Shown here piece by piece: positions 1 to 64,000 of a DNA stretch of 64,000 nucleotides. The stretch is from Eledone cirrhosa (lineage: Eukaryota). Both the position numbers and the translations under genes were made by a program. Below the pieces are notes generated by a model that was given only the letters and a program-made list of their open reading frames with translations, searched no databases and was not told the DNA's origin. The stretch covers positions 25,792,001 to 25,856,000 of the forward strand of contig OZ024746.1 in assembly GCA_964016885.1 (NCBI GenBank), written 5' to 3'. Numbering within the stretch: the stretch's first letter is position 1; the number at the start of each line of letters is the position of its first letter.

Positions 1-316
1 GGCATTTTCGTTACTGTATATTTCTGTTCGTTAATGCTTTCATTAGTGTGTCCTAACAATTTGCATTGAAATGAAGCTAAAGATAAACTCAGAAATTTTT
101 TAATCATGTCTTCTAGTTTCATGAATAATATTAATCAAGACTATGTTTCTGATTTTCTACAGGAACATAATGTTATTTCAACAACTAGGAAATGTGTACA
201 AAAAATTATTTTCATTGAGATGATTGTAATTAATACATTTTCAAAATATGAACTATTAAAGAAGCTGTGAGGAAACAATGTTGGGAGAGGGGTATGACAA
301 AACTATAGCTATTTAC

Positions 317-317
<1 letters not shown>

Positions 318-347
<30 letters not shown>

Positions 348-480
348 CTTCTTCTTCCCCCCCCCCCCCACTGAGGGTAGTCAGAAGCAACCATCTCTAA
401 TTGACATGGCTGGATCCTCAGACAATATCAACTAAGCTCCTGGATGTTATCCAACCATCTTGCTTGGGGTCTGCACCCCC
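318..480 (-). mobile_element. RTE-clade LINE 3' end fragment with (GAA)n tail
   Basis: Minus strand translates GCRPQARWLDNIQEL, matching the RTE C-terminal GRPxxRWxD motif, followed by a G run and (GAA)n, seen as (CTT)n at 318-357. Confidence 0.6.
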
Positions 481-514
481 CCCCCTCTGGTCTCCTGTCA
501 GTTTAGTCTGTCCA

Positions 515-690
515 TCAATCTAAAATACGAATGGAGAGGCCTTATTAGTCTACTGTTCTAGTAATGGGCTCTCTATTATGAACAGCTTCTTCCAGTACAA
601 ACACATCCATAAATATACATGATATTATGGGAATCAGAGGCAGAGATCAATGATTGATTTTGTTATTGTCTCTGATCTCTTCGATTTTGT
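515..690 (+). mobile_element. AP-endonuclease fragment of an RTE-like LINE (degenerate)
   Basis: Translates approximately NTNGEALLVYCSSNGLSIMNSFFQYKHIHKYT*Y..GNQRQRSMIDFVIVSDL, matching the APE motif NxNGxxLLxFC..NTFFxHKxxHKxTW..SxIDF. Confidence 0.75.
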
Positions 691-1179
691 GCTATTCACA
701 TTTAACAAACAAAAATACACTGAGATATAGCTGTAATTTATTTGTGGCAGGGACTAATAATAATGACATAAGATTTCTTTCTTAGTTTTTAATACATTTC
801 TATAGTAAAATCATTTTAAAGATTTTCTTACAGTAAAAGTAAAAGTGCATAACCTTTTAAAAGAAATAAACACTTACTTCATAAAAATATATATTCCATG
901 TGCCTTGGTTATATAGAACAGCCGTTAAAACAGCCAAATGCTGCCAATGACTGCGATGGCCAGTGGTTGGCAGAGAGTAATCCACGAAATGGGTGACAGG
1001 TAGATGAAAAATAGAAAAGATTGAGAGAGGAACAGGACAAAGAGAGGTGTGTTAGATTGTCTCTCTCTGCCACCGGACATCAAACAATGATGATGATGAT
1101 ATGTATGTCTGTGTGTTGTTATATGAGGGGCCCACGAAACGTGAACTGACCCGAGCCGGCCAAGGTCTAGATTTGGTCC

Positions 1180-1912
1180 TGATCACACTACATCAGAACA
1201 AACCACACCACACCACAATACACCACACTAAACCTTATCATCCTACATCAGACCATACCACAGTACATCAAACCACACCAGACCATACAACACTACTCTA
1301 CTCCAAAACACACCATACCACACCAAACTATACCAGACCACACAAGACCATGCCACACCATAGCACACCATACCACACCCCACTACACCACATCACACCA
1401 CACCACACCTTACCCTACCACATCACACCAGACCATACCACACCACACTACACCACACCACACCACACTACACCTTACCAACCTACACCAGACCACACCT
1501 TACCAGACCTTATCACACCAGCTCACACCACCCCACAACACACAACACCATACCCTACCACACCACAACATACCACATCACACTACACCACACCACACTA
1601 CACTTTACCAACCTACACCAGACCATACCTTACCAGACCTTATCACACCAGCCCATACCACCCCACAACACACAACACCATACCCTACCACACCACAACA
1701 CACCACATCACACTACACCACACCACACTACACCTTACCAACCTACACCAGATCATACCTTACCAGACCTTATCACACCAGCCCACACCACCCCACAACA
1801 CCATACCCTAACACACCACAACACACCACATCACACTACACCACACCACACTACACCTTACCAGACCTTATCACACCAGCCCACACCAATACCTTCCTAC
1901 ACTATACCATAC
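1180..1912. repeat. Degenerate (CACCA)n-type pentamer repeat with internal ~100-120 bp duplications
   Basis: C/A-rich 5-mer periodicity; the block ccttaccagaccttatcacaccagc recurs at about 1498, 1628, 1758 and 1856. Confidence 0.85.
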
Positions 1913-2239
1913 AATATTTCATTAGAATTCAAATCAGGAGTAAATACCAAAACCAGATGCTATTAACAGCTGCTAATTGCAAATTGATGTTTTCCTTAGC
2001 AATTGTCTAGCCTGATCAATGGATATATATATCATCATCATCAATGTCCATTTTTTCCTCCTAGCAAAGGTTGGATTGGTAATTATAGACGAAATAAATA
2101 CCCAGCTGGAGCCCAACATCCTACTTACATACACTACTCTATAGCATTAGGGAGGTGTTCATGTCTTTGACACAACTGAAGTCCTCTCAACACTTAACCC
2201 TTTTGACATTGTTCTTATAGTTTTAAAGTGTGTACTAGG

Positions 2240-2337
2240 TGCTTTTTTGTGGCACCAACACTTGAGAGGTTGTATACATACTCGTCTAACCCATGCTAGC
2301 ATAGAAAAATGGACGTTAAAAGGTGATTGATGATGAT
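2240..2337 (+). mobile_element. 3' tail of RTE-tailed SINE
   Basis: cgtctaacccatgctagcatagaaaaatggacgttaaaaggtgattgatgatg; the same tail occurs at about 5975, 51870 and 54910, and on the minus strand at 9085, 47090, 60070 and 63900. Confidence 0.75.
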
Positions 2338-2443
2338 TGCAGCAGTCCTTCAGTCTTTCTAAGCCCTGTAAAAAGAGCTCAGAAAGTTGGCCCTCGAACC
2401 AGGCTTCTGTAGCAGTGATCAAGCCGGGAACTTTTCAGCACCC

Positions 2444-2447
<4 letters not shown>
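2338..2447 (-). mobile_element. Internally deleted mariner remnant (terminus joined to transposase C-terminus)
   Basis: Minus strand begins gggggtgctgaaaagttcccggc (mariner-type terminal sequence), then encodes ITATEAWFEGQLSELFLQGLERLKDCC, like a mariner transposase C-terminus. Confidence 0.6.
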
Positions 2448-2484
<37 letters not shown>

Positions 2485-2526
2485 CCCCTCTCTCTCTCTC
2501 CCTATATATATATATCGTAGAATCAA

Positions 2527-2621
2527 GACGTATCTGAGGATCTTGCGATTTCAGAGTCAGGTTCGATCATTGCATTGATCATGCCTCGAGCTGGTCGCCA
2601 GAGAAACGATTGTAATATGTC
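2527..2621 (+). ncRNA. Type I hammerhead ribozyme motif (minimal stem III) in a ~157-bp insert within (TA)n
   Basis: Stem I GACGTAT/ATATGTC; core CTGAGGA 2534-2540; stem II TCTTGCGA/TCGCCAGA (1 mismatch) with a long internal hairpin; GAAA 2603-2606; stem III ACGATTGT; GUA cleavage triplet 2612-2614. Confidence 0.8.
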
Positions 2622-2671
2622 TAATAAATTTTATATTTTATTCGTTGCAGCATTGATTCTCCGTTTCTTAT

Positions 2672-2748
<77 letters not shown>

Positions 2749-3477
2749 CTGGCCTGGTCAAGGGAGACAGAGAGAGAGTTTGTGAATTTATAAATATTTA
2801 CACATCTTTTAGTTATTATTTATCAAATTTACAACCAAAGAATTTCATTATTTTCTCACTTCCTGGCCATTATTAACAATTTTGAAATTGTTGTTGTTGA
2901 CTTTTAAAACAAGCAAGCCATGCTTAAGATTCGATATTTAAAAATTTATAATAAATTTCAAACATTTGTGTAGCCTCTGGAAAATTGACTAGCTTGAGAA
3001 AACATAGAAAAGAGGAGTGGTAGAAGTTATTCAATTATCGACTGATGAATTAAATCATTAAAAAATAATACAAATATAAATGAAAAACATAAGTAAAAAA
3101 AATATATAACATACATATTAATTAAATAATATAAAAGATAAAATTATTTCTTGGGGTGTCAACAACTGTTTATTCCTCATTATGCCTTTCAGCAGGAAAT
3201 CATCCAAGAAAATGTCAGCCAGTTACTGTGTTTTTAAAATAAGTCTTGCTAGGTATTTTTGTTAACCATTCCTGATAAATATATAAGATAATATTTAAAG
3301 TCTCAAGGCCTGAAAGATAACATGAACTGAGAACTAAAAAACAAAATAAAGTTGTTTATTTGTTAGGTTTTCTTAATGTTCCTGTCAAAATATATTTATT
3401 TAGTTATATATAATTCACATTTGAAAATAGTCTGTTTTATTTCTATTAAAAGAACTTTGTTTGACAGAAACCAGATA

Positions 3478-3740
3478 TTAACCATTCATTACCATATTCT
3501 TAATGAGAGATGCTGTCTTTGATTTTCAAATGATTTTGAAAGTTATAAAGAATTTGGAAGGATTTAGTGATATAACTAACTTTTGTATCATTAATTTTAT
3601 ATTTAGAACATAACTTAACAAATGTTCTTATATAAAAGTATGATGGAAGTTTTTAGATTAACATAAACTCTTTAAAGATAAGCATTTGTGTATTACAGAA
3701 CCATGGGTAGTTTCAGGTGGACTAGTATCAAAAGGGTTAA
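3478..3740. mobile_element. piggyBac-like MITE (family 2)
   Basis: TTAA-ccattc...atcaaaaggg-TTAA; related copies at 11099-11360, 36414-36625, 57318-57727 and about 62140-62326. Confidence 0.6.
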
Positions 3741-3769
3741 ACTTTATAAGCTCTAATGTATCCCCAGGG

Positions 3770-4148
3770 TCAATGGGAAGAGGTGTGATAATGTAGCCGT
3801 TTGCCATTGGGCAAGAGATTAGATGCCTCATATTGAACACAACTCTTAGGTTGTGGGTGTCGGGTGGCAGTCACTATATCTGTAGCCAAATGGAATAAAC
3901 TACTGAAATACTGTGATATATCAATAAACTATGTTTTTCTGCCTATGACATTCAAGATGTTTAGAGGACTGGACTGTTGACAACAAAGTTCTTGTCATTG
4001 CTGGTGGCTCATCTTACTGAAGTATCTGGTGATGCTGGTGAGAGTACTTGGCTATTCCAGCACATTGACCTTGCTATCACCTGGCCTTATTGAAGTACCA
4101 GGGAATGCTTGTGAAGGTGCTTGGCTTTTCCAGTAGCCTTGCTTTAGG
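3770..4148 (+). mobile_element. CRE-like non-LTR retrotransposon C-terminal restriction-like endonuclease remnant
   Basis: Degenerate translation GKRCDNVAVCHWAR ... KLLKYCDISINYVFLPMTF ... LLVAHLTEVSGDAGESTWLFQHIDLAI, compared with the family pattern GKRPDGxTxxPW..KxxKY..YxFxPxAxET..GDxRExxWLxQRxxLA. Confidence 0.6.
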
Positions 4149-4389
4149 TAGAAGATTTTTTAATTATATATATATTTTATTTACATAAATATTGTCAAAG
4201 TGTATGCCTTAAGAAAACATTGTAAAGTTAGACAAAATGATAATATTTAAAGGAAAAAAAGGAAAGGGAAAGAAGAAAACAAAAAAGAGAATGAAGCAGT
4301 GAATGAAAGGGAAAGATTCTACATGATAGAAGGATAGACTCTATATGAATACACAACACAGAATGGAACAAATATCATCAAGCATCTAA

Positions 4390-4700
4390 GAATTCTGCCA
4401 ATCCACTGCCATGAAGTTGTACTTTAATTTATTGATCTCAAAAGGATGGAATATAAAGTTGATTGTGGCAGAATTTGATCACAGACCACAAAGTTGCAGA
4501 ACAGATGCCACAAGGTATCATCTTATCCAATATACTAAGAATTCTGCCAATCCCCTGCCATAAACTGACACTTTATTTAACAACCATAAAATGATAAAAA
4601 CTAAAATTGAACTCAGCAGGATTTGAACACAGAGAGCAAAGAGACAAAGTAAATGCCATAAGATTTTCTATCTAAGATTCTAACAATTACACCATTATAT
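4390..4700 (-). mobile_element. Two degenerate tandem tRNA-head SINE copies (family A)
   Basis: Reverse B box gatttgaac/gaatttgat, attctgccaatcc head and aaaggatg...aaagttga body. Confidence 0.6.
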
Positions 4701-5223
4701 CATAAATTTGCCTTGGTATCATAATTTAATTTCCTTTCTGCTGTTCTAACTGAAATATTTTATCTTGACAACTGTAACTGTACATGGCTTGCAGCACAAT
4801 TCTTACAAGTCATTCATCTTTACTCCCTTACTCCCTAAAAATCTATTCTTCATTACACATACACACTTACACACATGCATATATCATACACATACTCACA
4901 CACGTTCTCCTTACATACATGTGCAAACAACATTAAACTTTAATATTTTTTCATTGAAAATAAATCGAACAGCCACCCACAACATTTCCCAGGTTTTTCT
5001 CTGAGGCCCATCTCCTATGGACTGCCCTTGATAATGGATGGAAAATCCCAAAATATTTGGGATCATCAAAAATTGCTAAGATAACTTTCTATCGTCCTCA
5101 CTCTTATTTCAGTTCAATGTTTTCATTTTATTACTCTACCTACTTATTTCTTAGTCATATTTGTAACTCATATTCCACAATGTTTCAAGGAAACTACAAC
5201 ACCTTCTACACACACACACACAC

Positions 5224-5257
<34 letters not shown>

Positions 5258-5477
5258 TCTTTATATATGTTCTCTTTTCTTTTTGTTTTCTTCTTTTTCT
5301 TTATCTATCTCTCCCTTTCTTTTCTCCACGTTTCTCTCTCTCTCTCCATCTTTTTACTTACTCTTAACACTATGACTTACTAAAGTAAACAAATCACTAT
5401 CCTGATGGCCTCCAAAAACAATGGTCAATTTTTAAAAGGGGTACGTCAATGTCTATTTATAAAACTGTTATATATTG

Positions 5478-5542
5478 TATTTTGTCTGATGAAGGCATAC
5501 CATAATGTAACTTGGTATCCTTGAAATATATATAATGAAATA
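5478..5542 (+). ncRNA. Type I hammerhead ribozyme motif (minimal stem III)
   Basis: Stem I TATTTTGT/ATGAAATA, extended by tatttataaaac/gttttataaata; CTGATGA 5486-5492; stem II AGGCATACCA/TGGTATCCTT (1 mismatch); GAAA 5523-5526; palindromic ATATATAT stem III; AUA site; (TA)n follows at 5583. Confidence 0.7.
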
Positions 5543-5581
5543 AATATGGTTTTATAAATATAGTTTCCATTTATTAATATC

Positions 5582-5632
<51 letters not shown>

Positions 5633-5759
5633 GGAGGTGAGTTTTATTGTAGCACAATAAAGCAATGCAACTCTTTTAACCATCTTTTGATCTTATATTA
5701 TATATATATATATATATATGGAAATATAGTTTAATCTCTCTTTCTATATATACATATAT

Positions 5760-6032
5760 GTACACCCTGTAAGGTGGTCATGTTGGTGACAAGACAAAAG
5801 GTGCCTAGTTTACCCTGTAAACTGGTCATTTCAGTGTCACAATAAAAAGCACTCAGCCCACACTGTAAGGTTGGTGTAAGGAAGGGCATCCAGCCATAGA
5901 AACCTAGCCAAAATACAGATCCATATGAACAAGACGTGACCATGAACCTGACAAATCTTATAATGTGACAATCCATCTAACCCATGCAAACATGTAAAAT
6001 GGACGTTAAACAATGGATAATGATGATAATGA
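5760..6032 (+). mobile_element. RTE-tailed SINE with internal ~48-bp repeats
   Basis: ggttggtgtaaggaagggcatccagccatagaaac motif and cccatgcaaacatgtaaaatggacgttaaac-(ATG)n tail. Confidence 0.75.
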
Positions 6033-6194
6033 TATGTATGAGATCCAGAATGAATAGTGCAGGAGAGCTCAGAATGTTGATGATGGATTGAAAGCTTTAA
6101 AAGGCATGTGCAAAGACAGATGGGTAACTTCACAGTCGGCATAGTAAGACAGTGTGTGACAATGCTGGCCCTTTGAATTACAGGTATAGTCTAT

Positions 6195-6345
6195 CATACA
6201 GGCTTCCAAACAGTTTCTGTCTACTCAATTTCACTCGCATGGCAATGGTAAATGTGATCTGCCCAAGATATCATACAATGGGATTGAACCTGGGACCTAA
6301 TGATTATGACACAAACACCTTTAACCATTCTGCATATGTGGCCAT
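6195..6345 (-). mobile_element. tRNA-head SINE (family B)
   Basis: Reverse of ggccacat..ggttaa..gttcaatccca..cttgggca..gtgaaattgagtagacagaaactg; the same family occurs at 12215, 23870, 34855, 46925, 51255 and 58245. Confidence 0.65.
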
Positions 6346-6557
6346 ATAATAGAGAAACTATGAAATGAAGAGTAATAATGGCGTCTGGTTTTGGTGATAA
6401 AAACAAAGTTTTGTGTGTATTTTGTTCTGTTAGATATTCTGCAGACTATGCATGATGGAACCTTTTAGATTGTTAAAGTATTGAGAGAGAGAAGTAAAGA
6501 GAGAGAAGTAAAGAGAGAGAGAGTGGGAGGATATATATATATATATATATACACACA

Positions 6558-6628
<71 letters not shown>

Positions 6629-6899
6629 GAAATAGACAGGACACAGTTTCATACTTTTAGTTGTGATAATAAATCAAATGAAATGACATTGGCGCACGCA
6701 GTAGAGACATCATGAAACACTGGCAGAGAATTCTTAGTGACTACTTTTAAACAAACTCTTTTCAAAACTGCTATTTTGCCTGCTCAAACAAACTATTCTA
6801 CAACAGAAACCATTTCACTTCCTACTCATTTCTTCCTCAGTTACAGCTAAAAAGATAAAAAAAACAACATTCTTTTCAAAATAAATCTTTTGTAATGTG

Positions 6900-7196
6900 T
6901 AGATACTTGTGTGTGTATATGTCTGCATGTATGTGTCTGTGTATGAGAGTGTATGCATGTGTATATGTATGAGTGTGCAACTATATGTATGTATGTCTGT
7001 GTATGTGTATGAGAGTGTATGTGTGTGTCTGTGTACCTCTGTATGTGTGTGTGTCTGTGTGTTTTTGTCTCCGTGTCTGTAGGTATATCTGTGTGTGTAT
7101 GTGTATCTGCTTGTCTGTGTGTCCGTGTGTTTGTGTCTGTATGTGTTTGCATAATTGCAAGTGTGTATGTTACTTGTATATTTTTCTGTATGTATG

Positions 7197-7239
<43 letters not shown>

Positions 7240-7315
7240 GCAAGTGTGTGTGTGTGTGTGTGTGTCCGTCCACGCGTGTGCGTGCGTGTGTGTGTGTGTG
7301 TGAGTATGCGTGTAA
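6900..7315. repeat. Compound (GT)n/(TA)n microsatellite region
   Basis: Read directly from the sequence. Confidence 0.9.
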
Positions 7316-7488
7316 CTGCAGATGTATGCCTATACAGTATTACAAATGACAGCAAATGTAATTATTAGTACATAAAAATAAATATACTCCATAAAAGGAA
7401 AATATTCATTCTTCAGCGAAAATGTATAAAATATAACATTTTAGTGTTTAGTTTATCAATGGATGAATTAACTTTCTTTAGTAATATG

Positions 7489-7489
7489 C

Positions 7490-7520
<31 letters not shown>

Positions 7521-7644
7521 GTTGTTGTTGTTGTCAACATCATCATCATTTTCATCATCACCATTCTCACTGGTATTGTCATCATCATCATGATCACCCC
7601 TCCACACCACCACCACCATCATAATCATTGTCATCAACATAATC

Positions 7645-7688
<44 letters not shown>

Positions 7689-7933
7689 ATCACCTCTCCA
7701 TAATCATCGCAATCATTGTCATCAACATAATCATCATCAACAACATCATTGTTGTCATCATCATCATTGTCATCATCATCATCACCCCTCCACACCACCA
7801 CCACCACCATCATCGTCATAAACATCATCATCAACAAAATCATCATTGTCATCATCATTGTCATATCATCATCATCATTGTCATCATTGTCATCATTATC
7901 ACCAATATCATCATCATTGTCATCATCATCATG
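7489..7933. repeat. (CAT)n/(GAT)n trinucleotide region
   Basis: Read directly; includes a switch from (CAT)n to (GAT)n at about 7645-7688. Confidence 0.9.
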
Positions 7934-8069
7934 CCCATGAAATACTCAGCCACTTATTCTATAATACAATACAAACGACATGTCCAGTCATGTCACATAT
8001 TCTGCCATGCCTGCTTCTGTCTTAGAATTATATTAAAAGGACACACATCTGTGGAATATTCAGCCACAT

Positions 8070-8803
8070 AATGGTTTCTAATTTAGGCACAAGACCAACA
8101 ATGGGAGGAAAAGTCAATTATATCGACCCCAGTGTGTTACTGGTACTTTATTTTATCGACCCTGTAAGGATGAAAGGCAAAGCTAACCTTGGTGGGATTT
8201 GAACTCAGAATATAAAGGGATGTAACTATATGCTGCAAAGCATGTTGTCAGATGCTCTAACAAGAATTGTTTCTACTTTTGGCACAAGGCCAGCAATTAT
8301 CTCAGTGTATTACTGGTACTTTATTTTAACGACACTGTAAGAATGAAAGGCAAAGTTAACCTCGGCTTTATGCACAGAAATAATGGTTTCTGATTTAGAC
8401 AGAAGGCTAACAATTTTGGAGGAGGAGAAGTCAATTATATCGACACCAGTGTGTTACTGGTACTTTATTTTATCAACCCTGTAAGGATGAAAGTCAAAGC
8501 AACCTTAGTGGAATTTGAACTCAGAATGTAAAAGACAATATCAATATGTCCCGAAGCATGATGCCCAATGCTCTACCAATATGCCAATACACTTCCCTAG
8601 CCACTTACAATATAACTGTTTCTACATTAGGCACAAGGCCAGCAATTACCCAGTGCATTACTGGTACTTTATTTTATCAACCCCGTAAGGATGAAAGGCA
8701 AAGTCAACCTCGGCGGGATTTGAACTCAAATCGTAAAGGGACGTAACTATGTTGGAAAGCATGGTGTCCGACCCTCTACCGATACTGCCAATCCACCGCC
8801 CTT
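8070..8803 (-). mobile_element. Stack of four head-to-tail family-A tRNA-head SINEs
   Basis: tttcta..taggcacaaggccagcaatt...ctggtactttattttatcgaccc..taaggatgaaaggcaaag..aacct..gggatttgaactc repeated at about 8070, 8268 (partial), 8385 and 8616. Confidence 0.85.
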
Positions 8804-9074
8804 ACAATATAACACAAGATGGATTGTACCAGTATTTCAAAGATTCAGCCATGTCACATATGTCACAGTGGCTCACTGATTCAGCTTGGGGATTACATTA
8901 AAAGGACATGTATGTACATGTGGAATACTCAACCACTGACATACCAATTTATGAGCTAGATGTTTAGTGGATTGAATGACTGCATGCTCAACATCAAAAC
9001 TGACTGAGGATCTGTCATATTCTTCTATAAAAAGCTATTTTTTTTTAACGTATCCAAGAATATCAGATTTCCAA

Positions 9075-9792
9075 CATCATCATCTTCATCACCATCGTTT
9101 AATGTTCATCTTCCATGTTTGCATGGTTTAGATGAGTTATCATGTTATGAGACTAGCTCATGCAGATCTGTTTTGGGCTTAGTTTTCTACAGCTAGATGA
9201 TGTCCTTCCTAATACTAAATACATTACACTGTATATTTGGAGCTTTTCTTGTGGCACCACCACTATCCCTTTGCAGGGTGGACTGGGTGCTTTTTGTCAT
9301 GGCACCATCATAATCACCTTACAGGGTGGACTGGGTGCTTTTTGTCATGGCACCATCATAATCCCCTTACAGGGTGGACTGGATGCTTTTTGTCATGGCA
9401 TCCTCATAATCACCTTACAGGGTGGACTGAGTGCCTTTTTGTTGTGGCACTAGCACAATCAGCTTACAGGGTAGACTGAGTGTTTCTTTGTTGTGGCACA
9501 TCACAACCACCTTGCAGGGTGAACTGGGTGATTTTTGTTGTGGTACCAGTACATAAGATTATATAGGGTGGACTGAGTACTTTTTTGTCATGGCACTAGT
9601 AGGATCACCTTACAGGGTGGACTGAGTGTTTTTTTGATGTTGCATGAGTACTACAATCACCTTACAGTGTGGATTGTATATGCTTTTCTGTCATAGCACC
9701 AGTTTGACCACCTTACAGTGTAGACAGGGTGCTTTTTGTCATGGCACCCACACAACCACATTACAGCGTGGACTGAGTGCTTTTTTGTCATG
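9075..9792 (-). mobile_element. RTE-tailed SINE with about 11 tandem copies of a 48-bp internal module
   Basis: Reverse tail at 9075-9135; unit caccatcataatcaccttacagggtggactgggtgctttttgtcatgg repeated over 9250-9792. Confidence 0.8.
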
Positions 9793-10019
9793 TTATGAAT
9801 ATAACAAGATATTTTTTAAAATCAAAGTGCTGCATTTCACACATATTTTAATATGCTATATATCTATGCATTATATATAATATTTAGTTTATGTTATGAA
9901 ATAATAAATATATAAAACTGAATCTTTCTGTTTGATTTAAATTGCTTTTGAAAGGATTAAATTATTTACATTTAAAAGAAAAATTGTTTTCCTGTAAGGT
10001 GTTTTGGTAAAATGGAGTA

Positions 10020-10170
10020 AAAATATTGGCAGGTAATTTTACCTCACAAAATTTTACTAATTTTTGAAGTAAAATATTGGTGGGTAATTTTACATCACAG
10101 AATTTTACTAATTTTTTAAGTAAAAATATTGGCTGGTAATTTTACATCAGAGAATTCTACTAATTTTCAA
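10020..10170. repeat. Three copies of a ~52-bp AT-rich tandem repeat
   Basis: agtaaaaatattggc.ggtaattttacatcacagaattttactaatttt occurs three times. Confidence 0.8.
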
Positions 10171-10367
10171 GCTGGTACACCAAACTGTAATATGATTATG
10201 TTACCATGCTGCTCATAAGAACATTTTAACACTTTTCTGACTGTATTTCTCATGAAATACACAGTTTTTGAATTAATTAAGGAAGAATATTGTAAATATT
10301 TACTAGAATTATTATCTCATTACAGATAGATAGAGAGAGAGAGACACTACTATGAGATGTAGACATT

Positions 10368-10725
10368 GGTAGACAGTAGTGGTATAGTGGTTGATAGTTG
10401 TGGTACAATGGCATAGTGGTAGACAGTGGTGGTATAGTGGTGTAGTGGTAGACAGTTGTGGTATAGTGGTATAGAGGTAGACAGTGGTGATAGAGTGGTA
10501 TAGTGATAGAGAGTGGTGGTATGGTGGTAGACAGTAGTGGTATAGTGGTAGAGAGTGGTGTTATGGTGGTATAGAAGTATAGAGTGGTGGTATAGTAGTA
10601 TAGTGGTTGGCAGTAGTGGTATTGCAGTAGACAGTAATGGTGTAGTGGTCTAGTGGTATAGTGGTATAGTGGTATAGTGGTATAGTGGTAGACAGTAATG
10701 ATATAGTGGTATAAGGTATAGTAGT
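10368..10725. repeat. (GTGGTATA)n/(GTGGTAGACA)n minisatellite
   Basis: Read directly from the sequence. Confidence 0.85.
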
Positions 10726-11098
10726 AAGCATGCTCTAGAAAACCAATTAAAGATTAGCAGTGTAGTTTGCTTGAAGGATTGTGGAAAGTGTAGCAAACTA
10801 CGCATTAGATTGCTACAACAATGCTATATATAGGACATTAAATAACAAGAACGATTGTTACCTTAGAAATGTTTAATTGGACTTTTATATATTTCAGGAA
10901 ACATCCTCTTGTCAAAATGTTCCAGGAATTATGGCAAAGTGGAACATCTGTGTTTGCTTAAGAGAGTGACATGTTGAATTATTAAATATTGAAATATGTA
11001 CAGAAAGAAAGATCAATGAGCCACACAAAAGATTGGGTTAGAGAAAATAAGACAAGCTATCAAGTGAATTGTTTTTCTTAGGTTACTTGTTGTCAAAT

Positions 11099-11360
11099 TT
11101 AACCTTCTTGATGCCAAGCCAACTGAAACTGCTCTTGGTTCTGTGGCACTAAGCTGTTTACTTTTAAATGTTTATATTTATCTAAAATCCTTCCATCACA
11201 ATTTTATCAGAATCTTTGTTAAGTTATGTTCTAAACACTAGTTTAATAAAGATAAAGTTAGATATATTACTAAATCTCTCCAAATTCTTGATTATTTTCA
11301 AACTTATTTGAAAATTATAGGCAGTGTCTTTCCTGACAAATATGGTAACGAAAAAGTTAA
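11099..11360. mobile_element. piggyBac-like MITE (family 2), opposite orientation to the copy at 3478
   Basis: TTAA-ccttcttgatgcc...ggtaacgaaaaag-TTAA. Confidence 0.55.
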
Positions 11361-11569
11361 AGGCTATATTATGGAGATTAAGAACAAATCAATGAAACAC
11401 AAGTGATTGGAGCAGAGAAAGTAGACAAGATATTAAGTGAAATGTGTTTCTAATGTTACTTATTGTCAGGTTTAATTGTTATATATAGATATATTGTAGT
11501 TTTTGTGATATTATTAAAATCTTAAATGTACAACAATTTGTCTCACTTCTTAAATCTATAATCTGTTGT

Positions 11570-11885
11570 TTTGTTGGACTTCCATCAGTCCTGACGATGA
11601 GTGTTCCAGTTATTTGATCAACAGAACAGCCTGATTATGAAGTTAATATGAAAGTGACTGAGTATTCCACAGATACATGAGCTCTTAACATAATTTTCAG
11701 CATGACATAGCATATGAGATGGTCAGCCCTTTAAATACATACACACAACTAACTCATTTTTTTCAGCTGAATGGATTGGAACAACATGAAATAAAGTGTA
11801 TTAATGAAACAACACACTGATGGGATTTGAACTCAGAACCTTACAATTGTGAATTAAAACCCTAACTATTAAGTCACATACATTT
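11570..11885 (-). mobile_element. tRNA-head SINE (family C), near full length
   Basis: gttccagtt..gatcaacagaacagcctg..gtgactgagtattccacaga..aactcattttttcagctga..tgaaataaagtg..gatttgaactc; the same family occurs at 31585-32485, 34375-34850, 45805-46125, 54645, 55545 and 63655. Confidence 0.7.
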
Positions 11886-12214
11886 ATGCTATCAAATGAA
11901 AAGTGATCTAATGCTACTTGTCAGGTTTAAAATAGTTATATATTATAGCATCTGTGATATTACCAACTCCTTAGATGTTCAACAATCTGTCTCATTTTTT
12001 GATATCTTACCCCTGAAAGAACATTGAGATCATTGCTTGTTTCTTACATTATCTTTTGTCTTTTCTTTATTTTGTCTTAGAAGGAAAAATAGCTTCAAAT
12101 CTAAAAATACTTGAGTGGTTCTATTTGGAAGGGAACTTTATGTACTTTTTAAGCCAATTGTCAATACCTCTCACACTATAAAGTAAATAATGAATTGCTG
12201 TGGATTAGTTAAAT

Positions 12215-12540
12215 GCATGGAAGAAGTTTGTTTCACAACCACACATTTTCAGGTTTATTCACACTGGTATCTTGGGCAGGTGTCTTCTACTATAGCTTTG
12301 GGTTAACCAATGACTTGTGAGTAAGATTTGGCAGACAGAAACTGTGTAGAAATCCATCATTGTGCGTGTGTGTTTTTGTGTTTGTATCCTGTAGCTTAGC
12401 AGTTTGACAAATAGAAATCACCAAAATAAGTACCAGACTTGAAAAATAAGTAGTGGGGTTGGTATGACTGACTAAAATCCCTTTAAGGCTGTGTGCCCCA
12501 ACATAGCCACAGTCAAATGACTAGAACAAGTAAAAGAATA
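12215..12540 (+). mobile_element. Family-B SINE followed by a SINE 3' tail (..agtcaaatgactagaacaagtaaaagaata)
   Basis: cttgggcaggtgtcttctactatagc..gacagaaactg body; tail also seen at 48150-48280 and reversed in the 32820 array. Confidence 0.65.
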
Positions 12541-12944
12541 TTCTGAAATTCTTAATTAAGTCTTAGTTCTATTATTAACCAGCCTGTCCATCATGGTAGC
12601 TGATGTCAAGCTAAGCTATTATTACTTTCAGAGAGAAGATGTTTTAAAACTATCTCCTTTCTACTCTCATATTTCTCTGTAAATCTCAGGGAGGTTTTGT
12701 TGCTTTCATCAGGAACTTCCAGAGTATTAACTGTAAAGAATTTACATTCTAGCTCCAAGTCTTTGCTTCCTACCCCAACCATCTTTCCCCAGTTTTAAAT
12801 ACAGGTTGGAATATATTTAGAATGTTGCTTTCTCTCTCTCTCTCTATATATATATATTAAGTTTATTTATAGGTTATGAATTGCAAAGCTCGTTAGAACA
12901 TAGAATTAGATATCTTAGAATCTGTTCCAGCTCACTGCTCTCTG

Positions 12945-14037
12945 AGTTCAAATCCCACTGAGGTCAACTTTGCTTTTTAGTGTTCAAAACCCACTGAGGT
13001 TCAAATCCCACTAAGGTCAACTTTGCTTTTTAGTGTTCAAAACCCACTGAGGTTCAAATTCCACTGAGGTCAACTTTGCTTTTTAGTGTTCAAAACCCAC
13101 TGAGGTTCAAATTCCACTGAGGTCAACTTTGCTTTTTAGTGTTCAAAACCCACTGAGGTTCAAATTCCACTGAGGTCAACTTTGCTTTTTAGTGTTCAAA
13201 ACCCACTGAGGTTCAAATTCCACTGAGGTCAACTTTGCTTTTTAGTGTTCAAAACCCACTGAGGTTCAAATCCCACTAAGGTCAACTTTGCTTTTTAGTG
13301 TTCAAAACCCACTGAGGTTCAAATTTCACTGAGGTCAACTTTGCTTTTTAGTGTTCAAAATCCACTGAGGTTCAAATCCCACTAAGGTCAACTTTGCTTT
13401 TTAGTGTTCAAAACCCACTGAGGTTCAAATTCCACTGAGGTCAACTTTGCTTTTTAGTGTTCAAAACCCACTGAGGTTCAAATTCCACTGAGGTCAACTT
13501 TGCTTTTTAGTGTTCAAAACCCACTGAGGTTCAAATCCCACTGAGGTCAACTTTGCTTTTTAGTGTTCAAAACCCACTGAGGTTCAAATTCCACTGAGGT
13601 CAACTTTGCTTTTTAGTGTTCAAAACCCACTGAGGTTCAAATCCCACTAAGGTCAACTTTGCTTTTTAGTGTTCAAAACTCACTGAGGTTCAAATTCCAC
13701 TGAGGTCAACTTTGCTTTTTAGTGTTCAAAACCCACTGAGGTTCAAATTCCACTGAGGTCAACTTTGCTTTTTAGTGTTCAAAACCCACTGAGGTTCAAA
13801 TCCCACTAAGGTCAACTTTGCTTTTTAGTGTTCAAAACCCACTGAGGTTCAAATTCCACTGAGGTCAACTTTGCTTTTTAGTGTTCAAAACCCACTGAGG
13901 TTCAAATTCCACTAAGGTCAACTTTGCTTTTTAGTGTTCAAAACCCACTGAGGTTCAAATCCCACTAAGGTCAACTTTGCTTTTTAGTGTTCAAAACCCA
14001 CTGAGGTTCAAATTCCACTGAGGTCAACTTCGCTTTT
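12945..14037 (+). repeat. 53-bp tandem array (about 20 copies) amplified from the B-box region of a family-A SINE
   Basis: Unit gttcaaaacccactgaggttcaaattccactgaggtcaactttgctttttagt; SINE head precedes it (12878-12945) and SINE body resumes at 14035-14072. Confidence 0.95.
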
Positions 14038-14652
14038 CATTTTTCCAGTGTTGATGAAATAAAGTGCCAGTCTAGTGGTTATAGGAACAGTTTAATGTAA
14101 GTTTGGTATCAAAAGGTTTAATGTAAATTAAGTGTTGTCATCCCTTGAGAATTAATCAGTTAAGGTGTTTAGTGAAAGGCTCTCTGATTCAGAATAATTA
14201 ATCCTGGGAAGATTTATACAAAATGTTTCCAATCATCCCGTTTTGCAGTAAAACAAGAACAATGGATATAAAACTATTTGCAGGAAAAGAAAATGAATTT
14301 CCATAAATAAAAGTGGAATTACTATTTTACCATTTCTATTGAAATTAAGAGATTTTTGTTGAAATAAAACATAAAACTCACCAACAGTTCTTGATTAAAT
14401 TGAATATATACGAAGGTATGTTTAATTCTTGTGGTTATTTCTGTTGATGTTATTATTGTGGTTGTTGCTACTGTTTTTGTTGTTATTGTTGATGCTGTTG
14501 TTTTTGTTTTTGTTTTTGTTGTTGTTGTTGTTGTTATTGCTGCTGCTACTGCTGTCCCCCCCCCCACTCCTATCCATCATAGGACCACCAGCAACAGAAA
14601 TAGTCATTCAAAAGGAGACGCATTAATATTATTTTTATTATTATTATTATTA

Positions 14653-14977
14653 TTTTGTTGAAAGATGGGTGAGAGAAGCAAGAATGGCCCAAGTGAATGG
14701 GCCTACTCTGAGTATGTGTCTGTAAATTAAAGGTGGAAAACTGGGAGAGGGCACTTGCCCTGGTGGTCAGGGTCACTGTGGCCTTTTAATGGGCTTTCTC
14801 CACAAATGTCCCTCGGAAGTCTCCCACTCTATTGGGGAATTTTTCATTGTTATTTTTTGTTACATCCTCTGTTTTTGTTTTTTTACACGCAGAAATGCCC
14901 ATTTGTACCCTCCTGTATTGTCCTGTACTGTCCTTAATGTCTACTTTATGTAAACCCTTGTGGTTAATAAAGAAAGC
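14653..14977 (+). mobile_element. Tx1/L1-like LINE 3' fragment next to (TTA)n
   Basis: FVERWVREARMAQVNGPTLSMCL* is homologous to the C-terminus of the ORF at 26557-27984; ends cccttgtggttaataaagaaagc-attatt. Confidence 0.8.
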
Positions 14978-15099
14978 ATTATTTCTTAAGATGATAAAAA
15001 TAATTAAAATATAACAGATAATTAAAATATATAACAAAGTTATTTTGACTGAAACCTTGTATCAAAACATTTATCAAATCTTGAATAAACCTGTGGCTA

Positions 15100-18000
15100 C
15101 ATGTGGTGTGTGTGTGTGTCTGTGAAAGTGGTGTGTGTGTGGGTGTGTCTGCATGTGATTGTGTTTGTGTGTGTGTGTGTGTCTAGGTATGTAAGTGTGT
15201 CTATGTATGAGAGTGGTGTGTGTATGATGGGTATGTTTAGTGTGTGTGTGAGTCTGATATGTGTATTTGGTGTGCGTATGGTGTGTGTGTGTGTGCATGT
15301 GTAGTGTGTGTGTATCTGTGTCTGTGAGTAGCGTGTGTGTGTGTGATTTATGCATTTGGTGTGTGAGCGTTTGTGGTATGTGGTCTGTGTGTCTGGGTGT
15401 TTGTGTGTCAGTTGTGTGTGTTGTGTGGTGGTGGTGTTCTGTGTCTGTGTGTCAGTTGTGTGTGTTGTGTGGTGGTGGTGTCTGTGTCTGTGTGTCTGTC
15501 GTGTGTGTTGTGTGGTGGTGGTGTGTGTGTCTGGGTGTTTGTGTGTCAGTTGTGTGTGTTGTGTGGTGGTGGTGTTCTGTGTCTGTGTGTCTGTCGTGTG
15601 TGTTGTGTGGTGGTGGTGTGTGTGTCTGGGTGTTTGTGTGTCAGTTGTGTGTGTTGTGTGGTGGTGGTGTTCTGTGTCTGTGTGTCAGTTGTGTGTGTTG
15701 TGTGGTGGTGGTGTCTGTGCCTGTGTGTCTGTCGTGTGTGTTGTGTGGTGGTGGTGTGTGTGTCTGTGTGTCAGTTGTGTGTGTTGTGTGGTGGTGGTGT
15801 CTGTGCCTGTGTGTCTGTCGTGTGTGTTGTGTGGTGGTGGTGTGTGTGTCTGTGTGTCAGTTGTGTGTGTTGTGTGGTGGTGGTGTCTGTGTGTCTGTGT
15901 GTCTGTCGTGTGTGTTGTGTGGTGGTGGTGTGTGTGTCTGTGTGTCTGTGTGTCTGTTGTGTGTGTTGTGTGGTGGTGGTGTGTGTGTCTGTGTGTCTGT
16001 GTGTCTGTGTGTATGTTGTGTGGTGGTGGTGTGTGTGTCTGTGTCAGTTGTGTGTGTTGTGTGGTGGTGGTGTGTGTGTCTGTGTGTCTGTTGTGTGTGT
16101 TGTGTGGTGGTGGTGTGTGTGTCTGTGTGTCTGTCGTGTGTGTTGTGTGGTGGTGGTGTGTGTGTCTGTGTGTCAGTTGTGTGTGTTGTGTGGTGGTGGT
16201 GTGTGTGTCTGTGTGTCTGTTGTGTGTGTTGTGTGGTGGTGGTGGTGTGTGTGTCTGTGTCTGTGTGTGTTGTGTGGTGGTGGTGTGTGTGTCTGTGTCT
16301 GTGTCAGTTGTGTGTGTTGTGTGGTGGTGGTGTGTGTGTCTGTGTGTCTGTTGTGTGTGTTGTGTGGTGGTGGTGTGTGTGTCTGTGTGTCAGTTGTGTG
16401 TGTTGTGTGGTGGTGGTGTGTGTGTCTGTGTGTCTGTGTGTATTGTGTGGTGGTGGTGTGTGTGTCTGTGTCTGTGTGTCAGTTGTGTGTGTTGTGTGGT
16501 GGTGGTGTGTGTGTCTGTGTGTCTGTGTGTCTGTCGTGTGTGTTGTGTGGTGGTGGTGTGTGTGTCAGTGTGCCTGTGTGTCTGTTGTGTGGTGGTGGTG
16601 TGTGTGTCTGTGTGTCTGTGTGTCTGTCGTGTGTGTTGTGTGGTGGTGGTGTGTGTGTCTGTGTGTTTGTGTGTCTGTCGTGTGTGTTGTGTGGTGGTGG
16701 TGTGTGTGTCAGTGTGCCTGTGTGTCTGTTGTGTGTGTTGTGTGATGGTGGTGTGTGTGTCAGTGTGCCTGTGTGTCTGTTGTGTGGTGGTGGTGTGTGT
16801 GTCTGTGTGTCTGTGTGTCTGTCGTGTGTGTTGTGTGGTGGTGGTGTGTGTGTCTGTGTGTCTGTGTGTCTGTCGTGTGTGTTGTGTGGTGGTGGTGTGT
16901 GTGTCTGTGTGTCTGTGTGTCTGTCGTGTGTGTTGTGTGGTGGTGGTGTGTGTGTCAGTGTGCCTGTGTGTCTGTTGTGTGTGTTGTGTGATGGTGGTGT
17001 GTGTGTCAGTGTGCCTGTGTGTCTGTTGTGTGGTGGTGGTGTGTGTGTCTGTGTGTCTGTGTGTCTGTCGTGTGTGTTGTGTGGTGGTGGTGTGTGTGTC
17101 AGTGTGCCTGTGTGTCTGTTGTGTGTGTTGTGTGATGGTGGTGTGTGTGTCAGTGTGCCTGTGTGTCTGTTGTGTGTGTTGTGTGATGGTGGTGTGTGTG
17201 TCTGTGTGTCTGTGTGTCTGTCGTGTGTGTTGTGTGGTGGTGGTGTGTGTGTCAGTGTGTCTGTGTGTCTGTTGTGTGTGTTGTGTGGTGGTGGTGTGTG
17301 TGTCAGTGTGCCTGTGTGTCTGTTGTGTGTGTTGTGTGATGGTGGTGTGTGTGTCTGTGTGTCTGTGTGTCTGTCGTGTGTGTTGTGTGGTGGTGGTGTG
17401 TGTGTCAGTGTGTCTGTGTGTCTGTTGTGTGTGTTGTGTGGTGGTGGTGTGTGTGTCAGTGTGCCTGTGTGTCTGTTGTGTGGTGGTGGTGTGTGTGCCT
17501 GTGTGTCTGTTGTGTGTGTTGTGTGGTGGTGGTGTGTGTGTCTGTGTGTCTGTCGTGTGTGTTGTGTGGTGGTGGTGTGTGTGTCTGTGTGTCTGTCGTG
17601 TGTGTTGTGTGGTGGTGGTGTGTGTGTCAGTGTGCCTGTGTGTCTGTTGTGTGTGTTGTGTGGTGGTGTGTGTGTCTGTGTGTCTGTGTGTCTGTCGTGT
17701 GTGTTGTGTGGTGGTGGTGTGTGTGTCTGTGTGTCTGTGTGTCTGTCGTGTGTATTGTGTGGTGGTGGTGTGTGTGTCTGTGTGTCTGTGTGTCAGTTGT
17801 GTGTGTTGTGTGGTGGTGGTGTGTGTGTCTGTGTGTCAGTTGTGTGTGTTGTGTGGTGGTGGTGTGTGTGCCTGTGTGTCTGTTGTGTGTGTTGTGTGGT
17901 GGTGGTGTGTGTGTCTGTGTGTCTGTCGTGTGTGTTGTGTGGTGGTGGTGTGTGTGTCTGTGTGTCTGTCGTGTGTGTTGTGTGGTGGTGGTGTGTGTGT

Positions 18001-20830
18001 CAGTGTGCCTGTGTGTCTGTTGTGTGTGTTGTGTGGTGGTGGTGTGTGTGCCTGTGTGTCTGTCGTGTGTGTTGTGTGGTGGTGGTGTGTGTGTCTGTGT
18101 GTCTGTCGTGTGTGTTGTGTGGTGGTGGTGTGTGTGTCAGTGTGCCTGTGTGTCTGTTGTGTGTGTTGTGTGGTGGTGGTGTGTGTGTCTGTGTGTCTGT
18201 TGTGTGTGTTGTGTGGTGGTGGTGTGTGTGTGTCAGTGTGTCTGTGTGTCTGTTGTGTGTGTTGTGTGGTGGTGGTGTGTGTGCCTGTGTGTCTGTTGTG
18301 TGTGTTGTGTGGTGGTGGTGTGTGTGTCTGTGTGTCTGTGTGTCTGTCGTGTGTGTTGTGTGGTGGTGGTGTGTGTGTCTGTGTGTCTGTGTGTCTGTCG
18401 TGTGTGTTGTGTGGTGGTGGTGTGTGTGTCTGTGTGTCTGTGTGTCTGTCGTGTGTGTTGTGTGGTGGTGGTGTGTGTGTCAGTGTGCCTGTGTGTCTGT
18501 TGTGTGTGTTGTGTGATGGTGGTGTGTGTGTCAGTGTGCCTGTGTGTCTGTTGTGTGGTGGTGGTGTGTGTGTCTGTGTGTCTGTGTGTCTGTCGTGTGT
18601 GTTGTGTGGTGGTGGTGTGTGTGTCTGTGTGTCTGTGTGTCTGTCGTGTGTGTTGTGTGGTGGTGGTGTGTGTGTCTGTGTGTCTGTGTGTCTGTCGTGT
18701 GTGTTGTGTGGTGGTGGTGTGTGTGTCTGTGTGTCTGTGTGTCTGTCGTGTGTGTTGTGTGGTGGTGGTGTGTGTGTCAGTGTGCCTGTGTGTCTGTTGT
18801 GTGTGTTGTGTGGTGGTGGTGTGTGTGTCTGTGTGTCTGTTGTGTGTGTTGTGTGGTGGTGTGTGTGTCTGTGTGTCTGTGTGTCTGTCGTGTGTGTTGT
18901 GTGGTGGTGGTGTGTGTGTCTGTGTGTCTGTGTGTCTGTCGTGTGTATTGTGTGGTGGTGGTGTGTGTGTCTGTGTGTCTGTGTGTCAGTTGTGTGTGTT
19001 GTGTGGTGGTGGTGTGTGTGTCTGTGTGTCAGTTGTGTGTGTTGTGTGGTGGTGGTGTGTGTGCCTGTGTGTCTGTTGTGTGTGTTGTGTGGTGGTGGTG
19101 TGTGTGTCTGTGTGTCTGTCGTGTGTGTTGTGTGGTGGTGGTGTGTGTGTCTGTGTGTCTGTCGTGTGTGTTGTGTGGTGGTGGTGTGTGTGTCAGTGTG
19201 CCTGTGTGTCTGTTGTGTGTGTTGTGTGGTGGTGGTGTGTGTGCCTGTGTGTCTGTCGTGTGTGTTGTGTGGTGGTGGTGTGTGTGTCTGTGTGTCTGTC
19301 GTGTGTGTTGTGTGGTGGTGGTGTGTGTGTCAGTGTGCCTGTGTGTCTGTTGTGTGTGTTGTGTGGTGGTGGTGTGTGTGTCTGTGTGTCTGTTGTGTGT
19401 GTTGTGTGGTGGTGGTGTGTGTGTGTCAGTGTGTCTGTGTGTCTGTTGTGTGTGTTGTGTGGTGGTGGTGTGTGTGCCTGTGTGTCTGTTGTGTGTGTTG
19501 TGTGGTGGTGGTGTGTGTGTCTGTGTGTCTGTCGTGTGTGTTGTGTGGTGGTGTGTGTGTCTGTGTGTCTGTGTGTCTGTCGTGTGTGTTGTGTGGTGGT
19601 GGTGTGTGTGTCTGTGTGTCTGTCGTGTGTGTTGTGTGGTGGTGGTGTGTGTGTCTGTGTGTCTGTCGTGTGTGTTGTGTGGTGGTGTGTGTGTCTGTGT
19701 GTCTGTTGTGTGTGTTGTGTGGTGGTGTGTGTGTCTGTGTGTCTGTGTGTCTGTCGTGTGTGTTGTGTGGTGGTGGTGTGTGTGTCTGTGTGTCTGTGTG
19801 TCTGTCGTGTGTGTTGTGTGGTGGTGGTGTGTGTGTCAGTGTGCCTGTGTGTCTGTTGTGTGTGTTGTGTGGTGGTGGTGTGTGTGTCTGTGTGTCTGTT
19901 GTGTGTGTGTTGTGTGGTGGTGTGTGTGTCTGTGTGTCTGTGTGTCTGTCGTGTGTGTTGTGTGGTGGTGGTGTGTGTGTCAGTGTGCCTGTGTGTCTGT
20001 TGTGTGTGTTGTGTGGTGGTGGTGTGTGTGTCTGTGTGTCTGTTGTGTGTGTTGTGTGGTGGTGGTGTGTGTGTCTGTGTGCCTGTGTGTCTGTGTGTCT
20101 GTGTGTGTGTTGTGTGGTGGTGGTGTGTGTTGTGTGGTGGTGGTGTGTGTGCCTGTGTGTCTGTGTGTCTGTGTGTGTGTTGTGTGGTGGTGGTAGTTGT
20201 GTGTGTGGATGGTGTGTAGTGCATGTGTGTCAAGTGTGCATTGTGTGTGTGTGCTGTCTGTGTGGACTTGCATGGGAAGTATGTGTGTGTGTGTGGTCAC
20301 TATGTATGTGTATGTATTAGTGGTGTGCGTGTGGTATATATGTGTGTGTGGTCACTATGTATGTGTATGTATTAGTGGTGTGCATGTGGTATATGTGTGT
20401 GTGGTCACTATGTATGTGTATGTATTTATGGTGTGTGTGTGTGGTGTATATATATGTATATGTGCATGTATATGTATATGTGGGTATTTATGGTGTACAT
20501 ATGCATGCAGTGTTTATATGTGTGTATGAGTACATGTATATATGTGTGTATGTATGTGTATGCATATATATTTGTGTGAGCGTATGTGTGTAAATTTGTG
20601 TGTGGTGTTTGTGTGTGTATGTGTGCATCTATATATTTGTGTATATATCTATATGTGTGAGCATGTATCTCTGTGTACGTGCATGTATCTCTATATGTGT
20701 GTAGATGTATGCATTTGTGTATGTATCTATATGTGTGTGAACGTGTGTGTGTGTGTGTACATGTAAACGTGTGTATAGTATATGTGTGAGTATGTGTGTG
20801 TATGTGTGAGTATGTTTGTGATTGTTTATT
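15100..20830. repeat. GT-rich compound satellite (core 15380-20200, unit about 42-50 bp)
   Basis: Unit gtgtgtgttgtgtggtggtggtgtgtgtgtctgtgtgtctgtc with 8-bp indel variants; flanked by degenerate (GT)n. Confidence 0.95.
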
Positions 20831-20879
20831 AAAGAAACAATTAGATTTTTTCAATCATTTTGTTAATGCTTTGCATCTT

Positions 20880-21445
20880 ATAATCATCATCATCATCATC
20901 ATCATCATCCTGTCGTTGTTGTTGTTGTTGTTGTTGTAACTGTTGCTGTAGCTGTTGTAATTATTGTTGTTGTTGTAGTTTTGTGGCTGTTGTTGTTGTG
21001 GTGGTCGTGGTGGTGGCTGTTGTTGTAGCTGTTATTGTTGTAGCTGTTGTAGTTGTTGTAGTTATTGTTGTAGTTATGGTGGCTGTTGTTGTAGTTGTAG
21101 TTGTTGTAGCTGTTGTTGTTAGTTAAACATTATTTTAGTTGTCACAGTCTTTTATTGTTTCTCTCCTTATTCTCTAGTTTGAAAAATGTTAACCTCCCAC
21201 CTCCATCACACTTGTCTCTGATTCACCACCACAACCACAACCACCAACACCACCACCAACAACACCCCCATCATTACCTCCACCACCACCACCACCACCA
21301 CCACCACCATCATCACCATCTTCATCACCACCACCACCGCAATCACCACCACCACCACCACCACCACCACCACCACCACCACCACCACCAACACCACCTT
21401 CGCCACCACCACAATCACCATCATCACCACCTTCATCACCATTAA
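20880..21445. repeat. (CAT)n, (GTT)n and (CAC)n microsatellites
   Basis: Read directly from the sequence. Confidence 0.9.
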
Positions 21446-21556
21446 TAATTGAATCCTTTACATTTGGTTTATTTGGTTAATTCCCCCACCTTATCCCCCA
21501 CCATTTTACTGTAAAATGAAACAAAAAGACAAACAGACAGACAGATAAACAGACAT

Positions 21557-21588
<32 letters not shown>

Positions 21589-22227
21589 GCAAACAGACAG
21601 ACAAACATGTCAGGAGATAAAAGCTATTTTATTAGAAATTTCTTATTTTAACAGTTAATCCCCTAATATTGAATTGAGAAGAAAATCAATTGCACTGAAG
21701 CCATTTATTACCTTCTGTTTGTAATCAATCAGTTACAGGTATAATCAATCAGCTACAGGTGTATCCCCTTGTCAATGGTTAAATTATATTAACATAGCTG
21801 GCAGTGCTCTAGCATAGCCTCAGCCTTTCAGCTGATACACATAATAGAGTAAATGATGACTGGAGAGAAATGGAGTGAGCATGCTACATGTTACCTGCAT
21901 GAGATGTGCAGTGTTGCATGACAGTGAGAGATGACTGGTGATGCTTAATAAGCTATAGCTTAGGGCCACACAATCTCAGGCGCATCATAAACAAATATAT
22001 TTTTTATTATATCATTAGTTTCTATTCTTTTACACTAAATCATCAATGACTCATACTTACCTGTGTGTGTGTGTGTATGTGTATGTATGTGTGTATGTAT
22101 ACTCGATAACGAGGGGGCAGCCATCATGTATGTAAGTATGTGTGTATGTATGTGTGTGTGTGTGTGTGTGTATGTATGTGTGTGTATATGTATGTGTGTG
22201 TGTATGTATGTATGCATGTATGTATGT

Positions 22228-22833
22228 CAGGTCACCAGTTGGTGCTACTGGTAACATGTATCCCAGTACAACCTGTCTCATGGTCGGGTCATTGGCGACT
22301 AAACTGGCAACCCCACCAAGGTTTCTTGGTGAGGAGGGTGACTTTGGACATCCTGCAGGACTAAAAACAAAACCTGTCAAAGGGCAAAGGAGCTCTTTAG
22401 AGTCAATGGCCATCCAAAATCACCGGGAGAGATCACCCCTTAGCCTTTGTCAAGGCAGAATTCTAGGAGAAGGAAAACTCTGATATAACACCTGCAACCC
22501 TGATGGTATCCAATGATGTTGACTTGTTCTTCTTTTTGGTAAATATCATCTTGGTTAAGAGAGTGGGACTGGCTTTGTGCAGTGCCTTTGCTCACTATAA
22601 AAGCTTCACGGCACAGGCATTGCTTTATATCTGGAGATCTCTCTGCACTTGTCGTCACATGGTACCATGGGCCCAGCACTATGTGTCAATAGTTGTCACA
22701 AGTGTAGTGTTTGTACCAGAGTTTTCAAGTCGCTGGCTGGACTAAAAAGTCACACTCGTTCAGCGCATCGGTAGGAGTTCTCCTACATGGATATAAAGTA
22801 GTGGCCGTACTCGAAAACGAGTTGGCAGCCACC
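22228..22833 (+). mobile_element. Internally deleted (bipartite) RTE/BovB-like non-autonomous element in (TGTA)n
   Basis: RTE 5'-UTR motif ctaggagaaggaaaactctgat at about 22463; C-terminal C2H2 finger CSVCTRVFKSLAGLKSHTRSAHR* at 22703-22774; 3' hairpin ctcg-aaaa-cgag, then (TGTA)n. Confidence 0.75.
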
Positions 22834-22882
22834 ATGTATGCATGTATGTATGTGTGTATGTATATGTATGTATGCATATATG

Positions 22883-23160
22883 TATTTATTTATTTATTCA
22901 GTTTAAACGTTCATATAGAGCTAGTAAGCCATGGCAGACCAAGGGAAGTATTGCGTATTCCTTACAGTTGGTAATCGAAAAAGTTAGTGAGACAAGTAAT
23001 AAAAAAAAAATGAAATAAAAATAAGATTTCAAATATTGAAGGCCAATGGGAGACGGATTATGCATAAGAAACCGAAAAAGAAAAGAGGAAACAAGGGAAG
23101 CTGTACAACATCTAGAAGTTTCTCTTATTGAATCTTTTAGTAGCTTCCATATTCTCAAAG
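22883..23160 (-). mobile_element. CR1/L2-like LINE 3' end with (AAAT)n tail
   Basis: Minus translation LRIWKLLKDSIRETS..SFLFRFL resembles the WNxLPxxI motif; followed by UTR and gaataaataaataaata. Confidence 0.5.
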
Positions 23161-24094
23161 ATTTTGTTTATATTTGGTAGACCTGTAATCATATATTGAA
23201 TTTCCAATCTAGGTAGTTTTTACATTGTATGTGTATGTGTAATGTTGTCTTTGCCATTTATTTAAATTGTTTTTAAGACAATTCAATCCAGTTCCTAGCC
23301 ATTCTTGGAAGAAAGATTCACGACCACCAAAATATGAGATAATAAGGGAGACTATGGATGGTTGATTCACCTGCTAGAAACAGCAGCTGGATCCCTCTTG
23401 AATCATATTGTACCAGCTTAAAACACAAAGGACATGTTTTAGATATACTCTCATTAAAAAAAAAAACCATGCCACCACCACCTCCAACAACAACAACAGC
23501 AACAACAGCAACAACAACATCGCTACTAACAACAACTATAATATCACTACCATCACAACACCACCACCCCCAACACCACAACAAAACCACCCCCAACATC
23601 ACCACCATCACCACTCTCTCCACTACCACCAATGCCAGGAATTTATTGGCAAGAATGAGAAAACATTGAAATATATACTGTATAAATAATGTATTTATAT
23701 TTATATACACAAACTTTCACTATCTCTCTATCCCTTTGTCTGTCTGTTTGTCTGTCTGTCTGTCATGTGTGAGCATGTGTGTGTGTGTCTGTATGCATAC
23801 GAGTGTGTGCATGTGTGTGTGTCTTATGTTTGCCAGTCTCTCTCTGGAAAAAGGTTGATGATACATAAATGTGTAGTCAAGTAAAGAGTTTTAGGTTTTA
23901 GTCAATCCCACTGTGTGGCACCTGGATGCATGTGTCTTCCACTAAAGCATCTGGTTAACCAATTATTTTATGAGTGGAATTTAGTAGACATAAACTGTAA
24001 ATAAGTGTAAACATGTAAGATGTAAGACCACTATATAGCATTCCTATTCAACATCATGTAATAATTTAGCAGAAAATGTTTAAAAATTGGTTTG

Positions 24095-25200
24095 TTAATT
24101 CAAATATTTATAGTGTCTTTATTAGTTGAGAGAATGTGAAAATTTGCAATATTAGAAGTAACATTTTTAATGTAATGCAGTCATTGTACTGTTTTGTACT
24201 TTTCGAGAATGTGTTGCTAATAAGGCTTCATGCAGAACATGATGTTAAGAGCTGTGAGGTATATTAATTCAAATACTTCTAGAATCTTTACTAGTCGATT
24301 GATTGTAGTGAAAATTTATTGTAGTAGACTGAAAGCGTCAGTTATAAGGCAGCCATAGTGCTGTTTTGTATTTTTCAAGAAAGCCTCGTTAATGTGGCTT
24401 CATGCTGAACAGGACGTTAAGAGTTATGTGGTATATTAATTCAAATTAGGGAAGAACACATCAATCATTCATTTTGTTTTGAATTGTTTTCATTTTTACA
24501 TTTGAAAAGTGGGTAGTAGCACTGAAATATTGAAATATAATGGGTAAAACATTACTTTGTTTTGTTTTATTTATCATTATTTGCCCTTTATATATTTCTA
24601 CTGCATTGTACCGACTTTCTGAAACTGACCAGTTTTTTTATTAATTCAAACGTTTATAGTATCTTTACTAGTCAACAGATTGTAGTGACAATTTATAATA
24701 GTAGACTAAAGACTTTAGGTACTAATGTGATGCAGTCATAGTGCTGTTTTTGTTCTTTTAAAGAAGGCCTTGTTAATGTGGCTTCATGCATAACAGGATG
24801 TTAAGAGCTATGTGGGAAATTTATTCAAATGCTTATAGTATCTTTACTAGTCAACAGATTGTAGTGAAAATTGATAGTAGTAAGCAAAACAATTTAGTTA
24901 TTAACCCTTTAGCCTTTAAACAGGCTGTATCCGGCCAGAATTCTCTCACCTCTTTCTGTTCAAACCAACTGTAACCAGCCACTCATACAGATGTTAAGGT
25001 ATTGTTCTCAAAATAAATATCAAAATCTCATAGATTCGATATTATGTGAGATAATTATGTGAGATTGATCCTTTACCATGAAAACACAATAGAATATATA
25101 GAGTAATGTAAATGCTAAAGGGTTAATGTGATGCAGTCATAGTGCTGTTTTGTACATTTCAATGTTGCTTCGTGCTGAGCAGGGTGTTAAGAGTTAATGA
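24095..25200. repeat. Diverged ~170-180 bp tandem repeat (4 units), the last interrupted by a MITE
   Basis: ttaattcaaat..tagtatctttactagtc..gtgaaaattt..gcagtcatagtgctgttttg..ggcttcatgc..gatgttaagag at about 24095, 24264, 24640 and 24819/25127. Confidence 0.75.
24901..25126. mobile_element. piggyBac-like MITE (family 1) with TTAA target site duplication
   Basis: TTAA-ccctttagcctttaa...taaatgctaaaggg-TTAA; a second, highly similar copy lies at 32033-32245. Confidence 0.85.
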
Positions 25201-25566
25201 AGCTACAGTTGGACTGAAATTACTATCCTACAATGCCGATTCAGTATCGTCTCAATATCTTTCTTATTTTAACATGGTGATTAAGAAATATTCTTTCATC
25301 TAATTGTTTGAAATTTTTTTTTATTATTATGCTTATGTTTATTATTATTATTATTGTTGTTGTTGTTGTGGTGGTGGTGGTTGTTGTTGTGGTGGTTGTT
25401 GTTGCTGCTGTTGTTTTTGGATGAAGAGAAACTAAAATATTTTTCTTTAGATTTCTGAAATATCTGAGTGGAACTGATGTCAGGATATATTAAATATTGT
25501 ACAACTTGAAATGAATAAGACAATATACTATTCCCCTCTTTCACACATATATGTATATATACACAT

Positions 25567-25605
<39 letters not shown>

Positions 25606-25966
25606 TCTAGTTCAAAATAATCAAGATGAACATAGAGATACAATAACAGTTTTTTTAGTTTCACGATGTATGTGTGTGTGTGTATGCATGTATGTGTGCA
25701 TGTACATATATATATCTATGTGTGTTGTGTGTGTATACATATATATGTGTGTGTGTGTGTACATATATGTGTGTGTGGACACACGTATATAAGCATACAT
25801 AATCTCTTTCCTTCTTTTTACTTATCTCTCTATTTTTCTTCTTTCTCTTTATTTGCCTACCTATCTATTTCTCTAACTGTCTGCCTGCCTAAATACCTAT
25901 GTACCTACCTATCTATCTAGCTAGATAGCTATCTGTCTGTCTGTCTGCCAGTCTATCTATCTATCT

Positions 25967-26318
25967 TGGAAGAAGAATCAGGATGGAGAGAGAGAGGTGC
26001 TGTACTCCAGCAAATTTTATAAAAGGTGGGTGAATGTGGCAAAGATGGCCCAAGTGGTTGGGCCTTCTCTATATATAAGCCTGTAGGTTGAGGAAAAAGA
26101 GGAAGAGAGGAGGGGAGTACTCACTCTTGGTGCTCCTGGAGATGAGAGTTGTACATTTTTTCGGGGTGTGTACAACCCCTGTGTAACGCCTCCCCCCTAT
26201 TGGGGATTTCAATTGTTATTTGTTATTTTATTAATAGTTTTATTTTCATATACCTGTATGTAAACTCCCCATTTCTATTTGTCCCCTTCTTTTGTGCCCT
26301 TGTGGCTAATAAAGAAAT

Positions 26319-26319
<1 letters not shown>
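25967..26319 (+). mobile_element. Tx1/L1-like LINE 3' fragment in (TATC)n
   Basis: RRIRMEREVLYSSKF..KRWVNVAKMAQVVGPSLYISL*; 3' end tgtgcccttgtggctaataaagaaat-(TATC)n. Confidence 0.85.
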
Positions 26320-26364
<45 letters not shown>

Positions 26365-26372
26365 GTCTGTCT

Positions 26373-28220
26373 AGAGTCGACCATCGATATTTGGAAGCGG
26401 TTCTCAAGGCGGCCGGTTTCGGTCCCGTTTTCAGAAGCTGGATCAAGGCGATGCACACCAGCATCTGCTCGAGGGTCAAGGTGAACGGCTACCTATCGGA
26501 GCCATTCGCAATCACGTGTTCCATTTGACAGGGATGCCCTCTCTCCTCCATTCTGTATGTATTCTCTAGAACCGGGACTGCGCAAAGCGGCGTCGGCTTA
26601 TGCCGATGACGTGACGGTAATGGTGTTGAGCACCTTGGAAATCGGAGTGATCGGCAACTTACTGAAAGAATATGAAACACTGATGGGAGCAAAACTAAAC
26701 CCGGACAAGTCTGTTGGTTTGCAACTCGGTACGTGGAGAGGCAAACCGATGACGTCCGACAGCGTCGTTGGACGCTGGACGGACAGACCGGTGAAATTGC
26801 TCGGGGTCTGGTTCGGTCCAGACCTCCAGATGGAGAAAAACTGGAATGAGGTCACGGCCAAGGTGTTTGCGCTCACCCAGAAGTGGGCAGAGTGCAAACT
26901 GTCCTTGAAAGGTCGAGCGGAGGTGGCAAACACTTTCATAGCGTCTGTCATCTACTACTGCTTGACTGTCGCACCTTGTCCCCGTGAACACCTCGCCAAG
27001 ATGGAACTCATGCTCTTCCAGTTTCTGTGGAAGAAGCAGGCTCCGCTGGTGAGGAGATCCATCTGCTGTCAGCACCCTTCCAACAGAGGGATGGGAATGC
27101 TGTGGCTGATGATGTGCAAACATGCGCTGAGGCTGTGGCATCTCCAGGTATTCCTCACCGACCCCCAACCGGTGTGGGCACCGTTTGTGAGACAGACTTT
27201 CCCGCAGCTCATCTCGCTGACGGAGCTGCAGTCCTTGGTCAAGAAAAGACCAAAAACGATGCGCGCCTGGCACATTGAATGCGCTCAGGCACTCATAGTC
27301 CTCTGGCAAGCGGGCACAGCAATCAGTGGAGACTCCACTTCGACATTCTATAGAGGGATTGTACGTTACAAGGGCGATGATGTGCTCGGAGAGACTCTGG
27401 GCATCGAAGACGATGAGCTCATCAGTCTGTTTGGTAGGACTTTCCGCCCGGGACCTATGGACAACTTCCAGAGGTCCCTGGCCTGGCAGTGCTACCGAGG
27501 AGCTCTACTAGTTCATGACAAGATCTACAAGCATGGACACCCCGGCAGGGATCCTTCCAAGAGGATGTGTCCAGGACATTGCGCGCAGAACATTGAAACC
27601 ATCCTGCACACAATTGTACACTGCCCGGGCATTACCGACCTGTGGGACTACGCGGAACAACTGCTGTTGCATATGGGACAAATCCAGTTGACTGCTGAGT
27701 CCATAGTAAGTATCAAACCGCCAACTTCTTTCAAAAATGAAAGAGAGGCGGTTTTCCTCTGTATAGTGGCTATGGTGAAAGAGGTTATATGGTGGACGAG
27801 ATTGAGAGGACTGAGGACAGATGCCTTTTTCTCTGGACAACTCATTCCCTTCTTTAGATACCACTTTAGAAGGAGAATTAGAGTGGAGAGAGAGGCACTG
27901 CACCCCAGTAAATTTACTGAAAAGTGGGTGAATGTGGCAAAAATCGCCCGAGTGATTGGGCCTTCTCTGTATATAAACCTGTAGGTTGAAGAAGAGAGCA
28001 AAAGGAAGAAAGGAACACTCGCACAGCACGCTCCTGAAGTTGAGGGTTGTTCTATCGACGGGGTATTAAACAACCCATTTGTAGCGCCTCCCCACGATTG
28101 GGGATGTCGATTGTTATAATTGTTTGTTTTATATTTTTTTACATGATTGTATTTAAAATCCCCGGCATGTCTTTGTTTTGTCCCCTTTTCTTGTGCGCCC
28201 TTGTGGCTAATAAAGAAATA
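26373..28220 (+). mobile_element. 5'-truncated Tx1/L1-clade non-LTR retrotransposon (RT remnant, C-terminal region, CCHC finger, 3' UTR)
   Basis: RVDHRYLEAVLKAAGFG..VKVNGYLSEPF..*QGCPLS (stop, then frameshift), then YADD, GAKLNPDKS, KLLGVWF, LSLKGRAEVANTFIAS and CPGHC..ETILHTIVHC. GC- and CpG-rich relative to the flanks; both ends lie in (TATC)n. Confidence 0.92.
26557..27984 (+). pseudogene. Retrotransposon ORF2 remnant, 475 aa open frame (RT domains 5-7 to C-terminus)
   Basis: ORF track; YADD motif; upstream part disrupted by a TGA and a frameshift; endonuclease absent. Confidence 0.85.
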
Positions 28221-28317
28221 TATCTATCTGTCTGTCTATCTATCTAACTATTTATCTGCATATCCCTTCCATTCTTTCTCTTTGTTTACTTTTCTAATGT
28301 AATCCTATCAACTGGTA

Positions 28318-29400
<1,083 letters not shown>

Positions 29401-29489
29401 AAACTATCATGCACTAACACTTTTCTTCTTTGAAAATTAAATTGTGGATGAAAATAATATTTAAAAATTATTTTAATTTAAAAATAAAC

Positions 29490-29962
29490 ATTGAGTATAC
29501 TCTGTAAAGTGGTTGGTGGGAAGGGTGTCAAACTGTAGAAACCATTCCAATTAGGGTTGAGAAGAATCTTCAGTTGAATCAAGTACATGACAGCTTCACC
29601 ATTGCTGGCATCATGATAAAACACACCTGTACTGTAAATTGGTGATGTTGGTGCCATGATAAAATGCACCCAGTACACTCTGTAAAATGGTAGTACTGGT
29701 GTCTCAATAAAATGCACCCAATACAATCTTTAAAGTGGTAGTGCTGGTGCCATGATAAAATGCACCCATTACAATCTTTAATGTGGTAGTGCTGGTGCCA
29801 TGATAAAATGCACCCAGGACACTCTGTAAAATGGTAGTATTGATGCCACAATAAAATGCACTCAGTACATACTGTAAAGTGGTAGTGCTGATGCCATGAT
29901 AGAATGCATCCAATACAATATTTAAAGTGGTAGTGCTAGTTCCATGATAGCATGCACCCAGT
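29490..29962 (+). repeat. About 8 tandem copies of the ~47-bp SINE internal module
   Basis: ggtgccatgataaaatgcacccagtacactctgtaaagtggtagtgct repeated; reverse complement of the module in the 9250 array. Confidence 0.8.
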
Positions 29963-29975
29963 ATAATCAGTATAT

Positions 29976-30161
29976 CAGTAAAATTCTGTTATAATAAAAT
30001 TCATGGAGTATAAAAAAATTTGTTGTAACGAAAAATTCTTTATAATGAGATCGACCAAAACAAATCAAGCATTTCTTGGTTATTACCCTGGGGAGTGAAA
30101 ACAAATTTGTTATACTGAAAAATTTGTTATAATGGTATTCGTTTTAACAGAATTTTACCTG
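29976..30161. mobile_element. Tigger/pogo-like MITE
   Basis: TIRs cagtaaaattctgttataa / ttttaacagaattttacctg, with internal subterminal ttcgttataac-like repeats. Confidence 0.65.
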
Positions 30162-31254
30162 TATATATATGACGAGTTTCCACACAGTTTGCACCAAACA
30201 AATTTCTTTCAAAAGAGATTAGTCAACCCAAGGTCCTTGTCCATGGTGACACACAAAGAGTCTGAACCCAGGATCACATAAGACAAAACCACAAAAAAAA
30301 CAAGCCAGAAAATACAAAATGTTTAAACCAGACATATTGGTGATGTTTACTTTGACTCTTCTTCACTCCCACTCCCACCTACTCTTCTCTTCCACTCCCA
30401 CTTACTCTTCTCTTCCACCTCCCACCTACTCTTCTCCTCCTCCTTCCACCCACTCTTCTCTTCCACCTCCCACCCACTCTTCTCCACCACCTCCCACCTA
30501 CTCTTTTCCTCCTGCCACCACTCTACCCCCCCTTCTCTTACTCAATATCCTCCTCCTCTTACCTACTCTCCTACTCCTTCCACCTAATCTCCTCTTCCAC
30601 CCACCCACTGTTCTTCTTCTCCTCCCACCATTCGCCAATCAGTATTCATATTCTGAAATATTTCTCCATGTTTAAATGACCAAGATATATTTGTTCGACA
30701 TGGCATCTCAATTGGCGAGATTGTTTGTTAACTGTTGCCAGCCCTTAATAAATGGCCACGGACATGATTAAAGCTTTTAATGACAACGTGGGGAAGGTGG
30801 AGCAGGAATACAAATAAAATAAGATTAAAAAAAACAGCCAAACAAACAAACAAACAAACAAGAATATGAATTGTAATTACAAGATTAACTGAAATATCAG
30901 AGAAAATAAATGACAAGCAAAAGCAAAAAACAACAACAAAAAAAAACAAAAAAAAAACACACACACACACATAAAAAGAAAAACATGTACATAGTAATTA
31001 CTGGCTTTTGGTTCGTTATGTTGCAAATAATATGGAAGAAAAACCACAACACAACAACAGTATAACACTACTAAAAAATCATAAAATATTTTCAGTAGGC
31101 ATGAGCATGTCTGACTAAACAATATCAGTAATGAAACTATAATATACCGCAGAATGAAACATGATAGAATATTTAGTTGATGATAGAGGTTAATTAAGAA
31201 ATCACTCTTAAATTAGTTTTAAATTCAACTTCTGTATTTTCAAACATCAACAGC

Positions 31255-31570
31255 AACAACTGTTTTAAGGTCATTTTCCTTGTCAAAGCAGGAATTAACC
31301 TTGCAGGGCCCTATGACAAGTGTCTCCATTTTTCTTCTTATCATTCACATGCCCCCCCCCCCCCCCCCTCTCATGACCATCCATGACCATGTCTTTCTTG
31401 GTCTCCCCCTTCCTCACTTTCCACTACATTCATTCCCATCACTCCTCACACCTAGTCACTTTCATCTTTCCCAACACATGATCCAACCATCTCATTCCAT
31501 TTCTCTTCACACTATCCATTGCTGACTCTATTCCTCTTACCTAGTCCCCTCCCTTCATCTTTTCTCAAAC
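31255..31570 (-). mobile_element. RTE LINE 3' fragment (degenerate)
   Basis: Minus translation RWLDHVLGK...SGK*GRGRPRKTW, followed by a (GTT)n-like tail. Confidence 0.6.
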
Positions 31571-31584
31571 CATAATGGAATATT

Positions 31585-32485
31585 CCAGTTGTTGTTGGAC
31601 GTCTGTGATTTCCAATAACGAGTGTTTCAATTATTGTTGTATCTCCATTAGTGTCAACAATGCTCTCATTAGTGTGTGTATGTGGGTAGAATGTCTGTTG
31701 GTTCCAACAAGGTGTGTACCAGTCTGCTCATGAACTGGACATGCATGTGGCTGTATATACCAAAGACACATATTCTCTTAATGTTATTCTCAGGGAGATT
31801 CAGCATGGCACAGTATATGACAAGGCTGGCTCTTTGAATTACAGATACAGTCTATTTTGTATTATACAGATGCATGTACCATTGTAGTTAGATTCTAGAA
31901 ATACATGTACCATTGATGTAGTTCTCAGGGAGATTCAGTGTGACACAATGTGTGGTAGGTCTGGCTCTTTGAATACAGGTACAGTCCATCCTGTATTAAA
32001 GTGTGGCTGAGTATTTCATAGATACATATACTCTAACCCTTTAGCATTTAAACCAGTCACATCCGGCCAGAATCCTCTCACCTCTTTCTGTTCAAACCAG
32101 CTGTAACCATCCTCTCATACTGATGTTAAGGTATTGTTCTCAAAATAAATAATATCAAAATCTCATAGATTCGATATTATGTAAGATAATTATGTGAGAT
32201 AAAGCCTTTACCGTGAAAATAAAATAGTAAATGGTAAAGGGCTAGACATCATTCACAGGGTGATTCTGTGTGACAGGTTTGGCCCTGAGTATTCCACAAG
32301 CACATGTGCTCTTAATGTTGTTCTCAAGGAGATTCAGTGTGACACAGTGTATAACAAGGCTGGCCCTTTGAATTACAGATACAACTTATTTTTACCAGAT
32401 AAGTTAAATGAAACATCAAAGCACCTCAAACACATGATCTTACAATCATGAACCGAACGCCCTAAAGATTAAGCTACATACTTTC
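31585..32485 (-). mobile_element. Family-C SINE with internal tandem duplications and a nested MITE
   Basis: ttctcagggagattcag..tgacacag..gacaaggctggccctttgaattacag occurs about 4 times. Confidence 0.7.
32033..32245. mobile_element. piggyBac-like MITE (family 1), second copy
   Basis: ctaa-ccctttagcattta...taaatggtaaaggg-ctag; internal sequence nearly identical to 24905-25122. Confidence 0.8.
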
Positions 32486-32814
32486 ACATTTAAGAACACT
32501 ATGCTACAGAACTAAGTTTAAGTAAATTAAATCCATTTCAAACAGGAGATTGAGTTTTCTACCATTTAATCAAACTTTGAAGCAAGTCTTAATTCTTTCT
32601 TTGAAAATAACCAGTAATTGTGTGTTAGTGCCATTACAACACTGCTTGGTCATATATTGGTGTGTTATGGTAGTGGAACATCAAATATATTTTCAGATAA
32701 GGTTTCTAATTTAAACAATAATCCATTTAATGTTATATTTTATCCTCTGTCTACTTATATAGACATTGAAATGTCATTTTGGTTAAGATTTCAATTTAAT
32801 TATTTGAACATATA

Positions 32815-33277
32815 TTCCTTTATTCTTTTATTCTTTTACTGGTTTCTTTCATTAGACTGTGGCCATACTGGGGCACTGCATTCTTTTATTCTTTTACTGG
32901 TTTCTTTCATTAGACTGTGGCCATACTGGGGCACTGCATTCTTTTATTCTTTTACTGGTTTCATTAGACAGTGGCTATACTAGGACACCACATTCTTTTA
33001 TTGATTCCTGTCTTTATACTGTGGCCATACTGGGGCACCACATTCTTTTATTCTTTTATTGGTTTCTGTCATTAGACTGTGATTATACTGGGACACCACA
33101 TTTTAAAAACTAGTTTCAGTCATTAGACTGTGGCCATGCTTAGGTACCACATCCTTTTATTCTTTTACTAGTTTCTGTCTTTACACTGTGGCCAAGCTGG
33201 AGGACCAAAGTCTTTTCTTCTTTTACTGGCTTCTATCATTAGACCATGGCCATGCTGAGGCACCACATTCTTTTACT
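32815..33277 (-). repeat. About 8 tandem copies of a ~58-bp SINE 3' tail
   Basis: attcttttattcttttactggtttc..tcattagactgtggccatactggggcac repeated; reverse of the tail at 12490-12540. Confidence 0.85.
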
Positions 33278-33502
33278 AAGGAATCCCTGGTCACTAATTG
33301 CCAGTCTTTTAGAAGATTTTAAACCTGTAGCTAGATGTGTAAACATTCAGTTGACTTAAGAAACATTGGGAAGTTTTGAAATTTGAAATGTAGTTGTTTC
33401 TGAGAGATGCAGGCCTTGATTCCTCACAGGTGTTTATGTCCATTTTTTTCCCTTCTCCATAGATACTTTATCCAATTTTCCCAGCTATTAGTTATAGAGG
33501 TC

Positions 33503-33539
<37 letters not shown>

Positions 33540-33825
33540 ATCATCTGCTCGGGTGGTGGATTGGCAGAATCAGTAGAGCTTCAGACAAAAACCCAGTCCA
33601 GGTATCAAACCAACGATGTTATGATCATAGGTCCAGCACCCTTACTATTAGGTCATACACTTTCACTACATATGATATGTTTAATGTATAATATACATAT
33701 AAAAAGATTGCTATGAGGGTTTTAAGCTGTGATCATGACACATCTATCTCAGTAACCACAGAAGAACATCAGACATTAGACAGGAATTTTTAATCCATGA
33801 TGAACCACGTTATATTAGTGCTACT

Positions 33826-34016
33826 TGGGCAGGGATTGCCAGTATCGGTAGATGGTTGGATGCCATGCTTTGCAGCATAGAGTTATGGCCCTTTGCAGTC
33901 TGAGTTCAAATCCCGCCGAGGTTAAATTTGCCTTTCATCCTTATGGGGTCAATAAAATAAAGCACCAGTAATGTACTGGGATAATTGCTGGCCTTGTGCC
34001 AAAAGTAGAAGCAGTT
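33826..34016 (+). mobile_element. Family-A tRNA-head SINE
   Basis: gagttcaaatcccgccgagg..tttgcctttcatccttatggggtcaataaaataaagcaccag..ggccttgtgccaaaagtagaa. Confidence 0.85.
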
Positions 34017-34129
34017 ATATTAGGAATTACTTCCCTTTCACCAATCATGTTCACACTATATGCAAATGAATATATCCAGTCAATGTTTCATATACAAAAA
34101 AACATATAGGCTTCAGTCTATTTTGAGTA

Positions 34130-34176
34130 AATGTCACTGATGATGGATAAAAATCCAGAAACAGCTTTCTGGCATT
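34130..34176 (+). ncRNA. Type I hammerhead ribozyme motif, one stem III mismatch
   Basis: Stem I AATGTCA/TGGCATT; CTGATGA 34137-34143; stem II TGGAT-aaaa-ATCCA; GAAA 34158-34161; CAGCTTTC where canonical would be CAGCTGTC. Confidence 0.7.
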
Positions 34177-34374
34177 CTCACCATTACTGTATAGTTGTGA
34201 CATAGTCACAGCTTATAAAAAAAAAAAAACATAGAGACACTCTTGTATGTTTTTTATATATAAACATATTGTATATGTTTTCATATATATTCCTATGATG
34301 CACCATCTTCTGTTAGTGCCACTTCTAAATATCATCAGTGATGTTAGCTTATGTTTAGAGAAAATTGTACCTGG

Positions 34375-35012
34375 AATGGAATAGACCTTCCATCTGTTCC
34401 ACGAATGAATGTACCAGTTGTTGGATCAACAGAACAGCCTGCATGGCATATTAACATGCAAGTGACTGAACATTCCACAGACATGAACTCTTAACATAAT
34501 TTTAAAGGAGATTTAGCAGGACAGTGTGAGACAAGGCTGATCTTTTGAATTACAGGTGCAGTCCATCATGTATTATAGTGTAAGTGGTTGAGTATTCCAC
34601 AGACATATATACCCTTAACATTGTTCTCAGGAAGATTCAGTGTGTCACAGTGTTTGACAAGGCTGGCCCTTAAGAATTATATGGGCAGTTCATCTTGTAT
34701 TATTGTGTAAATAACTTGTGTCTATAGTAGAAATCATTATTGTGTAAGTGGCTGAGTATTCCATAGACCCATGTTCACTTAATATAATTCTCAGGAAGAC
34801 TCAGTGTTACAGTGTGTGAGAAGGCTAGCCCTTTGAATTACTTGTGTAGTCAATCTGACAGGCTTCAAAACAATTTCTGTTTACCCAGTTTCATCGACAA
34901 GGCTTAGGTTGACCTAAAGCCTGAGTAAATAACACTTGCCAAAGATTCCACACAGTGAGATTGAACCCCGTACCTTATGATTGGCAAGCAAACTTCTTAA
35001 CCCTTCGGCCAT
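34375..35012 (-). mobile_element. Family-C SINE with 3 internal repeats, followed by a family-B SINE
   Basis: gtggctgagtattccacagac..gacaaggctggccc module three times; then acaggcttc..tttctg..gacacttgcc..attgaacc..aaacttcttaacc. Confidence 0.7.
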
Positions 35013-35399
35013 GCTATGTCTACAGGAAATAAATGTATAGACCACACATGAATTGGTAGTCAAAGACTTAGTTATTCAATTATTTTAGTTGCACTTCTCA
35101 CCAAAGAATAGAATCTAATTAAGATAGTTTTAAAGGTGACACAACTTTTTCTGTCTATTTTTATGTTGTTAATACAGACTGCTTTCCTGAATTAGAAGCA
35201 GAGTCAATCACTTGATAATCTTTATTAATTCTATCTTCTTGTTTGTTGTTGTTGGTGTTGGTGTTGGTGGAGTTGTTATTAGTAGTGGTGGTCATTTGTT
35301 TTGATAAAGTCACTTCATGAATATATTAGCTTGGCTTTCGTGCAGACAAACTGGAGATAGCTGCAAGGAAAAAAAAACGAAAAATAAAAAAAATAATAA

Positions 35400-36060
<661 letters not shown>

Positions 36061-36664
36061 GTTTCAGATGCTGCCAACTATTACGATAATGACTACAACC
36101 ATCGCTTTTATCATCCCCTCCAAATTAGATCTCACCCCATCCCACCACCCACCACCACTGCTGCTACTACTATTACAATAACAACCCTAGGCCCTATTCT
36201 ATATACCCACTTTTTACTACTTCAATATAACACCCTAAACCTTTTATCACCTGTTTGTTGTCCTTATGGTGGAATCATTAGATCATTAAGTAAATGCTAT
36301 GAAGCTTTTGTTCTGTGTCTTTATTTTCTGAGTTCAAATCTATTAAGGTCAATTTTGTTTTGTATCATTGCTGGGCAGATGAATTAAAGTACAATCTATT
36401 TACTGTAGTCAATTTAACCCTTTCATGATCATATTTCAATTAATTAAGTATTTCAAAGGATTTACTAAAATTATCAACCATTTCATTATTAATATAGTAA
36501 CTTGATATATGATTCTTATATAAAATTCTGTTTTAAGATATTAATTTAAATAGGAACCCTTTAAAATGAGTGGCTTTGTTTCATGGAACCAGAACTGCTT
36601 TTGGTTTGGTGGGTATCAAAAAAAGCAAGAAAACACCTCTTGGCATCACTCTCATAATTTCTCT

Positions 36665-37240
36665 AGCTTGCACTTGATAGGTTTGATGCCGAATGCTGAA
36701 TGGCTGGAATGAAAATCAGTGCTGTGAAAATTGAGGCAGTGCACTCTACATGTGAATGGAGTTCCACTGAAGCATGTGGAGAAGTTGAAGTATCTCAGGG
36801 CTGTGTTCACGAGTGATGGAAGGCAGGAGGATAAATTAAGTGCAAGAATTGCAGGAGCTGGAGCAGTTATGTGCCAGCTTCAGCATTTGGTAATCAGAAG
36901 AAGGGAGATAGGTGTAAAAAGCCAAACTCGCTATCATCAATTTGGTATTTGTGCCAACCAACCCTTACTTATGGTCATGAATCTTGGGAGTGTCCGAAAG
37001 AATACAATTGTGAATACAGCAACCAAAATGGGGTTCTTCTGGAAGGTCTTTAAAGTAATGTTACTCGATAGAGTGTGTAGTTTGGAGATCAGAGAGTCGC
37101 TCCAGGTAGTGCTGTTATTTCTCTGAATTGAGAGATCACAGCTCTGATACTACAGTTACATGGTTAGAATGTCTCAGGAAAGAATTAGGAGAGAAGGGCA
37201 GTGCTGATGACCTTGGATGAAGAGATGGAAGAAGGTGCCC
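36665..37240 (+). mobile_element. RTE-clade (Expander/Rex3-like) LINE fragment, RT C-terminal part
   Basis: ALDRFDAEC*MAGMKIS..VNGVPLKHVEKLKYLRAVFTSDGRQED..RIAGAGAVM..KAKLAI..VPTLTYGHESW, with frameshifts. Confidence 0.85.
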
Positions 37241-37349
37241 TTAACCTGGAGACCCAGTTTGGAAGTTTGCAACAGAGTGAACACTGTTTACAGCACCCTA
37301 TAATCAGTTGATGGTATATTAAACGGGGCTATGATTTAATGCTACCACC

Positions 37350-37571
37350 CAAGTAGACCACAGCAGGATTTGAACTCAGAACACAAAGAGCTATAGCAAA
37401 TACTGCAAGGAATCCTATCTAATGTCCTAACAACTCCACCAGCACCCGTCTCCATTAAACTGCTACTTTATTTATTGATTTTAGAAGGAGGAAAGACAAA
37501 GTTGGCTGTAGCAGGAATTGAACTCAGAATCGCAGAAGTTGGATTAAATACCACAAGGTATTTAGTTTAGT
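37350..37571 (-). mobile_element. Two family-A SINE copies; the second runs into the 36-bp array
   Basis: ggatttgaactcagaa at 37366 and ggaattgaactcagaa at 37514, followed by aaataccacaaggtatttag. Confidence 0.7.
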
Positions 37572-40500
37572 GCTTCAACCACACCACATTTAGTTTGGCA
37601 CTCTACTGCTTCAACCACCCAACATCTAGTCTGGCACTCTACTGCTTCAACCACCCAACATCTAGTCTGACACTCTACTGCTTCAACCACCCAACATCTA
37701 GTCTGACACTCTACTGCTTCAACCACCCAACATCTAGTCTGGCACTCTACTGCTTCAACCACCTAACATCTAGTCTGGCACTCTACTGCTTCCACCACCC
37801 AACATCTAGTCTGGCACTCTACTGCTTCAACCACCCAACATCTAGGCTGACACTCTACTGCTTCAACCACCCAACATCTAGTCTGACACTCTACTGCTTC
37901 AACCACCCAACATCTAGTCTGGCACTCTACTGCTTCAACCACCTAACATCTAGTCTGGCACTCTACTGCCTCAACCACCCAACATCTAGTCTGGCACTCT
38001 ACTGCTTCAACCACCCAACATCTAGTCTGACACTCTACTGCTTCAACCACCCAACATCTAGTCTGACACTCTACTGCTTCAACCACCCAACATCTAGTCT
38101 GACACTCTACTGCTTCAACCACCCAACATCTAGTCTGGCACTCTACTGCTTCAACCACCTAACATCTAGTCTGGCACTCTACTGCCTCAACCACCCAACA
38201 TCTAGTCTGGCACTCTACTGCTTCAACCACCCAACATCTAGTCTGACACTCTACTGCTTCAACCACCCAACATCTAGTCTGGCACTCTACTGCTTCAACC
38301 ACCCAACATCTAGTCTGGCACTCTACTGCTTCAACCACCCAACATCTAGTCTGACACTCTACTGCTTCAACCACCTAACATCTAGTCTGGCACTCTACTG
38401 CTTCAACCACCCAACATCTAGTCTGGCACTCTACTGCTTCAACCACCCAACATCTAGTCTGGCACTCTACTGCTTCAACCACCCAACATCTAGTCTGGCA
38501 CTCTACTGCTTCAACCACCCAACATCTAGGCTGACACTCTACTGCTTCAACCACCCAACATCTAGTCTGACACTCTACTGCTTCAACCACCCAACATCTA
38601 GTCTGGCACTCTACTGCTTCAACCACCCAACATCTAGTCTGACACTCTACTGCTTCAACCACCTCACATCTAGTCTGGCACTCTACTGCTTCCACCACCC
38701 AACATCTAGTCTGACACTCTACTGCTTCCACCACCCAACATCTAGTCTGACACTCTACTGCTTCAACCACACCACATCTAGTCTGGCACTCTACTGCTTC
38801 AACCACCCAACATCTAGGCTGGCACTCTACTGCTTCAACCACCCAACATCTAGTCTGACACTCTACTGCTTCCACCACCCAACATCTAGTCTGGCACTCT
38901 ACTGCTTCCACCACCCAACATCTAGTCTGGCACTCTACTGCTTCAACCACCCAACATCTAGTCTGGCACTCTACTGCTTCAACCACCCAACATCTAGTCT
39001 GACACTCTACTGCTTCAACCACCCAACATCTAGGCTGGCACTCTACTGCTTCAACCACCCAACATCTAGTCTGACACTCTACTGCTTCCACCACCCAACA
39101 TCTAGTCTGGCACTCTACTGCTTCCACCACCCAACATCTAGTCTGGCACTCTACTGCTTCAACCACCCAACATCTAGTCTGGCACTCTACTGCTTCAACC
39201 ACCCAACATCTAGTCTGGCACTCTACTGCTTCAACCACCCAACATCTAGTCTGGCACTCTACTGCTTCCACCACCCAACATCTAGTCTGGCACTCTACTG
39301 CTTCAACCACCCAACATCTAGTCTGGCACTCTACTGCTTCAACCACCCAACATCTAGTCTGGCACTCTACTGCTTCCACCACCCAACATCTAGTCTGGCA
39401 CTCTACTGCTTCAACCACACCACATCTAGTCTGGCACTCTACTGCTTCAACCACCCAACATCTAGTCTGGCACTCTACTGCTTCAACCACCCAACATCTA
39501 GTCTGGCACTCTACTGCTTCAACCACACCACATCTAGTCTGGCACTCTACTGCTTCAACCACCCAACATCTAGTCTGGCACTCTACTGCTTCAACCACCC
39601 AACATCTAGTCTGGCACTCTACTGCTTCAACCACCCAACATCTAGTCTGGCACTCTACTGCTTCAACCACCCAACATCTAGTCTGGCACTCTACTGCTTC
39701 AACCACCCAACATCTAGTCTGGCACTCTACTGCTTCAACCACCCAACATCTAGTCTGGCACTCTACTGCTTCCACCACCCAACATCTAGTCTGGCACTCT
39801 ACTGCTTCAACCACACCACATCTAGTCTGGCACTCTACTGCTTCCACCACCCAACATCTAGGCTGGCACTCTACTGCTTCAACCACCCAACATCTAGTCT
39901 GACACTCTACTGCTTCAACCACCTCACATCTAGTCTGGCACTCTACTGCTTCAACCACCCAACATCTAGTCTGGCACTCTACTGCTTCCACCACCCAACA
40001 TCTAGTCTGACACTCTACTGCTTCAACCACACCACATCTAGTCTGGCACTCTACTGCTTCAACCACCCAACATCTAGGCTGGCACTCTACTGCTTCAACC
40101 ACCCAACATCTAGGCTGGCACTCTACTGCTTCAACCACCCAACATCTAGTCTGACACTCTACTGCTTCAACCACCCAACATCTAGTCTGGCACTCTACTG
40201 CTTCAACCACCCAACATCTAGTCTGGCACTCTACTGCTTCAACCACCCAACATCTAGTCTGACACTCTACTGCTTCCACCACCCAACATCTAGTCTGACA
40301 CTCTACTGCTTCAACCACACCACATCTAGTCTGGCACTCTACTGCTTCAACCACCCAACATCTAGGCTGGCACTCTACTGCTTCAACCACCCAACATCTA
40401 GGCTGGCACTCTACTGCTTCAACCACCCAACATCTAGTCTGACACTCTACTGCTTCAACCACCCAACATCTAGTCTGGCACTCTACTGCTTCAACCACCC

Positions 40501-43500
40501 AACATCTAGTCTGGCACTCTACTGCTTCAACCACCCAACATCTAGTCTGACACTCTACTGCTTCCACCACCCAACATCTAGTCTGGCACTCTACTGCTTC
40601 CACCACCCAACATCTAGTCTGGCACTCTACTGCTTCAACCACCCAACATCTAGTCTGGCACTCTACTGCTTCAACCACCCAACATCTAGTCTGACACTCT
40701 ACTGCTTCCACCACCCAACATCTAGTCTGGCACTCTACTGCTTCAACCACCCAACATCTAGTCTGGCACTCTACTGCTTCAACCACCCAACATCTAGTCT
40801 GGCACTCTACTGCTTCAACCACCCAACATCTAGTCTGGCACTCTACTGCTTCCACCACCCAACATCTAGTCTGGCACTCTACTGCTTCAACCACACCACA
40901 TCTAGTCTGGCACTCTACTGCTTCCACCACCCAACATCTAGGCTGACACTCTACTGCTTCAACCACCCAACATCTAGTCTGACACTCTACTGCTTCAACC
41001 ACCTCACATCTAGTCTGGCACTCTACTGCTTCAACCACCCAACATCTAGTCTGGCACTCTACTGCTTCCACCACCCAACATCTAGGCTGGCACCCTACTG
41101 CTTCAACCACCCAACATCTAGTCTGGCACTCTACTGCTTCAACCACCCAACATCTAGTCTGGCACTCTACTGCTTCAACCACCCAACATCTAGTCTGGCA
41201 CTCTACTGCTTCAACCACCCAACATCTAGTCTGACACTCTACTGCTTCAACCACCCAACATCTAGTCTGGCACTCTACTGCTTCAACCACCCAACATCTA
41301 GTCTGGCACTCTACTGCTTCAACCACCCAACATCTAGTCTGACACTCTACTGCTTCAACCACCCAACATCTAGTCTGACACTCTACTGCTTCAACCACCC
41401 AACATCTAGTCTGACACTCTACTGCTTCAACCACCCAACATCTAGTCTGGCACTCTACTGCTTCAACCACCCAACATCTAGTCTGACACTCTACTGCTTC
41501 AACCACCCAACATCTAGTCTGACACTCTACTGCTTCAACCACCCAACATCTAGTCTGGCACTCTACTGCTTCAACCACCCAACATCTAGTCTGGCACTCT
41601 ACTGCTTCAACCACCCAACATCTAGTCTGACACTCTACTGCTTCAACCACCCAACATCTAGTCTGACACTCTACTGCTTCAACCACCCAACATCTAGTCT
41701 GGCACTCTACTGCTTCAACCACCCAACATCTAGTCTGACACTCTACTGCTTCAACCACCCAACATCTAGTCTGACACTCTACTGCTTCAACCACCCAACA
41801 TCTAGTCTGGCACTCTACTGCTTCAACCACCCAACATCTAGTCTGACACTCTACTGCTTCAACCACCCAACATCTAGTCTGACACTCTACTGCTTCAACC
41901 ACCCAACATCTAGTCTGGCACTCTACTGCTTCAACCACCCAACATCTAGTCTGACACTCTACTGCTTCAACCACCCAACATCTAGTCTGGCACTCTACTG
42001 CTTCAACCACCCAACATCTAGTCTGACACTCTACTGCTTCAACCACCCAACATCTAGTCTGGCACTCTACTGCTTCAACCACCCAACATCTAGTCTGACA
42101 CTCTACTGCTTCAACCACCCAACATCTGGTCTGGCACTCTACTGCTTCAACCACCCAACATCTAGTCTGGCACTCTACTGCTTCAACCACACCACATCTA
42201 GTCTGGCACTCTACTACTTCAACCACCCAACATCTAGGCTGACACTCTACTGCTTCCACCACCCAACATCTAGTCTGACACTCTACTGCTTCAACCACCC
42301 AACATCTAGTCTGACACTCTACTGCTTCCACCACCCAACATCTAGTCTGGCACTCTACTGCTTCAACCACACCACATCTAGTCTGGCACTCTACTGCTTC
42401 CACCACCCAACATCTAGTCTGACACTCTACTGCTTCAACCACCCAACATCTAGTCTGACACTCTACTGCTTCCACCACCCAACATCTAGTCTGACACTCT
42501 ACTGCTTCCACCACCCAACATCTAGTCTGGCACTCTACTGCTTCCACCACCCAACATCTAGGCTGACACTCTACTGCTTCCACCACCCAACATCTAGTCT
42601 GACACTCTACTGCTTCAACCACCCAACATCTAGTCTGACACTCTACCGCTTCAACCACCCAACATCTAGTCTGACACTCTACTGCTTCAACCACCCAACA
42701 TCTAGTCTGACACTCTACTGCTTCAACCACCCAACATCTAGTCTGACACTCTACTGCTTCAACCACCCAACATCTAGTCTGACACTCTACTGCTTCCACC
42801 ACCCAACATCTAGTCTGACACTCTACTGCTTCAACCACCCAACATCTAGTCTGACACTCTACTGCTTCCACCACCCAACATCTATTCTGGCACTCTACTG
42901 CTTCCACCACCCAACATCTAGTCTGACACTCTACTGCTTCAACCACCTCACATCTAGTCTGACACTCTACTGCTTCAACCACCCAACATCTAGTCTGACA
43001 CTCTACTGCTTCAACCACCCAACATCTAGTCTGACACTCTACTGCTTCAACCACCCAACATCTAGTCTGACACTCTACTGCTCCCACCACCCAACATCTA
43101 GTCTGACACTCTACTGCTTCCACCACCCAACATTTAGTCTGACACTCTACTGCTTCCACCACCCAACATCTAGTCTGGCACTCTACTGCTTCAACCACCC
43201 AACATCTAGTCTGACACTCTACTGCTTCAACCACCCAACATCTAGTCTGACACTCTACTGCTTCAACCACCCAACATCTAGTCTGACACTCTACTGCTTC
43301 AACCACCCAACATCTAGTCTGACACTCTACTGCTTCAACCACCCAACATCTAGTCTGACACTCTACTGCTTCAACCACCCAACATCTAGGCTGGCACTCT
43401 ACTGCTTCCACCACCCAACATCTAGTCTGGCACTCTACTGCTTCAACCACCCAACATCTAGTCTGGCACTCTACTGCTTCAACCACCCAACATCTAGTCT

Positions 43501-45575
43501 GACACTCTACTGCTTCAACCACCCAACATCTAGTCTGACACTCTACTGCTTCAACCACCCAACATCTAGTCTGACACTCTACTGCTTCAACCACCCAACA
43601 TCTAGTCTGACACTCTACTGCTTCAACCACCCAACATCTAGTCTGGCACTCTACTGCTTCAACCACCCAACATCTAGTCTGACACTCTACTGCTTCAACC
43701 ACCCAACATCTAGTCTGACACTCTACTGCTTCAACCACCCAACATCTAGTCTGACACTCTACTGCTTCAACCACCCAACATCTAGTCTGACACTCTACTG
43801 CTTCAACCACCCAACATCTAGTCTGACACTCTACTGCTTCAACCACCCAACATCTAGTCTGGCACTCTACTGCTTCAACCACACCACATCTAGTCTGGCA
43901 CTCTACTGCTTCCACCACCCAACATCTAGTCTGGCACTCTACTGCTTCAACCACACCACATCTAGTCTGGCACTCTACTGCTTCCACCACCCAACATCTA
44001 GTCTGGCACTCTACTGCTTCAACCACACCACATCTAGTCTGGCACTCTACTGCTTCAACCACCCAACATCTAGGCTGACACTCTACTGCTTCCACCACCC
44101 AACATCTAGTCTGGCACTCTACTGCTTCAACCACCCAACATCTAGGCTGGCACTCTACTGCTTCCACCACCCAACATCTAGGCTGGCACTCTACTGCTTC
44201 AACCACCCAACATCTAGGCTGACACTCTACTGCTTCCACCACCCAACATCTAGGCTGGCACTCTACTGCTTCAACCACCCAACATCTAGGCTGACACTCT
44301 ACTGCTTCAACCACCCAACATCTAGGCTGGCACTCTACTGCTTCAACCACCCAACATCTAGTCTGACACTCTACTGCTTCAACCACCCAACATCTAGGCT
44401 GGCACTCTACTGCTTCAACCACCCAACATCTAGTCTGGCACTCTACTGCTTCAACCACCCAACATCTAGTCTGGCACTCTACTGCTTCAACCACACCACA
44501 TCTAGTCTGACACTCTACTGCTTCAACCACCTCACATCTAGTCTGACACTCTACTGCTTCAACCACCCAACATCTAGTCTGGCACTCTACTGCTTCCACC
44601 ACCCAACATCTAGTCTGACACTCTACTGCTTCCACCACCCAACATCTAGTCTGGCACTCTACTGCTTCAACCACCCAACATCTAGTCTGACACTCTACTG
44701 CTTCAACCACCCAACATCTAGTCTGGCACTCTACTGCTTCCACCACCCAACATCTAGTCTGACACTCTACTGCTTCAACCACCCAACATCTAGTCTGACA
44801 CTCTACTGCTTCCACCACCCAACATCTAGTCTGGCACTCTACTGCTTCAACCACCTCACATCTAGTCTGGCACTCTACTGCTTCAACCACCCAACATCTA
44901 GTCTGGCACTCTACTGCTTCAACCACCCAACATCTAGACTGGCACTCTACTGCTTCCACCACCCAACATCTAGTCTGGCACTCTACTGCTTCAACCACCC
45001 AACATCTAGTCTGGCACTCTACTGCTTCAACCACCCAACATCTAGTCTGGCACTCTACTGCTTCAACCACCCAACATCTAGTCTGGCACTCTACTGCTTC
45101 CACCACCCAACATCTAGTCTGACACTCTACTGCTTCAACCACCTCACATCTAGGCTGGCACTCTACTGCTTCCACCACCCAACATCTAGTCTGACACTCT
45201 ACTGCTTCCACCACCCAACATCTAGTCTGACACTCTACTGCTTCCACCACCCAACATCTAGGCTGGCACTCTACTGCTTCAACCACCCAACATCTAGGCT
45301 GACACTCTACTGCTTCAACCACCCAACATCTAGTCTGGCACTCTACTGCTTCAACCACCCAACATCTAGTCTGGCACTCTACTGCTTCAACCACCCAACA
45401 TCTAGTCTGGCACTCTACTGCTTCAACCACCCAACATCTAGTCTGGCACTCTACTGCTTCAACCACCCAACATCTAGTCTGACACTCTACTGCTTCAACC
45501 ACCCAACATCTAGTCTGGCACTCTACTGCTTCCACCACCCAACATCTAGTTGGGTGCTCTACTGCTTCAACCTCC
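37572..45575. repeat. 36-bp minisatellite array, about 222 copies, no visible indels
   Basis: Unit ctggcactctactgcttcaaccacccaacatctagt; variants almost confined to 4 positions. Confidence 0.98.
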
Positions 45576-45804
45576 CACCCACATTATTTTTAGTGCTTTA
45601 TACTTCTACCACTCAACATGACTCAACATTAAAAATATATTACTTACCCTTCCCCAACCCCTACAACTGAAATTTTCTGGACCCCCCCCCCTCCATAAAT
45701 ATTCCTCTCCCAACAATAAAATCTCTGACAATTTAAATGTGTTGATGAAATTAAAGTAATGCAAGTATTCAATAAAATTCATCCAGTACACTCTGTAAAA
45801 TGTA

Positions 45805-46125
45805 AGTGGCTGAGTATTCTCTAGAAATGTGTACCCTTAATATAATTCTCAGGGAGATTCAGCATGACACAGTGTATGATAAGATTTGTCTTTTGAAGTA
45901 CAGATATCACTAATGTTTTTTTTCCACTGTATGAACTGGAGCAATGAAAAATATGAGGGTCGACTGAAAGGTACATAGATTGACCAGAATCCTTCATAGT
46001 TGGCCTATGTACTTTTGAGCTAATCCTCATAGAGTGTCTTGCTCAAGGATATAACCCACTGCTGGAAAAATGAACTCACGACCTTACAATCATGATCTGA
46101 ACACCTTAACCACTAAGCCACATGT
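45805..46125 (-). mobile_element. Family-C SINE
   Basis: gtggctgagtattc..gtgtcttgctcaagga..tgaactcacgaccttacaatcatga..taaccactaagccac. Confidence 0.75.
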
Positions 46126-46559
46126 TTTTACATTTAAAAATAAATAAATGTAAAAATAAAAACAACAAAAACTCCAATGATAAAAACAATATTCCCAACA
46201 GAGTGATTTATATTCTTCTCTTATATTACTTTCAGCCCATTTCTTTGAATGGCTTTTGTCTAATAGAATTATAGGAAAGCAAAGATTATAAAATAAAAAT
46301 AAACTTGATGTAATGGTTAATTCTTATGTCTGCCTCAGAGGAGGCAATAATATGGTGTGGTGTCCAGTCATTTCTCAGGGGACACATTAAGAGGTGTAAT
46401 GGTGTAATTTGTAATATATATGGTCAGTGGGGGGAGGTGGAAGTAAGGTTAATGGTTTCAATCTTAGGTCACCTAGTGTACCAGATTATCTAGAAATAGA
46501 AGAAGACCTGTGATTTATCACTCATCTGTTACATTATGAGATTGTAGTTAAGCAATAAA

Positions 46560-46702
46560 GTGGTGAAGTAGCCAAGTCATTATTAGAGCATCAGATAGAA
46601 TGCTTTGTGGTATTTGTTCTGGCTCTCTGCATTCTGAGTTCAAACCCCACCGAGGTTAGCTTTGCCTTTCATTCTTTCAAGGTGGATAAATAAAGTACCA
46701 GA
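46560..46702 (+). mobile_element. Family-A SINE
   Basis: ctgagttcaaaccccaccgagg..tttgcctttcat..gataaataaagtaccag. Confidence 0.75.
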
Positions 46703-47605
46703 GTTGATTTTTCCTGTATCCCCACCCCTTCTCTCTCTCTGTGGAAGAAATTGGCTGCATGCCAATCTGGAGAATGATAGGTTTAAATAACAAAGATGGT
46801 ATCCCTACAAATGCTTCAACCCCATCAAAAGTTAAGGGTCGATGAATAGAGCTAAACAATGGTCTTTTAAAAGAGCTTCTTTGTAAGATGTAGACATTTG
46901 TATTCTTACATAAATGGGTGCAGCCATGGCTGTGTGGTTAAGTAATTTGCTTTGAAATCATATGGTTTCTTGTTCGGTTCTATTGAGTAGCACTTTGGGC
47001 AAACCTCAGGTTGAGGTTGACTAATGGCATATGAGAAAAATTTTGTAGAGAGAAACTGTGTGGAAGATCGTTGTGTATCATCATCATCATCATTATCATC
47101 TTCATTTAATGCCTATTTTTCCATGCCTGCATGGGTTCGAGGTTAGAGAGGTTGTCATGTTATCAGACAAGTCAGGTTAGTATATATATATATATATATG
47201 TATATATAGTAATAATAATAAATGTGAAGACTAAAATTCGAAGAGGGCTCGATAAGAATAATATATATATAAAAATATATAAAACTGCGTCCATAGATTC
47301 ATTTTTTTAGTTTTAGAAGATTAAGGGTGAAAGCAGCGATTCTTTGCTTAAACTTTAATCTGTTATTTTAATAAATAATTTATATATATATATATATAGT
47401 ATTAATTATACTATTTATGGTTATGTAAATACAAAAACCTTTTGCAGTTATATGTATTTTTTATACAAACCCTAAATAGTGGTAGGCAGTAATGTATTAC
47501 TACCTTATTACCAGTAAGTTAAGTAGCTCAATGTAAAAACATCAGATGATTTACAGAGCAGTTATATGAAATATAAGAATCAAAGAACTGTTCAAAACAT
47601 TATTG

Positions 47606-47652
47606 TGCTTACAGCTGTTTCCTCCAAACCGAGGTTTGGATTCTTCGGAGCA
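47606..47652 (-). ncRNA. Mirror hammerhead motif in the left palindrome arm
   Basis: Exact reverse complement of 48033-48079. Confidence 0.72.
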
Positions 47653-48032
47653 ATTTATTAATGAATGGACAGTTATATGCCCTCCTTTTCAGCCAAGAGA
47701 CATACCGATACATATGCAAATATTGTGGGTCAGCATTCATTACAGCATTTAGAGTGACAGTACACACTTCGAGATTACATTCATATTAAAAGGTACAATC
47801 AAAAATCAAAAATACAGGTTAAAATACAACATGAAGATAACCGCTTATCTTCATGTTGTATTTTAACCTGTATTTTTGATTTTTGATTGTACCTTTTAAT
47901 ATGAATCTAATCTCGAAGTGTGTACTGCCACTCTAAATGCTGTAATGAATGCTGACCCACAATATTTGCATATGTATCGGTATGTCTCTTGGCTGAAAAG
48001 GAGGTCATATAACTGTCCATTCATTAATAAAT

Positions 48033-48079
48033 TGCTCCGAAGAATCCAAACCTCGGTTTGGAGGAAACAGCTGTAAGCA
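48033..48079 (+). ncRNA. Type I hammerhead motif (CCGAAGA core variant) in the right palindrome arm
   Basis: Stem I TGCT/AGCA; CCGAAGA; stem II TCCAAACC-tc-GGTTTGGA closed by an A-G mismatch; GAAA; palindromic ACAGCTGT stem III; GUA site at 48073-48075. Confidence 0.72.
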
Positions 48080-48119
48080 CAATAATGTTTTGAACAGTTC
48101 TTTGATTCTTATATTTCAT

Positions 48120-48152
<33 letters not shown>

Positions 48153-48834
48153 TCCGTCAATAAAATAAGCACTAAATTTGGAAAAAAAAAGTACTGGGCT
48201 CGCTATGGTTGATTAAATCAAGGCAATGCCCCGGCATGGCCTTAGTTTAATAACTGAAGCCAGAAAAAGAGTAAAAGAAAAAAGGTTCTCTTACAAAACT
48301 TTTTGTTTTGGAATGAAGAATTTTGTGTTTACTGTTCACACTGATGTTTATATTGGAACTGATCATTGAGGAGAGCAACAACAATAGCAACAGCAACAAT
48401 AGCAACAACAATAACAACAGCAGCAGTAACAACAATAACAACAACAACAACAACAACTATAACAAGAAAAATAACAACAACAAAAGCTATGGCAACAACA
48501 ACAATAACAATAACAGCAACATTGCCACTTCCACCACAAACAAAAAACCAACAATATAACCAGCCATGCCAAAAACAATAACATCACCAACAATAATGAC
48601 AGTTCCACCACCACCACCACCACCACCACCACCACCACCAACAACAACAACAATAAATTTATACCATTCTTAATGGAAGTGTGGCAGCAAAAGAAATATA
48701 TTTGTTTTTCAGTTTAAGAAAATAATGTACATATTTTTTTTATTGGTTGATTGATATAGTTTGTACCATTTGTGTATTTTGGGGGTTGAATGTTTGTCTA
48801 CAGTAGAACTGTTGGTAATTCTAGAGCATAACAG

Positions 48835-49838
48835 TGTCGACAGTGGAGATACAGTAGAGTTACAGTGGAGATACAGCAGAGTTACAGTTGAGACACAGCA
48901 GAGTTACAGTAGAGCTAATTCTGCTATGTAATACTGTCTACACTGGAACTACAGTAGAGTCACAGCAGAGCTACAGTTGAGTTACTGTGGAGTTACAGTG
49001 GAGTTACAGTGGAGCTGCAGTAGAACTATAGTAGAGTTACAGTAGAGTTACAGTGGAGGTACAGCAGAGTTACAGTAGAGACACAGCAGAGTTACAGTAG
49101 AGCTAATTCTGCTATGTAATACTGTCTACACTGGAACTACAGTAGAGCTACAGTAGAGACACAGCAGAGCTACAGTTGAGTTACTGTGGAGATACAGTGG
49201 AGTTACAGTGGAGTTGCAGTAGAAATACAGTGGAACTACAGTAGAGTTACAGTAGAGTTACAGTAGAGCTACAGTAGAGTCACAGCAGAGCTACAGTAGA
49301 GACACAGCAGAGTTATAGTAGAGCTAATTCTGCTATGTAATGCTGTCTACACTGGAACTACAGTAGAGCTACAGTAGAGACACAGCAGAGCTACAGTTGA
49401 GTTACTGTGGAGATACACTGGAGTTACAGTGGAGCTGCAGTAGAAGTACAGTGGAACTACAGTAGAGTTACAGTGGAGGTACAGCAGAGTTACAGTAGAG
49501 ACACAGCAGAGTTACAGTATAGCTAATTCTGCTATGTAATGCTGTCTACACTGGAACTACAGTAGAGCTACAGTAGAGACACAGCAGAGCTACAGTTGAG
49601 TTACTGTGGAGATACAGTGGAGTTACAGTGGAGCTGCAGTAGAAATACAGTGGAACTACAGTAGAGTTACAGTAGAGTTACAGTAGAGCTACAGTAGAGT
49701 CACAGCAGAGCTACAGTTGAGTTACTGTGGAGATACAGTGGAGCTGCAGTAGAACTAGTGGAACTACAGTAGAGTTACAGTGGAGGTACAATAGATTTTA
49801 CAGTGGAACCGTAGCGGAGCTACAGTGGAGGTACAGTG
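48835..49838. repeat. 11-bp minisatellite (tacagtagagt) with ~190-220 bp higher-order units
   Basis: The marker ctaattctgctatgtaat(a/g)ctgtctacactggaac recurs at about 48915, 49103, 49324 and 49523. Confidence 0.9.
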
Positions 49839-50214
49839 CGGGTTGTTAATTCTAGAAAGTGGCAATTGTCTTGCAGCATTTTATGAAAAATGTTCATAAT
49901 GTACTGCATGCACCTTATCATGGCATCAACACTGCCACTTTATATATATAACAAATATATTAATATTCTAGCAAACAAATGTGTATATATTTATATATCT
50001 CTATATCTGTATTGATTTCTATTTTAGTAATAACAGGCAAATATATGAATACATAAAGCACACTCATATATATATATATATATATATATATAAATGACAG
50101 TTTTTAGTCAACATTAATCTTCCTTATATTTCTCCTTTTTTTATTCCTTTATTTATGTCCAATCTCTAGGGATAGCAAACAATATACAATATATATATAT
50201 AATGTGTGTGTATG

Positions 50215-50270
<56 letters not shown>

Positions 50271-50294
50271 ATATATATATAATATGTGTGTATG

Positions 50295-50332
<38 letters not shown>

Positions 50333-50794
50333 CATACACACATATATCGTACATATAGATTATATATATATATATAAATGTATTTATATACATAATGTAT
50401 AGGGTTGAGTGAATTGTTAGAGAAAATGAGATTAGAATATATTGTGAGAAATATAAGGGGTGGAAGTATGGATTGGTGTAAATATGAAGTGTGAACATCT
50501 TATTGGTGATGTCTTGAAAAATAAAGTATATAAAAAGATTGTTTTTAAATGGTTCACTTGTCAAATACCTATCAGTATGTCTTGAAATAGTTCTTCAAAA
50601 CTTCAAAATGGTTTATACATTAAAAGTAATATTTTACATGACTTTTGTTTAAAAAGGATTTTAAAGTTAGTTATAAGTTAGATGTATTGAATTTATCACT
50701 TAATATTGTTGGTTGGTTTGTCATATATTTTTTTTCTATATCTAATTGTAATTTTCTATAGCAATTGTAAACAAGGAATATAAAAAAATGATAA

Positions 50795-50988
50795 AAATAA
50801 TAATAATGAAAATTATTGTGTTCAGTGATCAGGTGCACTACAACTCATCAAAGGTGTAAATATAGTACATAGAATAATGTACAAATGTCATGAAAGTGTA
50901 TGAGTCATGATATACACACAGATACATGTATTCGTGTGTATGGAGGGGGGATATCAGGTGTAGTGTTGGAGAATTTCGGGAAGTATGT
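50795..50988 (-). mobile_element. CR1-like LINE 3' UTR, same family as 60920-61227
   Basis: Reverse complement of ..tttga(c/t)gagttgtagtgcacctga.cactg.acacaataattt.cat-(TAT)n. Confidence 0.75.
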
Positions 50989-51409
50989 GAGGGGTGTTGG
51001 ACTCACAATCATAAGATTGTACGTTTGATTTCTGGACTGGGCAGCAAGTTGTGTTCTTAAGCAAGATGTTTAATTTCATATTATTTTACATGATAGGACT
51101 AGGCCCTTAATGTTAAAATACCCAAGAAACCTCTATGAGATGTGCACGTAACCTCACAGGAGACCAGTTAAATCTGCTTTAATGTGAGCTGTAAATTCTA
51201 TTTCATTTCAATTAAAATATTAACAAGTTAAATTTAACAATATAGGAGCAGACATTGCTGTGTAGTTAAGGGGTTCATTTCACTTTCATTGCATGGCATC
51301 TTGGATAAGTATCTTCCACAACAGTCTTGGGTTGACCAATGACTTGTGTGAGATGTGATTCAATCCAACCAGCCAGCCATCTATCCACTGTATATATATA
51401 TATATATAT

Positions 51410-51925
51410 ACATGTGATGCGTATGAAGGATGACAGCTGCATAAAAAGGTGCAGAGCACTAGAAGTTGATGGAAACCGCGGAGTGGGGAGACCCAAGATG
51501 ACTTGGGATGAGGTGATAAAAGCTGACCTTACCCAACTACACCTCTCAAAGTCAATGACACATGACCGTGACTTCTGGCGTCACGCAGTAATACAGGGTA
51601 CCCGACCTCCCATGGGTACATGCTGAAGCATATAAACAATATGCCCCCACTCCCCCCACCGCAAGGTGGTCGTGGAGGTGCCACGGCAAAAAAGCACCCA
51701 GCCCACACTGTAAAGTGGACGTGTAGGCGCCACGAAAAAGCACCCAGCACTCACTGTAAATGAGGTTGGTGTTAGGAAGGGCATCCAGCTGTAGAAATCA
51801 AGCCAAATCAGTTCCTGTATGAGCAAGGCATGGTCAGCCGACCAGACACTGCCCACAACAGGACAACCCGTCTAACCCATGCTAGCGTGGAAGAACGGAC
51901 GTAAAACGGTGATGATGATGATGAT
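51410..51925 (+). mobile_element. RTE LINE ORF C-terminus followed by the 48-bp module and RTE-type tail
   Basis: HVMRMKDDSCIKRCRALEVDGNRGVGRPKMTWDEVIKADL..DRDFWRHAV..*, then the ggtgccacggcaaaaaagcacccag module, gaagggcatccagctgtagaa and cccatgctagcgtggaagaacggacgtaaaacg-(GAT)n. Confidence 0.85.
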
Positions 51926-52002
51926 ATATATATAACGGAGAAAATGTGGTAAGGAACCAGGTGGACCATAACGCACCAAAGTACTCAATACTTAGGGTAG
52001 TA

Positions 52003-52101
52003 ATAGGAACGAGTAGGACCCCGACGGCTGAGCTCAAGCCGTTTTGACGGAGAATTAGCTGTCGAAACGGCTTGAGCTCAGCCGTCGGGGTCCTACTCGT
52101 T

Positions 52102-52106
<5 letters not shown>
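52003..52106. repeat. Foldback inverted repeat (46-bp arms) containing the 3' half of a hammerhead motif
   Basis: ataggaacgagtaggaccccgacggctgagctcaagccgttttgac / gtcgaaacggcttgagctcagccgtcggggtcctactcgttcctat; the insert 51934-52106 is flanked by (TA)n. Confidence 0.9.
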
Positions 52107-52140
<34 letters not shown>

Positions 52141-52241
52141 CAACATGAATGGACTTGTTATTTTTTTCAAAAAGTCTTTTTTCCATTTCCACCCTGCCTG
52201 TCTCCTCAATCTTTCTATTTCTTCTTTAATTTCTCATTCTT

Positions 52242-52277
52242 TCTTCTGATGAAGGACTAGCATCTGAAACGTTAAGA
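52242..52277 (+). ncRNA. Very minimal type I hammerhead-like motif
   Basis: TCTT-CTGATGA-AGG actagca TCT-GAAA-CG-TT-AAGA; palindromic ACGT stem III, weak 3-bp stem II, GUU site. Confidence 0.5.
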
Positions 52278-52612
52278 CTCTCTTCCTGCTGTTTCAAGCA
52301 TTAAACTAATATATTCCTTCGATGTACTGTGCCATTTGTTTTGTTATCTTTGTTATTTCTCTTTACTTTTTACATATAACCCTTTTCCGAGACACCCTAC
52401 TTTAAGATTGAGCCTGGGCCCTAATGATTGCAAAGCATATCCCTTAACCATTCAGCCATACTGCATCTACTGCAGGTTACTACCAACTGTAACATGCCAT
52501 ATATTCTTAACTTCTGGAAGAGTTTTAGAAACACCACAATTACATATAATGTGACTTGGGCATTTAAAAGTGAGTCTTTCCCTCTCCATCCTGGAGTGCA
52601 GCTGGTTTTCTG

Positions 52613-52643
<31 letters not shown>

Positions 52644-53269
52644 TAGATAAATAGATAGGTAGGTAGATAGGTAGATAGATAGGTAGAGAGATAGATACAG
52701 AGAGAGAGAGGGAGAAAGGTGCGGGCTGAGAGTAGTGGAGAAAGAAACTATCCAGTACCATCAAAGTGGTACTTTATTAATCAACCTGAAAAGGACGAAA
52801 GGCAAAGTTGACAGTAAGATTTGAAATCAGAATCAAGAGAGCCGGAACAAATTCCGGAAAAGTATTATTCTATCCGATGTTGTAACAAGCCTGTCACTTC
52901 AACGCTTTACTTAACAACACTACCGATACACGCAAAGTGTGATTTGCTGTCAGAAATTAGTAATTGAAATATCTAGTGTTGTTAAGGAACTGGTTTGTTG
53001 AACATCTTCAGGATATGTGAGATAGGTAAATGTGAAGAAAAAAAAAAACATTGCTAAGAGGAATTGAAAGGTATAAAAGATGGTGAATTAAGTGAGCCAT
53101 ATAAAACTGGCAAGATTTCAAGATTGTAAGCCAGAAAGATGGAGTTTTCAATTTCCTGTATTTTCTTCTGACCACCAGTAAGAAGAGAAGAGGAATCTCG
53201 CTGCCATCAGCCACTGTTATTGGCAAAAAGAATCATTTGATTGTTTTTGAAGTGTTAGATCTCTTTGTG

Positions 53270-54058
53270 TTGGTGGTGTTGGTGGTGATAGTGGTGATGG
53301 TGGTGGTGGTGGTTGCATTGGTGTTAGTGGTGGTGGTGATGGTTGTGGTGGTGGTAGTTGTGGTGGTGGTGGTGTGGTGGCAGAAGTTGTGGTGGTAGCG
53401 GTAGTGGTGCTTATGGTGGTGGTGGTGTGGTGGCAGCAGTTGTGGTGGTAGTGGTAGTAATGGTGTGGTTGTGGTTATAGAGGTAGTGGTGGTAGTGGTG
53501 ATGGTGGTGGTGGTGGTTGCATTGGTGTTAGTGGTGGTGGTGATAGTGGTGATGGTGGTGGTTGTGGTTGTGGTGGTGTTAGTGGTGGTGGTGATGGTTG
53601 TTGTGGTGGTAGTTGTGGTGGTGGTGGTGTGGTGGCAGCAGTTGTGGTGGTAGCGGTAGTGGTGCTTATGGTGGTGGTGTTGTGGTGGCAGAAGTTGTGG
53701 TGGTAGCGGTAGTGGTGCTTATGGTGGTGGTGGTGTGGTGGCAGACGTTGTGGTGGTAGCGGTAGTGGTGCTTATGGTGGTGGTGGTGGTGTGGTGGCAG
53801 AAGTTGTGGTGGTAGCGGTAGTGGTGCTTATGGTGGTGTGGTGGTGTGGTGGCAGCAGTTGTGGTGGTAGTGGTAGTAATGGTGTGGTTGTGGTTATAGA
53901 GGTAGTGGTGGTAGTGGTAGTGGTGGTGTGGTTGTGGTGATAGAGGCAGTGGTGGTTGTAGCGGTGGCAGTAGTGGTGGTGATGGTGATGGCAGCAGTTA
54001 TGGTTGTAGCGGTAGAGGTAGTGGTGGTGGTGGTGACAGTGGTGGTAGTGGTGGTAGG
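53270..54058. repeat. (GGT)n-rich region with a ~50-bp tandem unit
   Basis: ggtgtggtggcagaagttgtggtggtagcggtagtggtgcttat repeated about 6 times. Confidence 0.9.
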
Positions 54059-54072
54059 GCAACAGACCTTAC

Positions 54073-54149
54073 CTTTGGGATGTGTTAAAAACTAATTAGA
54101 CCAGGTGAAGTTGAACTGATTTTCTATCGATCACCTTAGAAGCAGGAAC
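54073..54149 (-). other. Candidate 77-nt spliced exon (probably non-coding/UTR)
   Basis: Minus strand: (CT)n-ctag|GTTCCTG...CCCAAAG|gtaagg. Strong acceptor and donor bracket unique sequence; all three frames contain stops. Confidence 0.4.
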
Positions 54150-54150
54150 C

Positions 54151-54236
<86 letters not shown>

Positions 54237-54612
54237 CGTCATTCTATTGCTGACTTCTCAATGTAATTGTTATTACTGTAGGAAGAATCATGACAGTGTA
54301 ATTCTTTACAACTCCTACTTGCCATTCTGATTTACAATTAAACCCAATACAATCACAAGATTTATGTAGCAAGGAGAATCTCTTTATAAAATATTCTTTT
54401 GCTCTTTTATTCTTTTACCGGTTTCACTCACAATACTGCGGTAATGCTGTGGCACTGCCTTAAAGGGGATTTAGTCTATCATATTGACCCCACCGCTTAT
54501 GTTTTCAAACCTGTCACTTATTTTATTGAACACTTTTTGTCAAACTACAAAAATTACATGACATAGACACAAATGCAAACATAAACACAAACATGGACAC
54601 ACACACATATAA

Positions 54613-54644
<32 letters not shown>

Positions 54645-54645
<1 letters not shown>

Positions 54646-54955
54646 TTGAGCTTGCAATCAAAAGGTTGTGAGTTCAATTCTCAGACCGGGTAATGTGTTG
54701 TGTCCTTGAGCAAGACACTTTATTTCACATTGATCCAGTTTACTCAGCTGTAGAAATGAGATGATAGGGACTGGGGTCCCTATCATTCCACTGCAAAGTG
54801 GTCGTGGAGGTGCCACGGCAAAAAAGCACCCAGCACTCACTGTAAATGAGGTTGGTGTTAGGAAGGGCATCCAGCTGTAGAAATCAAGCCAGAATCAGTT
54901 CCCGTCCCACCCTTGCAAGCAGGGAAAAGTGGACGTAAATGATGATGATGATGAT
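54645..54955 (+). mobile_element. Family-C head SINE with RTE-type tail
   Basis: gagttcaattc..tgtgtccttgagcaagacactttatttcac..; 54790-54900 is nearly identical to 51660-51815. Confidence 0.8.
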
Positions 54956-55544
54956 ATATATATATTCCACCATTGCTAGCAGGGAAATTGGACATTAAAA
55001 CAACAATGATGATATATATATATGTATATATATATATATATCAAGATTCTATCCATTATGTATATATACATCAAGATTCTACACATTATATATATATATG
55101 TACAAAGTAGTGTATAAAAAACTTGGCCATAGTGGGGCTGAACGCCAAATTATGCAAAGCTAATTCCCTCAGTGCCACACCAACCATGCTCCTATCTCCT
55201 TCCCACCCACTCTAATCATCTCCATTCTTAGTCCAGCTAAGGACACAATAATTGCATTAGTGTTAATGCCACAGTGGAATGCATCAAGTGCAATCTGTAA
55301 AGTGGTAGTGCTGGTGCCATGATAAATGACACCCATCCCACTCTATATATTAGCAGTCTTCATGTTACAATCAAATGTACCTAGCACGCTCTGTAAAGTG
55401 GTAGTGCTGGGGCCACACTAACATGCATCCAGTACACACTGTAAATTGGTTAACATTAGGAAGACATTGCACCTAGAATGTTCCCCTCTGAGGTTGTCTA
55501 AGGAAAAGGAAACTTCTGATACAGCTTGGCACAAGTGATGTCAC

Positions 55545-55740
55545 AACTCATTTCTAAAGTTGAGTAAAGTGGTGTAACATGAAATAAAGTGTCTTGCTCA
55601 AGGACACAACACACTGCTCAGCCCAGGAATCAAACTCACAACCTGATGATTTGAAACCCAATGCTCTAACTACTAAGCCATGTGCCTTCAATACTATATA
55701 TATCATCCTCATCATTTTACGTCCGCTTTTCCCTGCTAAT
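55545..55740 (-). mobile_element. Family-C SINE head plus a short RTE-type tail
   Basis: tgaaataaagtgtcttgctcaaggacacaac..aactactaagccatgtgccttc; ttttacgtccgcttttccctgct. Confidence 0.75.
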
Positions 55741-55810
55741 GTATATATATATATATATACATATATATACACATTAGGTATTATATATGCTATACACATA
55801 TTATATATAT

Positions 55811-55890
<80 letters not shown>

Positions 55891-55928
55891 ATACTTTGGT
55901 TGCATAGCACACAACTTAATAAAAATCA

Positions 55929-56113
55929 AAATTAACAACGAACATGAATGCTAATAACATGCAAATTAGTATATCCATTTAAGTGATACTACTATATATA
56001 GATACAAATACATAACTAAGAGGCTTATTGTATGCCCTATCACATATAGTAGTAACACTGAAATGGATGTACTAATTTGCATATTATTAGCATTTCTGTC
56101 GGTAGTTAATTTT
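55929..56113. repeat. Imperfect inverted repeat (~70-bp arms) between two (TA)n tracts
   Basis: aatgctaataacatgcaaattagtatatccatttaagtgatactactatat vs atatagtagtaacactgaaatggatgtactaatttgcatattattagcatt. Confidence 0.85.
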
Positions 56114-56114
56114 T

Positions 56115-56770
<656 letters not shown>

Positions 56771-56907
56771 ACAGAGTTAACACATCAGTTAAACGTTAGT
56801 TATAGCAGTTTAGCTGTAACGTACCTTACATACACGCACACACATAAATACATTACATACATATGTGCATATGTATGCATTCATACATACATATTCATTA
56901 ATGTGTT

Positions 56908-56950
<43 letters not shown>

Positions 56951-57317
56951 GCATAGATCAAATGACCAAACATTATTATCAACATTTTCTTCAAATCTTG
57001 TTTTGCTTAATTTAATTTTCCCGTTGTGAAATTATACCATCTGGTTGTCCATTAAGTTAACTTTCATGTTTTATAGTAACAATGATTCTTCTTATATCAA
57101 AGAAAAATATATTTTCAGACTTTATATTATGTTAACATTTCTCCAATACTCTTTAATTTAAAAAAAAAACTGGCATAATATTTTTGATAAGCTTTGCATG
57201 ATAAAACATCATTTACATATCTGAGCTTGTAACCAAGAAATATGTCTTGTATATACTTATATAAAAAGATGCTGGAAAACAGATAAACAGACAGCTAAGG
57301 TACACTATCTTCAATAT

Positions 57318-57727
57318 TTAACCCATTCACGACTGTATTTCTAATGAAATACCCTCCATTTTAATTAATTAATGAAGAATTTTGAGGGTTTTTCTAAAGT
57401 TATTAATTAGTTCATTATAAAGGAAAGGGTATCTTTTGATCATGCGAGACCATGGGTTATGTACCTATGACTGACTGACCATGGGTTTGCATTACTGAGG
57501 CACAAGCCTGGAAGGGTGCTTTATGGAAAATGTTACACTCACAAGCCTAACACCTCTAATCACTAAGCCACTCACCTTTTCTCATTAGTAAGATAGTAAC
57601 TCAACATATTGTTCGTATATAAAATCATGTCAGAAGATTTTAATTTATATAGGAATCCTTTAAACTGGGTGTTTATATTTCTTAGAACCAGAGTTAGTTT
57701 TGGCTGGGCTGGTATCAAAAGGGCTAA
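57318..57727. mobile_element. piggyBac-like MITE (family 2) with an internal insertion
   Basis: TTAA-cccattc...ggtatcaaaaggg-ctaa. Confidence 0.5.
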
Positions 57728-57734
57728 ATTACAG

Positions 57735-58075
57735 TTCTTCCAAAGCAGGGGCCTTTCAGTAGCATCTTCACTTTAGGGAACAACTAAAAATCAAAAGGAG
57801 TCATGTCTGGAGAGAAGAGAGCATGGCAAATAAGTGATTTACCTTTTTCTGCCAAACCTTGTATCAGCTGTGTTGAAGAAAACAGTGAGCATCACCTTGA
57901 TTTTGTTATATACCTCACATACTTGTTTGGGGCCTTCACAATGTTATATGCTTCCACTAATAAATGAACTTTGGATTCCAGGTCTTACCTGTACGTACAC
58001 CCATGCATCATCTCCAGTTATTATAGTATTCAGGAACTGCAGATCCTTGTTGACAGCATCAGTTGAAATGAAAGT
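57735..58075 (-). mobile_element. Mariner transposase remnant (degenerate, internally deleted)
   Basis: Minus translation FLNTIITGDDAWVY (ITGDETW motif), KIKVMLTVFFN and HALFSPDMTPFDF*LFPKVKMLLKG (YSPDLAPxDF motif). Confidence 0.85.
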
Positions 58076-58499
58076 GCAATGAATAAGTGGTACAGCACCC
58101 CACATGCTGGTTGCCTAACTGGGATTGACACATCCAGCAAGTTCATCAATGCACATGAATCTATGCAGCTCGATTCTGCACACGTCTATATCCTTAACAA
58201 CATTACTTCCCACAAAAACATATAAAGTTTGATACTGTTACTATATTACTCACAAGGCATTGGTCAGCTTGTGACTGTAGGAGAATACACAAGCTCAACG
58301 TGCCATACAGTGGGACTGACACCAAATCCATGTTGTTGCAAAGCAAACTCCTTAACCACACAGCCATGCTAGTGACTATAGAAATGGAAAATTCTCTGGG
58401 TTTTGGCAAGATCTCGAAAAGTCTTTACACTGAAATGTAAAAAAAAAAAAAAAAGAAACCATCCACTACTAAAATAATCCTCTTATCTAAGTTTAGTTA

Positions 58500-59805
<1,306 letters not shown>

Positions 59806-59999
59806 ACCTCGCCAAATATATAGGTATTTGGTTCTTGGCAATGAGATGAAATTTGGCAAATATTCTTTCAGTTTGCCAAACATTGAACTTCTACACACAG
59901 AATAAGAAACTGACTTTAAAACAGAGAAATTATAAAAGGAAAATAAAAAGAACTAGAAAAGCAGCTCTCTGTTTATTGTTATCAACTGTAATAGAGAAT

Positions 60000-60066
<67 letters not shown>

Positions 60067-60272
60067 TCATCAACATCATCATCATCAACATCATCTTTAT
60101 TTTATATCCACTTGCCATGTTTGCATGGGTTGGATGGGTCATCACAGTCTGATGTCTGAAACATGACATGGTCGGATAACCATGTCTTGCTCATACATAC
60201 AATATTTTGGCGTGGTTTCTACAGCTTGAGGCAATTCCTAATGCCTGCTCCTTTACAGAGTGTACTAGGTAC

Positions 60273-60310
<38 letters not shown>

Positions 60311-60919
60311 CATATATATATACATGGTAGATAGATGTGTAATTATGGTTATAGGCAGTTCACTGGTTAAAGCACTCTGTGCTGTTTTGCAGCTCTGTCA
60401 TAAGTAGGGTTTATAGATCAGTGTACTCCAGTGCTAAGGTGGTTGTAACATGCAGTGTGTAAATACAAGTAAACAGGAACAAAGTGAAGGCGTGGAGGGA
60501 GGAAGAGGTGTTCCAAAAAATGTATACACACTTCAACAGCATTTTAATGAATATTGCTTGTACAGGTAATCAAAGTATGTATACATTTTTAGTTTTTGTG
60601 TTTGCTTCTAAACCCCAGCACAGTTGCCATACACCCATGACACCATATATATATCATCTTCTCTTTACTTTGACATCATACTTATCACCCTCCTTAGCAA
60701 CATCCATCATATACACCTCCAAAACATTGCTTATTTGAGTTAAGTAATCATTCCCCTCCACATAGGGTAACGAGGGCTCTTCAGTTAATTCAATGACAGC
60801 ATTCCTAGTGTTGGTGCCATGGTAAAACACACACAGTGCATTCTGTAAATTAGAGTTAGGAAGGTCATCTAGCCATAGAAAACTTGCCAAACAAAGGATC
60901 AAAAGGACTCTTTAGTTGT

Positions 60920-61227
60920 GCCTAACACACGTGGGCATGCCCACAAAGTCAGAAAACAGCACAGAGTTGCTGAAGCATGGAACAAACTACCTGCATCAGT
61001 TATTAGCTGTCGAGGGACTGCATCCTTTAAAACCTCCATGCTTCCTGAGATTCGCCAACACTACACCTAATATTCCCCCTCCATACACATGCACACATGT
61101 ATATCATGACTCATACACTATTCACTTTCCTGACATTTTCATATTATTCTATGTACTATACATACACCTTTGACGAGTTGTAGTGCACCTGAGCACTGTA
61201 CACAATAATTTCATTTATTATTATTAT
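60920..61227 (+). mobile_element. CR1-like LINE 3' end
   Basis: TRGHAHKVRKQH..RVAEAWNKLPASVISCRGTASFKTSMLPEIRQHYT* (CR1 TRGH and WNxLP motifs), then UTR and (TTA)n tail. Confidence 0.8.
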
Positions 61228-61429
61228 ACATGACAACCTCTCTTGTGCTGGTGCTGTGATAAAATATAAAATGTACCCAGTGTACTCTGTAGAGAGCAGG
61301 AACATATATAACTGAGAATAAAGCAGACTGGAATCCTCCATTCAGAGATCAGATTCATATACTTGCTATGGACACTCAAGAGTCAGGTAGTAGTGTTAAC
61401 TATGGTAACAGGTAAAGCCTATCATACAG

Positions 61430-62062
61430 GTAGGCCACAGTGAGATTTGAACCCAGAATACAAAGAGCTGAAACAAATACAAAACTGCATCTCATCTGAC
61501 ACTCTAACAAATCCACCAATCGCCCACCCTGGACTGGTATTTTATTTTATCAACCCTAAGAGGATGACAGGCAAAGCTGATCTCGATGGGATTTGAACTC
61601 AGAGCTGAAACAAATTCTGAATGGCATTATTGATAAAGGGGCGGTGGATTGGCAGTATCGGTAGAGGGTCGGACGCCATGCTTTCCAGCATAGTTACGTC
61701 CCTTTACGATCTGAGTTCAAATCCCTCCGAGGTTGACTTTGCCTTTCATCCTTACGGGGTCGATAAAATAAAGTACCAGTAATGCACTGGGTAATTGCTG
61801 GCCTTGTGCCTAAAGTAGAAACAATTATTGATAGTAATGTTAAAGGGTAGTGGATGGGTAGTATTGGTAGAATGTTAAACAAAGTACTTTGTAGTATTTA
61901 GTTCCGGCTCTCTACATTCTGAGTTCAAATTAAGCCATGGTTATCTTTGCCATCCTTATGGGGTTGATAAAGTAAAGTACCAGTTAAGTATTGGGGTTGA
62001 TATAATCAACTTCCCCATCTCTCCACAAATTGCTGGCCTTGTGCCTAAATTAGAAATTCTTA
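61430..62062. mobile_element. Cluster of family-A SINEs: two minus (61430-61620) and two plus (61636-61826, 61845-62062)
   Basis: B boxes gagttcaaat; 61636-61826 is nearly the reverse complement of 8616-8803. Confidence 0.85.
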
Positions 62063-62741
62063 TCGATAGTAATGTTTTAAAAGACAATGTCTCTATTTAT
62101 TAGTATTTTTTTAAAATGTTATTTTCTTAAAAATATTTCTGTCTGGTTTTCTGAAACAAAACCACATATGTTAAAAGGTTTCTATTTAAATTAAAACCTT
62201 CTAATATAATAATGTTTAATCATTTGTTAAGTTATGTTACAAATATTTTAATTAAACAATCAATAACTTTAGTAAATCCCTCTAAATTCTTCATTAATTA
62301 ATTCAAATATGGTAATAAAAGGGTTAAAATGAGAAAAGAATTAATTTGTAATGAAAAACTTAAATTCTTCTACAATTTCTTCAACTATTGAAAGACTTTT
62401 TACAATTGGGAAGATTAACTATGAAGCATGTTGTTTTATTGAAGAAACAGCATGCATGAAAGTTAGATAAAGAATTAATTTACAACAAAATGTTTTGATG
62501 TAGATAAAATGTTACAAGAAAGTTATTGAGTTTATTTTAAAGATTTATCACAGTTGAGAAGTTTTTAAATTTTTTTGAAAGTGAAAGCCGGCATCAAGAA
62601 GACACGATTTTCATGTTTTTTCAACAGAATTGTTACTGTTAAAAGACATGTCTCATGTTTTATTGATTAGGAACCAACAGCGAGACAATTCAATTTGTGA
62701 TTAAATATAGATTATTTATTCCAAAGACTTCTCATTAAAGT

Positions 62742-62811
<70 letters not shown>

Positions 62812-63059
62812 ATTACAACCAAGCTCATGGTATGTTAAATATATCTTTTCATTTTCAAACAAATTTATTTAGAAAAATTTCTTATGAATTAATTTCTATA
62901 GAAAAAATTAAGATATCTGTGATGATAGATATTGAATCCAAAATTCCAAAGAATCAGAATTGTTGCTTTGATTATAGATTACATAGTAGCAATGACACTA
63001 AACTCCACCAGTTGCAGACTGCGCATCAACAGGTGATATTTTTCTTCACAAAGTTCGAT

Positions 63060-63330
63060 TACCAATAGCAGAGTTTAAAGAGCAAAGATTAAGTCCAGTC
63101 CATAAGTTGACATTATCAAGCCATCGTTTTGGCTGTTGGCCTCTGCTTCTCTTACCAGCCAACCTTCCTTCCATAACCTACTCACACCTTTTTATATGAC
63201 CACATAGTTTGAGTACTCTTGACTTGACAATTGATGTAATTGGTCTACGTCTGGTAACGTCTGGTAATGTTGAGCAGATAGATTACATACTCTGTATTAA
63301 AACTATTACAACCATCACTGACAATTGAGC
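63060..63330 (-). mobile_element. RTE LINE C-terminal fragment
   Basis: Minus translation KLCGHIKRCE*VMEGRLAGKRSRGQQPKRWLDNVNLWTGL. Confidence 0.75.
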
Positions 63331-63654
63331 ATGACTTGGTAGTATGTATCATGTTTTCACTAAGGGTTTTAGATGCCTATGCAGACACCCTCTTGGTTCT
63401 ACTTTCCTTTATCTAGTAGAAAATGTAGGATGTGACAGCTGGAAGATGATAGAGCTACACCAGCACAGGACCAAAACTTTCTTTATTAACCTCAAATGGA
63501 TGAGAGGTAAAGTTGACCTTTGTGATATTTGAACTTTGAACAAAGAGACACTGAAAAACTAATACTCTAAATACTCTGCTAAATTGACCATCTAATATTA
63601 TATTTTACATATTATCTGATATATTTAATATGTATATATTAATATATATTATGT

Positions 63655-63752
63655 GAAGGTGTATGGCTTATTGGTTAGAGGTTGTAGGCTTGATTCCTGG
63701 ACCGGGTGATGTGTTATGTCCTTGAGCAAGACACTTTATTTCACATTGCTCT
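63655..63752 (+). mobile_element. Family-C SINE head
   Basis: gaaggtgtatggcttattggttagag..gtccttgagcaagacactttatttcacattgctc. Confidence 0.7.
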
Positions 63753-64000
63753 TTCTGCTAGGACTTGCAACCGGTAGATAATATCTGCAATGGAAAGACC
63801 AATGGAAACATTCCTTGGTCCAATTTAATGAGTTCCACCCCACTCGATAAGCAAATGAGGTCTGAGATCTTGTCGATCATTCCCAATATATATCATTATC
63901 ATCACTTTTCATGCTGGCATGGGTTAGATGGGTTGTTATGGTTTAAGACTAGCTGGGTCAGAGAACATTGTCTTGTTTGTCTGTTCCATACTTGATATGG

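Follow-up and report, generated by a model that had tools for sequence, protein, structure and literature searches.

The foldback at positions 51934 to 52106 of the window (the whole 64,000-nucleotide stretch of Eledone cirrhosa DNA that was analyzed) is an ordinary copy of a new Hydra family, and the junctions of that family are collectively an unusually clear record of mechanism. The foldback is almost certainly the end of a young Hydra-clade Penelope-like element (PLE) inserted in (TA)n, and minimal head-to-head insertions of this kind were probably formed from two separate cDNAs that, having run off the element RNA at its 5' end, were joined to each other. We identified a parent element, two 3' ends 78 nt apart, a fixed 5' limit (here called the wall), a second stop at -97, template-jump junctions at both of these points, and a symmetric polarity of the two arms. 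The genome-wide wall and cut-site counts are new.

Family coordinates were counted from the tail end (0), such that the short site is at -78, the cut falls after -98, stem III occupies -117 to -99, the stem II 3' strand -128 to -121, loop II -165 to -129, and the stem II 5' strand -166 to -174. An earlier note on this DNA, made from the letters of the window, had read the plus strand as a hammerhead hairpin series, and that reading was reproduced base for base from GACGG at 52046 through GGGGTCC at 52093: GACGG (52046-52050), AGAATTAG (52051-52058), CTGTC (52059-52063), GAAA (52064-52067), CGGCT-TGAGCTC-AGCCG (52068-52084), TC (52085-52086), and GGGGTCC (52087-52093). The arms of the foldback (52003-52050 versus 52059-52106) mismatch at 2 of 48 positions, both being C-to-T changes at CpG relative to the family, and the left arm carries an extra 69 nt (51934-52002) that is absent from the right arm. 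Folded as DNA, the structure reached -68.3 kcal/mol (z = -15.2), with no equally good fold among 200 shuffles. The parts are as follows.

51924..51933, no strand: left (TA)n target microsatellite, terminating an upstream SINE-like repeat; (TA)n flanks 30 of the 30 best homologues
51934..52050, minus strand: tail arm, a 5'-truncated element end, family -125 to the tail end (0)
51934..52002, minus strand: the stretch that separates the two fixed 3' ends (PLE "tail"), 78 nt long in the family and 69 nt in this copy, with a 9-nt deletion
52050..52051, no strand: head-to-head junction, blunt, with neither microhomology nor inserted bases
52051..52106, plus strand: short (site-1) arm, family -133 to -78, extending 8 nt further 5' than the tail arm
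52051..52063, plus strand: 3' end of loop II (AGAAT) and native stem II 3' strand (TAGCTGTC; family TAGCCGTC)
52064..52067, plus strand: hammerhead core G12 A13 A14 A15.1
52067..52085, plus strand: stem III, 6 bp including A15.1-U16.1, with a 7-nt loop
52086..52087, plus strand: predicted cleavage site GUC^G, family -98/-97, the center of 273 other foldbacks
52087..52103, plus strand: stem I 3' strand (GGGGT, internal loop, TTCC), its 5' partner being absent from the window copy
52107..52138, no strand: right (TA)n target microsatellite

The same note had taken GACGG for the 5' strand of stem II. It is instead the reverse complement of the family sequence CCGTC and belongs to the inverted arm; the G.T "wobble" in GACGG/CTGTC is CpG decay, and AGAATTAG covers the last part of loop II and runs three bases into the stem II 3' strand. 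The note's further observation, that the reverse complement of the downstream part stands in the place of the hammerhead 5' half, holds for the window copy, in which a complete hammerhead core in cis is absent because the 5' half is missing. The search of the window copy against Rfam yielded no hammerhead, since half of the ribozyme is missing, and returned only microRNA-like hairpin matches below threshold. The window copy belongs to the CTAC subfamily. A search of the genome with the window foldback gave 2,038 candidates, 40 of which were scored, and the 30 best homologues (all fetched) had the identical two outer ends in (TA)n and many different centers. The exact window junction occurs at 9 places genome-wide, versus at least 19,380 foldbacks centered in the same zone.

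The parent was traced via copies that extend upstream, leading to locus L061, which contains a truncated copy in inverted orientation that carries the tail, a partial tandem, a 719-amino-acid open reading frame (ORF) with a reverse transcriptase (RT) plus a GIY-YIG domain at its C terminus, and an end at site 1. The ORF contains the motifs FDIESYY, YRDD, and VIYQ...YIG, its Atlas neighbors carry GIY-YIG and RVT_1 domains, and sequence searches of Pfam and PDB with the ORF gave no match. Both the single RT plus GIY-YIG ORF and the map of L061 (partial tandem pLTR, inverted 5'-truncated copy, tail at one end only) are those of an EN+ Penelope-like element. The marks of the Hydra clade given in section 11 of Craig et al. 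2021 (PMC8557442) are present in the ORF as DKT at 117, CNCPDRSIC at 572 (the CxCx5C linker), CNLC at 670 (CxxC), and CKH at 698 (CxH), and the target is (TA)n. For the RWK motif, the ORF has RWR at 37, a conservative change. Assignment to the Neptune clade was rejected, as Neptune has a CX2-5CxxC linker finger and DKG whereas CxCx5C and DKT are present here. The family is young, since at least 38 of the 150 scored matches to the first 200 amino acids were at the top score with 100% identity; some of these top-scoring ORF copies sit in tandem arrays with periods of ~3.53 kb. The ATG lies 93 nt after the tail end, and both fixed 3' sites are upstream of it. In L061 (985-2175, minus strand, and about 7500), the full element sits in a (TA)n within a LINE RT fragment, and its second 3' untranslated region is ~430 nt shorter than the first.

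The upstream hammerhead half is kept at 4,453 places genome-wide, 30 of which were fetched. In these intact copies the order is GGAA-TT-ACCCC, UUGA(G/U)AA, G(A/C)TCGGCTA, and loop II, followed by TAGCCGTC, GAAA, stem III, UC, GGGGT, an internal loop, and TTCC, the native stem II being G(A/C)TCGGCTA...TAGCCGTC, which closes a 37-to-39-nt loop II. Intact members had been expected to show a stem I 5' strand followed by CUGANGA upstream of GACGG; the stem I 5' strand (GGAATTACCCC) and a core were indeed present, but the core reads UUGA(G/U)AA rather than CUGANGA and is not followed by GACGG. The note's view that this is a PLE end carrying a hammerhead is supported. The intact parent has the features of a Type I hammerhead (three stems, a 3-8 pair, G10.1-C11.1, GAAA, and an NUH site), and the unconstrained minimum-energy fold of the L061 pLTR was a three-way junction (-27.5 kcal/mol). 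A U3-A8 core was found in 23 of the 30 intact copies, comprising 19 of 19 in the TTAC subfamily and 4 of 11 in CTAC, while the remaining 7 CTAC copies were mispaired, with C3 or G3 opposite A8. Core variation among intact copies was confined to nucleotides 3 and 7, nucleotides 4 to 6 and 9 and the 3' half being fixed by the search pattern, and compensatory stem changes numbered zero among 15 distinct close intact copies retrieved with a pattern that fixed several core positions. A search for intact copies of the diverged relative L262 found none. A pseudoknot between loops I and II (CCAG/CTGG) is not claimed, its pairing being confined to one subfamily and showing no covariation.

The tail-end anchor matched 21,845 exact places, and the first 100 of these listed, all from C1 and biased to young copies and to one chromosome arm, were analyzed. 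At least 65 of the 100 tail-anchored copies had an adjacent foldback (at least two more were missed). Among the 65, the inverted arm ended at -78 and lacked the tail in 59; nearly all stubs consist of one arm that ends at a fixed site and one that ends 78 nt further on, at the tail. Tail arms that reached -130 almost always stopped soon thereafter (57 of 62 by -143 in the sample of 100). Per 14-nt bin, the tail-arm stop rate was 0.02 to 0.10 up to -123 and then rose to 0.56 and 0.83, these rates being those obtained after hand correction of L147, L127, and L113, with L073 classed as complex. Short arms stopped in the wall zone in 53 of 65 cases. The wall lies at -131 to -142, inside hammerhead loop II, with stops spread over 12 nt rather than at one base. 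The suggestion in the earlier note that breakpoints be checked genome-wide was borne out to the extent that foldback centers do cluster inside the ribozyme: at least 19,380 fall in the wall zone versus 43 in the next upstream window, the reversed-pattern controls for these counts being 0 and 2, respectively. Five copies without an adjacent short inverted arm also stopped at the wall. The diverged relatives L262 to L266 share the short-arm and tail-arm layout and the center, and in L262 the register of the foldback is the same although the sequence at the wall differs, as does the stem II 3' strand.

The earlier note had proposed that nascent cDNA snapped back on the stem II hairpin of the ribozyme and primed itself. 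The foldback center does adjoin the stem II 3' strand, and breakpoints cluster at that place; however, the GACGG/CTGTC hairpin is missing from the parent, and the cDNA halts ~25 nt short of the stem II 5' strand (-166 to -174) and hence at no time contains both strands. The polarity is also wrong. At the window locus the tail arm goes no further than -125 and the short arm extends to -133, and this argues against snap-back, since a strand copied from a tail-primed cDNA cannot outreach that cDNA. Seven of the 9 copies with the exact window junction had the polarity that is wrong for snap-back. Over 65 foldbacks, the short arm reached further 5' than the tail arm in 23, equally far in 13, and less far in 29, and when the members of a pair differed by at least 15 nt the tail arm was the shorter in 9 of 10. 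Foldbacks centered on the real stem III hairpin (n = 20) were divided into 7 tail-arm, 7 short-arm, 5 symmetric, and 1 unclear. The foldback is very probably not a snap-back of tail-primed cDNA, and priming on the stem II hairpin itself is scarcely credible.

We also considered the possibility that self-priming of one nucleic acid (for example, an antisense template) makes a palindrome, the polarity of which is scrambled by later central deletions. Later deletions in palindromes are plausible, and self-priming is considered improbable rather than dismissed because a later central deletion could blur the polarity. In its favor, subfamily-specific bases are common to both arms, the arm ends are correlated (both at -97), and the hypothesis is a published one (Arkhipova 2013, PMC3846280). 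On the other hand, the end of the short arm is a fixed site that is also used by non-inverted copies, tail arms are often too short to have served as the template for the other arm (L074, L080, L093, L119, L122, and L137), centers of zero bases or one base (CCCC-T-GGGG) give no primer stem, and copies without an inverted arm halt at the same wall. Two separately primed cDNAs are therefore preferred to a single self-primed one.

Of the 65 foldback junctions, 28 had microhomology, 11 were blunt, and 26 had inserted bases, suggesting end-joining of two free ends. The junctions of L104, L108, L138, L146, and L156 contained 7 to 11 inserted nucleotides, several of them copied from nearby arm sequence; insertions copied from nearby sequence are typical of polymerase-theta-type joining. 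The tail runs on into the ORF leader at 318 places, and among 30 of these that were fetched, 8 independent loci carried a same-direction jump from a short ORF piece back to the pLTR. In all 8, the rejoin point was at either ~-135 to -141 (five loci, one approximate) or -97/-98 (three loci). These RTs characteristically jump where a template ends, and since the jumps rejoin at both points, the wall and -97 behave like physical 5' ends of RNA. Contrary to the simplest version of the model, no copy with a full-length ORF started at the wall among the 8 resolved in one set (one started at -98) or among the 3 in another. The source of long copies must be read-through or circular RNA. In a separate arrangement, L161 / L272 (G000:C1:27.009-27.010 Mb) consists of a 257-nt unit (-141 to +115) repeated in tandem, the identical junction occurring twice; it is retrozyme-like yet lacks the ribozyme 5' half, and circular RNA or a repeated jump could account for it.

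These patterns make it likely that the wall corresponds to a physical RNA 5' end. Such an end may itself be a transcription start, a reading that we favor by a little over even odds, most likely at the TCATT(T/C) that coincides with the wall (A at -142), an initiator-like motif. As points against a transcription start, a TATA-like run located 25 to 29 nt upstream of the wall is present in the TTAC subfamily only, not being kept in CTAC, and the putative starts would be spread over 12 nt. No convincing Pol III boxes were found by eye. The D. virilis Penelope promoter is described as TATA-less and internal, and initiator-bearing pLTR promoters are known for Drosophila and Adineta Penelope (for Adineta, PMC3846280). 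In two runs, the depth of contigs changed ~10-fold at the wall, and contigs showed the same two 3' ends; they also contained foldback joints, including one at the cut site, with the window junction spanned by no piece and RNA ends not being visible in contigs.

It is unlikely, although the two-cDNA architecture would be the same, that the wall reflects stalling of the RT at RNA structure, a cut made in RNA processing, or a splicing intermediate, and that -97 is a stall at the base of stem III. The 12-nt width of the wall zone, the lack of a full-length copy that begins at the wall, and the position of -97 next to the stem III base are all in keeping with a stall or processing event, as are TTCAT, which resembles a branch point, and TTTTCATTTAG, which resembles a splice acceptor. 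However, no upstream exon is common to the junctions, and the wall is in a loop past stems III and II, both of which the RT crosses at a low stop rate. Furthermore, the unpaired C17 is left out of the arms that end at -97, which contain untemplated bases, both points serve as origins of jumps, and the subfamily whose core is paired is overrepresented in the cut-site class. A spliced-exon explanation was rejected, neither a common upstream exon nor a donor being found at the junctions.

The -97 class consists of foldbacks centered on the predicted cleavage site. Of 972 foldbacks centered near stem III, those in which both arms reach -97 with no more than 3 nt between them numbered 273, versus 4 for the equivalent position at -101 and 8 at -93; these counts bear indirectly on the predicted self-cleavage after C17 in the intact parent. 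The class amounts to ~1 to 2% of foldbacks, and all 20 fetched loci of the stem III/cut-site set keep the short-arm and tail-arm layout. Among the 50 listed of the 273 loci, 25 had two arms that both lack C17 and are separated by untemplated bases, mainly A/T, while 18 had zero gap and 7 had GTC; the last two groups, 25 loci in all, could also be longer foldbacks that were shortened by CG or CCG microhomology deletions. The TTAC subfamily contributed 36 of 42 assignable non-GTC cut-site loci, compared to 55% genome-wide (P = 3.5e-5), and more weakly 19 of 24 unambiguous loci (P = 0.02); against a small local baseline, the same two tests gave P values of 0.04 and 0.40. The -97 class quite probably represents ribozyme cutting of read-through RNA. 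Because both arms stop at -97 together in so rare a class, one RNA appears to serve both, which suggests that both arms usually would derive from one RNA molecule. Weighing against the ribozyme reading of this class, in the published material on Poseidon uncleaved RNA was the dominant substrate and no Anolis reads ended at the cut site (Frangieh 2024, PMC11167929). At G000:C2:42128156-42128271, by its coordinates, a cut-site-centered foldback has a tail arm that continues into the ORF leader.

Under the preferred reading, each cDNA would be primed, probably, from one side of a cut in (TA)n, the tail arm of the window copy (51934..52050) being the cDNA primed at the downstream start site and the short arm (52051..52106) the second cDNA. 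The two fixed 3' ends would then be two internal RT start sites, like those seen in vitro for Poseidon, with one site used per target end. An RNA that starts in loop II would give run-off cDNAs of ~64 and ~142 nt, which, unless they jump, may be trimmed and then joined head to head by microhomology or blunt end-joining, while read-through RNA could cut itself and so give rise to the -97 class. The window copy would be without the ribozyme 5' half because RNA from the wall lacks that half and could not cut itself. As one joint reading, we put forward tentatively, at somewhat less than even odds, that Penelope-like elements replicate via "strong-stop" cDNAs. A dimeric enzyme would prime the two target ends, using two sites close to the 5' end of a single RNA; a cDNA that jumps to an RNA 3' end would yield a pLTR or tandem, and without a jump the stubs would be joined as a foldback. 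The promoter would lie within hammerhead loop II, so that self-cutting would be limited to read-through RNA. If this is true, the hundreds of cut-site insertions are a genomic record of germ-line PLE ribozyme cleavage and of retrotransposition of the product.

Further possibilities are that long inverted copies collapsed after insertion or that the stub is a MITE-like unit that moves whole. In their favor, stem-III-centered copies resemble microhomology deletions, and the copy number is very high. Either is very improbable. Collapse predicts neither a fixed wall in copies without an inverted arm nor any jumps, and a unit that moves whole does not account for junctions that vary by copy (9 places for the window junction versus 19,380), or for the finding that those 9 copies span several subfamilies and both polarities. 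As a class assignment, a MITE or foldback DNA transposon was likewise rejected, because such elements have terminal inverted repeats and are copied whole as a single structure, whereas here the ends differ by the 78-nt tail and the junctions vary from one copy to another.

L1 twin priming and retroviral strong-stop DNA offer parallels, in that both target ends prime and the cDNA ends are joined head to head, and in that a short cDNA begun close to the RNA 5' end has to jump in order to go on. Unlike those systems, the cDNAs here overlap in sequence and start at fixed internal sites, with no RNase H and no tRNA primer. Within the PLE literature outside subscription papers, twin priming, a fixed 5' wall, and cut-site-terminated copies were not found. 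The layout itself, with an inverted truncated copy, a tail, and (TA)n, was known already (PMC8557442), and the family resembles the Hydra-clade PLEs of that paper in its C-terminal GIY-YIG domain, DKT, CxCx5C linker, CxxC, CxH, and (TA)n target, as well as in the pLTR hammerhead, the inverted 5'-truncated copy, and the tail at one end. It is a family separate from Hydra-1_Obim, for which the hammerhead listed there differs. Compared with the Hydra-clade elements as described in the relevant sections of that paper, it has a U3-A8 core, a 6-bp stem III, a 37-nt loop II, and a tail of 78 nt instead of 30 to 40 nt, and it is dominated by ORF-less stubs with a fixed 5' wall, whereas those sections report no wall or cut-site class (PMC8557442).

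In the in vitro target-primed reverse transcription described for Poseidon PAc, both target strands are cut and extended, and two internal RNA start sites delimit the tail (Frangieh et al. 2024, PMC11167929). The present family shares with Poseidon PAc the two RT start sites (putative here) that delimit the tail, an AT-rich target, and the pLTR hammerhead, the difference being that both sites are upstream of the ATG here. The inversion was left unexplained in the account of Poseidon PAc (PMC11167929), whereas the genome here records both arms and a base-exact cut-site stop. As in the PLE hammerheads described by Cervera and de la Pena 2014 (PMC4209133), the ribozyme is Type I with a long stem II and G10.1-C11.1, there is a U3-A8 variant as in Schistosoma, and motif pairs lie on opposite strands; unlike in those, stem III is long enough for a monomer fold. 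Evidence of in vivo cleavage is stated in that paper to be absent (PMC4209133). The head-to-head inverted pLTRs, junction palindromes, and TATA plus initiator-like motif of the pLTR recall Adineta vaga Penelope, for which self-priming on an antisense template is the explanation given (Arkhipova et al. 2013, PMC3846280), while the polarity here favors two cDNAs.

The origin of PLE inverted ends, tails, and pseudo-LTRs and the in vivo cutting of the hammerhead are stated as open questions in these sources (PMC8557442, PMC4209133, PMC11167929). The family bears on them as a counted, base-resolution record that argues against the published self-priming and ties two in vitro start sites to two arms. 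It also predicts a start site and a cleavage product, and the 38 identical ORF starts offer an enzyme for reconstitution. If transcribed, the hairpins, ~20,000 in number and near-perfect, would likely give rise to double-stranded RNA; repeats arranged as palindromes are heavily targeted by ADAR, and octopus is described as rich in such loci (PMC5625713).

Several neighboring features were recorded. Two copies of a SINE-like repeat, which we take to be octopus-type, lie at 51656-51923 and 54788-54964 of the window and end in (TGA)n(TA)n, the foldback being in the (TA)n of the first copy. A minimal hammerhead-like motif (CTGATGA...GAAAC) of another repeat family is at 52246-52280 (plus strand), 140 nt downstream of the foldback, and text similar to it flanks L047 and L191. 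At L034, a foldback of the family is flanked by the two inward-facing ends of another repeat, which targets (TA)n and has a CTGATGA motif. Elsewhere in the window, at 14000-20000, 38000-46000, and 49000-49760, there are long strand-skewed stretches and an 11-bp minisatellite in a 221-bp higher-order repeat.
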